Below, one piece after another: positions 1 to 64,000 of a stretch of DNA of 64,000 nucleotides; within the stretch, counting starts at the first letter, position 1, and each line of letters begins with the position of its first letter. Both the position numbers and the translations under genes were made by a program. The stretch lies in the IMG/VR virus record IMGVR_UViG_3300044797_000098, positions 186,001 to 250,000 of that record. The stretch is one strand, 5' to 3'. The notes under the pieces were generated by a model, which saw nothing but the letters and a program-made list of their open reading frames with translations, made no database searches and had not been told where the DNA came from.

Positions 1-692
1 TTTTTACCACGTATAGAATTAGAATTATTACTAATTATTTCTGGCTCTTCTTGTTGTCCAGTAACTATATCATTAGATTGTTGCATTGTTTCTTTTTTAA
101 TAGATTCAATAATTGGTTGTTTAGCAGTTTCTTTCTTGATTTCACCAGGTGGTTTATATTGAGCATATATTTGCTTGTGCAATAATTTCTCATCTCTATT
201 GAGAATAATACCTTTTAATTCATTTTCACTTAATTTATTTATATCGTCTTTATTTATTCTATAACGAAGATACAACATTTCATTTAAATAATCCATTTGA
301 GGTTGAAAAAAATCCATATCCTTTTGCTCAACACGAAGCGTTCTATCTAATGCAGAACTTAATATTCTACAATAACTTGTATGCCAGTCTGGATCTCCGA
401 GAAAATCTTCTTTGATGGAATCAACTGCTGTTTTTAATTTGAAAAAAGTTTTTATTTGTTCACCAGCATCTTTTGTGATGAACGGTGTGCTTCGCTGATA
501 GTATTGTAGATTTTGACGAGGATTATAGTCCGTTTCTTGATTTATTCTACGCGTATCGAATGCAACTTTTGTTAATGGTTGCGATAGATTTTTTAGAGAA
601 TTAACTCGTAATTCCTGTCCATCAACACGATCTTCAATCGAAGAATGCACCTGTTTTACATTATTTAGAATTAACTTAAATATGTTGTTCAT
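1..692 (-). CDS. Hypothetical protein, 3' end runs off the window (MNNIFKLILNNVKQVHSS...)
   Basis: Open frame read by hand from ATG at 692 to the window edge; not in the ORF track; AATA-N6-CATA motif at 701-714 upstream; contains TKVAFD. Confidence 0.75.
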   Translation of the reverse strand, partial: MNNIFKLILNNVKQVHSSIEDRVDGQELRVNSLKNLSQPLTKVAFDTRRINQETDYNPRQNLQYYQRSTPFITKDAGEQIKTFFKLKTAVDSIKEDFLGDPDWHTSYCRILSSALDRTLRVEQKDMDFFQPQMDYLNEMLYLRYRINKDDINKLSENELKGIILNRDEKLLHKQIYAQYKPPGEIKKETAKQPIIESIKKETMQQSNDIVTGQQEEPEIISNNSNSIRGK

Positions 693-722
693 TATATGTA
701 TATGTGAGATTATTGGCGGTGG

Positions 723-1778
723 TTAGAATTTTAGTGATGAAGTTTTAGGTAAATTAGATTTACGATACCCTTGTGTTCCCGCCTGTGTTTTTTCGTCTAT
801 AATACGCATCTTTTCACTGAAACGAAGATATGCATCATATTTACGTTGGAGATATATTGTGGCACCTGAATATACCCAATGTAAAAATAACCATTGATTT
901 CGATTACCGGAATAATATAGTTCGTAGGTATTTTTGTCATTTGACTTATCTACTTTGTATATGCTACAATCTATATTAGCAATTGTTTTCATACCCTCTA
1001 AAAATTGAAGCGTTGATACTATTTTACAACCAGATACCATCTCTGTTTCTCTATTTATTGTACCGTCGCCATCAAAATACCCACGAATAAAATGACGATG
1101 TAAATTTTCTGGCATCCATTTAGGATATTCCAATATGAATGTTTTGCGTGATACACACCCCAATTTTTGCATTTGTTGACATATATGCTTACTGTTTATA
1201 CTTAATGTTGCCTCTATTCCTTTCCCTTCGTGCTCTCTATTCGATAGTCTTACTTGTGATTTTGCATCATTTTCGTCTTTATAGATAAGTTTGGAAAACA
1301 CGTGAAGTATTTCTTCATCTATGACATCTAATGATATTACTGTTGACCAATGGTGTGCCATCTGATTACAGCCGTCAGCATATAGGAAGCCAAGAAAATA
1401 CGCCTTCTCTTCAGTATCTATATTGTCGAAAAAATCCTCGTTGATTGGATATTTTCGGTGTGCTTCTTCGGCACTACGTGTTGGAACGTTATACTCTTCC
1501 ATATACATTAGAACGGCAGCAGCACTCAATCCATCTGGCTTACCAGCAGCTTCCAATGAAAGCCCTGTTTTATATCTTTCAATACACCTTTCTTTCATTT
1601 CCTTTGATGTGATTTTACGTGGTCGAATTGGAACGTTATGCTTCTTCAACATTTGAAGAATCGAATTGTCGCTAACCTGATGAATTTTAGCGAGTTTTGT
1701 CGTTGACCATTCTAATGTAGAATATTCGTGAATGATTTGGTTTTCTTTACCTGCCAGCTTGCCCTGATTTTTAGCCAT
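723..1778 (-). CDS. Free-standing double-motif LAGLIDADG homing endonuclease with N-terminal HTH repeats
   Basis: EKAYFLGFLYADGC and RHFIRGYFDGDG motifs; two HTH-like repeats at the N-terminus. Confidence 0.88.
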   Translation of the reverse strand: MAKNQGKLAGKENQIIHEYSTLEWSTTKLAKIHQVSDNSILQMLKKHNVPIRPRKITSKEMKERCIERYKTGLSLEAAGKPDGLSAAAVLMYMEEYNVPTRSAEEAHRKYPINEDFFDNIDTEEKAYFLGFLYADGCNQMAHHWSTVISLDVIDEEILHVFSKLIYKDENDAKSQVRLSNREHEGKGIEATLSINSKHICQQMQKLGCVSRKTFILEYPKWMPENLHRHFIRGYFDGDGTINRETEMVSGCKIVSTLQFLEGMKTIANIDCSIYKVDKSNDKNTYELYYSGNRNQWLFLHWVYSGATIYLQRKYDAYLRFSEKMRIIDEKTQAGTQGYRKSNLPKTSSLKF

Positions 1779-1800
1779 AGTGATCTCCGTTTCTCCTTAC

Positions 1801-1828
1801 AATATAGCCACTTGTGTGGGTTTGTCAA
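1801..1828 (-). promoter_or_regulatory. Sigma70-type promoter for the LAGLIDADG gene
   Basis: Minus strand TTGACA-16 nt-TATATT, followed by AAGGAG/GGAG and the ATG at 1778. Confidence 0.6.
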
Positions 1829-1871
1829 GCCCGTGTGGCAAGTAAATGACGTAATAGGCGTAGATCAACGA

Positions 1872-1911
1872 ACAAAAAGAAACGGCGTCGAGGTTTTATT
1901 TCGACGCCGTT
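1872..1911 (-). terminator. Rho-independent terminator after the major capsid gene
   Basis: 11-bp stem aacggcgtcga/tcgacgccgtt followed on the minus strand by TCTTTTTGTT. Confidence 0.85.
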
Positions 1912-1943
1912 AAGCTAACTGCTTGATTTATTGAAGGAAACTA

Positions 1944-2960
1944 TTAGGCTCCGACGATTACTGATTTATTACCTTTTGCAACGCCACGTGGATTCACTAT
2001 GCCAATTCCAATTATTTCATTGACTACCCAGCCCAATTTCAATTGTTTTGGTTCGTCAGCAGGAAGAACTTCGATATCCTGACGAATTGGCATGACCCCA
2101 ACGAACTCGGGATCGCTGCATCCATATACGGTTCCTGCTGGAACGATCTTAGACACGAGAATGTCTGCGCCCCAGATGTGTGCGTAGAGACCGGTTTGTA
2201 GAATTTCACGTTGTGTAACGGGGTCTACTTCGCCACCGCCAACACCTTGTCCACCGCCTGAACCCCAACCGAGAATATCATTAAACTCGTTGATGTTCAT
2301 GAAGAACTTGGTTGTTACTAAGTCCCAACGATCAACTTGAACTTTGATTTCACGAAGGTCACGTTTTAGAAGACCAGCATCGCTGATATCCATTACGGTG
2401 TTTTCTTCTGAAGCAGCTGCATCAATGGCTGCGAAAACGTTGCTGTCTTCTTGTGCCATGATTTCTTGGCGAGCCTTTTGGACGGCGCGGTCAATGACGT
2501 TGAATCTGCGTCGTTTAACTTCTGCGATACGAACAGTTGGATTCGAATACACTTCGAATTCTGGAACTGTTACGCGATCACCGAATACGCGTGATTCTGG
2601 GCCGGTTCCGTTTGAAGAGATTACTACTGCTGCAACATCGATATCGCGATCGTATGTTGGGAGAGCGCCTTGTGGAAGAGGATCAACCACTAGTGCACGA
2701 CGTGCAATTCCATGATAGTCCAAGTTCCTACGAATTGGATTTGCCATTGCTTGTGCAAGAGCTAGTTTACCTTCATTAGTTAAAATGGCCCTGGAAATAA
2801 GCTCATCTCGTTTATTGTCTGATACTGATGGTGAGGTTAGTCCTGTATTGGTTGGATAACCTGATTCCATGGTTTGCGCAAATTTTGCAATTAGTGCGAA
2901 TGCGTCTTTTACGTTAGAGGCGTTAATTTCGCCTTTTGAGTCGAACATTGAATTTGACAT
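1944..2960 (-). CDS. Major capsid protein (HK97 fold)
   Basis: 338 aa; LAQAMANPIRRNLDY, IARRALVVDPLPQGA, GLYAHIWGADILVSKIVPAGTVY, GWVVNEIIGIGIVNPRGV are typical of large-phage MCPs; downstream of protease/scaffold; flanked by terminators. Confidence 0.9.
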   Translation of the reverse strand: MSNSMFDSKGEINASNVKDAFALIAKFAQTMESGYPTNTGLTSPSVSDNKRDELISRAILTNEGKLALAQAMANPIRRNLDYHGIARRALVVDPLPQGALPTYDRDIDVAAVVISSNGTGPESRVFGDRVTVPEFEVYSNPTVRIAEVKRRRFNVIDRAVQKARQEIMAQEDSNVFAAIDAAASEENTVMDISDAGLLKRDLREIKVQVDRWDLVTTKFFMNINEFNDILGWGSGGGQGVGGGEVDPVTQREILQTGLYAHIWGADILVSKIVPAGTVYGCSDPEFVGVMPIRQDIEVLPADEPKQLKLGWVVNEIIGIGIVNPRGVAKGNKSVIVGA

Positions 2961-3026
2961 ATGAGATCTCCGTTTTTGGTTGAATTATTTGCCAGTTACC
3001 CAGCAGGAATTAAATTCCTTTGATCT

Positions 3027-3045
3027 TATGTCCTGATATTCCTAT
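3027..3045 (-). promoter_or_regulatory. Putative late-promoter motif (ATAGG-AATA-N6-CATA) upstream of MCP
   Basis: Lies between a terminator and the MCP start; near-identical element at 3932-3950 and similar ones before other genes. Confidence 0.5.
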
Positions 3046-3080
3046 GTATTAGATTTTTTTTAAAAAAATAATTTAAAAAC

Positions 3081-3110
3081 AAAAAGCTCAGTATTCCTAC
3101 TGAGCTTTTT
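3081..3110. terminator. Bidirectional-type intrinsic terminator between the decoration gene and MCP
   Basis: Perfect inverted repeat aaaaagctcagta-ttcc-tactgagcttttt. Confidence 0.85.
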
Positions 3111-3146
3111 GAAACTATCTAATAACTATTTCTAGTTACTTATTTA

Positions 3147-3854
3147 TTATGCACCAGCTTGTGCGCCTGCGAACCAGTACACAGCTTGTGTGAAACGTAG
3201 TTGTTGTAGGCTTGATACATCACCTGATGGGCTGTTTAGAGCTGCAACTAGTGATTGTGGTGTGGTTACGAGTGAACCGTTATTTTCGAATGATGAGAGA
3301 CGTGCAACGACTGGTGCACCAGCGAGAGCATTTGCGCTACCGACTGGAGTTAGAAGACCAGTTGCTGTATAGGTTAGACCTGTACCGACTGTTAGTGTGG
3401 TGTTTGTTGGAACTAGACCGGTTGCAGCTGTATCAACTGCATCTAGAGTTGTTCCGTATAAACCTTGTTTGTCCCATACTGTTACTTTACCTGAACCAGT
3501 TGCGGTGTGTGGACCGAGAACTGCTCCAGTATAAGAGTATGGACTATTCGATTGCTGACCAACCATACCACCGACTACTGCACCGAATAGTGTACCGTAA
3601 TGAGCGATACCTTCGTCGGATAGGAATAATGGTTTGCTTGATGATGTTAGGAGAGCGCGTGAGATACCTGGAACTGCTTTACCCATTGCTGTGACAACAT
3701 AGCCGTCGTCATCAACATCAGCTGCACCGGCTGCTGGGAATGCCATAGCTGCCCATGTGCATACTTCACCGCCGTTGAAGTTTAGAGTCTCACCAAAATA
3801 ACCGTCGAATTGACCTAGTGGATTTGCACCAGGATTATGTAGAATTAAAGCCAT
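3147..3854 (-). CDS. Probable capsid decoration/cement protein
   Basis: Small G/A/T-rich beta protein immediately upstream of MCP; SGKVTVW...GLLT motif shared with 9764..10456. Confidence 0.6.
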   Translation of the reverse strand: MALILHNPGANPLGQFDGYFGETLNFNGGEVCTWAAMAFPAAGAADVDDDGYVVTAMGKAVPGISRALLTSSSKPLFLSDEGIAHYGTLFGAVVGGMVGQQSNSPYSYTGAVLGPHTATGSGKVTVWDKQGLYGTTLDAVDTAATGLVPTNTTLTVGTGLTYTATGLLTPVGSANALAGAPVVARLSSFENNGSLVTTPQSLVAALNSPSGDVSSLQQLRFTQAVYWFAGAQAGA

Positions 3855-3961
3855 TTTATTATCCTTTTATTTTGCTATTCAATATTGAATAACGAGTCTT
3901 TCATCTTGATCTTACAAAAGTTCTTAATTTATATACCTAAATATTCCTATATAATTAAATT

Positions 3962-5278
3962 TTATGTTAGACTTGCTAAAAATCTTTTTTCTTCTTCACT
4001 TGGCTCATGCCCAAGCTCTTTAGCAATATTAGACCAATCTACATTATCACTTGGTGTATTCTGATTAGATACCGGTTTAACTTGTGTTCCTTGCTGAGAT
4101 TGCGCTACTTCATTTGCTGTTGATTTAACATCACCATGAAGTGTTTTTTCGAACTTATCAATAGCAGACAATAATGAAACCAGTGATTGTTGTATATCTT
4201 CAACATCCGTATTCATCATATTATATAATGGATCTAATACTTTACTGTGGCTATCTGCCTCATTGAAAATACCAAGTTTTACATCTTGATTAAATTTTTG
4301 TGCATATTCTTTTACTGTATTATTGGCTTCAACTAATGATGCTGCTATCTTTTTTGATCTATCAGCATCTTCTACGTTGCTTGGATTAGTTTGTAATGAT
4401 GTTATTAACTCATTATATTGTTCAGAAAAATATGCTGTTGATTTTAATATTTGATTAAATGTTGTTAGAAACGTTCTTTCTTTATTATCTGCTGGCAGTT
4501 TATTTATTAGATCATTCATTTGATCCATTGCGTCTTTTGCGTTAGCAGATATACTAACTACGTGCGGTGCTGTTTTAGCAAGTGATGCTATTAATGCTGT
4601 TGCTCCACCACCAAGAAAACCACCTGCTTTCATACCAGCCCAAGCACCGGGTAGACCACCGAATAGCCCTCCTAAAATACCACCAATAGCAGAACCAATA
4701 AGCGCGTTTTCGCCAGCGCCTGTTCCAACGCCCAGCCACTCTTTACCTTTTTCTACGAGGTCATCATACCACTCTTTAGCGTTTTTTTTTAATGCTAATT
4801 TTTCTATGCACGCGTCTGCAAGCACACGTATATCTTCATTACCTGCATTATCCATATCATTTGCAACACGAACTAATTGCATTAGCAATTCTTTTTCAGC
4901 ATACCGATGCATTGACGTAATACTATCATTTTGTTTCAGCGCAATATCACACATAATATTATTGCGTTCAATATTATTTTCTACGAGAGCATTTAATCTA
5001 TCGTATGCTGGCGCAATAACAACTGGGGTTTTGTGCGCTGCTTCCATAATATTATTTTCATAATCAATGGAATTATCTGGTTTAACGCCATATAATGCCT
5101 GTATGACTTCGATAGTGTCTGAACCCATTCTTGGATATGGGCTCTTCTTATATCGTTTCATTTTTGCAGATTCTTTTGGTTTATCTGGCTGAGTTTTTAC
5201 CTCTTCTTCTGAAAGAGAGATCAGCCCCTTTTCTTCTGCAATTTTAGCATAGTCATTAAAAATATCACTATTTCGCAT
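3962..5278 (-). CDS. Putative internal head/ejection protein with glycine-zipper hydrophobic segment
   Basis: 438 aa; GSAIGGILGGLFGGLPGAWAGMKAGGFLGGG glycine zipper; carries the ANDMDNAG motif. Confidence 0.55.
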   Translation of the reverse strand: MRNSDIFNDYAKIAEEKGLISLSEEEVKTQPDKPKESAKMKRYKKSPYPRMGSDTIEVIQALYGVKPDNSIDYENNIMEAAHKTPVVIAPAYDRLNALVENNIERNNIMCDIALKQNDSITSMHRYAEKELLMQLVRVANDMDNAGNEDIRVLADACIEKLALKKNAKEWYDDLVEKGKEWLGVGTGAGENALIGSAIGGILGGLFGGLPGAWAGMKAGGFLGGGATALIASLAKTAPHVVSISANAKDAMDQMNDLINKLPADNKERTFLTTFNQILKSTAYFSEQYNELITSLQTNPSNVEDADRSKKIAASLVEANNTVKEYAQKFNQDVKLGIFNEADSHSKVLDPLYNMMNTDVEDIQQSLVSLLSAIDKFEKTLHGDVKSTANEVAQSQQGTQVKPVSNQNTPSDNVDWSNIAKELGHEPSEEEKRFLASLT

Positions 5279-5311
5279 CGTTAGTTCCTAATATATATTG
5301 TTAATTATGCG

Positions 5312-6361
5312 CTATATATTCATTCCTCGTGGTTTATTTTGATCTGTTGAGCTTGCCGGGATACTATGATATTGAGATGAAAATCCGCGAATAAATGGCC
5401 CAACTATCGCAGAAACTATATCAATTTTTCTTTGATATGGTCTTGGAACGGATATCATATTTAATCCGCCAGCAAGTTTATTTCTGTCTTTAAATTTTTG
5501 AACCATTGAATCAAAACCAGATGAGTTTTTCAACTGAGATTCATATTGTTCTAATTGAGGATATGCTGAAAAAACCCATTCTAATAAAATAGAATCTACA
5601 TTCTCTATTTCACCATGTTCAATCCATATTGATGACATATTATTTCTATGAAGTGAAAAAAGATCCTGCGGGGCATCTGGTGATATTTTTATTAATTTAC
5701 CAATTCCTTGCGCTTGCTCTGTTGATTCTTCTGATTTTTTTGAGTCTTTATCTGAAAGAACTTTACCTAATTCTGAAAGACCAATCATACCAAGAACTGT
5801 TACTATTAGCCATCCAACAATTTTAATTAAAACTCCTGCTAATTTGCTTTTCATATCAGCAGTTTTAATTAAATTTTTATTATTAACTGTATTTAATGAT
5901 TGTAAAATACCTTGTTGATTCATTTCATTTAATTTTTCTTTATCAACATCTCCTGAAAAACTTGACGATACTGCATTTGAAACCATTTCACTTACTTTTG
6001 AGTGTGTTGTATTGGCGTCTGCTGGTTTTCTTGAAGATATTATTTCCTTTACAAAATCAGTAATACTTGCGCCAAGAGAGCTCCAAAAGGCTTTCCAATC
6101 AAAACCAAGAGCACCAGCGAGCGTATATAAAATTGCAAGTTTTTTGGATTTTAGACTCCATAAAAGACTATTGGTAAAAAGGGAAGCTATACTGGATATC
6201 GGACGATTTTTATCAAAAACCGAAGATATATAAGATTTTAATCCACTAAGAATTGTAGAACCGATAGAATTATCCTGAGCAATAGCTATTTTCATATAAT
6301 CTTCTCTTAGAAAAGATTCTACAAAAATTGTATCAGCTATGTATTGCAATTCTGGACGCAT
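5312..6361 (-). CDS. Hypothetical virion-region protein with predicted transmembrane segment
   Basis: 349 aa; hydrophobic LAGVLIKIVGWLIVTVLGMIGL. Confidence 0.6.
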   Translation of the reverse strand: MRPELQYIADTIFVESFLREDYMKIAIAQDNSIGSTILSGLKSYISSVFDKNRPISSIASLFTNSLLWSLKSKKLAILYTLAGALGFDWKAFWSSLGASITDFVKEIISSRKPADANTTHSKVSEMVSNAVSSSFSGDVDKEKLNEMNQQGILQSLNTVNNKNLIKTADMKSKLAGVLIKIVGWLIVTVLGMIGLSELGKVLSDKDSKKSEESTEQAQGIGKLIKISPDAPQDLFSLHRNNMSSIWIEHGEIENVDSILLEWVFSAYPQLEQYESQLKNSSGFDSMVQKFKDRNKLAGGLNMISVPRPYQRKIDIVSAIVGPFIRGFSSQYHSIPASSTDQNKPRGMNI

Positions 6362-7497
6362 TATCTTCTCGCATTATTTGTGAGGACGGTATCTATTCGT
6401 GATGTCATATGCTGAGCCCAACTAACCGTTTCTTGTGCTCTTGATGCTTGATTTGATATATTACCAACACCCCGAAACATTTCAACATATACCGGACTTG
6501 CTAATAATGTTTTTAATAAATTACCAACACCTTGAAGCAGTGGTATTAAATTATTTAACATTGCTCGGGCTTTGGTAAAATCTTTATTAGCATATGTATT
6601 CACGAATGCATCTATATCTGTATTTACATTTAATTCAAAACCACCTTCTCTTGCTTCTGGTGTTGCAACCGCGTTCCAACCATTGATAGCATTTGATATC
6701 TGTTGCACCTGAGAATATATTATACCCCATTTATTTTGTGCTATTGCTGTTTTAAAAGTAAAAGATATTTGTCTATTGAAGTCATTTATATCACCAATAC
6801 TTAATTGATTAGTATCGACATCGAATGGTAAATTAATACTGTCAGTGCCAGTATTTTGTTTTAATACTTCTTTTGTTTGATATACTGCTTTTTGTATCGC
6901 AGAACCTTGATTTTGTTGAGTTTGATCTTGTTGATCGATTTGCTGGCCTTGTTGTGCTTGTTGATTTTCTTTTGTTTCATCTGCTGGCTTTGCAGTTTCT
7001 TCTGCTATTCCGGCTTGCAATTTATTATTAGCATCAGATATTAATCCATTAACGTGTTGTATAAATAAATTATTACCGCTATCTTTTGCTTGATTTTGTA
7101 AATCTTTTAGAAAGGCAATTAATCCATCTTTCCATACATATGTTGGTGGAGCATCATTACTGAACTCTATATACGGTATTGTTTTATTTAATTGAAACTT
7201 ATCACTCATCACAATCGGATGGCCATTATAGCTAACTTTGTTATCCAACATCCACATCGTCAACTCATTTAAATTTTGTGCATTTCTTGAAAACAACTGA
7301 GCGTTATTTGGAACCTCTATTGGTGAATAGCTTGTTTTTATATTATTTAATAGTTTTAATGCAACATCTTGCATCTGTGCTGGAGAAAAAGCTTGTTGCT
7401 GTGGAGCTTGCTGTGCAACCTTAGGTTCCAACAATTTGGAAAACTCTTTTAATATTTGTTCATCATATAAAAAACTCATATTAATATCCGGGCTCAT
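6361..7497 (-). CDS. Hypothetical virion-region protein (Gln-rich linker); start possibly ATG at 7479
   Basis: 378-aa ORF abutting neighbours. Confidence 0.7.
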   Translation of the reverse strand: MSPDINMSFLYDEQILKEFSKLLEPKVAQQAPQQQAFSPAQMQDVALKLLNNIKTSYSPIEVPNNAQLFSRNAQNLNELTMWMLDNKVSYNGHPIVMSDKFQLNKTIPYIEFSNDAPPTYVWKDGLIAFLKDLQNQAKDSGNNLFIQHVNGLISDANNKLQAGIAEETAKPADETKENQQAQQGQQIDQQDQTQQNQGSAIQKAVYQTKEVLKQNTGTDSINLPFDVDTNQLSIGDINDFNRQISFTFKTAIAQNKWGIIYSQVQQISNAINGWNAVATPEAREGGFELNVNTDIDAFVNTYANKDFTKARAMLNNLIPLLQGVGNLLKTLLASPVYVEMFRGVGNISNQASRAQETVSWAQHMTSRIDTVLTNNARR

Positions 7498-8578
7498 TTG
7501 TTGCTGGTGTTTTAGTATTTACTGTTTTAATTTTATTTTCAATTGTTTCAATAATTTTATTCATTGATTCTTTATCTGATGGTTTTTTATGATCAACCAT
7601 TATACCTGATTTATTTACGAACTCTTTAAAATCTTGCGGAGTTGCAAGATTGCCTAACAATAATGGCACCGTTCCTTGTTCGGGATGCATTGGATCTCGT
7701 GGGACTTGTATATTTAAAACCGGAACTTGTGATTGTGAAACATTATATCCAACAAGAGATCTCGAATCTACCGGTTTTTTATTAAAAGTTGTTTCGAACG
7801 GTTTCTGTTGATTTATATATGGCGCAAGCTTACTGTTTTCACCAACCGTAGCATTCACAAAACTTCCAAGTAACATTTTTACTTTTGCTATATTTTTTGT
7901 TATTGCTGTTGCGGAAGCGTCTGCATCTTGTATTTTTTTGGGGTCTTCTGGTATATTTTCTTTTAATTCTTCTAAGTCTTTATTTGTATATACATCTTGT
8001 CTTACATTTAAATTAGATAGCACACCAAGCATTGCTTGTGTTATAGCATATAGATTTTTTAACGCATTATTTGTATATGGACCCCAAGCACCATCTGGTT
8101 TATTTAAACCTTTGCCGAATGTTTTTAGTGATTCTAATAATTTTATTAGATCAAAAGACTTGCCTTCTTTGGCATCCTGAACTGACATGTCTGGTGTGCC
8201 AACCATATCTGCTTTATTCACATGTCTATTCATCATTGTTGTTAGGAATGAATCACTGCCGTGCTCGAAGCTTTCGGTGTATTCAGCGCCTTTTTGACCT
8301 TTATCTTCTTCTCTATAATTTGGTTTCTTGTTGAACATTGGATAGTTCTTGAAAGCACCATATAGAGATTGTAGAGCCGTTTGCATTTGTTGAATGGCTG
8401 TGGAACGAGGATATTGTGATGGAGCACTGGCTCGTGGTGCAGTTGGTGTTTTATTGACTGGTGTTTCCATTCCAGGATCGCCAGTATATTCGACTGGCTG
8501 TGCTGATGGATCTTCAGTAGGTTTGGTAACATCAACACCAGGTGGTGGTGAAAATCTATCTGATTTTTTGTGTATCAT
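7481..8578 (-). CDS. Hypothetical protein with degenerate peptidoglycan-binding-like motifs
   Basis: AIQQMQTALQSL and PDGAWGPYTNNAL resemble PG_binding_1 helices and the DGxxGPxT motif. Confidence 0.55.
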   Translation of the reverse strand: MIHKKSDRFSPPPGVDVTKPTEDPSAQPVEYTGDPGMETPVNKTPTAPRASAPSQYPRSTAIQQMQTALQSLYGAFKNYPMFNKKPNYREEDKGQKGAEYTESFEHGSDSFLTTMMNRHVNKADMVGTPDMSVQDAKEGKSFDLIKLLESLKTFGKGLNKPDGAWGPYTNNALKNLYAITQAMLGVLSNLNVRQDVYTNKDLEELKENIPEDPKKIQDADASATAITKNIAKVKMLLGSFVNATVGENSKLAPYINQQKPFETTFNKKPVDSRSLVGYNVSQSQVPVLNIQVPRDPMHPEQGTVPLLLGNLATPQDFKEFVNKSGIMVDHKKPSDKESMNKIIETIENKIKTVNTKTPATNEPGY

Positions 8579-8581
8579 AAT

Positions 8582-9703
8582 TTATATGTTCCATTTTTTC
8601 TGGGCAGCATCTAAATAACTATTAAGTTGATTTAATTCATTTGTATATGCTTTAGTAATTTTTTCATCGTCTTTGTTTTCATTAGCACTAAACTCTTTAA
8701 ATACTTCATCTAATTTTCCGTTAGTCTCATTTAACCATCTTATGATTTCATTTGCATTAACTGGTTTTGTTGCCTTAGTTCGATTGATTAAGAGCTGAAC
8801 TCGTTTCATGGCTTTACTAAAACTATTTGCTAATTGAGATGATTGATTATTTTCATTTTTTTTATTAGCAAGATTAGGATCATATTGTTGTCTTGTGTTT
8901 AATGTTTTCGCATTGGTTTCAGCGGAACGTATCTGATTAACTACATCTTTGTAATCATTTGCATATCTGTATGCAATTTCGAACATTGGTAATATTTCAT
9001 TTTTCCAAGTTGTGTGCTCTTCACTATTTGAAAAAAAACCTGGTTCCTTATCACTTTTCAATCCATCCAATGCTTGATTCAGGAAGTTTTCGATATTTTG
9101 TATATTATACACATTTTTTTTATTCAATGTATTTTGAATCATATTAAAAAAATTTAAATTATGATCGGAATCTTCTCCAAGTTTTAATGCCATAGCACTA
9201 TATAACTTCATAACTTCTTTTAAATCGCCTTGTGCTTTATTATATAATACATCAGTATCTTCCTGAGACATTCCTTGACCAAGCGCAATTTTGCATTGTT
9301 TAACATATGAGGCTAATTTTCCAGTTGGTTGTTTATTTACAACATCAACAATTTTTTTATGTTTAGACACAATTGTTTCAACATCACCATTATTATCTGA
9401 TACATCGGAAACTATTTTATTATCACCGTCTGGATGAGCCTGATCTACTAAATCTTCGCCTGTTTCTTTATGTGCCTGATAGAGATGAACACCCGCTGCT
9501 TTGTAATTAACGAACTTGTTTTCTATCGATTCTGCATATTTATTATACCCTTCTGCACGAAGTTTATTGCAGAGCTTCAATAATGTTGCTGTAAGCGATG
9601 TATTTTCTGCTTGTGTAAAAATAGGTTTAGACTGTTCAGTTTCTTTATTTTGAAGATCTGCAATAGTCTCTAAATGTTTTATATCTTCTAATGTATATAC
9701 CAT
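8582..9703 (-). CDS. Putative internal head protein
   Basis: 373 aa; LCNKLRAEGYNKYA motif; DLVDQAHP...VETIVSKH resembles NIMEAAHK...VENNIERN in 3962..5278. Confidence 0.6.
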   Translation of the reverse strand: MVYTLEDIKHLETIADLQNKETEQSKPIFTQAENTSLTATLLKLCNKLRAEGYNKYAESIENKFVNYKAAGVHLYQAHKETGEDLVDQAHPDGDNKIVSDVSDNNGDVETIVSKHKKIVDVVNKQPTGKLASYVKQCKIALGQGMSQEDTDVLYNKAQGDLKEVMKLYSAMALKLGEDSDHNLNFFNMIQNTLNKKNVYNIQNIENFLNQALDGLKSDKEPGFFSNSEEHTTWKNEILPMFEIAYRYANDYKDVVNQIRSAETNAKTLNTRQQYDPNLANKKNENNQSSQLANSFSKAMKRVQLLINRTKATKPVNANEIIRWLNETNGKLDEVFKEFSANENKDDEKITKAYTNELNQLNSYLDAAQKKWNI

Positions 9704-9763
9704 TTACGCTCCGAGTATGTGGGCTAATTATATGGGAAAATAATGGCATATATCAATTATATA

Positions 9764-10456
9764 TTATAGCCATAAAAATTGAAGAGTTGATGATAGTGGG
9801 GTGGGCGGGGCAGTTACTATTGCCATAGCAGGGTAATTTGGTGCTGGCTGTCTTGTTGTTAATAGCCCCAATTCACTAACGAATAAATTAGCGTTAACTT
9901 GATATACCTGATTGGTTTCAAACATATTTGTTTCTGCAAGCATTCTTCCAAACCAAACTGTAACACGCTGTGATGCAAACGTGCTATCATCACCAATTAT
10001 ATTCGGTATTTGGTATGAATATCTTACATTTGTTTTTATAGCGTTAGGTATTCCCGTGCCTAATAAATCATAATTTAATACCGTTCCAGCTGGGAATACA
10101 ACAACACCGTTTCTTGGTATTAATTGAACCTCTACTGGAATAGATATAAAACTATTAGGAACAACATTGGGATTATTTAATTCCCATTTTATATCAACTG
10201 GTGTAACAATTGTATTATTTGGACCAGCTACACCGGTGGTTGGAATAACAATAGTTTCGTCCCACGCATTACTGGTGAATGCCTTTGTTTTCTGATCATC
10301 TATAATACCAATTGGCGCACTACCATTACTGACCGTGACCATAACTTGATTTCCAATTACTGTTAATTGGGCTATCATACCAGCTTCAAACTCTGATGAT
10401 TCATCGACCAACCAACTATATGGTAATTGATTACTTTCTTGAATTAATCTTAACAT
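9764..10456 (-). CDS. Second capsid decoration/cement-like protein (start reassigned to MLRLIQ)
   Basis: EFEAGMIA, PIGIIDD, SQRVTVW, GLLTT motifs parallel those of 3147..3854; AAGGA upstream of ATG at 10456. Confidence 0.55.
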   Translation of the reverse strand: MLRLIQESNQLPYSWLVDESSEFEAGMIAQLTVIGNQVMVTVSNGSAPIGIIDDQKTKAFTSNAWDETIVIPTTGVAGPNNTIVTPVDIKWELNNPNVVPNSFISIPVEVQLIPRNGVVVFPAGTVLNYDLLGTGIPNAIKTNVRYSYQIPNIIGDDSTFASQRVTVWFGRMLAETNMFETNQVYQVNANLFVSELGLLTTRQPAPNYPAMAIVTAPPTPLSSTLQFLWL

Positions 10457-10507
10457 TATATTTCCTTTCAAAAATTATATATCAACATAAAATAAAATTG
10501 TAAATAG

Positions 10508-10540
10508 CAAAAAGCGAGGAAACTCTAAAAGTCCCTCGCT
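10508..10540 (-). terminator. Probable intrinsic terminator
   Basis: Stem agcgagg(aaact)/(agtc)cctcgct followed by TTTT on the minus strand. Confidence 0.6.
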
Positions 10541-10566
10541 CTCCATATTTTTATTGTCCCTAATTA

Positions 10567-11229
10567 TTAAACTTCATCTTCAAAATCGTTATTAAATTGC
10601 TTGAACATTTCGGCATAATTTATATCATCATCTGAATGATTTCTATCGATTGATGTGTCATCAAAATTGAATGGTTCGCTTTCTTCTATATCTATATGAC
10701 AATTATCATCATCTCTATCTATATGGTATCCTGCATCTTCTTCTGTATCGAAGTGATCATTTTTATCATCTTTCATACATATCGAGCACACACAATCATC
10801 ACCATGTCGAATATCATTTACATCCATGCACATTGAGCACATGCATCCGTCTGTATGATCATTTGCATCATTATGATCTTCTGCGTTGAAAACCCAGCCC
10901 TTATGTTTTAAGTTTTCAACCATCTTTTCACCAGTTAATCCTTTTGTAGCAGGATCGCTTTTCTTTGATTTCGATGGTTTTTTCTTTGATTTACTTGGCT
11001 TGGATTTTTTCTTTGTTTTTTTACCGGCTATGATTTCTAAAAACGTTGTCAGAGCTTCTGCTTCTTTATTCATACCAAGATTATCAAAAGTTTCTGCTGC
11101 ATCATTAAGATGATCGATTGCAGTTGCTAATTTATTTAGACCTTCGGCTTTTTTCTCAATGGTATTACCAACGAGATTATTTGCCATTGATTCAGCTAAT
11201 TCTGATGATATATCTTTTTTATTGAACAT
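10567..11229 (-). CDS. Putative internal head protein (basic patch, Cys/His-Asp repeats, acidic tail)
   Basis: AAETFDNLGMNKEA motif; KKTKKKSKPSKSKKK; two H-x-D-x-C-x-C-x-x-C repeats. Confidence 0.65.
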   Translation of the reverse strand: MFNKKDISSELAESMANNLVGNTIEKKAEGLNKLATAIDHLNDAAETFDNLGMNKEAEALTTFLEIIAGKKTKKKSKPSKSKKKPSKSKKSDPATKGLTGEKMVENLKHKGWVFNAEDHNDANDHTDGCMCSMCMDVNDIRHGDDCVCSICMKDDKNDHFDTEEDAGYHIDRDDDNCHIDIEESEPFNFDDTSIDRNHSDDDINYAEMFKQFNNDFEDEV

Positions 11230-11238
11230 TTGATCCGA

Positions 11239-11787
11239 TTATTTAGAGGATTTCTTTGAGTCTTTTTTATCTTCTTTTTTAGAATCTTTTTTGTCTTTTT
11301 TACCTTTTTGCATTTCACGCATTTTCTTCATGCGCTCTTTCATATCCATTTTTTTATCAGACTTTTTCTTATCTGATTTTTTGTCGGATTTTTTATCAGA
11401 CTTTGCTTTTGATTCAACTATTAGTTTATCAGCAATTTGAGCGCTGTAGGAAGCCAGTTTATCAAAACCAAGAGTGTCAAGATCTTCTGATGCTTGTAAT
11501 AGCATAGCAATTACATCATCTTCCGATGCTTCAGATTTTTTCTCTTCATGACAATCACATTTACATTCGTGACCTTTTTTATCACCACATTCACAACATG
11601 AGGCATTTTTTGTTAGAGCGTTTTCTAACTCAACCTCAACTTCTGTTGCTTTATCGTCTTCTGATACTTTTTTGAATGCTAATTTTTCTAGCACTGATGC
11701 GGTGGAGAATAGTTGTTTATTCTCATCGCTATTCAATACTTTGTCCATATCAGCAGCAATACTATTAGATAGATTTACGTTTTTCAT
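11239..11787 (-). CDS. Putative internal head/scaffold-associated protein with Lys-rich tail
   Basis: ASEDLDTLGFDKLA motif; CCEC...CKCDC; KKSD repeats. Confidence 0.65.
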   Translation of the reverse strand: MKNVNLSNSIAADMDKVLNSDENKQLFSTASVLEKLAFKKVSEDDKATEVEVELENALTKNASCCECGDKKGHECKCDCHEEKKSEASEDDVIAMLLQASEDLDTLGFDKLASYSAQIADKLIVESKAKSDKKSDKKSDKKKSDKKMDMKERMKKMREMQKGKKDKKDSKKEDKKDSKKSSK

Positions 11788-11807
11788 TTGTTTATCCTTT
11801 TAACCGT

Positions 11808-14800
11808 TTAGTATTTTCTGCCTGAGAATGCATTTGCTAATTCATCTTGGAAACCAGATGTTGCTGTTTCTGAGGAAAACATTTCTTCTGATTGAAGACC
11901 GACGACTGGCATTGCTTGTTTCTTTAGTGATTTTGGTGCATGTTTTGCGATTACTCGTTTCATGCTTTCAAAACCTTCATCATTCCATGTCATGATTTGA
12001 TCAACTTGCCCTGCAATAGCAGCTCGTTCATCTTCACATAGACCACGACGAACCATTTCATTTGCTAGTTCATATGCACGACCTAGTTTGACTTTGTAAG
12101 CAGCAACTTCTTCTTGTGCTTTTGCTTTCATGGTTTCAGTTGTTAGGAGTTTACCGAACTCTGAACCTTCTTTGCCAGCTTGGCCGTAGTATTGTCTCCA
12201 GTATTTGACAACCTCTGAATCTAGACCTTGTGCAATTAGCGCGTCTAGATTTTCAGTTTTGACTTTACCTTCTGCAATAAGTTGATTTAGACGTTCAGCT
12301 TCTTTGCGAACTTTTGGTTCTGCACGAGCTACTTCTAGATCTGCTTTTTGTTGTTCTGGTTTAGTTTCAATTAGTCCAAGGCTATCTGATGGTTTGACAT
12401 CAAGTTGTGTCTGACCGTCGGTTAGTTTGTTCGCCTCATCAAGCATATCACTATGCTTCATGGATTCAACTGATTGAATCTCACCATCTTCTTCTTTACC
12501 AGTTGCATCAGCAGCTAGTTTTGCACGATATGCGGTTCGCCCTTCTTTTGTTGTTAAATCGAATGCCATCTTGTTCTCCACTGCTTTAGCCCCAGCTGGA
12601 ACTGCTGCTCCGGCAGGAAGGTCAACCATTGTATCATTTTGATCATCAGATTTTAGATCATCGTGTTCATCTGTTGGAAGATCAAGATCTTCTAGACCGA
12701 CATCTTTATCATCATCATAATCACCTTTATCACCGGCGCCTGGCATTTCCCAAGAATCATCACCTGGTTTTGTATGATCTAGTTTATCGGCTTGTTCGAA
12801 TGTATCGCCCATGAACGCATTAGTATCATCTGCATCGGACTTATCTTCATCCTCATCTTCTTTTTCTTCCTTTTCAGCCTCTTCTTTTTCTTCTTTTTCG
12901 GCTTTTTCTTTTGCAGCCTTTTCTTCCTTGTCTTTCTTTGCTTTTTTACGAGCATCGTTCATATCATCATCTGCGAATGAAAATAATGATGCCTGTTTAG
13001 CTTCTTCAGCTCGTTTGGCAAGACCCGCAACACCGCGAACATAAGCAGCGAATGATTTTAGAACTGTTTCTGCATCACTACATGCTTTCTTTGCGTCTTC
13101 AAAAGCATCATCAACAACCGTATCAGCATAATCTTTATTTGCTTCTGACACGTTTTCAATTATGCTTGCGATTAGTTTTAGTTCATCATGATGCTCTTTT
13201 AGTTCTGCAAGTGATTTCTTTGCACCAGAAAGGAGGGCAGCGTTTAATTCTCGACGTGATTTATACATTGGAGCAAGAAGTTCACTCGCTGCTTTTGGCA
13301 TAGCTTCGAGACCTTGTTCCATATCACCCATTTGTGATTGTTCACCTGTTAGTGAACGAATTGCTTCCAATAAATCCGAAGCCTTATCTCTTACTGATTC
13401 AGCTAGTTTCATAGCTGTATCTTTTGGATCACCTTTGCCACCTTGATCTTCTGGTTTGGCATCAGCTGGAGGAGCACCCGCAACTGCTGGTGCGCCCATA
13501 TCTGGCATTGCTGGTGTTGCACCTGCACCACCAACATCGGCTGCACCTGGCTGACCACCTGGTGCTGCTACTGCTTGACCTTTTTTGTAAATTGCAGTTG
13601 CTTGTTCGAAACCAACTGTCCTGATTTTTTCTAGCATCTTTGTTCCGAACTCTTTGGTTGCAACAACATCAAAAAGAACATCACTACGACCACCAGTGAT
13701 TTCATCAACTGATGCCGTAAATACTAGTTTTTCACCATCTTCACTCTTTGCGAATACTTGCCATGCACTATTGCCAAGATCATTTGTTCCATCTGTATTG
13801 GCAGTGCGAACAAAACGGGCTTTTAGTGATGCACGTTGTAGGAGCTTTTTACGAGCAAGCTCATCCTTTTGATCGGCTGATAGAGGTGATGGATGTAGAC
13901 CTTCAACATCACCAACACCTGGGAATGGTTTTTGACCAACCATTTGCTTATCTTCTTTTTCACGAAGTTCATATTCGAGATTATCAACTGGATATTTTTG
14001 TTTACCGGGTGTTGGTTCATTTACGCCACCACCACCATTCCAATAAGCCTCTTTTGTTTTCATTACATTCTCCTTAGCCTTTTGTAGGGCAGCATTACGT
14101 CGTTCAGCACGAGCTAACATTTTTTTGCGTTCGAGTTCATCTTTTTGATCAGCTGACTCGGGGGAAGGATGTAGACCATCAACTGCGCCAACCTCAGGGA
14201 ATGGTGGTTCGCCTTTCATATGCTTATCTTCCATACGAAGTTTTTCATTCGCTGGATCAACTGGATATTTCTTTTGACCTGGGGTTGGTTCATTGACTCC
14301 ACCAGCACCTTGAAAATAAGCTTCTTTTTTGTTCATTGCATCCTTTGACATAGTATCCTCTTTGTTAGTTAGTGTATTTAATGCGTTTTCCATATTGTTA
14401 AGTCTTCCTTCCACCGAAGACATTAAATTCTTTACCTGATCTAATAATATATTATTATTAGATGCTAGCCTTTGTGGAAAATTTAATCCAAAAGATTCTT
14501 GATTAGTTTCATCTACTGGACTTGACTCAGTTCCACAAGATTGATGATCTGTTGCGGTATTTGTGTCTGGTGCTTCCGCATACATTTTTTCGAGTTCAGC
14601 TATTTCTTTTTTTAATTTATGATATTCAGCCATTAATGCATCTATCTTAGCTTTTAGTGCTGGCTTACTAACCTCTTCACCAATCATCTGATTAATTTTA
14701 TTGGATGGATTAATTTCCTCACTAATCATCTGATTTATCTTTGCACCACTATCATCTAGTGCATTATTAATTTCTTGTGCATGAGCAAGAATGGTTCTTA

Positions 14801-15521
14801 TTTTTGCTTGTGGATCAGCACCATTGACAACAATAGATAGCTCTATTGGTTGTAAATCACAATTGATTTCACCATAACAAGACTTAGAACGCATATGCGA
14901 ACAAAAGTCATGTTCGGTTCGAGCGACGGTTCCACAATCAGTGCATATTGCACGACCAACTGCTGTGCCCATTGATACGCTTGTCTTATAGCCAGTTGAT
15001 ATACCACGAGCCAATTCAGGATATGAAACCTTATCGAGAGCACATAGACCAATTACACGCTTAAATGTTCGATCATAATAGGTATCTAAAATAACTCCAC
15101 GAATAGCATCTACCTGACTTGATTTATGATCAACACATAACGGTTTTCCAATCCATAATTTATATGCTCTTAGTAATTCTTCTTCCGGAAAGATATCACC
15201 ATTTGAATTTTTGAGGGGACGCACATGTGCATCTGAACATACCCATTTCCAGCTATCACCTTTTTTCTCCCAATGAGCTTTTACTTGCTCACCACGAGCA
15301 TTAAGTTTTGGTGTTCCATCTGGATTTACTAATGCAGCCTCTGCGCTGTGAAGCATAACTGCCGAAAAATATAGAAAGTCATTAGCCTTTGGAGCTACTC
15401 TGCGAAGCTCACCTGCAAACTTTTTAAATCTCTCATCTACTGATGGATCAGAAAATACTGATTCTTCTGATTGAATACTCGACCCATCTATCGACGCCAA
15501 CTCTCCAATTTTAGTAAACAT
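11808..15521 (-). CDS. Prohead maturation protease fused to a long scaffolding region
   Basis: N-terminal ~245 aa with NSNGDIFPEEEL, LCVDH, SVSMG, CTDCG..FCSH insert and ELSIVVNGADPQA (HK97/assemblin-like head protease); ~1000 aa of coiled-coil and acidic repeats; between portal and MCP. Confidence 0.8.
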   Translation of the reverse strand: MFTKIGELASIDGSSIQSEESVFSDPSVDERFKKFAGELRRVAPKANDFLYFSAVMLHSAEAALVNPDGTPKLNARGEQVKAHWEKKGDSWKWVCSDAHVRPLKNSNGDIFPEEELLRAYKLWIGKPLCVDHKSSQVDAIRGVILDTYYDRTFKRVIGLCALDKVSYPELARGISTGYKTSVSMGTAVGRAICTDCGTVARTEHDFCSHMRSKSCYGEINCDLQPIELSIVVNGADPQAKIRTILAHAQEINNALDDSGAKINQMISEEINPSNKINQMIGEEVSKPALKAKIDALMAEYHKLKKEIAELEKMYAEAPDTNTATDHQSCGTESSPVDETNQESFGLNFPQRLASNNNILLDQVKNLMSSVEGRLNNMENALNTLTNKEDTMSKDAMNKKEAYFQGAGGVNEPTPGQKKYPVDPANEKLRMEDKHMKGEPPFPEVGAVDGLHPSPESADQKDELERKKMLARAERRNAALQKAKENVMKTKEAYWNGGGGVNEPTPGKQKYPVDNLEYELREKEDKQMVGQKPFPGVGDVEGLHPSPLSADQKDELARKKLLQRASLKARFVRTANTDGTNDLGNSAWQVFAKSEDGEKLVFTASVDEITGGRSDVLFDVVATKEFGTKMLEKIRTVGFEQATAIYKKGQAVAAPGGQPGAADVGGAGATPAMPDMGAPAVAGAPPADAKPEDQGGKGDPKDTAMKLAESVRDKASDLLEAIRSLTGEQSQMGDMEQGLEAMPKAASELLAPMYKSRRELNAALLSGAKKSLAELKEHHDELKLIASIIENVSEANKDYADTVVDDAFEDAKKACSDAETVLKSFAAYVRGVAGLAKRAEEAKQASLFSFADDDMNDARKKAKKDKEEKAAKEKAEKEEKEEAEKEEKEDEDEDKSDADDTNAFMGDTFEQADKLDHTKPGDDSWEMPGAGDKGDYDDDKDVGLEDLDLPTDEHDDLKSDDQNDTMVDLPAGAAVPAGAKAVENKMAFDLTTKEGRTAYRAKLAADATGKEEDGEIQSVESMKHSDMLDEANKLTDGQTQLDVKPSDSLGLIETKPEQQKADLEVARAEPKVRKEAERLNQLIAEGKVKTENLDALIAQGLDSEVVKYWRQYYGQAGKEGSEFGKLLTTETMKAKAQEEVAAYKVKLGRAYELANEMVRRGLCEDERAAIAGQVDQIMTWNDEGFESMKRVIAKHAPKSLKKQAMPVVGLQSEEMFSSETATSGFQDELANAFSGRKY
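13830..14330 (-). repeat. Tandem ~92-aa intragenic duplication in the protease-scaffold
   Basis: KEAYFQGAGGVNEPTPGQKKYPVD...LHPSPESADQKDELERKKMLARA versus KEAYWNGGGGVNEPTPGKQKYPVD...LHPSPLSADQKDELARKKLLQRA. Confidence 0.95.
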
Positions 15522-15680
15522 TTATTTTTTACTTTCTTTTGAGTTATTTTTTAATACTTCTGGTTCTTCTTTTTCTGCTTCACTCAATACTTTTTTTAAT
15601 TGTTGTTTTGCATTTTTCTCATCAATATCTGATGGCTCAATAATTGATATAGGTTGTAAATCACCATTTTTTATGAACAT
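15522..15680 (-). CDS. 52-aa protein missed by the ORF track (MFIKNGDLQPISIIEPSD...)
   Basis: ATG with AGGA SD; stop abuts the protease ATG (TAAATG); upstream AATA-N6-CATA motif. Confidence 0.8.
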   Translation of the reverse strand: MFIKNGDLQPISIIEPSDIDEKNAKQQLKKVLSEAEKEEPEVLKNNSKESKK

Positions 15681-15738
15681 TTTATTCCTATGTCTAAATT
15701 AAATAACTTATTATGCGCATATTTATGCAGAATTATTC

Positions 15739-16089
15739 CTAACAAGTAACCGTTAAATAATAAATTGGCATTATTGGCGACGGATTTGTTCCCCATGGTG
15801 ATATTGGGGTAATCCATATTGGCGTTGTTGGGTAGTATGGAATTGATGGGTTTGTTGGTGCATATGGGTTCCATGGCACACATGGAATATATGTATAACC
15901 ACTTGGAGCACAATCACACTCTTTTACATCTGGCGAAAGACTTTTATTACATTTTGGACATATCCAGCCTTGTCTATTACATGAATAATAATTATTGCAT
16001 GAACATATTTTTATTACTGCGGTGCTGTTCATATTTATAGCACCAGACTGATATCCACCACACTCACAACACATTTGTGTATTATTCAT
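15739..16089 (-). CDS. Cys-rich zinc-ribbon protein with Pro-rich tail
   Basis: GWICPKCNKSLSPDVKECDC motif. Confidence 0.65.
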   Translation of the reverse strand: MNNTQMCCECGGYQSGAINMNSTAVIKICSCNNYYSCNRQGWICPKCNKSLSPDVKECDCAPSGYTYIPCVPWNPYAPTNPSIPYYPTTPIWITPISPWGTNPSPIMPIYYLTVTC

Positions 16090-16090
16090 A

Positions 16091-16711
16091 TTACTTATCC
16101 TTATTTCTTTTTTCTACTAATTCAATAGATAGTGGTATTTTTTTCTCAACTTTTTCTTGTAGTTCATCACTAACTGTATCGACCCAGCTTCTTGCCAATA
16201 TATTATTTCGTATGTGCTCTTTCATTCTATCTTCAATTATCTGTTCTATTTGTGCTAATTCTTTTTTAATATTATCTATCGCTTTTACCACCGTTGTCCC
16301 AAAATCCTTGGATTCTAAATCACTAAATAGATCAATAAATCTATTGACTTGTTTTTCTATATCTGATATGGATAAAACAAAAGACTTACTTAATTTCAAC
16401 ATTTGAGAGTCTGATGCGAATGGCTGAAACAAAACAAAACACTTAAACGCTTGACGTTTAAATATATTAAAATTATCTGCTACTTTATCTCTATATCGTC
16501 TCAACGCTGCTCTTGCAGCAAAAGTTTGTTCTGGTGTTATATTTTGATTATCTTTGAATGGGGTATAGATTAAATTTAAATGTTCTTCACATACTTTTAA
16601 TATCTTTAAAAGATGATCTAAATGTAAAATTATTTTAGTTCCTTTATCTTTTTCGGAATCTGGAACATCATATGTCAGATCTACTGCATATATTTTACGC
16701 TTATTTACCAT
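16091..16711 (-). CDS. Hypothetical helical protein
   Basis: 206-aa ORF tightly packed in the operon. Confidence 0.7.
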   Translation of the reverse strand: MVNKRKIYAVDLTYDVPDSEKDKGTKIILHLDHLLKILKVCEEHLNLIYTPFKDNQNITPEQTFAARAALRRYRDKVADNFNIFKRQAFKCFVLFQPFASDSQMLKLSKSFVLSISDIEKQVNRFIDLFSDLESKDFGTTVVKAIDNIKKELAQIEQIIEDRMKEHIRNNILARSWVDTVSDELQEKVEKKIPLSIELVEKRNKDK

Positions 16712-16721
16712 AGATTTATAC

Positions 16722-17486
16722 CTAAATAATAGTGCCCGACCCCATCATGCTGGGACCAGCACCAGATATTCCTTGTGTGTTCTGGTCGAACTGGCCCACT
16801 TGTGGAACGTCAATGTTTTCTACATTCAATGCATCGCTATCATCCAAACCAAAATCTTCTCTCGATGGATATTGATCACCAGCATTAGGATATGTATCTG
16901 CATACGGAAACTCACGAACTCTATAATCTTCGTATGGACCCCAAGATTGTTGTTCCCAAGCACCAAGACTATAATCTGCATAATCACTGGGATATTCTCT
17001 TTGATTGCTAACTATATCATATGCAAAACTCATATCTTCATCTTTGCATCCACATGATTGTGCGATTAATTTTTTATATAGTTTAATTACTTTTGGATCA
17101 ACACCCATTCCAAAACCATATTTTTTTGCTTCTTTTAACGCTTTTCCACAAGACCAATGATCATGTTCGCAACGATACATAGCAACCGCTAATCCCGTGC
17201 GGTCCTTTCCCTGCATGCATCCAACAAAAACTTTTTCACCACCAAGCAGATTTTTTATACCATAATGTAAAAACTTTATTAATGAACTTTTTTTACCTAT
17301 ATCTATTGGTATTTTTACATGTTTAATATTTAATAATTTACAAGCACGATCTATTCTCTTAGCCACCTCAGCATCTAATGAAACTATTTTTTCAATACCA
17401 TATTTTTCTTTTAAATGTAAAACATCCTGCGGAGTTAAGCTTCCACCACGATATAGGTGCTCATTCACTTTATGAAAATTAATCAT
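16722..17486 (-). CDS. Tyrosine/dual-specificity phosphatase (Siw14-like) with acidic Tyr-rich C-terminal extension
   Basis: FHKVNEHLYRGG start, YGIEKIVSLD, P-loop C-x5-R as CMQGKDRTG. Confidence 0.85.
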   Translation of the reverse strand: MINFHKVNEHLYRGGSLTPQDVLHLKEKYGIEKIVSLDAEVAKRIDRACKLLNIKHVKIPIDIGKKSSLIKFLHYGIKNLLGGEKVFVGCMQGKDRTGLAVAMYRCEHDHWSCGKALKEAKKYGFGMGVDPKVIKLYKKLIAQSCGCKDEDMSFAYDIVSNQREYPSDYADYSLGAWEQQSWGPYEDYRVREFPYADTYPNAGDQYPSREDFGLDDSDALNVENIDVPQVGQFDQNTQGISGAGPSMMGSGTII

Positions 17487-17487
17487 A

Positions 17488-18186
17488 TTATAGATGCTTT
17501 ACTATTGAATTTAATACACCTCTAATATATTGAGGTTCATGTTCTAATAATATAGTTTTCAAAAGCGTAATTGATTGCCCCATGCTGCTCGAAGGGGGAG
17601 TCTTTTTTTGTGCGATTTGATATTCATTTATATAATATATCTTTCTTTTAAGACTTTCCAATGCACGAGGTCGTCTTTCTGCTGATATCCTACGTGTTAA
17701 AAATTTAATAAGATCTGCAAGATATTTACCGGCGGTCTCCGCGTCTCCGAGATTAATTGCTGATGCAGCCTTCTCCATCAACTCATTTTCATCTCGTATA
17801 TTTTCCATAGCTTTTTCTAACGCTGCTTTTTCTGGCTCTTCGTCGCCATCTATCATTGCTTGATCGAATGCTTTTTTAAATTCTTCCTGAAAACATTTTA
17901 TTGTATCTTCATCCGAGGATTTTCGTAAATCCCGCATAATACTGGAATAACTGTCTTCTTTTGATGCTTTCTTTTTCTTGTGTGCCTTAAACCATTCAAT
18001 TTGTTTTAATCTCTTAACCGCTGACTCTTTTGTATCATAAGTTCCTAATACTTTACCTTTTTCGGATAATATAACCCACTTACCATCTCTCTTTTTAATA
18101 TATGCAGTTTTAATTAATGCATCATTGCAGAAACCAGCGAATTCTTCTGCATAATTAGCAATTTTTGACACATTATTATTTGACAT
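17488..18186 (-). CDS. Putative head-associated protein
   Basis: Compact basic domain YIKKRDGKWVILSEKGKVLGTYDTKESAVKRLKQIEWFK flanked by KTA and KKA. Confidence 0.6.
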   Translation of the reverse strand: MSNNNVSKIANYAEEFAGFCNDALIKTAYIKKRDGKWVILSEKGKVLGTYDTKESAVKRLKQIEWFKAHKKKKASKEDSYSSIMRDLRKSSDEDTIKCFQEEFKKAFDQAMIDGDEEPEKAALEKAMENIRDENELMEKAASAINLGDAETAGKYLADLIKFLTRRISAERRPRALESLKRKIYYINEYQIAQKKTPPSSSMGQSITLLKTILLEHEPQYIRGVLNSIVKHL

Positions 18187-18587
18187 TATTTACCTGCTAA
18201 AATTAGTTTTCTTATTGCCTTTGCATCATCAACGCTTAAAAATATATCACCCAGTGATCCTTTGCCATTTACCTCTGTCATCGCTCTAATTTGAAAAAGA
18301 TTTATATATACATAATTTTCTGATTTTAATTGTTTTGTCTGTGGGTCAATATAAAAACAATTAAAAATAACAAAACGATCTAATACATCCACTAACCTGC
18401 CGAATATACTACAATTTTTTGGAACTGAATAATCATCATAATTTATTGTCTCGCTCTGATCTCCGATATATATTTCTAATGTTTTTCCTTTAAATTTTGT
18501 CAATAATTCATCGGAAAACTTTCGCAGATCTCCGCTTAATACATTATATGACTCAAACGGATTTTCTATTTGCGGTGTATCGCTCAT
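18186..18587 (-). CDS. Hypothetical protein, possible Sm/Hfq-like beta barrel
   Basis: 133 aa; GKTLEIY...IFGRLVDVLDRFVIF...YVYINLFQIRAM pattern. Confidence 0.5.
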   Translation of the reverse strand: MSDTPQIENPFESYNVLSGDLRKFSDELLTKFKGKTLEIYIGDQSETINYDDYSVPKNCSIFGRLVDVLDRFVIFNCFYIDPQTKQLKSENYVYINLFQIRAMTEVNGKGSLGDIFLSVDDAKAIRKLILAGK

Positions 18588-19600
18588 TATTTCCCTATTG
18601 CGAATTTAAGATGAAACTTTCTGTAATTTATCTCTGCTAATTTTATATCTAATTCTTGATATGATGGCGGAATGTTTTGTGTAATTTTTGTATTTATTTT
18701 TATATTACCAATTTTTTTGGTTGCATCTAAAAATACATCAGATACTGCTGAACATAACTCTTTTATTGCTGACTGACAATTTTCATTTATTATACATTGA
18801 ACCTGTATGTTTTTGCCATCTGTAAAAATATCTGATTTTACTTTCAATTCTTCTTTTAATGCTGATGATAGTATTCTTGCATATTCTAATTTAGATATAA
18901 AATCATTATCTGAACTAATTGATATTAGATATGTATTATCTATGTGATTTGCGAAACTATCGAGAAACCTATTTACTTGATCTTCTAATGGCATTGGTGC
19001 ATTTTTTTGCATATTTGATTTTTCTGAAACCGTTCCATTACCGGCTACCGCATTAAATTGATTTAGATTTTTTTGAAAACCAGATGAGTTTTCCATTCTC
19101 ATTAAAACTGATGTTATATCTCCAACTGTTATTTTACCATCTTTATTTGCATCTAATATAGGATTTTGTTTATATGCCATTCTTTCATATTTATTTGGTG
19201 AATTACCGTCTACTACAACCACATTAGCGTTTTTGACGGGGTCATCTCCATTCCATTTTTTCAATGCTATTGGGAAAAAGTTAGCAACATAATACTGTGT
19301 TGCTGATGTAAATGGTTTTCCACCTATTAATCCTCTGTGGCTCTGAACATATTTTTTTACATAATCCAACTGATCTTCTGCTGATTTTTGTCCGAATGTT
19401 TTTATCTCTTGATCCGATAGCCCCATACCTTTTAACGTTGATGGCATAAATTGTATCAATCCTGTTGCACCGCTACTACGATTTGTTATTGATGGATTTG
19501 CACCGGATTCGAGATACATGACTAATAAAAGATCTCTTGGATTCATACCAAGCTCTTCGCTAATATCGTTCAGTTTGGTGGAAAAAGATGATGATATCAT
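18587..19600 (-). CDS. Lytic transglycosylase (SLT/lysozyme-like) with EF-hand-like loop and extra C-terminal domain
   Basis: VMYLESGANP (catalytic Glu), SGATGLIQFMPST; LDANKDGKITVGDI. Confidence 0.85.
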   Translation of the reverse strand: MISSSFSTKLNDISEELGMNPRDLLLVMYLESGANPSITNRSSGATGLIQFMPSTLKGMGLSDQEIKTFGQKSAEDQLDYVKKYVQSHRGLIGGKPFTSATQYYVANFFPIALKKWNGDDPVKNANVVVVDGNSPNKYERMAYKQNPILDANKDGKITVGDITSVLMRMENSSGFQKNLNQFNAVAGNGTVSEKSNMQKNAPMPLEDQVNRFLDSFANHIDNTYLISISSDNDFISKLEYARILSSALKEELKVKSDIFTDGKNIQVQCIINENCQSAIKELCSAVSDVFLDATKKIGNIKINTKITQNIPPSYQELDIKLAEINYRKFHLKFAIGK

Positions 19601-20809
19601 TTATTTTAGATCTTGGCTTATTCCCTCAGCAATAGCTAATAATTTTAGACTTGCTTGTGGATTTGTATCTTCTAATTCAGATGAAAACTTCAATATGGCA
19701 AGCATTAATTCTTTTGGATTATTTTTTGCAGCAATTTTTTCTATTTTAGCAATAAACTTGGCAGATTTAGGCGGTGGAACTTCGAATGTTTCATCTGGAA
19801 CTGGTAATGGCTTTAATGGCTCTGGATTTGCCACTTCTGTTGTTGGTGTTTTTGGTTGTTTAGCATACCAATCGAGATTATTTAAAGCTTTATTTTTTGT
19901 GCTTTGTGATGGTTGCGGGTTGGTAAGATTAATTGGTTGTTTTTCTGGCGCAACTTCATTACTTAAATTACCCGGTTGAGGACTCATCATTGATGACCAT
20001 TGTTGATTTTCTTGTGCCTTCGCCTGTTCTTCTGCTTGCTTTTTATCAGCAAGCATTTTTTCGTGTTGTTGTTTTAATGGTTTTATGTTTTTTTCATAAA
20101 AATTAACGAATAACTTATGATATTGATCAAACTTTGATATAAAACTTTTTGCAATACTTATGTATATACTTGGCTTACCTCTTGCTAATGCTGTTGCTAA
20201 TTTCTTAAATGTCGTTAGCAAAAACTGTAAAAATCTTTGACTATCGTTAAATATATTGATCGAGTTATTTTTTAAGTCTTTTAGAAAAGATATTGAAAAT
20301 CGTTTTTCTAATTGTCTCATAGCTGTTGCACGTTCATTAGTTAAATTATGCCACCAATCAGAAAGACCGGCTTGTTTTTGTAATGATGCCATAACTTCCA
20401 TATCATTTACGAAAGACACTTCATTTAAATTTAATTCTTTATTAGGATCATAACCGAATATACGTTCTTTTTGCTCATCATCGAATTGTCCTAAAAGGAC
20501 TTCATAACTATCCATATCTACATTTTTTATGAACCTATCGAGTTCAGCAGCAATGTATCTACACTTTTCGTGGAATGCAGACATAGTCGATGCAGCAGAA
20601 AGATAGTCTTTTCGATTGACCAATGATTTTGCCGATTTTATTAAATCTTTTGATTGCGCAGAATATCCGCGAATCTTCTCGTCAGTTTTTCGGAGGTCTT
20701 CCATCATTTTTTTAAACTTAGGATTTATACCCTCTAACAATTTACTTGTTATATTGGCGTGCTCACGAAGTTTATTTAATAGCCCACGTTCTTGTGCAAT
20801 CTTATCCAT
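19601..20809 (-). CDS. Putative internal head protein with internal duplication
   Basis: 402 aa; MDKIAQERGLL and LQKQAGLSDWW each open a helical half. Confidence 0.65.
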   Translation of the reverse strand: MDKIAQERGLLNKLREHANITSKLLEGINPKFKKMMEDLRKTDEKIRGYSAQSKDLIKSAKSLVNRKDYLSAASTMSAFHEKCRYIAAELDRFIKNVDMDSYEVLLGQFDDEQKERIFGYDPNKELNLNEVSFVNDMEVMASLQKQAGLSDWWHNLTNERATAMRQLEKRFSISFLKDLKNNSINIFNDSQRFLQFLLTTFKKLATALARGKPSIYISIAKSFISKFDQYHKLFVNFYEKNIKPLKQQHEKMLADKKQAEEQAKAQENQQWSSMMSPQPGNLSNEVAPEKQPINLTNPQPSQSTKNKALNNLDWYAKQPKTPTTEVANPEPLKPLPVPDETFEVPPPKSAKFIAKIEKIAAKNNPKELMLAILKFSSELEDTNPQASLKLLAIAEGISQDLK

Positions 20810-20861
20810 TTATATCTCCTAGATATAGTTCAAGAATATGTTGTATTATGCGGTGATTGGG

Positions 20862-22736
20862 TTATTTTGGAGGAGCTGTTGGCGTTGGTGTAGGTGCTCC
20901 GCCTCCTGGTGCTCCACCTGGTCCGCCAGCTGGACCGCTTGTTGGTGGCGGTGGTGGTAATCCGAGATCTGCTGGCGGTGCTCCTCCACCACCTCCTGAT
21001 GGAGAACCGAGACCTGGAAGTGGCGGGAGTCCTCCGCCAGCTCCACCAGCGCCGGTTTCTCCGCCTGGTTGTTGTCCTGCTGCGTCAGCATACGGACTCT
21101 GACCAGGTAGCGCGCTTGGAGCAATTTCTGGTATATCACTATCCTCATCCAAGCCTCTTAACTCGTTCAATGCCATTGCTTCCAGTGAGGCCAGCTCTTT
21201 CTTCCTAACCGCTTCCTGAATATCTTCTTTCTTCATCTTTCTACGCTCTTCATCATATTCTAATCCGAGCGAACGATACAATGTTTGTTGAGAAACTCGT
21301 TTTTGATCACCAGTTGATAGTGCAACTAATTGTTGAATGTAGTCCATAGTATCAAAAATACTCATATGACTCCATTCTACTGTTGGAATTATCAATTTTT
21401 TCTCACCATCTTCATATTCATAAAACTCATTTAATTTTGATATGGGTGCGAATATTTTATTCTTTAACCAATTACTCATCATATTACGGAATGCCATATA
21501 TCTTTGACGAAGAACATCTAATGATACGCCTCCATTGGAATAGGTTATATCTCCACCGCCATCCATTAATACTTGCGGAACCATCAATCCCATAAATATC
21601 TCTTTTAATAATTGAGTTATATCTCCTGATATATCTATAATTCCAGAATTATATCCTACACGCTCTACTGTAACTGCCTCATGTGTAAATATTTTAAAAT
21701 CCTGATCATATTGTGCTTCCGCGAATGCATTACGCCAGATATCGAGATCTGCTGGTTGTGGTTTGTAATCAGCAGATCCTATCTTAACAAGAGTTAAAGG
21801 ATTAATCATATTTTGAGCCTGTGCGAACTTTGCTTCCCTTAACTGATCGAAGAGCATTAATTGACGAAAACAACTGACTGGTAATCCTGTTCCCCTAACT
21901 TCATAAGGACTTATTCTTCTCGCTAAGTGAGAAACATAAAAATTATCTAATGGAATATTTTCTCCACGCTTAACGTGCTCTATTATTGTTTCATTAAGCT
22001 GACTTCTTTGCTCAATATCTGATGGCTTATTAGAAAATACAATTCTACGAAGATTATCATCAGGACGCATCATAATTAACGGTTCATTAGCAATAACTGA
22101 TTTTTTTACAACCATATAATCTGGATTCTGAATTACAAGCCTACTCCATACCGCATTATTTTGATCTAACTCTCCATACACGAATGTTTCACCTAAAAGC
22201 CAATATTCCTGTGCTACCTGTATGCATACATTCAATAAATCTATATTTTCAATCATAGTATTGAAAAAGCTTTCAACCTTTCTATTCGAACATCGTATTG
22301 TTAGTTTTGATATCGGATATGTTGAATGAAGGTTTATTGCGTTTTGAATAAACGGTTCGAGAGCATAGAAAGATCTGCACCAACTATTAATTGTTGCTCG
22401 ATCGCGTGGAAGATTTAAATTTGATGAAAGCCATAATGGTGAATAAACGGCTGGCGCTTGTCGTGTCGCTTCACCGCTTCCTCCCCGCCAATTAGCACCT
22501 GATGCTTGACCACTGCTCAATACTTGAGCATTTTTTCTCATATTACCATTTAATGTGCTAACAAACGACGCAGGACTCAATTCACTTTTTGTAAGCCCTG
22601 ACCCATCTCTATATAAACCTCTTTCTACTTCTTTTTCCAATTCTGCTTTTCGCCATTGCGAAACATTTTTGGCCATAGAATTAGATATTATTGGTGGAGG
22701 ACCCTGTTTTTGTAAAAACTTTCCTGAATTAGACAT
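20862..22736 (-). CDS. Portal protein with Pro/Gly-rich C-terminal tail
   Basis: RSFYALEPFIQNAINLH, EYWLLGETF, SPYEVRGTG; directly downstream of the terminase. Confidence 0.82.
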   Translation of the reverse strand: MSNSGKFLQKQGPPPIISNSMAKNVSQWRKAELEKEVERGLYRDGSGLTKSELSPASFVSTLNGNMRKNAQVLSSGQASGANWRGGSGEATRQAPAVYSPLWLSSNLNLPRDRATINSWCRSFYALEPFIQNAINLHSTYPISKLTIRCSNRKVESFFNTMIENIDLLNVCIQVAQEYWLLGETFVYGELDQNNAVWSRLVIQNPDYMVVKKSVIANEPLIMMRPDDNLRRIVFSNKPSDIEQRSQLNETIIEHVKRGENIPLDNFYVSHLARRISPYEVRGTGLPVSCFRQLMLFDQLREAKFAQAQNMINPLTLVKIGSADYKPQPADLDIWRNAFAEAQYDQDFKIFTHEAVTVERVGYNSGIIDISGDITQLLKEIFMGLMVPQVLMDGGGDITYSNGGVSLDVLRQRYMAFRNMMSNWLKNKIFAPISKLNEFYEYEDGEKKLIIPTVEWSHMSIFDTMDYIQQLVALSTGDQKRVSQQTLYRSLGLEYDEERRKMKKEDIQEAVRKKELASLEAMALNELRGLDEDSDIPEIAPSALPGQSPYADAAGQQPGGETGAGGAGGGLPPLPGLGSPSGGGGGAPPADLGLPPPPPTSGPAGGPGGAPGGGAPTPTPTAPPK

Positions 22737-22781
22737 TAAGTTCCTTGATATACTATATCATAATATTAATTATTTACTATA

Positions 22782-24635
22782 TTATCTCATTTTTGGTAAA
22801 TACGCTACTAACACTGGTGGCCTATCTTTTGCAGGATCTCTCATCATTGATTGCATTTTTATTTTAAATCCCTGACTAATATAAAACTTATACGCAATAT
22901 ACGCGTTAAGCATTGCCATAAAAAAATCATTGGGCGAACTACCTTTTACGTAATGTGGAGTTATATCTCCAGCTCTGCTTATACTTGGTTTTATTTCCAT
23001 ACTACATATATGTTGAATCAACATTACTATTTGTTCATAACTTCCCATTGGTATTCTAACATTACCCTTTTTCATTTGTTCATATAAATCTGCTATCCAA
23101 AAATCTCTCTCGAATCTTATTATACGAGGAAAAGTTTCTGAATCATATTTAATATGATCTTTTACTTTATTAGTTGCTTCAGATGAAAGAAACTTTTCGC
23201 CATATTCTGTTTGCAATATTTCATTTAAATCATGAGCATAACCAAAATCGCAAACTGCTAAATTAATCGAATATTTTCTAATTATTTCTTCAATTATTCC
23301 TTTTTTACTTGCTAAATCATTTCTTTTAAATGATGTTGCAAACTCTATTGACATTCTTTGCGGACCAGTCATTGCAATAACAACCGCTGTGCTAAAACTT
23401 TGACCACCTGTTTTAATTTTATTAGAATCAACCAATTGCTCTAAATCATTTTTTCCACCAATATCAATTCCTAAAAATACTGGTAATTCTTCATCTGGTG
23501 ATATACTTGATCTAAACTTTCTGCCAGGGTCTCCACATAATTCTCTAACCTGATCTTGTGTTATTATTGTTGCTTCACCATGGTAAAACTCACCAAGAAC
23601 TTCATTTTGATATCCTTTTTCGGTACTTACCGGATTATTTTCTGGTTTTTCTGATATTATCTTTTCTTTTGTATATGTTGGAACATATAATTGATTAATA
23701 TGAAAACCTATATACTTAGCATCATTTTGATCGTTTAATGCTACCCATTTTCCTCTTTCAACCGCTTCTCTTTTATCTTGCTCAAAACCACAATGAGGAC
23801 AACGAACTATAAATCCATAAATCCATATAGTTTCCCAATCATTAGTTCCAGGCGTATATAATGGAAAATATTCTTTACATTTTTCACATCCTAAATGATA
23901 GTATTGTTGTGATGATGCGTTCCACATATTCCAATATGTGGAACCTCGTTGAAGCGGTGTTCCGAAAAATATCTGAACTCCTTGGCCAGGCTCTCCATAT
24001 TTAGATTGGGTCAATACTTTAAGAGAATTATTTATAGCAGATGCATACATAAGCTGAACTTCATCAAAAAATATAACATCTATGGTTTTACCTCTTAAAC
24101 GATTGCCATCCTCACCACAACTATCTATCCATAAATGATTGCCACCAATAAATTGTTTAAATTGAAGTGAATTATTACTTTCTGATGTAGTATCAATTAA
24201 TGATTGCATATATGATTTTGTTTTACCAACTTTTTTAATTTCACTATTATCAATAATAACCGATGAATTAATCATTGAACTTAATTTTACTTTGGAATAG
24301 TCGTATGCTAATGAGAGCTGCGGGAACGCGTGAATTATACGAATAGGAGGATTTTTGCTATTACCGAATAGACCACTGCCCATAAAATACATTTCAAGAG
24401 CGGACGCCATAGTCGTTTTACCTACTTGTCTCCCCGCAACTATAACAACTGGTTTACTTCCTTTTTCAATGGCTTTTATACCAACATATCTATAAATATC
24501 TGCAAACGGTTTCCAACCACCATCTTGCAACCTGAATCTTTCGCCATCAATTGTCAGATATTTTTGAGCAAAATGAACCGGATCAAAATTTAATAATTTA
24601 TCTTTTATTTTTTCTAATAGTAAATCTTCCGACAT
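22782..24635 (-). CDS. Terminase large subunit
   Basis: Walker A AGRQVGKTT, LRG, Walker B IFFDEVQ, motif C GTP, CEKC/CPHC zinc finger and GFHINQLY (gpA-like), nuclease LGIDIG and NDFFMA. Confidence 0.92.
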   Translation of the reverse strand: MSEDLLLEKIKDKLLNFDPVHFAQKYLTIDGERFRLQDGGWKPFADIYRYVGIKAIEKGSKPVVIVAGRQVGKTTMASALEMYFMGSGLFGNSKNPPIRIIHAFPQLSLAYDYSKVKLSSMINSSVIIDNSEIKKVGKTKSYMQSLIDTTSESNNSLQFKQFIGGNHLWIDSCGEDGNRLRGKTIDVIFFDEVQLMYASAINNSLKVLTQSKYGEPGQGVQIFFGTPLQRGSTYWNMWNASSQQYYHLGCEKCKEYFPLYTPGTNDWETIWIYGFIVRCPHCGFEQDKREAVERGKWVALNDQNDAKYIGFHINQLYVPTYTKEKIISEKPENNPVSTEKGYQNEVLGEFYHGEATIITQDQVRELCGDPGRKFRSSISPDEELPVFLGIDIGGKNDLEQLVDSNKIKTGGQSFSTAVVIAMTGPQRMSIEFATSFKRNDLASKKGIIEEIIRKYSINLAVCDFGYAHDLNEILQTEYGEKFLSSEATNKVKDHIKYDSETFPRIIRFERDFWIADLYEQMKKGNVRIPMGSYEQIVMLIQHICSMEIKPSISRAGDITPHYVKGSSPNDFFMAMLNAYIAYKFYISQGFKIKMQSMMRDPAKDRPPVLVAYLPKMR

Positions 24636-24653
24636 TAATATCTTTCAATATAA

Positions 24654-25259
24654 TTATTTGGCTCCGTTATTCGGCTCACATCCACCCAACGGATCATCCA
24701 CGACTGATGTATCTTCGGATAGGTCTAACTTACCTAATTCAAAATTATCATTATCATTTTTTTGAATAGATTTATTTACTTCCATTATTTTATCATTAAT
24801 ATATTTTTTTACTTCTAACGGCACATCATCTGATTGGGGAAGTTTTTCTTTTATTGTTTTTATTTTTAATAAATCATGTATAACTGCTTCAACCGAGGTG
24901 CCAGGACGATCATCAATATAATTATCTATATAAGTTTTTAATACTGGTATATCTTTAAAGATTTGTATATTGCTATAATGACTGGCGCTTGCTTGTTTTC
25001 TTTGTAAAATATCATATAGACCGGTGCGTTTTTGCATATCTTCTACCGCTTCCGCCACTGTCGAATATTTTGATTTATTACCGAGAATACTATTAATCTG
25101 ATCGAATAATGAATAATCCTGACTTTTTGGTTTAGCTGACTCTTTTTCTAAATTCTTTGCAAAATCATTGAACCAAGACGGAGTTCTATCACCACGATCG
25201 AAAGAGCTTTCATCGCGTGATATTATTGATGAATTACGTGTGAAGTATTTATTTGACAT
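24654..25259 (-). CDS. Hypothetical head-cluster protein
   Basis: 201-aa ORF; KYSTVAEAVEDMQKRTGL; RKQASA. Confidence 0.7.
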   Translation of the reverse strand: MSNKYFTRNSSIISRDESSFDRGDRTPSWFNDFAKNLEKESAKPKSQDYSLFDQINSILGNKSKYSTVAEAVEDMQKRTGLYDILQRKQASASHYSNIQIFKDIPVLKTYIDNYIDDRPGTSVEAVIHDLLKIKTIKEKLPQSDDVPLEVKKYINDKIMEVNKSIQKNDNDNFELGKLDLSEDTSVVDDPLGGCEPNNGAK

Positions 25260-26020
25260 TAGGACCTATACTATTATTGCGTATTATTGCCTTATAGTCT
25301 TCTATACTAACGGTGGCGGTATCATATCCACTTCTTCTAATAATATATTCTTTATATGAATTACAATTATAACACAATACCTGATACCCTGGTGGAAAAT
25401 CATTTTTAATTAAATATCTATAAAACTCTCGACCAAAACCTATATTTTTTCTTTCCACCGATCCATTATTATGGATATGGTCAATAGTCAAAAACTCCAA
25501 TACATTTTCTTTGCATTCGATACATTGCTTGCCATATTGATCAATAACCGTATTTTTTAATTTTAAAACTTGTTTTCTGGAGCCAAGATTAATACATTTT
25601 TTACATATATTTCTACCATCTTTTTTCTTACATGCATACCAATTTTCATTAGTTAATTCAGTACCACATGATCTACATACATCATGTTGTCCTAATTTAT
25701 TAAAAAAATTTCATATTAGTATTTATTATCTGAGTTTGTTTATGAGGGCAATATCCATTATGTCCTAATGAGCAATTGCAATTATAGCATAAAACTCTAA
25801 AACCAGCAGGATAGTTATTATTTATTAGCCATGTATAAAAATTGCCACCGGCGCTTACACCAATATCTTTTCTATGTTTATTTCCATTGCCATTAATATG
25901 ATCTATAGACAAAAGATCAATATCTGATATACCGCAACACTCACACACATTGCCATATGTGCTAATTACTAATTTTTTCTGCTTTGCCCTATATTTTCGT
26001 GCTCTATCTATTTTATCCAT
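25249..26020 (-). pseudogene. Tandem double-HNH endonuclease interrupted by a +1 frameshift at the homopolymer 25702-25708
   Basis: Two modules YG-x2-C-x2-C...L[ST]IDHI.N.G...R...P.G[FY].VLCYNCN; removing one base of the T7 run joins both ORFs into one ~256-aa frame. Confidence 0.8.
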
Positions 26021-26033
26021 CTTTACTGTTTTA

Positions 26034-26915
26034 TTATGACGGAAAATTAGCTCCGAAGTCGAAGTTATCCGAAGTTTTGTATTCCATATGATGGTTTGCC
26101 GGATATCCACGATCTCTACGTACTTGAGCGTACCCCATGTTATCTAATAATTCCATTAATTCAGCCTGTTCTCGTTTGTCAAGGCTCCATTCATTAACTT
26201 GTGCCTCGAACATTAATTCGATGTCATGCCCACCTGATACCATTCCATTTATTAATGTTTTTGCAATTCTTGATATCAAAATTGGAACGGTAATAATGAT
26301 TCCACCAATACGATCTTGTTTAGCTTCTTTTACTAACCCGTCCTCATCAAGATCTGCTTTCTTATTTTTATATCCACCATCAATTTTTTTGATGGCTTGT
26401 TCAAGACGACTAATACCATCCAAGATTTCTCTACGGGCTTGTTCGAGTTTCCCGATATCAACTTTACCATCATAGTCATCAACTATTGCTTTTGATATTG
26501 CAGAATTAATTCGTTTAAGAGCAGATATGGTTCGTTCCATACCGGTAGTTTCTGTGCCGGTGTGTTTTGGTAGATTTTGTAGGCGATCATGAACCCATTG
26601 TAAGATGCCAGCAGGAGGAGGTGGTTTCCAAGGATCTTGAACTTCTAATTCCTCAACTTTGTTATCATCCTTATCTTTTTTGCCATCACTCTCAACTTCG
26701 ACTGGGTCTTCGGTAGACACTTCTAATGGCATATCTGCATCTGACCCTGGAAGAGGAGGGAGTTTGAACGTGATTTCCATGGCATCATTTGGCTGATGGA
26801 GTTCGACAACGTCTTCCATTGAAGGCTTTTCTTCGTATAAAACGACCTCATCTTCGTCTCCGAAGTTCTCAAAATCGTTTGCATCTAGGAACTGGGCTTG
26901 TTTATACAATGACAT
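26034..26915 (-). CDS. Putative internal head protein (acidic N-terminus)
   Basis: 293 aa; YKQAQ, NKKAD, VKEAK motifs. Confidence 0.7.
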   Translation of the reverse strand: MSLYKQAQFLDANDFENFGDEDEVVLYEEKPSMEDVVELHQPNDAMEITFKLPPLPGSDADMPLEVSTEDPVEVESDGKKDKDDNKVEELEVQDPWKPPPPAGILQWVHDRLQNLPKHTGTETTGMERTISALKRINSAISKAIVDDYDGKVDIGKLEQARREILDGISRLEQAIKKIDGGYKNKKADLDEDGLVKEAKQDRIGGIIITVPILISRIAKTLINGMVSGGHDIELMFEAQVNEWSLDKREQAELMELLDNMGYAQVRRDRGYPANHHMEYKTSDNFDFGANFPS

Positions 26916-26922
26916 TTTTACC

Positions 26923-28484
26923 TCAAAATAGGGATATATCGTATGCTAAATTATGTATAGATTTAGGAGTATTAGGATTAATTGCTACATACTCACGCAA
27001 TTTCGGATCACTATCTTTTGCCATTTCAGCTAACGTATCTGGCGGGGTATTATAGTTTGTTGCTACACTATAACGAACACTGTTATCTTTATCTTTTGCT
27101 AACTCAATTAATGTTGATTGAGGTGTATTACGATTTCTTGCAACATTAAAGCGCACACCATTGTAATGATCTTTTGCTAATTCAACTAATACACTTTGTG
27201 GTGTCTTAGAATTATCCGCAATACTACATCGTATGTGATTAGTTTTATTATCTGTATTGTTTTTATTTGCCTTATAATACTGTAAAATCTCTTCCGAAGT
27301 CGCTTTATTGTATTTTATTTTCAATAAAATTGTCATTGGTCTATTTTCTGCATCCTTAGTAATTTTATTTTTAATCGAATTATCAATATCTAATTCTGTT
27401 TCATCTATTTGATTATCTAATGAATCAAAACATTCTACTTTAATAATTTGATTATATTCATTTCTATGAACTGCCAATGCAACTTTACTGAATAAATCAT
27501 CTGGATCTTTATTTTTTGATATTATAAAATAAAATATAACATTTTCATCAGTATATTGTTCATAATAACTGGTATTTTCCATTGTAATACACCATTTTGT
27601 TCCGGCGCCATATGCCATACAAGCCTGTTTATTTTTTATAAATAAAACTACATAGTTATTATCTTCATATATTTTTTCCGCACCTTCTGTTTTTATTTGT
27701 TTTTTTCTTGCGTTTTTGATTGTTGTTTTGGTAGATTTTTAATTGCCTCTTCTAATGATATTCCGTCATACCTATTGATATCTTTTTCCTTGAATTTATG
27801 AATATTATTGTGAAAATATTCTATACTGGGGTATAAATTATTAGGATTGATACCAAGATCTAATTGTTTTACCATCCATCTTAAATATTTATTCGTATGC
27901 GAAGGATCTCGTTGAGAGATCTCTTTTATATTTAATTTTGGATATTTTGCTTGTAAATCTTCTATTACGCCAGCGGTTTTTACAAAATTATTGAAAAACA
28001 ATGAACGGAGTTTTACCCGTTCTTGTATTGTATTTGATGCTGATTGGTAAATATTATTCCAAGGATTTAATACTGCATCAGGATTATCTGCAATATATGC
28101 AGAATAATATGCAGTTGGATAGGCATTAAGTCCTTCAACTCCCGTTAAACTACCATATTCTGATGCATAGTATGGTGCTGGATCAAGGACGGTATTTTTC
28201 TTTTCTTGCATTAATTTTCGTAATAATTTCAATCGTTTTAGTCTTTTATTTTTTCGTTTTCTAAATTCAGAAAACTCAGGAAACTCTTCTCCGTCTTTAC
28301 CGATATTTTCCATTCTATCTAAATCTCGTGGTCTTTCCATCATTTCTTGACCAAACGGCATATATTGATTATATGGATATTGCTCATCGCCAATATGAAA
28401 ATATGGAGATCCCTCGAACCCGAACTGACTTTCGTATGGTTCGTTGTAGCAATACTTTTGAAGGAGTTGATCGAGTTTGGTCAT
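26923..28484 (-). CDS. Single ~520-aa gene split by a -1 frameshift at 27699-27707; C-terminal leucine-rich-variant (LRV/HEAT-like) repeats
   Basis: ORF 27693..28484 ends ...QEKNK*; the -1 frame continues QIKTEGAEKIYEDNNYVVLFIKNKQAC into MAYGAGTKWCIT of ORF 26923..27618. Confidence 0.75.
26958..27240 (-). repeat. Four 72-bp (24-aa) LRV-type repeats
   Basis: IRCSIADNSKTPQSVLVELAKD / VRFNVARNRNTPQSTLIELAKD / VRYSVATNYNTPPDTLAEMAKD / LREYVAINPNTP. Confidence 0.9.
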
Positions 28485-28485
28485 T

Positions 28486-29403
28486 TTATTTAAGTTTCAT
28501 ATCCTTTAATTTTTGCAATATCTTCTTACGCTTGTTTCTGCGTTTCTTGCGAAAATCAGCAACGCTATCGTATTTATCAAGATTCATATATAAACCTTCA
28601 CCATAATCGTAATTGCGTTTTAACTGTGAAGATTTCACTACCGAAGTTCTCTTTGCATAATATGGCTGTAATTCCTCCGTTATTGGAATAGCATCCCATA
28701 AATTAGTTTTATTTATTATTGCTACGGCTCGTTCAGGATTTTTCTTCATTGCCTTATCAAGATTCTTTTTTAGATATCCATCTGGTGATAGTCTAACCAT
28801 ATCTTTATTCTGTGATATCCATTTGATTATATCTGGATCGACATCGAAGTCAAGTTTTGCTGATAGATATACTACACGAATAATACGATTAGTATTATAC
28901 CTAAATGTTGTATCTGGATCAAGACAAGTTCGTATTATTTTATTTTTTATATCTTTTATGCCTTGGTGAGTGGGGTCTTTGATTTTTTTAAGATCTAATG
29001 TCATTAGTAATGTATTACAATAAAAATCACGAGAAAACATCTCACGATCTAAATCTGTTGGGTTTTTTATACCAAGTTGATGGAGATGAAGATTAATTTT
29101 TGGTATAATGAAGTTTGATGAAAAATCAAGTTTAAATTGATTTCCCGGAAAAATTATACTACGGTGCCCATCATCACCCTGTGATGTTTTAATATTGTAA
29201 TGTTTTTTAAGTTCTATACCTAATTCTTCTGCAAGATTATGGACGAGTTTATTACCGGTGGTTAAATCAAGATCATTCAATTCATTTGGTTTAATAATAC
29301 CAAGCATTTTGTCGCGTGGAGTTCCGCCAACAATCCAACAATTTGGAATGTTGTTTTCATCACCGACTTTCTTGATTAAACTTAAAAGGTCGCGAAGTTT
29401 CAT
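28486..29403 (-). CDS. Class II tRNA nucleotidyltransferase / poly(A) polymerase family protein with non-canonical motif D
   Basis: WIVGGTPRDKMLG, NDLDLTT (DxD), SRDFYCN, DPTHQGIKDIKNKIIR; EDxxR position reads YNTNR. Confidence 0.88.
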   Translation of the reverse strand: MKLRDLLSLIKKVGDENNIPNCWIVGGTPRDKMLGIIKPNELNDLDLTTGNKLVHNLAEELGIELKKHYNIKTSQGDDGHRSIIFPGNQFKLDFSSNFIIPKINLHLHQLGIKNPTDLDREMFSRDFYCNTLLMTLDLKKIKDPTHQGIKDIKNKIIRTCLDPDTTFRYNTNRIIRVVYLSAKLDFDVDPDIIKWISQNKDMVRLSPDGYLKKNLDKAMKKNPERAVAIINKTNLWDAIPITEELQPYYAKRTSVVKSSQLKRNYDYGEGLYMNLDKYDSVADFRKKRRNKRKKILQKLKDMKLK

Positions 29404-29412
29404 TCACTTCCT

Positions 29413-31059
29413 TTATACCGCTGGTGCCGGGGCTGGTTTTGGTGCCGGTGAAACCGGTGCTGGATTTTCTACTTCTATTGGCTGAGCAGCAAGTTCACCT
29501 TGTGGATTTTCAACGGTTCCTTCTGGTTTCGTTGCTTTTTCCATATCTGTTTGATCTTGAAGTTGTTTTTTAACTTCTTTTCGTTGCTTCTCTTTTTGAT
29601 CCATTTGTTCTAAATTTGATTTAATGGCTTGTGCTCCCGGTGGAGTTTTTTGATTGTCTCCTTCGAGATCGATATTTTTTGATTTAACCGAGCCTCTTAA
29701 TTTAGATAGTATCTCATCTATACGCACGAGAGCATATTGGCCAGAATCGAGACTCTTATTGATACTTTCACCGAGTTGTGGAAAGAATTGTGCCAATCCA
29801 AGTCTTGACAACATTAAATCACATACCGCTAATTGGCGCGCAATTTCTCTCGTTCGAAAAATATTATTGACCTGTTCTAATTTATTAATAACATCTTGAA
29901 CCGTTAAATTAGCAAAAGCACTATCTAATATAGTATCAATATCAGTTTTAGGCGCTTCAACGCTTGGTGGTTTATCTACATTTTCTGGTGTTATGCCAGG
30001 CGCTTCCGGTTTAGGTTGATCAGTTTTTAAATCAGGTTTAGGATCAGGAGCATCAGGAGGTATTGCTTGTGCCTCAACAACTAAATCATTTTTACCTTCT
30101 GGAATAATTTCTTGATCCATCAGCACATCATTATCAATTTCGACTTCATTAATATCGTCAACCTGTGCTTGATCAGTTTTTTCTTCATCAGGTGTTTCAG
30201 TAATACCGGCATCCTCTAAATTATCTATGAACTTACCTACTGCACTATCCTCTGTTATGCCCTTATCTTTTACTGTTCCAGGTGGAGGAGCTTGTAAAAT
30301 ATCAGGAGTATTATTTGGTATACTACCACCGCCTTGTGGCTGACTACCACCAGCAGGAATATCTCCAAGATTTATACTCATATCACCAGGAGTTTGTTGA
30401 GCGAGTTTTACCATAAAACTACTTGCATCAGTGAATCCTTCTTTTTGTAAAATATTAGCTTGGCGAATAATTAAATCTACAACTGTTTGTAATGAAGCAG
30501 TTGATATTTTATTTACTATCTGTATTTGTTTCTTTAATTCAAAAATTGCCGAAAGCAATCTTTCAAAATCACCACCGGCGAACATATGTCCTTGCTGCGA
30601 ACTTAAAAGTTTTTCGGCTGAATTAAGTCTTCCAAGTATTTTTCTACGAAGATCTTCTATCGTTTGTCTTTTTTCTTCTTCACTTTTTTGTTTTGCAGCA
30701 GCATTGGCTGCTTCTTGTGGTGCATTTGATATTTGATCACTTACCGTGCGGAGAGGATTTGGTATATTTTGTTTTGGATTTGGGAGAAAGTAATTAGTAT
30801 CCTCATTTATATAGTATGAGGCATTCTGAGCCTTTTTATATTTTTTAAAATCTCCGGATTCATAATACTTCATCCAGTTAATAAAATCTAATTTTTCTAT
30901 TGGATTCCAGTCAGCAGTAATAGAATCTATTGCGCTATTTTTATTTATACCAAAATGCATTTTTATATATACATTTTTCATAGATTCCATCCATCTACTT
31001 AAATTATAGATAGGTTTGGTCGACATGGAATCAGACAACATAGGAAAAGCTTGCTTCAT
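29413..31059 (-). CDS. Putative internal head protein
   Basis: 548 aa; QANILQKEGFTDA motif; K-x-A-Q sites preceding Pro-rich acidic linkers. Confidence 0.65.
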   Translation of the reverse strand: MKQAFPMLSDSMSTKPIYNLSRWMESMKNVYIKMHFGINKNSAIDSITADWNPIEKLDFINWMKYYESGDFKKYKKAQNASYYINEDTNYFLPNPKQNIPNPLRTVSDQISNAPQEAANAAAKQKSEEEKRQTIEDLRRKILGRLNSAEKLLSSQQGHMFAGGDFERLLSAIFELKKQIQIVNKISTASLQTVVDLIIRQANILQKEGFTDASSFMVKLAQQTPGDMSINLGDIPAGGSQPQGGGSIPNNTPDILQAPPPGTVKDKGITEDSAVGKFIDNLEDAGITETPDEEKTDQAQVDDINEVEIDNDVLMDQEIIPEGKNDLVVEAQAIPPDAPDPKPDLKTDQPKPEAPGITPENVDKPPSVEAPKTDIDTILDSAFANLTVQDVINKLEQVNNIFRTREIARQLAVCDLMLSRLGLAQFFPQLGESINKSLDSGQYALVRIDEILSKLRGSVKSKNIDLEGDNQKTPPGAQAIKSNLEQMDQKEKQRKEVKKQLQDQTDMEKATKPEGTVENPQGELAAQPIEVENPAPVSPAPKPAPAPAV

Positions 31060-31082
31060 AGTGATATGCTGAATAATGGCTA

Positions 31083-31832
31083 TTAATCTAATTTTTGGCT
31101 AATAGTTTCACTCAATAATGTCGCTTCTTTCAATCTTGTTTCAACTGGGAGAGGAGTTATATCTTTTGGTTTTAATTTTTTCATTTCATCATTAAACATT
31201 TCAATAAATAACAAAGAGGTATCATAATCTAATTTTGTTAGTATTTCTTTTATTATATTAAATACAACATTTATATGATCATCAACTACCTGAATATTAA
31301 TATTATTTTGTATATTTATTTGATCTGATGGACCATTGAGGATGGTATCATATTTCTCAGTAATAGCCAATAATGTATTAAACCATTCAATAAGAGCTCT
31401 ATCTGGACGAAAGTTGGCTGGATCTTCTTGCATAATATCGAACATCTGAGAAAGACGAAGTTCAGCATTTACAACTAATTTTTTTATTATTGATTTTATA
31501 TCGACTTCTTTATCTGCATATTTTTCTAATGCCGTGTGATATGCTGATGTTCCCTGTATTTCAGTCTGTAATTGTTGTGAAGCAGTTATATTTGATTTAG
31601 TTTTTTCTAAATCTTCTCTCATTATTGTATAAAAATCGAGATATTCATCTTTAAATGATGTGATATATCTTTCTGAAAAAATAAACGCTTTTTCAGTATC
31701 AGGATTATATTTTGCTTTAAGCCATTCAGCTATATCAGCGCTCGATATACCAGCTAAAAGTTTGCTAACTATTTCATCTTTATCAGGATGTTTTAAAAAC
31801 CTTTTAGCTATATTTTCTTTATTTTTTGCCAT
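31083..31832 (-). CDS. Possible terminase small subunit
   Basis: N-terminal HTH (HPDKDEIVSKLLAGISSADIAEWL), central helices, beta-prone INIQNNINIQV; in the packaging cluster. Confidence 0.45.
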   Translation of the reverse strand: MAKNKENIAKRFLKHPDKDEIVSKLLAGISSADIAEWLKAKYNPDTEKAFIFSERYITSFKDEYLDFYTIMREDLEKTKSNITASQQLQTEIQGTSAYHTALEKYADKEVDIKSIIKKLVVNAELRLSQMFDIMQEDPANFRPDRALIEWFNTLLAITEKYDTILNGPSDQINIQNNINIQVVDDHINVVFNIIKEILTKLDYDTSLLFIEMFNDEMKKLKPKDITPLPVETRLKEATLLSETISQKLD

Positions 31833-31855
31833 CTTTACTGTTTATTATGTAGTAA

Positions 31856-32566
31856 TTATTCTTGACCCAATCTTTGGCTTCTTGTATCAAACACTGTATG
31901 CGCATTTTCGTGTTGCATTATTTTTGTTTGCTCACTGACATCACCACCGGGAACTTTATTCCCATCTAATGTTGAAAAACCCGTTTCAAAATCATATACT
32001 TTATGATCCATGCAACATTGCCATCTGTGTTCACCTACACGAGCTAATTGTGCTCCAGCATGATCTGGACATGTTCTGGCACTTAATGGTGCCTCTAATA
32101 TACGATATTTTTTATAATTAGGACTTTTTTCGATATCTTTTATCGAGTCACTAACTTTATTCATTTCGTCTTGTTTTACTTTTGGATCCTTATACTTTTT
32201 TTTTAATTGCTCAATTCTATCATCTTCCATTTGTTTAGCAGCTGCAACTGCATTTTTTGGTGCAGCGAATGTCAATAAGATTTCATCAAGCACGCTTGCT
32301 TGTTTCATTAGTAATTCATCACCGCTTTCATCAAAAGCAGCAGCAACGGCAGCTAATTCATCAAGTTTTTCTGATGTTATTACCGGTTCTTCTGGTTCAA
32401 TTTTACTAACTTCTTCTGCACCTTCTCGTATCATCTCTGATGCTTTTACCAATGAACTTGCAACGATATTTAGACAATCTTCGTCGCCTTCGGCATTAAC
32501 CAAAAGATCATTTTCTGAACTTTCGAGCCAACTTGCAACTAGTAATAGTTTCTCTGATAGTTTCAT
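31856..32566 (-). CDS. Putative internal head protein with C-terminal zinc ribbon
   Basis: AAAFDESGDELLMKQA motif; CPDH...CCMDH. Confidence 0.65.
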   Translation of the reverse strand: MKLSEKLLLVASWLESSENDLLVNAEGDEDCLNIVASSLVKASEMIREGAEEVSKIEPEEPVITSEKLDELAAVAAAFDESGDELLMKQASVLDEILLTFAAPKNAVAAAKQMEDDRIEQLKKKYKDPKVKQDEMNKVSDSIKDIEKSPNYKKYRILEAPLSARTCPDHAGAQLARVGEHRWQCCMDHKVYDFETGFSTLDGNKVPGGDVSEQTKIMQHENAHTVFDTRSQRLGQE

Positions 32567-32575
32567 TTGTTTCCT

Positions 32576-34198
32576 CTAAAAAAATATCTTCGAGTTTTGT
32601 AAATATGCACCTTCATATGTGTCATCCATTCCGCGACGATAGTTAGGATGGCAATCTCCGTTCTTATCCTGATACACTTTATGTAACGGAAGCCCGGTAT
32701 GACCACATAATTCGTGTTTGCTGGAAGCGTTTTTCACTACCATCTTACAAGTGGTTGGTGTTGCAATTTTATTTGCACCGAGCCCGTTAGTATATTCTGC
32801 GAAAGCTGTTTGATATGCTTTATCATCACCTGATTCAGACAAAACATTTAGCGCATCTTCTGCTTTATCGAGATTTTCCTCTGCTACTGCTTGGCGAACA
32901 AGCTGAACAAGCTCACTTGCTTTCAAACCATATAATGGTGAAGCGACTGCTGCTGTCCTATAATCCTTGGCTTCTTTATTATTTAAAGAATTAATTCCAT
33001 CTTTGGAAAAAGACTCAATCATTCCTGATGCAATCATAATATCTGGATCAATAATTTTACCATTTTCAACACTAACTGGAACACGGAAAGCTAATCTGCC
33101 ATTATTTATTGATACCGCATATGTTATTGACTTATTATCACTATTAAATACTGATACTTGATGATTTTTTAACCCAAAACTATTTAATTTATTAATAATA
33201 GCATTTCTACCAGCATTTACTTTATCTTTACCAATTGAAAAGTTCGCAACACCAACCGCTGAATCGAAAGATTTAGCGAATGATTCCATTTCTTTATCTT
33301 GATATTTTGGAGTATTTACAACTAAGTTCTTATCTTCTGCTTCAACATTTTGGAAAAATACGCCACCAGCAAAATAATCTGATTTTGTATCTTTTTCTGA
33401 ATTTAATTTTATTAGTGCCATATCGACATTACTAATTTTTTCGATACCATTTTCCTTAATATTTTTCATCGCTTGAAGCACTAATTTATCTGAAACTGTT
33501 AATTTTTTGCCAGCATTGACTGTTATATATGATTCTAAATTAGATTTGGAAAAATCTTCTGGCCCAGCATTTCCTACGAAAACTGACGGTAATAATGCTT
33601 TTCCTGCGACTATTTCTATTGGAATAAATACCGATGTCATTCCTTTTGGAGTTTCAAAAGATGCTTGACAAGTTATGAAACTATTATCACCATTAACAAC
33701 ACTAATATTTGATGCTAATTTTATATTCGCACACGCGCGCGCGCATGCATTTTGAGCAATTTTTGCCGAGGATTCCGTATTACCACGCACTGGATTACCA
33801 AAAATACTATCTAATGCATTGGCTAATGTTGGATCAACAACTTTCTCAAAAGCTTCTTTGACTAATGAAAGATTTTCTATATTATCTCTATTATATGTTT
33901 TTGGTGCAGCAAGTTTTTCTATTTGGCCCAATTCTTGGGAAAATATTTCTGCGAACTTTGTATTTCTTGAATATAATCTTTTATATAAATCTTTTATTTC
34001 CGCTCTTGTTATGAATAATTTATTACTACCAGTCATTCTTGATACTACGTTGGCCATCACTCCAATTGTCTGATCTTCTGGATATGCTTCGGAAGCTTGC
34101 GAAAGTTTTTCTGCAAAAGATGATATAAGCACTTTTTCATTATCATCTATTGATTTTGATAGCGAGGAAGCAATATTTTTAATTTGATTAAAATCCAT
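32576..34198 (-). CDS. Hypothetical structural protein with two repeated alpha/beta domains
   Basis: VFIPIEIVAGKALLPSVFV....EDFSKSNL versus FRVPVSVENGKIIDPDIMI....ESFSKDGI. Confidence 0.7.
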   Translation of the reverse strand: MDFNQIKNIASSLSKSIDDNEKVLISSFAEKLSQASEAYPEDQTIGVMANVVSRMTGSNKLFITRAEIKDLYKRLYSRNTKFAEIFSQELGQIEKLAAPKTYNRDNIENLSLVKEAFEKVVDPTLANALDSIFGNPVRGNTESSAKIAQNACARACANIKLASNISVVNGDNSFITCQASFETPKGMTSVFIPIEIVAGKALLPSVFVGNAGPEDFSKSNLESYITVNAGKKLTVSDKLVLQAMKNIKENGIEKISNVDMALIKLNSEKDTKSDYFAGGVFFQNVEAEDKNLVVNTPKYQDKEMESFAKSFDSAVGVANFSIGKDKVNAGRNAIINKLNSFGLKNHQVSVFNSDNKSITYAVSINNGRLAFRVPVSVENGKIIDPDIMIASGMIESFSKDGINSLNNKEAKDYRTAAVASPLYGLKASELVQLVRQAVAEENLDKAEDALNVLSESGDDKAYQTAFAEYTNGLGANKIATPTTCKMVVKNASSKHELCGHTGLPLHKVYQDKNGDCHPNYRRGMDDTYEGAYLQNSKIFF

Positions 34199-34209
34199 TT
34201 GTTTGCCTG

Positions 34210-34683
34210 TTATTGAAGTATCTCTGGGTGTGTTGCAAGAATGTTTTGTTCTTCGCTTTTATTCAATGTCGACAAAAGAGCTTTTATAAAAGTTTTATCC
34301 GTTGCTAATTTTTGTGGAAGAAAACGCTTGACTGTTGAAAGATCTTCTAATGATAGCCCAAGATCTGATGCTGCAAACTTGGCAAAAGGAGTGCCACAAT
34401 AATAGATATTTACATATCCTGATTGTGATATCAATACATCCCAAGTTTTGTCGTCTGATGCTTTTTTTGTATCGATAGACGGTTCCTCGTTATATTTTGC
34501 AACTATATAAGATCCATCATCTGCGCTTTGTATTTGCCACAACTCATCGATATCATTACTATCTTTAAATCTAACTATATCGAATGCAACTTTTTCTAAC
34601 CTGTGCTTTACCTCATCTAAACGGTAAGTTTTAGTGCTAACGGTTTTATGAAGACTATTATAATCAATAGAAAAATTAGCCAT
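34210..34683 (-). CDS. Hypothetical protein, first gene of the head cluster
   Basis: 157-aa ORF; EKVAFD, KKASD. Confidence 0.7.
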   Translation of the reverse strand: MANFSIDYNSLHKTVSTKTYRLDEVKHRLEKVAFDIVRFKDSNDIDELWQIQSADDGSYIVAKYNEEPSIDTKKASDDKTWDVLISQSGYVNIYYCGTPFAKFAASDLGLSLEDLSTVKRFLPQKLATDKTFIKALLSTLNKSEEQNILATHPEILQ

Positions 34684-34751
34684 TTTTGCGGTTCCTTAAA
34701 AGGTATACTAAAATAATAGTGGATTATTAGTGGGTTATCTTATAAATGATA

Positions 34752-35225
34752 TTATTTGGTCCACGTTTCTTCACGAAGATCAGCTATCTGTTTCAATATT
34801 TCTATGATTTTTTCATCTTCTTGGCATAATTTACGTAAACGCCTTAAGCTCCCGCCATATACTATTTTAGTTTTTTTATTATTTTCATCCTTCTTTGAGT
34901 AATCTACGTTGCCATTTAATGATTTAGTTATACTACTTTGATTAACTCCAAGTATTTTGGCTGCTTCTTGTTGGGTCATTTTTTTTATTGATATTAGTTC
35001 AATAACCTGTTTTTGTCTTTTTGTTAGATTATCATCTACCAATCGCCAAAACTCGATTTTTAATCGTTCTTCAAGCTCTGCCACCGCTTCATTGTATTCG
35101 TGTGGATTGAGACGCTTATATATTGATGCATCTTCATTAAAAGATTCTAACATCTCTGTTGCTACTGATATCTCTCCAAAAAGAAACTGATACTTATTAC
35201 TTCTGTTCGTTCGTTTCTCGCTCAT
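34752..35225 (-). CDS. Sigma-70 region-4-like HTH transcription regulator
   Basis: LTKRQKQVIEL...MTQQEAAKILGVNQSSITKSL; no recognisable region 2. Confidence 0.75.
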   Translation of the reverse strand: MSEKRTNRSNKYQFLFGEISVATEMLESFNEDASIYKRLNPHEYNEAVAELEERLKIEFWRLVDDNLTKRQKQVIELISIKKMTQQEAAKILGVNQSSITKSLNGNVDYSKKDENNKKTKIVYGGSLRRLRKLCQEDEKIIEILKQIADLREETWTK

Positions 35226-35329
35226 GCTTTACTCCAAAATGAAAAAAGATGATTAATCAATTTGACTAACCATCTAATATATATCACTAATTATGTATAT
35301 CAGTTTTATTTTTCTACTAAAAATATCCC

Positions 35330-36073
35330 CTAAATCACCAAACTAAAATCTTCAAGCTTGTTCTCACTGAAAAATTGATCTAGATCTTTAAACCCATCAG
35401 GTAAATAAGCCTTTTTTATATTAGCATATTTTGAATAATTTTTTATTATTTTTTGCTCACCATCTTTTCCAGCATCATCACTATCGAGTATCAAAAATAT
35501 ATTATTCGTGTATCTTGTAAGTAATGCTATTTGCTCAAAAGACATATTAGATGATCCGAGCGCGACAACATTTTGTAAGCCTTTGCTATGTGCCTGTATA
35601 ACATCTAACTGGCCTTCCACTAAAATTACTAAATTATTTTTAATAATAGATTTTTTTGCCTTGTCTAATCCGAATAGATTAGATTTTTTTGAAAAGTGAG
35701 TATTTTTGTATTTTGATATATCTCTTAGATTTCTCTGATCATCTGAAAGAATACTCCTACCAACAATCCCAATAATTTCGCCATATACATTTTTATATGG
35801 TAAAACTAAATTATAATCCGACATAGTGCTGCATCTATGTTTTTGTCCATTGTAAATCTTATCATAAATCAGATCACAAGACTTTAATGTATCATTGCCA
35901 ACCATTGATGCCAATACTTCAAGATTTTGATTATTTGGAAAATATCCAAACTGCCATTCTTTTATTGCATCCCGTGAGAGACGATCACTTATGTATGTAT
36001 AAGTATCTTTGGCGGGAGCAAAATTATATAATAAGTCCGTACAACAATTTATTATTGTATCGAATATTGTCAT
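35330..36073 (-). CDS. dnaG: DNA primase catalytic core (Toprim) lacking the zinc-binding domain
   Basis: IIGIVGR, KYKNT..SKKSNLFG, ILVEGQLDVI, VALGS, LILDSDDAG, KDLDQ. Confidence 0.9.
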   Translation of the reverse strand: MTIFDTIINCCTDLLYNFAPAKDTYTYISDRLSRDAIKEWQFGYFPNNQNLEVLASMVGNDTLKSCDLIYDKIYNGQKHRCSTMSDYNLVLPYKNVYGEIIGIVGRSILSDDQRNLRDISKYKNTHFSKKSNLFGLDKAKKSIIKNNLVILVEGQLDVIQAHSKGLQNVVALGSSNMSFEQIALLTRYTNNIFLILDSDDAGKDGEQKIIKNYSKYANIKKAYLPDGFKDLDQFFSENKLEDFSLVI

Positions 36074-36297
36074 TTTAGTAAAGCCTTGGCATTTTTTATA
36101 CTAATAAAAATATTATGATACTGTGGATATTTATATAAAATAATATACTCTAATATATTCTGTGATTTATCGTCATATTGTTTCATAAAATATTTAATAA
36201 TTTCTCGCGCATCATTCTTATTAAGGGAATCTAATTTTGATAGATCCCAGTTTTTTACTATATTTTCAACTATATCATCAATAATTTTATTATTCAT
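36070..36297 (-). CDS. Small hypothetical protein
   Basis: ATGA overlaps on both sides; ILYKYPQYHN resembles IEELYPHYLE in the adjacent gene. Confidence 0.65.
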   Translation of the reverse strand: MNNKIIDDIVENIVKNWDLSKLDSLNKNDAREIIKYFMKQYDDKSQNILEYIILYKYPQYHNIFISIKNAKALLK

Positions 36298-36590
36298 TTT
36301 AATAATAATAACTTATTTATCAGCTCTAAATAGTGGGGATATAACTCTTCAATAATAAGCCTCATTGCTTCACATGATTTAATATTATGATTTACAACAA
36401 AATCTGACAATAACTGTTTAGCTTCAATTTCTGAAACCTCACTAATGTTTGACATACCATATCCTTTTAGGATACCCATGGATAGCTGTTTAATAACATT
36501 CTTTTTATGCTCACCTTTTAAAATAGCACTAGTGCCCTTTTGATTTTTCAACCACTCAATAGTATCTGAAAAATCCTGTGCTTTACTCAT
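36294..36590 (-). CDS. Small hypothetical protein
   Basis: ATGA overlaps; ends EELYPHYLELINKLLLLK. Confidence 0.65.
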   Translation of the reverse strand: MSKAQDFSDTIEWLKNQKGTSAILKGEHKKNVIKQLSMGILKGYGMSNISEVSEIEAKQLLSDFVVNHNIKSCEAMRLIIEELYPHYLELINKLLLLK

Positions 36591-36925
36591 AGATCTTTAT
36601 GGCCACCATTCTTAATTATTTCTCTAATTTGGTTTTCATATATTTTCGAGATATTTAATGCATTACCGCAACTTACGCACACTAATTTATTATTAGCATC
36701 TACCTTGGGTAATGCATCGGCTTTACATTTCGCACACTTAACTCCAAAAGCTACCTTGGCTGATTTTTTAACTTGATTTTGACTCTTCATTAAATTTTTG
36801 GTAAACACCGGGATATTAGATATCGGGGCATCACACTCTGAACAATGAACTTCCATTGTTATGGGATTTAGATATGGTTGCATTTCCTTACGGCAACCTT
36901 TTGTAGTACAATTAGTTATAAACAT
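36587..36925 (-). CDS. Double zinc-ribbon protein
   Basis: CTTKGC, CSEC, CAKC, CVSC. Confidence 0.7.
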   Translation of the reverse strand: MFITNCTTKGCRKEMQPYLNPITMEVHCSECDAPISNIPVFTKNLMKSQNQVKKSAKVAFGVKCAKCKADALPKVDANNKLVCVSCGNALNISKIYENQIREIIKNGGHKDL

Positions 36926-36926
36926 A

Positions 36927-37898
36927 TTATTTTCCTTCTTGTTTTAGAAACTCTATTAATTTATCGGTATCACCATAATCAATATCTAATATAACACGCT
37001 CATTTCCTTTTGCTTGCTTTACACCACAACCCTCAATAATTATTTCTTCTTTATTTTTAGATTTAGCAGGAATGATTATTGTTCGTGTGTCATAAATAGT
37101 TTTAACTTCTTTTTCACATCCAATTAATGCATCGATTAGCGGTAAATTTAACTTGAAAATAACATCTGTTCCAACCAACGTTAAATCAGGGTCTGGTTCT
37201 ACTTCAACTTTTAAAAATACATCTGAATATACATCACCCATTATTCCAGCTGATCCGCCATAATTTCCAGCTCCTTGTATTCTCAATGTTGTAGAATTAC
37301 CCGACGGTATATTTATTTTTGCATTTACTTCAACTTCCGTAATCCCTTTTGCATTGCATTTTATGCAATCTTTAAATTTTACGTTTCTGCCATGGCATTT
37401 ACTGCACCCCGTTGAATAATGCATATTGCCTTGTTGTTGAATGACACGACCGAATCCATTACAAGATTTACATCCATTAGATTGTGGCTCTTTTCCATTA
37501 CCATCACAATCACTACATTTTATATTCTTTTTATATGATATCTCTTTTTCAACCCCCAACACGCTTTCTTTAAAAGATATTTTTGTATTTAAATTTATTG
37601 GTGATGCATTTATATTAGTTTGTTGCGAACGACCGAATCCATTAAAAATATCATTTAGATTTATATTAAATCCACCACCACTAAAAGGACTACGCGATTG
37701 TGGATTATATTTTTCAGGATTTTTACGATAGTCGATTATCAACTGATATGCTTCATTTATTTTTTTAAATTTATCAGTATCAGTTTTATATACATCTGGA
37801 TGAAACTGTTTTGCTAATTTTTTATATGTAGATTTTAAATCAGTATCAGATATACTATCTTGAACCTCTAATACATTATATGCTTCTTGAATATTCAT
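36927..37898 (-). CDS. dnaJ: DnaJ chaperone
   Basis: J domain with HPD and FKKINEAY, G/F region, four CxxCxGxG-type repeats, C-terminal domain. Confidence 0.95.
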   Translation of the reverse strand: MNIQEAYNVLEVQDSISDTDLKSTYKKLAKQFHPDVYKTDTDKFKKINEAYQLIIDYRKNPEKYNPQSRSPFSGGGFNINLNDIFNGFGRSQQTNINASPINLNTKISFKESVLGVEKEISYKKNIKCSDCDGNGKEPQSNGCKSCNGFGRVIQQQGNMHYSTGCSKCHGRNVKFKDCIKCNAKGITEVEVNAKINIPSGNSTTLRIQGAGNYGGSAGIMGDVYSDVFLKVEVEPDPDLTLVGTDVIFKLNLPLIDALIGCEKEVKTIYDTRTIIIPAKSKNKEEIIIEGCGVKQAKGNERVILDIDYGDTDKLIEFLKQEGK

Positions 37899-38442
37899 TC
37901 ATCTTACCGCTTTCTAACATTAATGAACAATAATATGCGACGCACATAGCATCACTTACATCATAACTTTCTATTTTAATTTTACCTTTTTTATCTTTTA
38001 TCCAAGGATATTCGATATCTAATAATGCAGATATATGTTGTGGGAGTTCTTCTTTTGCAGGAAGTTTTTTTTCACCAATTTCTCGACGAATACCATGTCT
38101 AATAGACATAACATTGAATAGATCTGGTGGTCTTCCTAAAAAATCATATGCCATCAATCCAATCATTCTATTAAATACTGAAAGATTAATTATTGTTGTG
38201 GCGCTACTTTTACCTTTCATAAACTTAATTAAATCCTCTATGGCAATATAGTCAGGATTATATTTTTCCACAATCTGTCGAATATCTTTTCGAGTTTGGT
38301 CTAGTCTTTCAAAAAGATTTCCTTTTTTCGAAGGTTTATAAAACGAATGATTTATAAGTTTTGGTTTTTGCCCACGAGCATAACTTAATATACACCATCC
38401 TATTGTAGTCGTCGAAACATCAATACCCATTATTATAGCCAT
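37876..38442 (-). CDS. RuvC-like Holliday junction resolvase
   Basis: IMGIDVSTTTIGW, YIAIED, YDVSDAMCVA. Confidence 0.82.
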   Translation of the reverse strand: MAIIMGIDVSTTTIGWCILSYARGQKPKLINHSFYKPSKKGNLFERLDQTRKDIRQIVEKYNPDYIAIEDLIKFMKGKSSATTIINLSVFNRMIGLMAYDFLGRPPDLFNVMSIRHGIRREIGEKKLPAKEELPQHISALLDIEYPWIKDKKGKIKIESYDVSDAMCVAYYCSLMLESGKMNEYSRSI

Positions 38443-38471
38443 AGCACTGACTATATCGTTATATTACATAA

Positions 38472-38512
38472 TTAAAATAAATAGGGTAAAACCATTTCTG
38501 ATCCTACCCTAT
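38472..38512 (-). terminator. Probable intrinsic terminator after the SSB gene
   Basis: atagggta...taccctat stem followed by TTATTTT on the minus strand. Confidence 0.6.
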
Positions 38513-38546
38513 AAATATATCAATTTATGCGTGTTTTTACGCTAAA

Positions 38547-39227
38547 TTAAGCTGATTTTTTCTTAGAATCATAATCTTTGAAAAAATTACTCGAATCATC
38601 ATCTTCATCATCTGATTGATTTGATGAATCAGATCCGCCACCATTACCACCAATCTCTTCTGTTATTTTAGCAAGACGAGCTTGAACCTGTTCATATGTT
38701 GGAGGTGTTGTTCTACGAACCAATGCATCTGTGCCATTTTCTGCTTGAATAGCAAGATCTGATGCAGACAATGGTTTCTTTGGTTTAGCAACCGCAGAAT
38801 ATCTCGTTGGGCCAGCTTGATCACCAGCATTTATAATCGATATATCGTATGTTGATGGATCGCCCCAATCTGGATCATCATTAAGGTTTTTAATTCCCTT
38901 AAAAACTGTAAAACTGGCATCTAATATTTTATACATATTAGTTTCACGATCTATAACACCAATTAACCAACGTCGTTTTGGTTTATTGTCTTGCTCACAT
39001 AATGGACATCCTGTTTCTTTCGTGCTTGAACAATTAACACGATATCCGTATTTTTTGCCACCTTCTGGTGCATATGTGTGCTGTGAATATTGATGTGGAA
39101 GTGTTAATACACGAATAAGATTCGTGCCTTCTTTAAGACGCATCCATTCATCTTTCTTGCCGTTACTTTTATTTGGGTCGAATAATACTGTATCTGACCA
39201 ATTTACTTCACCACTTTTATTTGCCAT
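38547..39227 (-). CDS. Single-stranded DNA-binding protein (T4 gp32-like)
   Basis: LKEGTNLIRVL, H..C..CPLC zinc site, YDISI, acidic tail DDEDDD. Confidence 0.78.
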   Translation of the reverse strand: MANKSGEVNWSDTVLFDPNKSNGKKDEWMRLKEGTNLIRVLTLPHQYSQHTYAPEGGKKYGYRVNCSSTKETGCPLCEQDNKPKRRWLIGVIDRETNMYKILDASFTVFKGIKNLNDDPDWGDPSTYDISIINAGDQAGPTRYSAVAKPKKPLSASDLAIQAENGTDALVRRTTPPTYEQVQARLAKITEEIGGNGGGSDSSNQSDDEDDDSSNFFKDYDSKKKSA

Positions 39228-39355
39228 TTTATTTTCCTATTATCTATTCAATCTAACTATTAGATTTACTGTTTTTATAACCGATTTTTAGCATCTTTTA
39301 CGATGCTAATTTCCTAATTAATATGCTATTTTATTACCCGTTTTAATACTTATTT

Positions 39356-39679
39356 TTAGCCTGCAATGAAACGAACATAACGTGTTCGAGAATGATCTGT
39401 TGTGCGACCAAAACGAACGCTAACACCAGCATTACGAATTGATGGAACTATAACGTTTAGAACACGACGAAAATAACTTGGTGAACGAATGCCAGTGCGG
39501 ATTTTACCACTTAGATCTGTCATTGTTCCAATCCATTGACCATTTTTTGTCGAGTTAAGTAAATCAATTACTTGTTGTTTGATGTTGTTAACAACGGCGC
39601 GATCAACATTGATTGATCGTGTTGTTGTGCTGCTGCTTGTCTTGCGACCTGTTCGGGTTGTTTTTGCTGTTTTACTCAT
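39356..39679 (-). CDS. Small basic putative DNA-binding protein (winged-helix-like)
   Basis: K/R/T-rich N-tail; WIGTMTDL...SPSYFRRVLN...GVSVRFGR. Confidence 0.55.
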   Translation of the reverse strand: MSKTAKTTRTGRKTSSSTTTRSINVDRAVVNNIKQQVIDLLNSTKNGQWIGTMTDLSGKIRTGIRSPSYFRRVLNVIVPSIRNAGVSVRFGRTTDHSRTRYVRFIAG

Positions 39680-39738
39680 TTTGATTTCTCCTATTTTTAT
39701 TTTCTGTTTTTTGTTTGATTGTTTATTAAGGTAAGTTT

Positions 39739-40092
39739 TTACTTTGTTTGTTGTTTATGTCTATAAATTAGATTCTGAATATCAATTATTCGATTCCAAG
39801 GAATCTGAACCTCTACGAATTGTGATACATCTGTTTCTTTTATTCTTTCATTATACTCTGTTCTAACCGAATCAGATGGACAATAAAATCCTACGAACTT
39901 TGCACAATGAACGAAACTATCGTCATATTTTACTGCCAAAAAATATGGCATCTTTTGTTGTTTGGTAACTTCTAATGTTATTAGATATGTTGGAAGTGTT
40001 CGTTGTGGTGCTTTGTATGAATCTAAAATCGAAGGCTGACCCGGTGTTTCTTCAATTTGTCTATTTTTTTGTGGAACTAATATATCTGGCAT
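39739..40092 (-). CDS. Hypothetical protein
   Basis: 117-aa ORF abutting recA. Confidence 0.65.
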   Translation of the reverse strand: MPDILVPQKNRQIEETPGQPSILDSYKAPQRTLPTYLITLEVTKQQKMPYFLAVKYDDSFVHCAKFVGFYCPSDSVRTEYNERIKETDVSQFVEVQIPWNRIIDIQNLIYRHKQQTK

Positions 40093-40093
40093 A

Positions 40094-41245
40094 TTATACT
40101 GCTACTTTCTTTGACTTCTTTTCTGATTTTATCTCAACAACGTTTTCTGTATTTGGTTTTCTATTAAACTTTGAGTCTCTTGCAATCTCAATCTTATCTG
40201 ATATTTCTTGTAATAGGAGCGGATTTTCTGACAATGCTTCGCAGAACTTTGGAAAACCTACCCATTTATAATCACCATATTGGTGTGATACTGATGTTGG
40301 TTTTTCTACAACATTATAGTCTAATGCAAGTTTAGCAATTTCTTCGTGTTTATCCACTACACCTTTGGAAAAATCTACCTTGAACTCACAATCTCTTGGG
40401 GTAGGTCCGAACTTACTCTTTTCAATTTTAGCTCGCATTGTATGACCAATCTTTTGGTCTTTATCATCTAAAATTTGCGCATCTTTTCTTTGAACTGCTT
40501 GAAAATACACATTGCAAGATAGGAAGTGTCCATATGTATTACCACCTGAGAATGTATGGTCTGGGCCATACGGATCAAAACCATCTCTTTTGTGATTAAT
40601 CATAATAAAAGGAAGATTTGCTTTTTTCACTTCCAATGAAACTTTCTTCATTGTTGTTGAAAGGAAACGTGCAAGCAATGACATATTCATTTTACCAACT
40701 GCTGAAACATCTTCTCCGGGTGGAATTACTGCTCCAATCGAATCTAACACCACTAAATTAAAATTCATTTCTTTTTTCGCAACCTTATCAAAAAAACCTT
40801 CTTTTGATTTTCCCACAAGAATATGCTTGCTATCTTCTTTTGGTGTTCCAAGCAACGATTCGAACAATCTACGACCATTTACCGCGAGATCACCACTAAT
40901 ACGTAATACTCGTTTTAGATCTATTCCAAGCGTTTCTGCCCATATTGCAGAAAACGTTCCTTCCGCATCTATAAATAATTGCTTGGCTGTTGGATCTGCT
41001 TTTTGTGCTTCGAGTATTCCAAGCATTGCCATAAGTGTTTTACCACTATGTTGTGGTCCATATAACTGAATAATGCGACCGAATGGATATCCGCCTGATG
41101 ATAGCGCGTCATCAAGGCTTGGACTACCAGTTTTAATTACTGGAACTTTACCACCGTATTCATTTGCATATCCGATATCTAATTCTTCATCTGCATCTGC
41201 GAATGCTCTAAAAAAATCTGCTTCGTTTGAACTCATTATTTCCAT
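40094..41245 (-). CDS. recA: RecA recombinase
   Basis: TGSPSLDDAL.GGYPFGRIIQLYGPQHSGKT, FIDAE, LVVLDSI, GGN, KIEKSK. Confidence 0.95.
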   Translation of the reverse strand: MEIMSSNEADFFRAFADADEELDIGYANEYGGKVPVIKTGSPSLDDALSSGGYPFGRIIQLYGPQHSGKTLMAMLGILEAQKADPTAKQLFIDAEGTFSAIWAETLGIDLKRVLRISGDLAVNGRRLFESLLGTPKEDSKHILVGKSKEGFFDKVAKKEMNFNLVVLDSIGAVIPPGEDVSAVGKMNMSLLARFLSTTMKKVSLEVKKANLPFIMINHKRDGFDPYGPDHTFSGGNTYGHFLSCNVYFQAVQRKDAQILDDKDQKIGHTMRAKIEKSKFGPTPRDCEFKVDFSKGVVDKHEEIAKLALDYNVVEKPTSVSHQYGDYKWVGFPKFCEALSENPLLLQEISDKIEIARDSKFNRKPNTENVVEIKSEKKSKKVAV

Positions 41246-41733
41246 CCTATCATATCATTGTTATTATTTGATGAGACTATACCTTTGCGCATTCCAATAC
41301 CAACATCTTTATAGTAATGGTGTGCTTTGATTAGTATTTCATACTTTCTCTCTAAAAAAGTTTTACTTCCTTTTGCTTTTGCGAGCAAGGCATTTAATTT
41401 CTCAACATCCGTTGAGGATTCACCTGCTTGTTTTTTCATATCAGCGGTAGTTTTTCCATCCGCTGCTTTATATTCAAGAGCAACTTTATTTTTTATTGAA
41501 TTGACTTTTGTTTCTAAAAAAGAAACTGTTTTTACCAGTTTTGCGATATAACCAATTAATATATCTGCTCCGTATAACGTTTTTTGTTGAAGCATTTCGG
41601 CGTGAGCGATATCGATGGCATTTTCTGATGCCAGAACCGAAAGCACCTGTTGTATTTCAGTTAAATCGAAGTCTGAAAAATTATCGTCGAAACTTTCGCC
41701 AACCGCCTGACCAAGTGTGATTTTTTCTTTCAT
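41236..41733 (-). CDS. Helical protein, possible UvsY-like recombination mediator
   Basis: 165-aa coiled-coil overlapping the recA start. Confidence 0.4.
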   Translation of the reverse strand: MKEKITLGQAVGESFDDNFSDFDLTEIQQVLSVLASENAIDIAHAEMLQQKTLYGADILIGYIAKLVKTVSFLETKVNSIKNKVALEYKAADGKTTADMKKQAGESSTDVEKLNALLAKAKGSKTFLERKYEILIKAHHYYKDVGIGMRKGIVSSNNNNDMIGWK

Positions 41734-41784
41734 ACATCTAATTTACTCACTGTCTGATTTATTCGCAACATCTTTATTTTTAAT

Positions 41785-42120
41785 TTATTTTTTAAGGTCT
41801 GACTTTATTTCTTCGAAGATTTTAGAAGCCTGAGATTTTATGTCAACACATAAATCATCAACTTGCTTGCGCATTAGCCTTAACTGTTGATTTTGCATTA
41901 TAGAACATATAAATAAAAATACTTCCATTGAAGTCTGTCTAGTTGATGGTGGCTTAATATATGTTATATATCCATTATTATCTGAAACAATAAGATCCTG
42001 AAACAAGTCCGATCCCTTCATTGAAGGGGGACGATCATATGATGCACAAATATCTTTATACATTTGATACTCATCATCTGTTAAAAGAACCATTTGATTT
42101 GCAATTATTCGTTTTTGCAT
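41785..42120 (-). CDS. Hypothetical protein
   Basis: 111-aa ORF. Confidence 0.65.
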   Translation of the reverse strand: MQKRIIANQMVLLTDDEYQMYKDICASYDRPPSMKGSDLFQDLIVSDNNGYITYIKPPSTRQTSMEVFLFICSIMQNQQLRLMRKQVDDLCVDIKSQASKIFEEIKSDLKK

Positions 42121-42121
42121 A

Positions 42122-43138
42122 TTATCTATTATCTCTTTCTTCTATATTTTTCTTGGCTGAGTACGGACGAAGATTTTCTAACGACCAGCACTTTAAAAAA
42201 TTAGGATGTTCGAAACTATTAAATATTAATTTTGATTGCGGAACTATGTGATCTATTTGCCAAGTCCAAGTCGACGGATCTTTTTCATTCCAGCTTTTAG
42301 GATTATATACACCATGATTATTTAACGTCATCCATGCTTTGCCATCTGGTGTTAAATTTTCTGAATCATTAAATTTACTAACTAAGTGCTCTAATAACTC
42401 TTCTCCTGTAAATGGAAGATTATATTTACATGATACTTTCTTTTTTAATCCCATTTGACTTTTGATCATTCTACGAATAAAATTAGAAACATATATCATA
42501 TATTTATATGTTGGATCAATTTTTCTTTTCTTTTTATTTGTTTCATTTTTCTTTTTATTTATTGCGGACTTATTATTATAATAATAGTCTCTACCATATT
42601 TTTGCCTTTCTTCTTTATTTTCTTCATAGTATTCACTTGCTTTTTCTAAAATATCTTCCTTATTATCTTTATAATAATTTTGGGAGTATTCTATTTTTTC
42701 TTGCTGATGACTATCATAATACGTTTTTGCTTTAACTGCATCTTTTTTCTTTTCATCACACGTTCTGTTTTCTCTTTTTTCTTTTGATTTTTGTGCTATT
42801 TCTTCCTTGTTTTCTTTTCTATATTCTTTACTATATTCTAACCTTGCTTCTTTATTATTTTTATAGTAATCTATGGATCTACCTATCTCTCGTTCTTTAT
42901 TTTCTTTATAATAATTTATATTATATTCTGATTTTTCTTCTTTATGTTCTGCACCATATGAATTTATTCGTTCTAACTCTTGTTCTCTATTATCTTCAAA
43001 ATATTTTTTATTATATTTTGTTTTACATATTTTACACATATATTCTAGTCCGTCTTTATTATTTTTATTTTTAGAAAAAAATGAAAGATCCCTTTCTTGT
43101 TCACATTTTGTGCAAGTCTTTTTCTCAACATTTTCCAT
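42122..43138 (-). CDS. Putative homing endonuclease (zinc finger, Y/K/E repeats, HNH-like C-terminus)
   Basis: CTKC...CKIC; repeated YYxxNKE; WQIDHIVP...CWSLENLRPYSAKKN. Confidence 0.8.
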   Translation of the reverse strand: MENVEKKTCTKCEQERDLSFFSKNKNNKDGLEYMCKICKTKYNKKYFEDNREQELERINSYGAEHKEEKSEYNINYYKENKEREIGRSIDYYKNNKEARLEYSKEYRKENKEEIAQKSKEKRENRTCDEKKKDAVKAKTYYDSHQQEKIEYSQNYYKDNKEDILEKASEYYEENKEERQKYGRDYYYNNKSAINKKKNETNKKKRKIDPTYKYMIYVSNFIRRMIKSQMGLKKKVSCKYNLPFTGEELLEHLVSKFNDSENLTPDGKAWMTLNNHGVYNPKSWNEKDPSTWTWQIDHIVPQSKLIFNSFEHPNFLKCWSLENLRPYSAKKNIEERDNR

Positions 43139-43188
43139 ACCTAAAATCTCCTATAACTATACCAATTTATTAGCATTTTTATAGTATT

Positions 43189-43782
43189 TTATCCTCGTCG
43201 CAAACTCTTTAATTTTTGTAAGTGAGCATCAGCACGAGCACTCTCTTTTGGATCTATTTGCATTCCATCTCCAAAAAGATTTGTCATTTGACCCAATTCA
43301 TTTCTATTTAAACCATCACCTGCTTCCGATGCAAGATCTATCTCATTACCCTCATCATCAGTGCCTACGTATAGGGACGGATCTGCCAGCCCTCCTGCCC
43401 CGCCTTTCTTTATAAACTCTATGGCATTTTTAGGATTTATCTGTCCAGTTCCAACACCCTCTTCTACATCACCGTTTGCTCTACGAAGTGGTTTCGGCTT
43501 ACCGCCACCTTGGCGCTCTTCGTCTCTAACTGTTGCAGGGAGTTCATTTTTATTAATTACAATTTCATCCTCTTTTAATTTACGAAGTTGAAAATTAGTA
43601 AATAACCAATCTTCTATTTGATCCATGTGTTCGCTTGCTTTATTGAGAACTGCTTTTAGATCATTGATTATAATCTGAACATTTGGATCTACTATATGCT
43701 CACCACATAATGGACACGAATTAATCGAGATCGCATGCTGAAACTTAGCCGGAACATCTTCACTACAAGAATTACATTTCAT
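43189..43782 (-). CDS. Zinc-ribbon-containing hypothetical protein
   Basis: MKCNSC...CPLCG. Confidence 0.7.
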   Translation of the reverse strand: MKCNSCSEDVPAKFQHAISINSCPLCGEHIVDPNVQIIINDLKAVLNKASEHMDQIEDWLFTNFQLRKLKEDEIVINKNELPATVRDEERQGGGKPKPLRRANGDVEEGVGTGQINPKNAIEFIKKGGAGGLADPSLYVGTDDEGNEIDLASEAGDGLNRNELGQMTNLFGDGMQIDPKESARADAHLQKLKSLRRG

Positions 43783-43784
43783 AA

Positions 43785-44990
43785 TTATACTTTCTTAGAT
43801 TTTGATTTACTGGATTTCTTAGTTTTCTTTGCTGGTGATTTGGTTTTAGTGGTTTTTGATTTTTGTTTATTTGATAGTTTAAATTTACTAACATTTGGTG
43901 ATAGCGTTGCTTGCTGATGCATTTCTTTAAATTTTCGCAATGCCTCTTCTTGTTCTTTTTTCATATTAGATTCATACTTTAAATCTATATCATACTCGTC
44001 GCGCTCATATAATTTTTGACTAACACTCGAAACAATTACATCAAGTGCAGTTTTAAGATTATTATCATACAATTTTCCACTAACGCTCGAAGCAATTACA
44101 TTAAATGCATCACTAACATCATTAACGGATGCGGGTTTATGATTTTCCGCATTAGCTAAAAGAACATCTGGAATATCCTTGTTTTTAAAAAACTCTTCAT
44201 CGCTAACATTTTCGAGAACTTCTAATGGGAGATTTACACCATATCCACCATTATCTGGTCTCTCTGAAACTGCATGCAAAACATCTCTATTTTCATAATC
44301 AGATATTTTATTATTTAAATCAAGCAACCATTTATTACAATGCGTAAGTTTTTCACTTAAATCAGATATGATACTTTTTATTTCAGAAAGATCGTTTTTT
44401 TGTAAATCATTTGCAATATTAATTAATTCGTCCATTGAGTTAGCCGTTTCATCCGGATTATAATGATTAAGTTTGGAAAAATCTATTTTGCCAGCCTTTA
44501 TCTCTTTTTTCATATCTGCGAACGTGTAGGTTTCATAACCTAACTCATTCATTTGTTTTGTAATATAATCTGTATTATTACGTATTTCTTGCTGAAAATC
44601 TTCGGATACTTTTTCGATTACAACTTCCGGAATATCTAAATCTTTATTTCCATACATTCTATCGAAAATAGTGCCAACTGATTTATCAGCTGATTCAATA
44701 CATTCTTGTAATTGCTCTGTTAAACACTGATCTGTTTTAACATCAGTAATTTTTTTATTAAAAATACTTTTATCTGGAACTCTGGAAGAACCTATGATTA
44801 CATTTTTCTGATCAGGATCAGACCCATGTGCATAAACTCTAAAATCAGGATCCTTGGAAGCCTCAGCAAAAACTTCTTTAAAAGATTCGATATCTTTTTT
44901 TGATGGTTCATTTATACTATAATCATTATCAAAATCATCATTAATAAAACTCTTTACAACACCAACAATATTTTTTATAAATTTAATCAT
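43785..44990 (-). CDS. Hypothetical acidic protein with histone-H1-like basic tail
   Basis: 401 aa; 20-aa duplication VIASSVSGKLY/VIVSSVSQKLY; tail KSKTTKTKSPAKKTKKSSKSKSKKV. Confidence 0.7.
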   Translation of the reverse strand: MIKFIKNIVGVVKSFINDDFDNDYSINEPSKKDIESFKEVFAEASKDPDFRVYAHGSDPDQKNVIIGSSRVPDKSIFNKKITDVKTDQCLTEQLQECIESADKSVGTIFDRMYGNKDLDIPEVVIEKVSEDFQQEIRNNTDYITKQMNELGYETYTFADMKKEIKAGKIDFSKLNHYNPDETANSMDELINIANDLQKNDLSEIKSIISDLSEKLTHCNKWLLDLNNKISDYENRDVLHAVSERPDNGGYGVNLPLEVLENVSDEEFFKNKDIPDVLLANAENHKPASVNDVSDAFNVIASSVSGKLYDNNLKTALDVIVSSVSQKLYERDEYDIDLKYESNMKKEQEEALRKFKEMHQQATLSPNVSKFKLSNKQKSKTTKTKSPAKKTKKSSKSKSKKV

Positions 44991-44999
44991 TGTATTCCT

Positions 45000-47900
45000 T
45001 TAATTATCGTTTTCTTCATCATCCAGATCGATTAATCCCTCATCAAAAAGATCATCTTCAATATCGCTAATCATACCATCAATATCATTCACATCTTCTT
45101 TTTTATCTACTATATCGGTCGTTAAAACTTTTTTCACAACTTTTTTTGCTTTTAAATTTTTAGGTGCTATTGGCGGTGGACAAAACTCATGTAAATTATC
45201 TAAAACTACACCGATCTCATCACCATAATGATTCACGGAACCAGAAAAATGTATTGCAATTCCTTCCTGAAACTTATACCTACCACCACTTAGATATCGC
45301 ATACGATCTTTTACCTCCTCCCAGCCATCAGGGAAGATTGTAAGACTTAACTGTTCGCCGGTTTCATCCTCCACTGTAATTTTAGCCATATCTTTACCCA
45401 GATGCTTGGATCCTTCTTTTTTAACTTTTAACATAAAAATATCTTTTACTTCTGCTTTTATAGAACCTACCCTTGTTTTATTTTCTAATTTCTTAATTTC
45501 ATTGACTTTTGCTGATTTTCCATCAAAAAATCCAACATATGCTTTATCTTTTCCACATATGAACGCTTCACCCATACACTGAACCTCCAATGCATATAAT
45601 TCTGGCATTCCCCATTCCTTTTCCACCGGCCAAGGATATTCAAACTTTTCAGTTTTTGGATCGTGTTTTTTTAACCATGTCTGTAATTTCTTTTTATAAT
45701 CACTACAATATAAAAATATTAAATGTCTTGGAATACCAAACTCATCTAAACAACCACTAACCGCCAATGCTTGAACCGTATTAGATCTCATCTTTGATGA
45801 ATCAGATAGAAGCATAAAATCATCAAAACTCGTGAATGGTCGTTTTACCATTATATCTTTTATGGCGTCATCACCTACATTTTTTAGTGCCTCAAACCCA
45901 GTTAGCAACGATCCGTCTTTTTGTATTTGATATGTTATACCAGATTTATTTATATTTGGCTTATCAATACGAATACCAGATTTTCTAATTTCTTGTTTTA
46001 TTTTTTCTATATTCTTTTTTGCTACCTTTGCATTTGTTGAACGAACCTCATACATTAAGTTAGCAAGCAAAAACTCTGTTGGAAAATGTGCTTTTAGATA
46101 TGCTGTATGAAAAGATATCATTGAGTATAAAACTGCGTGAGAACAATTAAAACTATATTTACCGAATGGCTCAATAATCTCGTGCCATATTTTTATGGCA
46201 GTTTTATTCGGTATTTTGTTTTTCTCTGCTCCTGCAATAAACTCTTGTCTCCATTTTTCAGCCTTCTCTGGATTTTTACCTTTTTCTTTTGTTAGCTTTC
46301 TTAATTTATCGGCTTCATCAAGTTCCCAACCAGCAACATCCTTTGCAAGAATCAATAAGCTTTCATCATACAATGGAAACCCATACGTATGTTTCAATGC
46401 ATTTTCAAGGCTTGGGTGCAATAATTTTTTCTCTTTCTTACCCTCTCTAACCTGAATAAAATCTTCTCTAATTTCTTTCGACGCTGGACGAGCAAGCGTT
46501 GTTATGATTGCAAGATCATCTATACTTTTTGGCTTTATTTTTTTACATAAATCTATTGTTCCAGCAGAAGTTCCAAACTGGAATACACCGAATGTATTAC
46601 CAGATGTTATTAGATCATATGTTTTTTTATCATACACCTCGTAATCTACTTTTGGAACCTGCTTACCACCTTGTTTTATTAACTCATTAGTTTTTTCTAT
46701 AATATCCAATGTTTCCAATCCAAGAATATCTATTTTGACAATACCAGCTTCTTCTGCCCTATCTTTGTCCAACTGTATTGATGTAATATTATCTTTATCT
46801 ACCCTTATTGGAACAACCTGTGATACTGGTCGATTCGATATTACGATACCAGAAGCATGAACACCATTTGCGCGAGGCTTTTCGCATATAACTTTATATT
46901 CTTCTATTTGAGGGTATTTTTTTATATATTCGGACAATACTGGCGCGTGTTTCATTGCATCTTTCCAATATCTCAATGGAACATTATCAATTTTATCTGG
47001 AATAATAGCAGATATGTCTGCTCCAAGCTTTACTGCATTCTTACGATCCCCACCTAATTCTAATGATCTGCATAAATCTTTTACATATACTTTTGGAGTA
47101 ATATAAATAAAATTATTTACTTGTGCAAACTTATCTTTACCATATTTTTTTATAATATAATTGATTACAAGCTCTCGCTTTTCTTTTGATATATCGTTAT
47201 CGATATCTGCAAACGAGGTTCGTTTTTTACTAAAAAATCTTTCGAATACTAATTTATACTTTATAGGATCAGCTATATGAATACCAAGGAGATATGCTAC
47301 GAGGGAACCACCTGCACTACCACGACCAGGCCCAACGGAAACGCCATTATTTCTCGCCCAATCCATAAAATCTGCTGTAATCAACATGTATGAGCTGGTT
47401 CCACAATAATATAAAACATCTAATTCTTCTTCGAATCGTTTTACATATTCTTCTTTATATTTTAATCCTGTTCTAATAAGTTCTTTTTCACATCTAAATC
47501 TAAGGAAGTTTTTATCTTCATCTAACGCCCTTCTTTCATTTGATTGTTTTTGCAGCCATTCACAAAACTCAGGATAGTCTTTTTCATCTTTTACTGGAAA
47601 AACCGGAAGCTCTTTGCCACCTGGATTAGAAAACTTCGGTTCAATCCAATCTGGCTTCTCACATAAATCTGAAAAATAAATCGTATTTTCACATATTTTA
47701 TTAGCAAAATCTTCATTATAATTTCTCGAAAAAAACGACTTTACTTCATCATATGATTTTAGATACATATCGCTTGTGTCAAACTTCAATCGTGCATTAG
47801 AGTATGTTGGCTGCATTGAACCAATTGCAAGCAATGCGTCTTCAATTTTAGATTGTTCTCGTTTTAAATACCTTGCTGAGTTCGTTGGCACAACTCTTAA

Positions 47901-48518
47901 TTTCAGTTTTTCTGCAAGCCTTATGGCATGTGCATTTGTAAATTGTTGATTTACACCTATTGTATAATTATTTGGCTGACGAACTAAATTATGTGTCTGA
48001 ACTTCAACACCGAGATTATCACCGTAAATATTTACTAATTTTTTTAGTGTATCTTCTGCTTCGTCGAAGCATTTATTATTAATCAGTTGTCCTACAATAC
48101 CATTAGCGCATCCAGTTAGACATATAATACCATATGAATATTTCTTCAAAAGATTCCAATCTAAACACGGGAACACTTTTTTTGTAATAACTACGGGGTT
48201 ATCAAAACCCTCTTTATTTAAATTAAGAATATTTTGATATCCGACGTAGTTCTTTGCTATAAGAACAATAAATCTTGAACGCTGTTCTTTGTTTTCATTA
48301 GAATCACGAAAATAAAACTCACATCCAATTATAAGCTTTATACCCGTCTCCCTTGATGCTTTTAATGCATCCCAACTTGCAGCTAACGAACCACTGTCAG
48401 TTATAGCTACTGCTGATTGACCGAGCTCTTTTGCTCGTGTAAATAAATCTTTTGGAGATATTAATGATTGAAGAAGACTGAAGTGAGAATAATTATGGAG
48501 GCTGCAGAACTTACTCAT
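45000..48518 (-). CDS. dnaE: DNA polymerase III alpha subunit (family C)
   Basis: GPGRGSAGGSLVAY, ADIDND, HASG, KIDILGL, GVFQF, YSFNCSH, OB fold. Confidence 0.97.
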   Translation of the reverse strand: MSKFCSLHNYSHFSLLQSLISPKDLFTRAKELGQSAVAITDSGSLAASWDALKASRETGIKLIIGCEFYFRDSNENKEQRSRFIVLIAKNYVGYQNILNLNKEGFDNPVVITKKVFPCLDWNLLKKYSYGIICLTGCANGIVGQLINNKCFDEAEDTLKKLVNIYGDNLGVEVQTHNLVRQPNNYTIGVNQQFTNAHAIRLAEKLKLRVVPTNSARYLKREQSKIEDALLAIGSMQPTYSNARLKFDTSDMYLKSYDEVKSFFSRNYNEDFANKICENTIYFSDLCEKPDWIEPKFSNPGGKELPVFPVKDEKDYPEFCEWLQKQSNERRALDEDKNFLRFRCEKELIRTGLKYKEEYVKRFEEELDVLYYCGTSSYMLITADFMDWARNNGVSVGPGRGSAGGSLVAYLLGIHIADPIKYKLVFERFFSKKRTSFADIDNDISKEKRELVINYIIKKYGKDKFAQVNNFIYITPKVYVKDLCRSLELGGDRKNAVKLGADISAIIPDKIDNVPLRYWKDAMKHAPVLSEYIKKYPQIEEYKVICEKPRANGVHASGIVISNRPVSQVVPIRVDKDNITSIQLDKDRAEEAGIVKIDILGLETLDIIEKTNELIKQGGKQVPKVDYEVYDKKTYDLITSGNTFGVFQFGTSAGTIDLCKKIKPKSIDDLAIITTLARPASKEIREDFIQVREGKKEKKLLHPSLENALKHTYGFPLYDESLLILAKDVAGWELDEADKLRKLTKEKGKNPEKAEKWRQEFIAGAEKNKIPNKTAIKIWHEIIEPFGKYSFNCSHAVLYSMISFHTAYLKAHFPTEFLLANLMYEVRSTNAKVAKKNIEKIKQEIRKSGIRIDKPNINKSGITYQIQKDGSLLTGFEALKNVGDDAIKDIMVKRPFTSFDDFMLLSDSSKMRSNTVQALAVSGCLDEFGIPRHLIFLYCSDYKKKLQTWLKKHDPKTEKFEYPWPVEKEWGMPELYALEVQCMGEAFICGKDKAYVGFFDGKSAKVNEIKKLENKTRVGSIKAEVKDIFMLKVKKEGSKHLGKDMAKITVEDETGEQLSLTIFPDGWEEVKDRMRYLSGGRYKFQEGIAIHFSGSVNHYGDEIGVVLDNLHEFCPPPIAPKNLKAKKVVKKVLTTDIVDKKEDVNDIDGMISDIEDDLFDEGLIDLDDEENDN

Positions 48519-48540
48519 ACTCTTTCCTTTTTTATTTTTA

Positions 48541-48600
48541 GCACCAATAACTGCCTACGAAGGGACTGTGTTTCTAACTTGTAGAAACATGTATTTGTGC
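48541..48600 (-). promoter_or_regulatory. Structured three-way-junction element in the dnaE leader
   Basis: Outer stem gcac.aata/tatt.gtgc enclosing tgtttcta/tagaaaca and cct/agg hairpins. Confidence 0.45.
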
Positions 48601-48602
48601 AT

Positions 48603-49253
48603 TTATTTATCTAATATAATTTTTTTAATAACATCTTCTGGCGGATGATTATCACCATCATATATGTATATACGTTCTATTTTTGAAAACCTGTCTTTCC
48701 AAAAATCTTTTTCACTTATTTTTTTTGTTAATAACTGCTTAAGCTCATTAAAATTAAGTTTTCTTTTCTTATGAAGGGTATGAGCAATCAATCTCACCTC
48801 TTCCCAATGTTCTAAAAGTATTTTTTCAGTTTTTTTCTGAATATTTTTTTTAAAATTAGCTGTGTCTTTGCCAGGTTCAGCTAAATTATTATTTCTAATA
48901 ATATTGGATGCATTCTTTATATCAAAAGACAACCCTACACGAAGATTTATAGGAAGTTTATGAGATCCCGTTATATCTTTATATAATATCCTTTCTCCTA
49001 ATAAACCAGCATACATAGATTGTAATTCGAATATTAACATAGTTCGTTTTAATTCTGTATCATTAACATACAATGTGGAATACCAGTTGGTAGCCCCATC
49101 TTTTTCCTCACGCGTCTTAGCGTCTATTGCGCGAACATTGACATTAAAGACTTGAAAAAAATTATGCAGAGCGCATATTGCATGCGCAGATTCATGAAAA
49201 CTGGTAAATATAAGCTCATAATCTAAGGCATCTTTGATTTTTAAGCCCTTCAT
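48603..49253 (-). CDS. Stand-alone FtsH/M41-like zinc metallopeptidase
   Basis: FHESAH (HExxH), YAGLLGE, SFDIKNA; no AAA domain or membrane anchor. Confidence 0.78.
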   Translation of the reverse strand: MKGLKIKDALDYELIFTSFHESAHAICALHNFFQVFNVNVRAIDAKTREEKDGATNWYSTLYVNDTELKRTMLIFELQSMYAGLLGERILYKDITGSHKLPINLRVGLSFDIKNASNIIRNNNLAEPGKDTANFKKNIQKKTEKILLEHWEEVRLIAHTLHKKRKLNFNELKQLLTKKISEKDFWKDRFSKIERIYIYDGDNHPPEDVIKKIILDK

Positions 49254-49267
49254 ATGAACTCCTTTAT

Positions 49268-49558
49268 CTATATTTTAATAAGAATATGTTCTAACTCTAT
49301 GATATTATTCTCACAATTATCTGTTTTACACTTTATATTTAATCTATTGGAGCCAAACGGCCCTATCGCAGTAAGATCTATGCTTTCCATATAGAATAGT
49401 CCAAGATTAGTATAGGTTTTATTTTCCATAAACTTTGAGCCAGTGAAAAACTTTATATGGTCTTTATCCAATGGAATACCCAATTCAATTATTAATTGGC
49501 CTTTATTGCATTTGCTACAAGAGGCAGTGTTGAGTATGGTTTTTTTAATTGTTGTCAT
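49268..49558 (-). CDS. Small Cys-containing hypothetical protein
   Basis: CSKC...CKTDNC. Confidence 0.65.
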   Translation of the reverse strand: MTTIKKTILNTASCSKCNKGQLIIELGIPLDKDHIKFFTGSKFMENKTYTNLGLFYMESIDLTAIGPFGSNRLNIKCKTDNCENNIIELEHILIKI

Positions 49559-49559
49559 A

Positions 49560-49904
49560 CTATACCAATATTATATATTTATCTTTATTTTCCCATAAAC
49601 ATTTAAATTCTGAAAAATCTTTTATTATTGTATCTATGGTTGATATTAATAGACACCTATACTCATTTATATTTTGTTTAACATCATCTACTACTATAAA
49701 ATAATCGTTATAATCACCGTTTTCAATAACAACCGTTCCTATATGGTTTTGCATCTCTTCTGTATTCATTGTTATAAACATAACAATGGTTTTAAACAAT
49801 GCTAAACTTGATAGATTTGCATTATTAACTTTATTCCAATTTAATACACTAATAATTAGTGGAATGAATCTTTTATCAATTAATGATTTTCTATCTATAC
49901 CCAT
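49560..49904 (-). CDS. Hypothetical protein
   Basis: 114-aa ORF, tight packing. Confidence 0.6.
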   Translation of the reverse strand: MGIDRKSLIDKRFIPLIISVLNWNKVNNANLSSLALFKTIVMFITMNTEEMQNHIGTVVIENGDYNDYFIVVDDVKQNINEYRCLLISTIDTIIKDFSEFKCLWENKDKYIILV

Positions 49905-49907
49905 AGA

Positions 49908-50198
49908 CTAATTTAAATTAATTCCACGACTTTCGAGTGTAAAAATAGCGAATTGTATTTTTGCATTTTCGCTTGCTTTACTTTCAGAATATGGCTTAGA
50001 AAGATCTTTTACAATCTCTTTTGCTGCATTCAATTTTTCATCGTTTTCTTTGGCAGCAGCAATCTCGTATAAATTACCTTCACACGTTAGAATGCGGGCT
50101 TTTATCTCATCGTCTGACATAGCGTTGATTGCATCAACGAACTCTGGCGACAATTTTTTTAACAACTTGACCGGGAACTCTTTATCATCTTTACTCAT
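49908..50198 (-). CDS. Small coiled-coil hypothetical protein
   Basis: 96-aa ORF, tight packing. Confidence 0.7.
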   Translation of the reverse strand: MSKDDKEFPVKLLKKLSPEFVDAINAMSDDEIKARILTCEGNLYEIAAAKENDEKLNAAKEIVKDLSKPYSESKASENAKIQFAIFTLESRGINLN

Positions 50199-50199
50199 T

Positions 50200-51069
50200 T
50201 TATTTACCTGTGTCTTTCTTTTTGTTGTTTCTATTTCTTTTAGTTTTATGTCTTAATTCTTGATTACCCTCTTCTACATTTCTTTTAGCTGAATACGGTC
50301 GAAGATTTTTTAATGACCAACATTTTAGAAAATTTGGATGGTCATAACTATCGAATAATAAATCTGCCTGTGGCTCTATGTGATCAATTTGCCACTTCCA
50401 AGTCGCAGGATCTTTTTCATCCCACGTATCAATATTATATACACCCTGATTATTTTTCGTCATCCATACCTCACCATTCGGGCCTAGACTATCCGGGTGA
50501 TCGAATAACCTAATAAGATGTTCCCATAATTCTATTTCTGTATATGGTAATTTTAATTTGCACGATATTCCATTTTTAGATCCTCCTTGACTTTTTAACA
50601 TTCTAAAAATAGATGATGATATGTTTTTCATACATTTCCATATTGGATCATTTTTTCTTCTATTAGCAGAATATTTATTATGATTTTTTGTTAACTTTTT
50701 TCTATTTTCTTTTCTAAATACTTTGGCTTTTTCAGCTATTTCTTCTTTATGTTCTTCTCTATATTTTATTTGATATTCGGTTATTTCTTCTTTATTTTCT
50801 AAATAATATTCTTTTTTCTTTTCTTTATTATTTTCATAATATAACTTGTGAGTTTCATCTACTTGATTTTTATGTTCTTTATAATACTGTTTACCATATT
50901 CCGAGGATTTTTCCTTATTATCATTATACCATTCTAATGATTTTTTAGCAACACAAACTTTACAATCATTTTTAAATTTATTTGTATCTTTACGAAAAGA
51001 AAAATTCTCTAAATTTTCTTCTTTTTCTTCACCGCATTTAATGCATATTTTTGTTGTATTTTCACTCAC
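50200..51069 (-). CDS. Putative homing endonuclease, paralog of 42122..43138 (likely GTG start at 51069)
   Basis: CIKC...CKVC; YYxxNKE repeats; WQIDHIEP...CWSLKNLRPYSAKRN. Confidence 0.8.
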   Translation of the reverse strand: MSENTTKICIKCGEEKEENLENFSFRKDTNKFKNDCKVCVAKKSLEWYNDNKEKSSEYGKQYYKEHKNQVDETHKLYYENNKEKKKEYYLENKEEITEYQIKYREEHKEEIAEKAKVFRKENRKKLTKNHNKYSANRRKNDPIWKCMKNISSSIFRMLKSQGGSKNGISCKLKLPYTEIELWEHLIRLFDHPDSLGPNGEVWMTKNNQGVYNIDTWDEKDPATWKWQIDHIEPQADLLFDSYDHPNFLKCWSLKNLRPYSAKRNVEEGNQELRHKTKRNRNNKKKDTGK

Positions 51070-51106
51070 CTTATATCCCACTAATAATATGATTTTATTA
51101 GCAATT

Positions 51107-52348
51107 TTACTCAATTATTTTACAGTTTTTAACTAAAAATTCGAGCGTGAATTCATCACGAATACGATTCAAAAATAAACCTAATTGACCATTTTTATAC
51201 AACTCTTCAAACACCTTTTGAGGTTCCCGCGTATGTTGTTGTAGATTCGCTTGGGCTATTTTCAATAATTCATCCTGACTTAATTGTGCTTCGGGCTCTT
51301 TCTCACGAACCTTCTCTAATACGAGCGATAGCTTGACATTATCTTCCGATGATTTAATGAATGCCTCTTTTTCATTATCACTTATCGTATTCCAATCTTT
51401 TTTATTATTACGAGCATTTACTTGTGCTTCTGCTGTTGATATCCATGTCGGAATAACGAAGTCATGTTCTGCAACCAATCGTTTTGCGATTTGATCAATA
51501 ATGCCAGCCTTTTCTAATTCTTTAATTCGATTACCAGCCATTCCATTAACGTTTTCAATTAATGAATTTAATGTTTCTAATCCTACCGCTTTTGCTAAAT
51601 CATCATTAAGTTCCGCTGGTGTTATTTTACTACCCATATGTAATTTTACCTCAAACTTAAGTATTTGATTATTATATTCTGGTTTAATTTTTGCATCGAA
51701 TAATAATTCGAACTCTCTTGTTTCTCCTACTTTCATACCAAGTATATTTTCACTGAACCCCGGAATATCAATTTTACCAACACTAACTAATTCACCAGCA
51801 TTTTTAAAACCTTCAATAGCAACTCCATCTTTGAATACCTGGTAATCAATAATTACATTATCGCCCATCTGAACAACGTCGTTTTCACCGTATGCCGTTG
51901 TTGTTCCATTGCGTTCTCGTAATTCTTGAAGCATCTTTGCCCCAAGATCATCTGCTGTCATACCAACTGCTGGTTTTGGTATCTCAAAATCTCTATATGT
52001 TCTCAATTCAAAATCTGGCTGCTTATGAAGAGAAAACTCACAACTAAACTTTGTATTTTCGAGTTTTGCATATGTAAATTGAGGACGACCAAAAGGTTTT
52101 ACATCTTTTTCGAATAATGTATTTTGAACTGCTGCATCGGCAAGTTCTTGTGTAAGTGCATTTTGTATTTCTTTTTTAAAGTGAGTTTTGATTGCTTCTG
52201 GTGTAGCTTTATTTTTACGGAAGCCTGGAACTTTATATTTACGGAACTTATTAATTACCTCTGATCGTTTTTCATTGATTTCATTTTGATCTGCTTCAAC
52301 TTGAACGAGGATTTTGCAGTATTCGGTTTCATTACACGTTATATTCAT
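51107..52348 (-). CDS. tig: Trigger factor
   Basis: VPGFRKNKA ribosome-binding loop; FKBP-like GDNVIIDY...IPGFSENILGMKVGETREF; C-terminal chaperone domain. Confidence 0.92.
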   Translation of the reverse strand: MNITCNETEYCKILVQVEADQNEINEKRSEVINKFRKYKVPGFRKNKATPEAIKTHFKKEIQNALTQELADAAVQNTLFEKDVKPFGRPQFTYAKLENTKFSCEFSLHKQPDFELRTYRDFEIPKPAVGMTADDLGAKMLQELRERNGTTTAYGENDVVQMGDNVIIDYQVFKDGVAIEGFKNAGELVSVGKIDIPGFSENILGMKVGETREFELLFDAKIKPEYNNQILKFEVKLHMGSKITPAELNDDLAKAVGLETLNSLIENVNGMAGNRIKELEKAGIIDQIAKRLVAEHDFVIPTWISTAEAQVNARNNKKDWNTISDNEKEAFIKSSEDNVKLSLVLEKVREKEPEAQLSQDELLKIAQANLQQHTREPQKVFEELYKNGQLGLFLNRIRDEFTLEFLVKNCKIIE

Positions 52349-52827
52349 TTTGATTTTCCTGTATTAACTAATTGTTTAATCAATCTTGCTAACTCATCTG
52401 GCTTAATTGTATAAAACTTATTTGATGCAAGTTTTTCCTTAGCCCGCTGCTTCTCTTGTTTTATCTTTTCTTTTTCTTTTTTAAGCATCTCGGTATTTTT
52501 TATATATTTTTGTATTAAATACGCATCTGTTTGTTTAGCATAACCATTTATACAAACCCGCGCTCTTCTGCCATAATTACTATCTACGTAATAGTATGGT
52601 TCAATTAAATCTTTACTAAATGCCTCGGCTAATTTTAATGCTTCAATAAAACTATTGAGTATTAAAATATTATCATTAGATGATCCTGTGAATGGAAACG
52701 ATTTATATATTTGTTTAGAATATAAACGAATTAATACTGATCTTTCATTATCTGTTAATTTTGATGGAATCTTGTTAGATTTTATCTGCTTATTTAACTC
52801 ACTAAAAACTTTTCTTTGACTTACCAT
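52345..52827 (-). CDS. Hypothetical basic protein
   Basis: 160-aa ORF overlapping both neighbours. Confidence 0.65.
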   Translation of the reverse strand: MVSQRKVFSELNKQIKSNKIPSKLTDNERSVLIRLYSKQIYKSFPFTGSSNDNILILNSFIEALKLAEAFSKDLIEPYYYVDSNYGRRARVCINGYAKQTDAYLIQKYIKNTEMLKKEKEKIKQEKQRAKEKLASNKFYTIKPDELARLIKQLVNTGKSK

Positions 52828-53648
52828 TTTATTTCACCGTGATCTGTATTATTAAACGTATTCATACCTCTACTACTCTTATTCATAAACTCTGTTCCCT
52901 CTTTACATATCGCTAAATGATCGCAATAGCCACACAAACGTGTGGGGCTCGCTTCCCATAATTGTTCGTCTTCTATGTCTTTTGCGTAAGTCTCGAATTG
53001 ATCTTTGATTTCCATAATCTCGTCTATATTAAAAACTTTTTCAATACGCTCAAAATTATGACGAACCAATATGTATGAACCACGTATTTGTTTTATCGCC
53101 GGATCCTCGGTCGCAAGCACGTATGCATACGTCTGTAATTGAAGCCAGTCGTCTTGAAGATATCTTTTATCTTTCGTTGTCTTATAGTCTCCAACATTTA
53201 ATATACCATCATGATCGATCTGGATCTTATCAATCATACCATTTAATATAATACGATCTGTTATTGGAAAACTGAAGTTTTTTTCTACTGCAATTACATC
53301 TTTTAATGTATGTTTTTCATTAGTTATTTTTTGTAAATAAGCATCTATCATACTAAACGCTTCTTTTTTACTGTCTTCGGACATTGATTTTCCGAACTCT
53401 TTCATTGCAATTTTATACGCTTTACCCATAACTATATGTAATGGATGATCTGATCCATTAATATAAGTTTTATGAAACTCTTCCAATGTTAAATGAACAA
53501 ACTTACCAAGCGTGTGGAATGCCCAGGTCTTTCTTGGCAACCTCATTTCATACGTATAATAATACTTTTTCTTACATTGATCGAACGTTTTAACTTTACT
53601 TACTGATAGTTTTAATTTTTTAATTATATTATTTTGTTCTTCTGACAT
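52821..53648 (-). CDS. PD-(D/E)xK exonuclease, RecB/Cas4-like
   Basis: LSVSK..TFDQC, GMIDKI, DYKT, QLQTYA, C-terminal CGYC..AIC. Confidence 0.88.
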   Translation of the reverse strand: MSEEQNNIIKKLKLSVSKVKTFDQCKKKYYYTYEMRLPRKTWAFHTLGKFVHLTLEEFHKTYINGSDHPLHIVMGKAYKIAMKEFGKSMSEDSKKEAFSMIDAYLQKITNEKHTLKDVIAVEKNFSFPITDRIILNGMIDKIQIDHDGILNVGDYKTTKDKRYLQDDWLQLQTYAYVLATEDPAIKQIRGSYILVRHNFERIEKVFNIDEIMEIKDQFETYAKDIEDEQLWEASPTRLCGYCDHLAICKEGTEFMNKSSRGMNTFNNTDHGEIKW

Positions 53649-53698
53649 CTTTATGATTATATATCAGCATAATTTACGTTGTAGTGGTCGAGTAAAAA

Positions 53699-54325
53699 TT
53701 ATATTACTACGCTTGGTGTTTTATTCATTTTAATGCGTGGGACATCTAATTTATCCACCGATACACAAAAATTACTTTTTGCCCACGCCCTTGATTGTAT
53801 TGTACGCGGTATTATATCCCCCTCATTAAGGATGATACATACACCTTTTTTACAAAAATTGGTATGATTAATTATACCAATATCATAAAATACGCGCCTA
53901 CTTTTTACATATTTTTCATCGTCGATTCTAACAAAAACATGGTAATCGATTTTATCGAGCGCTCCTAATCCGTTTTGAGTAAAACTATCACGTGTTATTA
54001 GCAAGTTTTTTGCATTTGGTTTTGATGTATTAACGCTGTATTTTTTTCCATCATTATCAATTAAATCAATCCCATCGTCATGATTTTTATCTACATAGAT
54101 CTCAAAATCTGGCTTATTTGTGCCGAGTAAAAGATATGCTATAATTTCTGCAAGTTTGCCGAAAAATAAATCTCTTTTTCTCTCACTAACTGTTCTAAAT
54201 CTGGATCCTCTCTGCAATCTCGGATCAATAGTTTCTGATTTTTTATTAGCAAACTTTATCGCTTCGTTAATTAGATCTTTTGATATTTTGATTTCAACAC
54301 CTTTAAAATTTAAATCCATCCTCAT
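53699..54325 (-). CDS. Restriction-endonuclease-like PD-(D/E)xK protein (start reassigned to MRMDLN)
   Basis: GKLAE...DDGIDL...YSVNT; the catalytic E/K positions look degenerate. Confidence 0.5.
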   Translation of the reverse strand: MRMDLNFKGVEIKISKDLINEAIKFANKKSETIDPRLQRGSRFRTVSERKRDLFFGKLAEIIAYLLLGTNKPDFEIYVDKNHDDGIDLIDNDGKKYSVNTSKPNAKNLLITRDSFTQNGLGALDKIDYHVFVRIDDEKYVKSRRVFYDIGIINHTNFCKKGVCIILNEGDIIPRTIQSRAWAKSNFCVSVDKLDVPRIKMNKTPSVVI

Positions 54326-54335
54326 AAATACCTTT

Positions 54336-55358
54336 CTAATGTAATACCACTCTCTGATTCCAAACCCATTTAAAAACCATACCAACACCCTGATCCCTCG
54401 GAAAAACCATCTGATACAAGGCACCAACATCTTGTTTTGTTGGCTGATACGGATATGTAGATATTATCCATCTATTGACCGTATTATCTCTATAATAACA
54501 TGTAAAACTGTTGGTGCGAGCATTATATTCTCGACGAACAAAAGATCCCTGTGTTGGAGGACTATCGAGCGCCGTATTCATTAATAGATTTCCATCTCTT
54601 ACAATTTCTGTATTTTCCAATGAAAAATCTCCACGATTAATTATTACTGGATTTGTTGGGTCTTCTGTTGTAGCATCCTGATATACAACTAATGCTCGTG
54701 GATTAAATATCTTATCTGATGTTGATGATTGTTCTTGCACATATTCTACTGGCGTAGATTTGCCAATTATTCTGGTTGTTGATGGAAGATTTCCTACACC
54801 CGGATAGACTTCACCTTCCGAGTTTTCGGTTGAATATATTTGTTTAAATTTATTATTAACCGACGATGGGTCATTTACGAACCCAGCAGGATTACCATTA
54901 GCATCAAAACCACTTGGAATGGCTGGCTGAGATTCATTATACACTGTAACACCAGCATTCTGCGTTCCAAGATATCTAAAATTAGGATTTGGGCTATCTG
55001 TCCCGAATGGATATAGACTATTCACCGAACTTGCATTATTTAGATTTGTTGTTGCTGAACGAGATACTCTTGCTCCGACTGCATATGCCGGTAATTGTTC
55101 TGGCGTTGTTGAATATGTTTGAGTAATTATTGCTGAATTATCTACACCATTTGTAGCGAATACATTTAATATAACTGTTAAAAGTGTTTGTGGCATAGTT
55201 ATTGGAACTATATAGATTGGTGAAGAAAGATCTGGTGTTGATCCGTCAAGTGTAAAAAATATAGTGGAAGGCTCACTCGTAGATATGGCAATAGTATCCG
55301 GGATACCGGGAATAGTTTGCGTTGCACTTGCTGTTATTGTGATATTGATTACGCCCAT
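54336..55358 (-). CDS. Probable virion protein with N-terminal Ig/Fn3-associated domain
   Basis: ISTSEPSTIFFTLDGSTPD motif; T/N/P-rich composition; own upstream TATA-N6-CATA element. Confidence 0.6.
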   Translation of the reverse strand: MGVINITITASATQTIPGIPDTIAISTSEPSTIFFTLDGSTPDLSSPIYIVPITMPQTLLTVILNVFATNGVDNSAIITQTYSTTPEQLPAYAVGARVSRSATTNLNNASSVNSLYPFGTDSPNPNFRYLGTQNAGVTVYNESQPAIPSGFDANGNPAGFVNDPSSVNNKFKQIYSTENSEGEVYPGVGNLPSTTRIIGKSTPVEYVQEQSSTSDKIFNPRALVVYQDATTEDPTNPVIINRGDFSLENTEIVRDGNLLMNTALDSPPTQGSFVRREYNARTNSFTCYYRDNTVNRWIISTYPYQPTKQDVGALYQMVFPRDQGVGMVFKWVWNQRVVLH

Positions 55359-55367
55359 TATATTATG

Positions 55368-55961
55368 CTATTTTATACGCAACTCATCTACTATCTGCTT
55401 TACCTCTTCTGACAACTGATCAATAGAATAATCATTATGAATTACTTTATTAAAAACACTATCTGGTATAGTGTCCTGTTCAGTTTCAGATACATCTTTT
55501 CCAATATCTGTTCCATTTCGTAAGACTCTAATTAAATAAAATCCTCTATCTTTCAGATATTCTATTTCATTTAAAAATCTTGCGTCAGAACACACATATG
55601 CACGCGCGTGTGCATTCTTCTTAAGATCATAATCAAAATTATGTATCCATATATTCTTATTATATTTACGCGCCTGTTTTCCTAAATCAGTTAGGACTTT
55701 TCTATATGTTAGATATCGAGCATCTTCATCATGATAAATCATATCTATGATCTCGGATCTTAATTGACTTGCTCCATATAGACACTCATCATCAGCACAA
55801 GGAAACATAATCTTCACAATTTCCTTCATCGGATCAGCGAATGCTCTTATTCTGTATTCATTTTGACTTAATTTAAGATGTTCTATAAGTAATTCAGCAA
55901 TTAAATTTTTCCCTGAGCGGGCTTTACCAGATATAGCCACCCGTATTTGATTACCAGTCAT
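55368..55961 (-). CDS. Deoxynucleoside monophosphate kinase (T4 gp1-like)
   Basis: ISGKARSGK, FADPMKE, YRKVLTDLG, SDARFLNE, SETEQD. Confidence 0.85.
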   Translation of the reverse strand: MTGNQIRVAISGKARSGKNLIAELLIEHLKLSQNEYRIRAFADPMKEIVKIMFPCADDECLYGASQLRSEIIDMIYHDEDARYLTYRKVLTDLGKQARKYNKNIWIHNFDYDLKKNAHARAYVCSDARFLNEIEYLKDRGFYLIRVLRNGTDIGKDVSETEQDTIPDSVFNKVIHNDYSIDQLSEEVKQIVDELRIK

Positions 55962-58113
55962 TTGCTACCTTTGCTGTCGATACGAAGTTTTCATCCTGTT
56001 CTACTACTATAACACTATTAAACTTTGTTTTTAAATCTTTATTATGAGTGATGACCAAAATCTTCATATCCTGACTTAATTTTTTGATCGCTTCCTCGAA
56101 CAACTCAACATTAATATCATCAAGGCACTGATCCACCTCATCAATTAATAACATCTGCATTTTTACCCCGAGTCGCTTCGTTAACACGGATGCAAGCCCA
56201 AGTCTTAATGACAATGCAACAATTAATTTCTGTGCTCCGCTTAATTGCTGATACTCAAAAGTATCATTGTTCATCAAAAACTCTATATCGAGTGTATCAT
56301 CGATATCACCATCAGATCGCTCTTTGGAAACCAAAAATTGCATAACAATTCCGGGATGAAGTTTTGATATAAATTGATTTGTTTCATACATAAAATCATC
56401 AAGGATCGTTTGAGTTATTAATGCCGGAATGCCTTTACTACCGAAGGCTGAAACAACTTTACTATGAACAATATATTTTTTCTCTAATATCTCTATATTT
56501 GCCTTATACTCTTTTATCTTTTCTATATCCAATGTTCTTTGTTCTATTTTGTGATTTAAAATTGCTATTTTATTAGATATTAAAACTATTTCTTTATTTA
56601 TATTTTCAGTTTCCAACATTGTTGCTTGAAGTTTATATTTCATATCTGATATTTCAGATTTTATATTATTTATTAACTGTGATTTATCTTCTGGTTTATT
56701 TAATTTCAATAACTCTAACTGTTGTTTTTTGTTATCAAAATCTATTTTTGACTTCTCTAAAAGATCATTGAACTCTATAAATACTGATTTCTTCGTTTCT
56801 ACTTCTTTTTCTTTATTTTGTAATAATTGTTTTTTATTTTCTAATTTTGCTATTATGGTTTCTAATTGTTGAAGTTCATCTTTTAAATTTTTATCTTTGT
56901 TATTTAACAATAATATATTCTCTTGTGCTGATTTAATCAAAATTGTATGTTGTTTGATTTCTTGATCAATGGCCTCTTGACAAGATTTTACCTCTATATC
57001 TGTAATTATTCTTCGACAATGTTTGCAACTTCCACCAGATGGAAGTGGTATTTTTAATTCTATTAACTTAGCATTTGATGAACTAATTAGCGCTTTTCTT
57101 TCAATAATTTCTTTTGTGATATTTTCTATATCTTGTTTTATTAAATTTTTTGATCGTAAATTAGAAAGATCTATTTTTGATATTTCTAATTTTAGATCTT
57201 TTATCTCTTTCAATGCTACTGATGCTGTATCTTTTATTAATGATATTTTTTTATCATACTCTTTAACTGAATTAGAAAGTTTATTGGTTTCATTTTCTAA
57301 AAGTTTATATTTCGATGCATACTCTAAAATATCTTTTTCTATTGCTTCTAACTCTTTAATTGATTGATTATATCGATTAGAATATGTATCGTGTGTTTCC
57401 TTTAATATTGAAAATGAATTATTTTTATTTTCAGTTAATGTAGAAAACTCCAACAATTCATTATTATATTGAATAATATCAACTTCTGGGAAACCGATTG
57501 TTGAAAGAATTGTTTTAGTTTTTTCAATTTCTTTTAGTAAATCCGATGTTCGTTTTTTTGCTGATGCTTCATATTTTGAATAAATATCTAACTGTAAAAT
57601 TGATTTAAGCATCTTCTTTCGTTCTGATGGACGAAGCGATGCTAATCCTGTCATATCTGACTGCCCAAAAAACGCTGAATTGCAAAAAGTCTTATAGTTT
57701 ATTTTTAATATTTTCTGTATTTCTTGTTCTGTCTGGGAGTTTGTTCTCGCAGTTTTGTCTATAAATTGCCCGTTTTCTTGAATGAAAAGACGAACCTCTC
57801 CTCCAAGTTTGATATGACGGGAACGAACTATACGATAGACATTATTATCGAACGATGAAACAAAATCGAATGAAACTTTGCAAGATTGTGTTTTCTTACG
57901 AATTAACTCATCGAGACTCGAATAATCTGTTTCATTAAAAAGAACAAAACGAATGGAAGAAAAAATCGTGCTTTTACCAGCAGCATTAGAACCTCGTTCG
58001 TTTCCTCGTATTTTTCCAATGATTAATGCAAGATTAAAATCATCAAAATTAATAATACTTTCTGAATGACCACAAAAATCTTGCATATGTAAAAGTAATG
58101 GTCTCATGCACAC
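55951..58113 (-). CDS. sbcC: SbcC/Rad50-like SMC ATPase
   Basis: GSNAAGKS, GQS Q-loop, CKHC zinc hook, LSGAQ, LLIDEV, ITH. Confidence 0.92.
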   Translation of the reverse strand: MCMRPLLLHMQDFCGHSESIINFDDFNLALIIGKIRGNERGSNAAGKSTIFSSIRFVLFNETDYSSLDELIRKKTQSCKVSFDFVSSFDNNVYRIVRSRHIKLGGEVRLFIQENGQFIDKTARTNSQTEQEIQKILKINYKTFCNSAFFGQSDMTGLASLRPSERKKMLKSILQLDIYSKYEASAKKRTSDLLKEIEKTKTILSTIGFPEVDIIQYNNELLEFSTLTENKNNSFSILKETHDTYSNRYNQSIKELEAIEKDILEYASKYKLLENETNKLSNSVKEYDKKISLIKDTASVALKEIKDLKLEISKIDLSNLRSKNLIKQDIENITKEIIERKALISSSNAKLIELKIPLPSGGSCKHCRRIITDIEVKSCQEAIDQEIKQHTILIKSAQENILLLNNKDKNLKDELQQLETIIAKLENKKQLLQNKEKEVETKKSVFIEFNDLLEKSKIDFDNKKQQLELLKLNKPEDKSQLINNIKSEISDMKYKLQATMLETENINKEIVLISNKIAILNHKIEQRTLDIEKIKEYKANIEILEKKYIVHSKVVSAFGSKGIPALITQTILDDFMYETNQFISKLHPGIVMQFLVSKERSDGDIDDTLDIEFLMNNDTFEYQQLSGAQKLIVALSLRLGLASVLTKRLGVKMQMLLIDEVDQCLDDINVELFEEAIKKLSQDMKILVITHNKDLKTKFNSVIVVEQDENFVSTAKVANDW

Positions 58114-59291
58114 TCTTTCACTATATTATTTGCCAACTGTATAAAATCATCTTTTATTTCTTCTTCAACATTCTCGTCCGCGTATAACTTTATAGCCATT
58201 GCTTCATTTACCGTATTATCAATACTATTGTCTAATGTATTTTTTCTAATCGTAGCAACCCGTCGCTCTTCACTTACTCTTGCTGTGTGATATACACCAA
58301 TATCATTGGTTAAATAATTTTCTATCGCAGTTCGATCAATTTTAACAACATCAGGGCTATCCAATGTTATATTAAGTTTTACGATTGATTTAGCCAAGCC
58401 GTCTTTATTATTTTCTAATTCTTTTAGCACATAAGCCGTTGCATCTATTATATTTTCTGGCACGGATATTGAAACTTGATTTAATGAACGGGTGGGTATT
58501 TTTATATATTCATATGGTGTAGATTTGCTCGGATCTATAATGGCTATTAATTTATCTTGATCGGTTTCACCAAAATTACTTATATCCAATGATCCAATAT
58601 GTGAAACATAAGGAGATCTATTTAATATCTGATGTTTATGGATATGACCAAAAAATGTATAATCATAATCTTTGAACATCTCTATCGGACAAAATAACTC
58701 ATTGATAGTATCATCAATCTCATTCAAGGCCGGTATTGAACCTTCTATTGCAAGATGCCCGATCATACATTTCATATTATTGCGATTTATTTCTGCCAAT
58801 TCGTAAGGAAGCCTACTTTGCAATATACTTATTGCTTCATCATGACTATTTGTATTAAAAGATCGTCTATCTCGGAATGGCATCAATGTAAATGAAACAT
58901 CGTCTATGTGAATAGTGTTTATGGTTTTATAGACGAAAATATTTTCTATCTCCGCTGCTGTTATTATATCCAACGAACTAAACTGTTGCTGACCGGATCT
59001 TAAAAGATCATGATTGCCAAGAATTATATGAACCGATATATTTGCATCTGAACATCTTTTTAACCACTCAATTAGCAATACAACTATTTCTGATGGTGGT
59101 TTGGGATGATCGAACACATCGCCAGTTATTATTATTGTTGATACTTCATGATCGATTGCTTGATGTAAAATCCATTCTAAAATATTAAACTGATCCACCA
59201 CTCTTGAATTTAATTGGCTTCCAATTACTGGTTTTCCAATAACTGACATTCCACCAAGATGTGGGTCTCCAACAATCATCGTTTTATTCAT
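58104..59291 (-). CDS. sbcD: SbcD/Mre11-like nuclease
   Basis: GDPHLG, GDVFD, GNHD, GHL, GHIHKHQ. Confidence 0.92.
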   Translation of the reverse strand: MNKTMIVGDPHLGGMSVIGKPVIGSQLNSRVVDQFNILEWILHQAIDHEVSTIIITGDVFDHPKPPSEIVVLLIEWLKRCSDANISVHIILGNHDLLRSGQQQFSSLDIITAAEIENIFVYKTINTIHIDDVSFTLMPFRDRRSFNTNSHDEAISILQSRLPYELAEINRNNMKCMIGHLAIEGSIPALNEIDDTINELFCPIEMFKDYDYTFFGHIHKHQILNRSPYVSHIGSLDISNFGETDQDKLIAIIDPSKSTPYEYIKIPTRSLNQVSISVPENIIDATAYVLKELENNKDGLAKSIVKLNITLDSPDVVKIDRTAIENYLTNDIGVYHTARVSEERRVATIRKNTLDNSIDNTVNEAMAIKLYADENVEEEIKDDFIQLANNIVKECA

Positions 59292-59900
59292 TTAATATTT
59301 TTCCAGTTTATTAAAAAGTTTATTTATTAATTTCTTTAAACCATCTACTTCTAATGTATGTTTAGATGTCATAGTATCATACACAAGCGTCAATTTTTCT
59401 GCGTATGCTATCGCATCATCATCATTTGAATTATCTAATATAAACGATCTTATCTTGGATGAAAACTCTAAAATTGCATTTTGTCGATCAAAAAAATCTT
59501 TTTGATTATTGATTTCTACGCTATTATCAATATAATAGTTATCTACTATTTTTCGTGCTGCCTGTTCAGCAGTTAAATTTTCCATGTGTGAAACTAATTG
59601 AACTGCACGACCTCCGCGGTGGCATCCGAAACAATTGAATGATTTTGTTTCGCTATAATAATAAAATGATGGACTACGATCATTATGCCCTGGTAATGGG
59701 CAACATATTTTAGTCAATGTGTTGCCACTATATCCGTCTATATTTACTCCATATGCTTTTAATATTGTCATTAAATCAGCAGTGTTTGCCTGCTGAATAA
59801 GCAATTTTATAGCATCGCGATCATTTGTTCCAGTATTCCAACCTTCGTTTTGTGTTGCGCTGTTGCTATCTCGTTTGGGATTATATTGTATTTTTGGCAT
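59292..59900 (-). CDS. Stand-alone CHC2 zinc-finger domain of DNA primase plus helical extension
   Basis: CCPLPGHNDRSPSF...FNCFGCHRGG. Confidence 0.85.
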   Translation of the reverse strand: MPKIQYNPKRDSNSATQNEGWNTGTNDRDAIKLLIQQANTADLMTILKAYGVNIDGYSGNTLTKICCPLPGHNDRSPSFYYYSETKSFNCFGCHRGGRAVQLVSHMENLTAEQAARKIVDNYYIDNSVEINNQKDFFDRQNAILEFSSKIRSFILDNSNDDDAIAYAEKLTLVYDTMTSKHTLEVDGLKKLINKLFNKLEKY

Positions 59901-59971
59901 AACGACACATAACTGCTATATTGATCTTTTTCTTCAATAATTAAATTGAGCAACTTTTCTTTTGTGATCAT
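59807..59971 (-). CDS. Small hypothetical protein (likely start MITKEKLL)
   Basis: ATG 7 nt after the upstream stop; overlaps the 5' part of the CHC2 ORF. Confidence 0.5.
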   Translation of the reverse strand: MITKEKLLNLIIEEKDQYSSYVSLCQKYNIIPNEIATAQHKTKVGILEQMIAML

Positions 59972-59978
59972 AGGATCA

Positions 59979-60428
59979 TTATATTGCTTTATTTGTTTTG
60001 ACTTCCGAAGCCAACACATCTAATGCTTTCTCTATTTTTTCTAATTTATACTCTATATTGTTCATATTATCACGCTGAATTAATAACATTTTCATAAGCA
60101 ACATTGCTAATGCGGTTCCACCAGCACCTTCTGGCTGGTTTTCATCGGTATTTAATTCATTTGCAAGGGCAATTAGTTTCTGTAATATCTCTAACTCAAT
60201 ATCTTTATTGATTTGTGTTTTATTGATTACAAGTCTTTTGTCCTCAATAATTGCTTTAAACTTACTACCTAAATCAAAACTTCTCTGTTTATATTCTTCT
60301 ATTTTAGAAAATACCTTTTCTGCTTGTTCATTGAACGCAGCACTGGTATCCGGTTTCGGTTTAGGAATAGTTGAGGCCTGATTATTAATCTTAAGGCCTT
60401 TCTTTTTTGGATTATTGTCCGATGACAT
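59979..60428 (-). CDS. Hypothetical coiled-coil protein
   Basis: 149-aa ORF. Confidence 0.7.
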   Translation of the reverse strand: MSSDNNPKKKGLKINNQASTIPKPKPDTSAAFNEQAEKVFSKIEEYKQRSFDLGSKFKAIIEDKRLVINKTQINKDIELEILQKLIALANELNTDENQPEGAGGTALAMLLMKMLLIQRDNMNNIEYKLEKIEKALDVLASEVKTNKAI

Positions 60429-60744
60429 GATTTCGACTAATAATGATTAGATCTTTTTGAACTTCGAGATTATATTTTGAACCATCTTTATTTGCACCAA
60501 TGGCTTCTTCTAATGCTGGAATGAATGCAGATACCTTATATCGTAGAAAACATTTTGACGGATCGAGTGGAACCGGATTACAATACTGCGAAACGAATTG
60601 ATTTGGTATTGCAAACATTAATACTTCTTTGTTTTTAATTTCATTCCAGATTTTATCGCCTTCTGTTAGAAGTGCTGTTGGCTGGGCTGCTTGTTGTGGG
60701 TGTGATTTATTTGTTGTCATTTTATTATCCTTTTTAGTTTTCAT
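60412..60744 (-). CDS. Hypothetical protein
   Basis: 110-aa ORF. Confidence 0.7.
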   Translation of the reverse strand: MKTKKDNKMTTNKSHPQQAAQPTALLTEGDKIWNEIKNKEVLMFAIPNQFVSQYCNPVPLDPSKCFLRYKVSAFIPALEEAIGANKDGSKYNLEVQKDLIIISRNHVIGQ

Positions 60745-61042
60745 TTGTCTGTATCCCTGTTAAAATTACATCTAAATCTTTTTTTAGCAAGTTTCCTATA
60801 AATCTTTGTTTTTCTCTTGCATTTTTTATTAAAATTGTTGTAGGTATTTCAGTAATCCCGAACCTTCTACCTATGTTATCAAAATAGTGAATATCAATAC
60901 ATAATATGTATATATTATTATCTAATTTAGAAACTGATGAAAATAACATATCTTTTATTGGATTACATAAATCCGATGAATAAAAACACAATAACATATC
61001 TTGTTTAATACTAAAATCTTGTTCGGAAGTAAGAAACTGCAT
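60734..61042 (-). CDS. Thioredoxin-fold protein lacking CxxC
   Basis: FYSSDLCNPIK, IDI, FGITEIPT (cis-Pro), RFIG. Confidence 0.7.
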   Translation of the reverse strand: MQFLTSEQDFSIKQDMLLCFYSSDLCNPIKDMLFSSVSKLDNNIYILCIDIHYFDNIGRRFGITEIPTTILIKNAREKQRFIGNLLKKDLDVILTGIQTNEN

Positions 61043-61248
61043 TAGTTTTTATTTTGCTCTTTATTTTGCTCTTTATTTTGTAAAAATTTAATTACCCCCT
61101 CTGATATTACCTTAATCTCTTTTACGAGATCATCGGAAGTTAATATATTTTTATTTACGAGCACACGTTCGAGCGCCGATACTCGAATTATTAAATCTGC
61201 TACAAGCAAGTCTTGTTCTTTTTGTTTATTTTCGTTGTTATCGCTCAT
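61042..61248 (-). CDS. Small hypothetical protein
   Basis: 68 aa; ALERVLVNKNILTSDD. Confidence 0.7.
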   Translation of the reverse strand: MSDNNENKQKEQDLLVADLIIRVSALERVLVNKNILTSDDLVKEIKVISEGVIKFLQNKEQNKEQNKN

Positions 61249-61257
61249 TAATTTTCC

Positions 61258-61773
61258 TTATTTTCCGCAACATTTTTTAAATTTTTTACCACTACCACAT
61301 ATACATATATCATTCGGTCTAACTTTTTTAGGTTTTTCTTTCGGTAAAATAAAATCAGGCAATAGACGGTTATTCCAATGATCAATCTCATGTTGGGCAA
61401 CAACACCCATGAGACCCGTCAGTATCATTCCATGAGGATATACTAAATTATCTGAAATATGGACTTCATTATATCTGATCGTATCACCTACTAAATTAGG
61501 ATATGAAAGACATCCTTCTCCGATGAACTTAAATTGATCATATTTATTCTGTATTTTACAATTTACTAAATTGACTTTATGATTATTATCTATACGAATA
61601 ATAGCAACATTTTTATATATTCCGCATTGTATTGCGGATAGCCCTACACCCGGACGACCCATACGCCCAGAATACTCCAATTCACGTTCCAACTGCTCTA
61701 CAATGGCTCCTACTTCATTTTCAGGAACATCGGTGCAAGGCGTGCGTAAAACTGCTTCGTCTGTTATTATCAT
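61258..61773 (-). CDS. def: Peptide deformylase with C-terminal SEC-C zinc motif
   Basis: GVGLSAIQ, EGCLS, QHEIDH; tail RPNDICICGSGKKFKKCC. Confidence 0.93.
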   Translation of the reverse strand: MIITDEAVLRTPCTDVPENEVGAIVEQLERELEYSGRMGRPGVGLSAIQCGIYKNVAIIRIDNNHKVNLVNCKIQNKYDQFKFIGEGCLSYPNLVGDTIRYNEVHISDNLVYPHGMILTGLMGVVAQHEIDHWNNRLLPDFILPKEKPKKVRPNDICICGSGKKFKKCCGK

Positions 61774-61826
61774 CTTACAACTAATTTAGTTATTACCTTT
61801 AATTTACGCAACCAACGAAAAATCAT

Positions 61827-62048
61827 TTATTTTCCGCCACCACAAGCACGGCAACCTTTTTTATACACATACTTATTATTAGCGTCCATAGGAAACGATA
61901 TACGCTTTAAACATATTGAACACATATTTTGTTCTTTTGAACAATTATCACATATACAAGAAAGATTATTAAGTATCTTACCTTGACAACGAAGACAAGT
62001 TCTCTGTGTTGCTAATACGGCGAGTTTGGAACATGATGGACAAAACAT
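61827..62048 (-). CDS. Cys-rich zinc-binding protein with CRIPT-like cysteine spacing
   Basis: Five CxxC pairs; core C-x2-C-x11-C-x2-C-x6-C-x2-C. Confidence 0.7.
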   Translation of the reverse strand: MFCPSCSKLAVLATQRTCLRCQGKILNNLSCICDNCSKEQNMCSICLKRISFPMDANNKYVYKKGCRACGGGK

Positions 62049-62062
62049 ATTATGACCTATAT

Positions 62063-62102
62063 AAAAAAAATAGGACGCAACATTTTACTATTGCGTCCTA
62101 TT
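62063..62102 (-). terminator. Strong intrinsic terminator after the 27-aa peptide gene
   Basis: 12-bp stem aataggacgcaa/ttgcgtcctatt followed by a T tract on the minus strand. Confidence 0.88.
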
Positions 62103-62117
62103 CACGTTATCGAGCAA

Positions 62118-62201
62118 TTACTTGCTTGATTTTTTTCCCTTTTTAGGGCTGCTTTTTGACTTTGTCTTTGTAGACTTTGTCGATTTACTTTTCTTTGCCA
62201 T
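62118..62201 (-). CDS. 27-aa Lys/Ser-rich peptide MAKKSKSTKSTKTKSKSSPKKGKKSSK (not in the ORF track)
   Basis: AAGGAGGTGATC immediately before the ATG; terminator 16 nt after the stop. Confidence 0.82.
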   Translation of the reverse strand: MAKKSKSTKSTKTKSKSSPKKGKKSSK

Positions 62202-62285
62202 GATCACCTCCTTCATGAGGGCTGTTATTAGCCATCAATTATACATTGATGGCATATTATTGGTTTATTAAGTTAAGTTTTTTCT

Positions 62286-62795
62286 TTATTTTGTAATATA
62301 TTTACTCCAAGTTTCATGCCAGCCATCTTCTACGGACATGTAATGCATATGCTCATTTGGTATGAATGGCTGTTTAATTAATTTCATTCCTGACTCTTCT
62401 AATGTTTTATTACTTTTCTTAGAATTACATTTTTTACAAGCAACAACACAATTTTCGAATGTTGATTGACCGCCTAATGCCTTTGGTAAAACATGATCTA
62501 TTGTCGCCTGTGTTGATTTTAAGGCTTTTCCACAATATTGACAATTATATTTATCTCTTTTTAATACATTAAGTCTCGAAAAAACTATTTTTTTAGAAAA
62601 CTTACGATACACATAATATTTTAATTTTATTACTGCCGGTAAGTGCATTACACCACTGCTAACAAAAAACTTGATATTATCCCATACTGATATAACATCC
62701 GCCTTACCTTTATATACTAATCTTAATGCTTTCTTTTCCTTTATGAAAGCAATAATTTCATCTGTATAATTTAGTAAAAGAGTTTTATTATGCAT
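62286..62795 (-). CDS. HNH endonuclease (McrA-like)
   Basis: RDKYNCQYCG, TIDHVLPKALGG, NCVVACKKCNSKK. Confidence 0.9.
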   Translation of the reverse strand: MHNKTLLLNYTDEIIAFIKEKKALRLVYKGKADVISVWDNIKFFVSSGVMHLPAVIKLKYYVYRKFSKKIVFSRLNVLKRDKYNCQYCGKALKSTQATIDHVLPKALGGQSTFENCVVACKKCNSKKSNKTLEESGMKLIKQPFIPNEHMHYMSVEDGWHETWSKYITK

Positions 62796-63438
62796 TGATT
62801 AATTTTTCTAATGATACTTTTACATCTTCATGCATTGTTGCAGGTGCTTCATTTCCAATACATACCCAATCTTTTCGTTGCCTACGGGCGAACATTTCCA
62901 GTTTATTTCCTTTAAACATTAAATCGAGTGAATCTTGTAAATGTTCTGGCTTGGCTGAATGTTTTAGATTTTGTCCGAATGAAACCGAACGCTGGGAACG
63001 GTTTTCTAATTGTTTATATATTTCCGTATTATTTATTCCAATAAGACATATCTCGTGTGATTGTCTAAATAATCTACCCATACCGAATGACAATAGATTT
63101 TCCATTATATATTTTACTTTATCGCGGAACCCTGCAACATTTAATAATTCATATATTGAGGTCTCTTTTTTTGATTTACACCATACATATGTTTGCTTTT
63201 GCTTAAATCCCCATGCATTCATAACGTCCATACCATCTTGTAAAATTGATGACGGAACCCATAATGCGAGAATACATCCGTTTGGATCAGCAATTTGACT
63301 AACTGGAAGATTACATATACTATTAGTTTTCATGGTGCCATTGTAATTTGCCTCGGCGCCACGTTTAACGTCTGACATTTTTAATTTATCTTTGAACGCA
63401 CCCCACGGCGGGTCTGAAACTATAACTTGAAACTTCAT
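62788..63438 (-). CDS. MT-A70 family N6-adenine methyltransferase
   Basis: IVSDPPW, LALWV, AWGF, VWCK, EICLIG, HSAKP, LEMFAR. Confidence 0.9.
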   Translation of the reverse strand: MKFQVIVSDPPWGAFKDKLKMSDVKRGAEANYNGTMKTNSICNLPVSQIADPNGCILALWVPSSILQDGMDVMNAWGFKQKQTYVWCKSKKETSIYELLNVAGFRDKVKYIMENLLSFGMGRLFRQSHEICLIGINNTEIYKQLENRSQRSVSFGQNLKHSAKPEHLQDSLDLMFKGNKLEMFARRQRKDWVCIGNEAPATMHEDVKVSLEKLINA

Positions 63439-63439
63439 A

Positions 63440-63972
63440 TTAATTATGGCTCACTTTTTCTTTATATACACATACTGCTGATGGGTTAAATATCCCAACA
63501 CCATACTGATTTTTATTATTTTTACATATAATTCCAAAAGACTGACCATTCGGCAAAATTATAGCGCAATCATCTAAATATTTAGAATTAAATATATTTT
63601 TATATTCATTGCCTAATAAAGCATAACCATTAATTCTATTGCTAATTTTCCCATTTTCTGGAATTATAGCACTTTCAATTCTAATAAGGTTCTATCTTTC
63701 ATAAATTGACGCAAAACACTATAATCGTCAATTTCTGATGGCATAATTTTAGATGCAAAAATTAATATATCAATTATTGATTTTTCAATAACATCACTAC
63801 TTATACTGTTATCAATAACATATGGTATAATCATCTTACCTTGACTAATTTCTGGTTCTAATTTATTGTTCAAAACAATATAACGAACACTTTCATGTGT
63901 ATCATATACTGGCTGCATACCACCTAAATTTTCAAACAAAAAACATTTACTTAAATTACAATTTTCTATCAT
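63440..63972 (-). CDS. Hypothetical protein, apparently frameshifted near 63690
   Basis: ORF 63664..63972 plus an 83-codon open frame without its own start (63691 down to the stop at 63440-63442) ending 1 nt before the methylase ATG. Confidence 0.55.
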
Positions 63973-64000
63973 TTTCCTAATATCTCATTTATTCTATCAA

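What the first reader, a model, noticed from the sequence alone, without database searches (positions are those of the whole stretch)
62063..62261. Hidden monocistronic gene for a 27-aa protamine/H1-like peptide with the strongest ribosome-binding site seen in the window
Seen: MAKKSKSTKSTKTKSKSSPKKGKKSSK has 12 Lys, no acidic residue and an SPKK motif. It is preceded by AAGGAGGTGATC, a 12-nt perfect complement of the conserved 16S 3' end, whereas other genes have short or no SD. It is followed by a 12-bp terminator and preceded by a hairpin (gccatcaa/ttgatggc, 62231-62253) overlapping an AATA-N6-CATC element. Established: SPKK repeats bind AT-rich minor grooves in histone H1, and tiny basic peptides also occur as ribosomal proteins. 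Inference: a highly expressed DNA-condensing or ribosome-binding peptide; alternatively the RNA itself could act as an anti-SD or 30S sponge.
Basis: partly seen in the sequence, partly recalled or inferred. Interest (0 to 1): 0.72.

Follow-up and report, generated by a model that had tools for sequence, protein, structure and literature searches.

The report
Unannotated polylysine micro-gene in jumbo phage
A 406-kb phage from peat carries a real, conserved but unannotated 27-codon gene for a very lysine-rich peptide, driven by the strongest ribosome-binding site in the genome; what the peptide does is still unknown.

Summary
Window 62118-62201 (- strand) encodes MAKKSKSTKSTKTKSKSSPKKGKKSSK, preceded by AAGGAGGTGATC and followed by a 13-15 bp terminator.

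**How exceptional the SD is.** The 12-mer occurs once in the 406-kb genome. Its predicted pairing with the 16S tail is -21 kcal/mol. The gene median is -4.4 and the next-best gene start is -14.7.

**Evidence that it is a gene.**
- The whole cassette recurs in four related peat-phage contigs.
- All indels are multiples of three.
- Serine codons switch families (AGC to TCA).
- The Lys-rich frame has the lowest pN/pS of six frames (0.42).
- The terminator shows a compensatory pair.

**What is not supported.**
- SPKK is not conserved (SAKK or SVKK in two variants).
- No family matches the peptide.
- No RNA data could be found.
- The host is probably not Bacteroidota, because the phage has sigma70-type TTGACA-N17-TATATT promoters. 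The rpsU-like "SD-blind ribosome" reading is therefore weak.

**Context.** A 20-nt box occurs exactly twice per genome, upstream of this gene and of a small winged-helix DNA-binding protein in the replication module. A phage bS21 gene and a peptide deformylase gene lie nearby.

**Best reading.** It is an abundantly translated, disordered polycation that binds nucleic acid, most likely phage DNA. A ribosome-binding role remains a live rival.

The parts
62263..62282 (-). 20-nt conserved upstream box AAAAACTTAACTTAATAAAC, a promoter- or operator-like element. It starts 3 nt after the stop of the HNH gene.
   Evidence: It occurs exactly twice in G000. The second copy, with 1 mismatch, is at window 39721-39740. 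It also occurs twice in each of the two related phage records, at the same two genes. It is nearly invariant in 5 variants.
62231..62253 (-). 9-bp stem-loop GCCATCAAT/gtata/ATTGATGGC in the 5' leader. It is a likely 5' stabiliser of the transcript (inferred).
   Evidence: Conserved in all variants, with one C-G to U-G change.
62217..62222 (-). GCCCTC (GCCTTC in other variants). This short anti-SD-like element can pair with the GGAGG core of the SD (4-6 bp).
   Evidence: RNAalifold and RNAfold. It is weak and present in all variants; its function is inferred.
62202..62213 (-). Extended Shine-Dalgarno sequence AAGGAGGTGATC, giving 12 consecutive pairs with the 16S rRNA 3' tail.
   Evidence: Unique 12-mer in the genome. 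Duplex energy -21.2 kcal/mol against a gene median of -4.4. Strongest site in each of three genomes. AAGGAGGTGAT is invariant in 5 variants.
62118..62201 (-). 27-codon ORF plus stop: MAKKSKSTKSTKTKSKSSPKKGKKSSK (net charge about +12, no hydrophobic core).
   Evidence: Conserved as 26-27 aa in 4 other contigs, with all indels multiples of 3. NG86 gives pS 0.50-0.77 and pN 0.07-0.25, like neighbouring genes. Lowest pN/pS of six frames.
62060..62103 (-). Intrinsic terminator: 13-15 bp G+C-containing stem, 6-nt loop, T8 run.
   Evidence: Folding energy about -20 kcal/mol. One G-C to A-U compensatory pair in two variants.
39356..39679 (-). 107-aa basic protein (P0001) with a winged-helix fold and a disordered Lys/Arg/Ser/Thr N-terminal tail. 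It is the only other gene preceded by the 20-nt box (box copy at 39721-39740).
   Evidence: It lies in a RecA / RuvC / DnaJ / primase module. AlphaFold2 pLDDT 81; Foldseek top hits are CtsR, MarR, TFE-alpha and RepE, all with weak E-values.
61827..62048 (-). 73-aa Cys-rich zinc-ribbon protein. Its start lies 12 nt after the terminator's T-run, so it is probably expressed by read-through.
   Evidence: Conserved in relatives.
61258..61773 (-). Peptide deformylase with a C-terminal SEC-C zinc motif. It gives a translation-related neighbourhood.
   Evidence: Pfam PF01327 at 2e-21 and PF02810 at 4e-8.

Best explanation
This is a genuine, previously unannotated micro-gene of a 406-kb peat phage.

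Anatomy. It is a self-contained cassette: a 20-nt upstream box, a 5' stem-loop, a 12-nt perfect Shine-Dalgarno sequence, a 27-codon A-rich unstructured ORF and a strong intrinsic terminator.

Expression (inferred). The cassette yields a short, stable transcript of about 190 nt. The extended SD captures 30S subunits far better than any other phage message. The tiny ORF is therefore translated at very high rate.

Product. The peptide has a net charge of about +12, is rich in Ser and Thr, and is intrinsically disordered.

Function (inferred). Its most likely job is electrostatic binding of nucleic acid. The primary candidate is neutralising or compacting phage DNA during replication and packaging of a very large genome. 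It would be expressed in step with a small winged-helix DNA-binding protein that carries the same upstream box.

Shown versus inferred. Shown: the gene, its conservation, selection at the protein level, the exceptional SD, the terminator and the shared box. Inferred: transcript ends, high expression, and the target of the peptide.
For: Gene reality:
- ORF, SD and terminator are in place.
- The cassette is conserved in four related contigs.
- Indels are all multiples of 3, and Ser AGC/TCA family switches occur in the invariant C-terminal KKSSK.
- pS is 0.50-0.77 against pN 0.07-0.25, as in the flanking HNH, Zn-ribbon, PDF and MTase genes.
- The sense frame has the lowest pN/pS (0.42) of six frames.

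Expression signals:
- The SD is unique and the strongest site in three genomes.
- Non-coding flanks are more conserved (72-95% identity) than synonymous sites.
- The whole transcript folds with z = -7.6, with a 5' hairpin, an open ORF and a terminator. The terminator shows covariation.

Link to DNA:
- The 20-nt box occurs only at this gene and at P0001, in all three phages.
- P0001 has a winged-helix fold and sits among RecA, RuvC, primase and DnaJ genes.
- Small polycations condense DNA. This is established for protamines, adenovirus Mu and baculovirus P6.9 (my knowledge).
Against: - There are no transcript, translation or virion data. No RNA run was listed.
- No homology to any DNA-condensing protein was found.
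- SPKK is not conserved.
- Tailed phages are not known to package protamine-like peptides. They normally use polyamines and Mg2+ (my knowledge).
- The immediate neighbours, bS21 3.2 kb upstream and peptide deformylase 0.35 kb downstream, point to translation rather than DNA.
- The gene is restricted to a narrow clade. It is absent from the next-closest relatives, G003 (79% complete) and G004, so it is not a core packaging factor.
- Extended SDs can slow ribosome clearance, so 'strongest SD' need not mean highest output (my knowledge).
Confidence: 0.4

Rival explanations
1. Ribosome-directed microprotein. The peptide binds rRNA as a tiny accessory ribosomal protein, in the manner of bTHX, bS22 or bL37. 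It would form part of a phage translation-remodelling set together with the phage bS21 and the peptide deformylase.
For: - The phage encodes a bS21 homolog 3.2 kb upstream (PF01165, 9e-16, 127 aa with N- and C-terminal extensions).
- It also encodes a deformylase with a SEC-C motif 0.35 kb downstream.
- This gene order is conserved in three phages.
- The size and charge are those of known tiny ribosomal proteins (my knowledge).
- Ribosomal-protein genes typically carry strong SDs.
- Nitrospirales chromosomes hold an analogous 28-30 aa Lys-rich mini-gene with an extended SD, so such peptides also exist in cells.
Against: - No sequence match to any ribosomal protein family.
- The peptide has no aromatic or Arg residues, which are typical of rRNA-inserting peptides.
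- The shared box links the gene to a DNA-binding protein in the replication module, not to bS21 or PDF.
- Related phages that keep bS21 and PDF lack the peptide.
- Homology to the Nitrospirales peptide cannot be shown.
Confidence: 0.2
2. Sensor or client of a special ribosome population. The extended SD makes this message translatable only, or preferentially, by ribosomes with a free anti-SD. In Bacteroidota that means ribosomes lacking bS21, as for rpsU. Alternatively the clients would be ribosomes carrying the phage bS21. The message could also compete with host rpsU mRNA for them.
For: - The SD energy (-19 to -21 kcal/mol, 12 bp) falls exactly in the range reported as the signature of rpsU across Bacteroidota (-14 to -21 kcal/mol, 9-13 bp; PMC9976891).
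- As in Flavobacteriales genomes, exactly one gene per genome stands far outside the SD distribution.
- The phage encodes bS21.
- Most bS21-encoding myoviruses are predicted to infect Bacteroidota (PMC9723584; PMC9976891).
Against: - The phage carries about 30 intergenic cTTGACA-N17-TAtATT promoters on the coding strand and shows no enrichment of the Bacteroidota TAnnTTTG motif.
- Its genes show a modest but real short-SD signal.
- No T9SS domain was found.
- The phage bS21 is not close to F. johnsoniae bS21.
- Deformylase relatives are taxonomically scattered.
- So a Bacteroidota host is unlikely, and in an SD-using host a long SD is simply a strong ribosome-binding site.
Confidence: 0.1
3. 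RNA-level function. The transcript acts as an anti-SD (30S) sponge. Alternatively the ORF is a Lys-codon leader peptide that attenuates transcription into the downstream Zn-ribbon and deformylase genes.
For: - The SD, the 5' hairpin and the terminator are more conserved than the ORF at the nucleotide level.
- The Zn-ribbon gene starts 12 nt after the terminator's T-run, with no room for its own promoter.
- 12 of 27 codons are Lys, and the phage encodes a tRNA-Lys(UUU).
Against: - No antiterminator is available. The 5' arm of the terminator stays unpaired in the nascent RNA of the window and L004, and pairs only weakly in L003.
- A hairpin spanning the stop codon is not conserved.
- The amino-acid sequence, not the codons, is conserved at the C-terminus, and pN/pS is lowest in the Lys frame.
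- In one relative a 263-aa HNH gene is inserted between the terminator and the Zn-ribbon gene without disturbing the cassette.
Confidence: 0.1
4. The real product is the antisense (+ strand) Phe/Leu-rich 49-aa ORF (62122-62271), a small membrane peptide.
For: The antisense frame is open in all five variants, and its pN/pS (0.63) is below 1.
Against: - Openness is expected opposite AAA/AAG-rich sequence.
- Start codons differ between variants (TTG here, ATG in the 3' UTR of L003), and there is no SD.
- About 88% of the crude gene calls in the genome, and every ORF of 200 aa or more in the window, lie on the - strand.
- The SD, ATG, terminator and T-run are all oriented for the - strand.
- pN/pS is higher than in the sense frame.
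Confidence: 0.03

Closest known systems
Extended-SD translation initiation region of rpsU (bS21) in Bacteroidota (McNutt et al. 2023, PMC9976891; Naeem et al. 2026, PMC13000453)
   Same: There is a single gene per genome with 9-13 consecutive SD/anti-SD pairs and a pairing energy of -14 to -21 kcal/mol, far outside the genome's distribution. A bS21 gene is present in the same genome.
   Different: The gene behind the SD is a 27-aa polylysine peptide, not bS21. The phage's own bS21 has only AAGGAG, separated from the start codon by a hairpin. Promoter evidence argues that the host is not Bacteroidota, so SD-blind ribosomes are not shown.
Tiny basic ribosomal proteins (bTHX of Thermus, bS22 and bL37 of mycobacteria)
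   Same: They are 24-33 residues long, extremely basic, disordered on their own and missed by gene callers. Here, translation genes are neighbours.
   Different: There is no sequence similarity. The peptide is rich in Lys, Ser and Thr, with no Arg, Tyr or Trp. No ribosome association has been tested.
Viral DNA-condensing peptides (adenovirus Mu/pX, baculovirus P6.9, protamines) and histone H1 SPKK tails
   Same: They are short polycations, often rich in Ser and Thr. An SPKK motif is present in three of five variants here.
   Different: Those are Arg-rich proteins of eukaryotic viruses and are virion components. Here SPKK is not conserved, there are no virion data, and no such peptide is known in tailed phages.
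Nitrospirales 28-30 aa mini-gene found here (MAKVAKKKPAKKAAVRMKKASPKKKSSR and variants)
   Same: It has the same length, an MAK start, a Lys-rich body, a KK(S/T)S(K/R) end and an extended SD (-16.6 to -21.4 kcal/mol). It is monocistronic with a downstream hairpin.
   Different: It is chromosomal, in about 50% GC bacteria, and rich in Ala, Pro and Arg. Profile comparison shows no demonstrable homology. The first examples were found with a pattern that required the SD, MA and KKS, so part of the likeness is by construction.

Membership tests
Bacteroidota rpsU-type autoregulatory extended SD | SD/anti-SD pairing of at least 9 consecutive bp, at or below -13 kcal/mol, and an outlier in the genome | tested here: met
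   12 bp and -21.2 kcal/mol against a gene median of -4.4 and a next-best of -14.7. It is the strongest site in three genomes.
Bacteroidota rpsU-type autoregulatory extended SD | The regulated gene encodes bS21 | tested here: not met
   The ORF is a 27-aa Lys-rich peptide. The phage bS21 (G000 251372-251755) has AAGGAG plus a hairpin.
Bacteroidota rpsU-type autoregulatory extended SD | Host ribosomes sequester the anti-SD (Bacteroidota host) | tested here: inconclusive
   The host is unknown. Sigma70-type TTGACA-N17-TAtATT promoters, no TAnnTTTG enrichment and a modest SD signal argue against Bacteroidota.
Histone H1 / SPKK minor-groove-binding motif proteins | Conserved S/T-P-K/R-K/R motif(s) | tested here: not met
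   SPKK is present in G000, G001 and L264 but is SAKK in G002 and SVKK in L270. There is a single copy at most.
Tiny ribosomal proteins (bTHX and others) | Sequence match to the family model | tested here: not met
   No Pfam or NCBIfam hit even at E up to 10. There were no hits among 1.84 billion representatives.
Tiny ribosomal proteins (bTHX and others) | Stoichiometric presence in purified ribosomes | not testable with these tools
   Needs biochemistry or cryo-EM.
Leader-peptide transcription attenuator | Mutually exclusive antiterminator and terminator hairpins coupled to the leader ORF | tested here: not met
   The terminator 5' arm has no stable or conserved alternative partner in the nascent RNA of three variants: it stays unpaired in the window and L004 and pairs only weakly in L003. 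The consensus fold shows only the 5' hairpin and the terminator as conserved helices.
Protein-coding small ORF (general) | Frame conservation and purifying selection at the amino-acid level across relatives | tested here: met
   All indels are multiples of 3 in 5 variants. pN/pS is 0.42, the lowest of six frames. Pairwise, G000-G001 gives pS 0.63 against pN 0.07.
Virion-packaged DNA-condensing peptide | Presence in virions and late expression | not testable with these tools
   The phage is uncultivated and no RNA run was listed.

The most novel reading that the evidence does not exclude
The peptide is a phage-encoded accessory ribosomal microprotein, or its mRNA is the dedicated client of a special ribosome population. 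The 12-bp SD would select ribosomes whose anti-SD is freed or re-shaped by the phage's own extended bS21. Peptide, phage bS21 and phage deformylase would then form a ribosome-takeover module. Similar Lys-rich mini-genes with extended SDs in Nitrospirales would mark an unrecognised cellular counterpart.
Probability: 0.12. Interest if true: 0.85.

Novelty: new variant of a known kind. Interest (0 to 1): 0.55.

Why it matters
Gene callers skip ORFs this short. None of the five variants is present in a 15-billion-protein collection. Yet by every sequence criterion this is one of the most strongly signalled genes of a 406-kb phage.

If the peptide coats or compacts DNA, it would be the first protamine-like counter-ion described for a tailed phage. 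That bears on how jumbo genomes are packed.

If it binds ribosomes, or exploits ribosome heterogeneity together with the phage bS21, it would give a concrete handle on the open question of what phage-encoded bS21 is for.

The parallel Nitrospirales mini-gene suggests that 'extended SD plus polylysine micro-ORF' may be a wider class that has been overlooked.

Tried and rejected
- **Public phage records.** blastn of the region found nothing.
- **Rfam and tRNA scans of the window.** Nothing found.
- **Exact and degenerate DNA scans of IMG/VR.** Only the two related contigs carry the peptide. The other 40 hits to SD+ATGGC are unrelated genes.
- **Protein-level searches.** The 32-aa form gave no hit in 1.84 billion representatives. 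Exact look-ups were empty.
- **Host inference.** Deformylase relatives are scattered over many phyla. The phage bS21 is not specifically close to any solved bS21. There is no T9SS tail domain. I first leaned towards a Bacteroidota host because of bS21 and weak SD usage, and dropped that after finding sigma70-type promoters.
- **RNA evidence.** No RNA run was listed.
- **More distant relatives.** G003 and G004, fetched whole, have no Lys-rich micro-ORF with a strong SD. The syntenic spot in G003 is different.
- **Leader-peptide attenuation.** Rejected for lack of an antiterminator.
- **Homology of the phage and Nitrospirales peptides.** hhalign gave nothing.
- **Literature.** Searches for phage protamine-like or lysine-rich small proteins gave no precedent.

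Full report
**Setting.** The window is bases 186001-250000 of a 406,470-bp IMG/VR virus record (95% complete by CheckV, 35.6% G+C). About 88% of crude gene calls lie on the - strand. The DNA is held by peat-metagenome runs. No similar record exists among deposited phage genomes.

**The observation.** On the - strand the sequence reads ...GCCCTCATG AAGGAGGTGATC ATG GCA AAG AAA ... AGC AAG TAA. Sixteen bases later comes a 13-15 bp stem-loop and a T8 run.
- The ORF (62201-62118 including the stop) gives MAKKSKSTKSTKTKSKSSPKKGKKSSK. It has 12 Lys, 8 Ser, 3 Thr and no acidic or hydrophobic-core residues.
- AAGGAGGTGATC occurs once in the whole genome on either strand.
- Its predicted duplex with the 16S 3' tail is -21.2 kcal/mol. 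For 533 crude gene calls the median is -4.4 and the best is -14.7. Random positions have a median of -2.6.
- When every anti-SD-complementary site is scanned regardless of genes, this is still the strongest in the genome. The runners-up are Gly-Gly codon runs inside genes.
- Other genes show only a modest enrichment of AGGA, AAGGA and TAGGAG at -12 to -7.

**Is it a gene?** A deformylase-anchored search of IMG/VR found two related phage contigs, with deformylase 79-82% identical at the amino-acid level. Both carry the same cassette in the same gene order. The order is bS21, three unknown genes, an MT-A70 methylase, an HNH protein, the peptide, a Zn-ribbon protein and the deformylase. A metagenome pattern scan added two further variants.
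- In the five-way alignment, the SD core AAGGAGGTGAT, the ATG, the C-terminal KKG(S)KKSSK, the 5' hairpin, the terminator and an upstream 20-nt box are conserved.
- Every indel in the ORF is a multiple of three.
- The last Ser-Ser-Lys is encoded TCA-AGC-AAG in some variants and TCC-TCA-AAA in others.
- Nei-Gojobori counts give pS 0.50-0.77 and pN 0.07-0.25. This matches the four flanking genes, which have pS 0.32-0.67 and pN 0.05-0.21.
- Among all six frames the Lys frame has the lowest pN/pS (0.42). The open antisense frame gives 0.63 and the others 0.9-1.3.
- The non-coding parts of the cassette are more conserved (72-95% identity) than synonymous sites, so they are constrained too.
- The terminator shows a G-C to A-U compensatory change.
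- The upstream in-frame ATG of this genome is absent from the relatives, so the conserved product is the 26-27-mer.
- I conclude that this is a real protein-coding micro-gene. None of the variants is present in the 15-billion-protein collection, as expected for ORFs of 81-84 nt including the stop codon, which are too short for most gene callers (my knowledge).

**RNA anatomy.** The predicted transcript, from the hairpin to the T-run, folds far better than shuffles (z = -7.6). Its elements are as follows:
- a 9-bp 5' stem-loop;
- a weak 4-6 bp helix in which a conserved GCCYUC pairs with the GGAGG core;
- an essentially unstructured A-rich ORF;
- the terminator, at about -20 kcal/mol.

No stable or conserved alternative pairing competes with the terminator. 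Its 5' arm stays unpaired in the nascent RNA of the window and L004, and pairs only weakly in L003. Classical leader-peptide attenuation is therefore not supported. The next gene (Zn ribbon) starts 12 nt after the T-run, so it probably depends on read-through. In one relative a 263-aa HNH gene has been inserted there and leaves the cassette intact.

**A two-gene box.** The 20-mer AAAAACTTAACTTAATAAAC lies immediately upstream of the hairpin. It has exactly one other good match in the genome (19 of 20), 22.5 kb away. That match is upstream of a 107-aa basic protein, P0001, at window 39356-39679.
- Both copies are kept in both related phages, at the same two genes.
- A variant precedes a 60%-identical P0001 homolog in another contig.
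- P0001 lies among RecA-like, RuvC, DnaJ and primase genes and has 37 metagenomic homologs but no Pfam family.
- It is predicted with pLDDT 81 to be a winged-helix domain behind a disordered basic tail. Its nearest solved folds are CtsR, MarR, TFE-alpha and RepE, all with weak E-values.
- The peptide is therefore co-signalled with a DNA-binding protein of the replication module. P0001 might itself bind the box, which is untested.

**Translation context and host.** The phage encodes a bS21 homolog 3.2 kb upstream, just outside the window (127 aa; PF01165 at 9e-16). It also encodes a deformylase with a SEC-C tail 0.35 kb downstream.
- The literature shows that in Bacteroidota the anti-SD is sequestered by bS21, bS18 and bS6. 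A single gene, rpsU, carries an extended SD (-14 to -21 kcal/mol, 9-13 bp) that is read by bS21-less ribosomes (PMC9976891; PMC13000453).
- Many bS21 phages are predicted to infect Bacteroidota (PMC9723584).
- The present SD fits that signature numerically. That made an 'rpsU-mimic or bS21-sensor' reading attractive.
- However, the genome carries about 30 intergenic cTTGACA-N17-TAtATT promoters on the coding strand and no enrichment of the Bacteroidota TAnnTTTG motif.
- Its genes have a real, if modest, short-SD signal.
- No T9SS domain is present, and neither the deformylase nor the bS21 points to Bacteroidota.
- The host is therefore unknown but probably uses canonical sigma70 promoters and SD-dependent initiation. 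In that setting the 12-nt SD is simply an exceptionally strong 30S-capture site.
- The phage also encodes tRNA-Lys(UUU) and tRNA-Ile(UAU).

**Distribution.** The next-closest relatives have a deformylase about 52% identical. I fetched them whole: G003 (79% complete) and G004 (35% complete). Neither has a comparable micro-ORF, and the syntenic spot in G003 is different. The gene is thus confined to a narrow clade. That argues against a core structural role.

**An unexpected parallel.** The metagenome scan also hit six contigs of about 50% G+C with a 28-aa ORF, MAKVAKKKPAKKAAVRMKKASPKKKSSR, behind TTTTTAAGGAGGTGATCTC.
- The contigs are bacterial, encoding a histidine kinase, a FadL-type porin, a VOC protein and UvrC. 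By the names attached to near-identical VOC proteins they are Nitrospirota.
- Syntenic loci in two more distant Nitrospirales genomes carry 28- and 30-aa variants behind GGAAGGGGGGTGA (-16.6) and AAAGGGAGGTGAT (-18.9).
- This is a conserved cellular mini-gene with the same architecture.
- Profile comparison cannot show homology to the phage peptide. The first hits were selected by a pattern that demanded the SD, 'MA' and 'KKS'. I treat it as an analogue, not a relative.

**Interpretation.** What is shown is a conserved, selected, strongly signalled micro-gene for a disordered polycation.
- My best reading (about 0.4) is a highly expressed nucleic-acid-binding counter-ion. Most likely it acts on phage DNA, given the box shared with a winged-helix protein in the replication module and the physical chemistry of a +12 peptide.
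- The main rival (about 0.2) is a ribosome-bound microprotein working with the phage bS21 and deformylase.
- The specialised-ribosome or SD-sensor reading (about 0.1) depends on a host that the promoter evidence disfavours.
- RNA-only roles (about 0.1) conflict with the coding pattern of substitutions and with the missing antiterminator.
- The antisense ORF (about 0.03) lacks any signal.
- No expression data could be obtained.

**Verdict.** It matches no known family, so I rate it a new variant of a known kind, namely tiny basic peptides. Interest is moderate (0.55).

Noticed in passing
L272:293-376 (-), L267:1027-1110 (-), L262:6895-6978 (+), L276:6029-6112 (-), L277:3590-3679 (-): Nitrospirales chromosomes carry a conserved, mostly unannotated 28-30 aa Lys/Ala-rich mini-gene (MAKVAKKKPAKKAAVRMKKASPKKKSSR and variants). 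It has an extended SD (-16.6 to -21.4 kcal/mol), a TAGAAT -10 box and a downstream hairpin. It is syntenic between a GAF histidine kinase and shikimate dehydrogenase.
   Followed up: partly
G000 251372-251800 (- strand; = L002:1372-1800, just outside the window): The phage bS21 homolog (127 aa, with N- and C-terminal extensions) has a split ribosome-binding site. AAAGGAG is followed by a 6-bp hairpin (CGTGTG-caca-CACACG) and then TATGTGA-ATG. Folding of the hairpin would bring the SD to about 7 nt from the start. This is conserved in L003. In the more distant L005 and L006 the bS21 coding sequence itself contains AAAGGAGGTGACAC.
   Followed up: partly
window 39356-39740 (-): P0001 is a 107-aa winged-helix protein with a disordered basic tail. 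It is the only other gene with the 20-nt box and belongs to a family of at least 37 metagenomic proteins without a Pfam model. The family is syntenic with RecA, RuvC, DnaJ and primase genes in jumbo phages of up to 447 kb (L258).
   Followed up: partly
window 61258-61773 (-): The phage peptide deformylase is fused to a C-terminal SEC-C zinc motif (CxCGSGKKFKKCCG). This is conserved in four related phages and is an unusual combination for a ribosome-docking enzyme. The adjacent 73-aa protein is a multi-CxxC zinc ribbon ending in GCRACGGGK.
   Followed up: no
G000, mostly 372-406 kb and 1-30 kb (outside the window); one copy at about window 1828 (-): About 30 intergenic promoters of the form cTTGACA-N17-TA(t/c)ATT lie on the coding strand, with G+C-rich spacers. 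They are presumably early promoters read by the host sigma70, and they argue against a Bacteroidota host.
   Followed up: partly
G000 1488-1562 and 372830-372903 (outside the window): The phage encodes only two tRNAs, Lys(UUU) and Ile(UAU). This fits an A+T-rich phage in a host of higher G+C.
   Followed up: no
window 62286-62795 (-) and L004:2937-3728: The HNH protein just upstream of the cassette is conserved in all three phages (87-90% amino-acid identity), so it is not a recent mobile insertion. A different 263-aa HNH gene is inserted after the peptide's terminator in L004.
   Followed up: no
L266:6775 onward (+): A 35% G+C metagenome contig has a 41-aa basic ORF (MAVHHGGKVGRAGKTLSSKKSTRQQKTDASKTLNRHKAKYH) behind AAGGAGGTGATC. 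This is another small basic ORF with a perfect extended SD.
   Followed up: no
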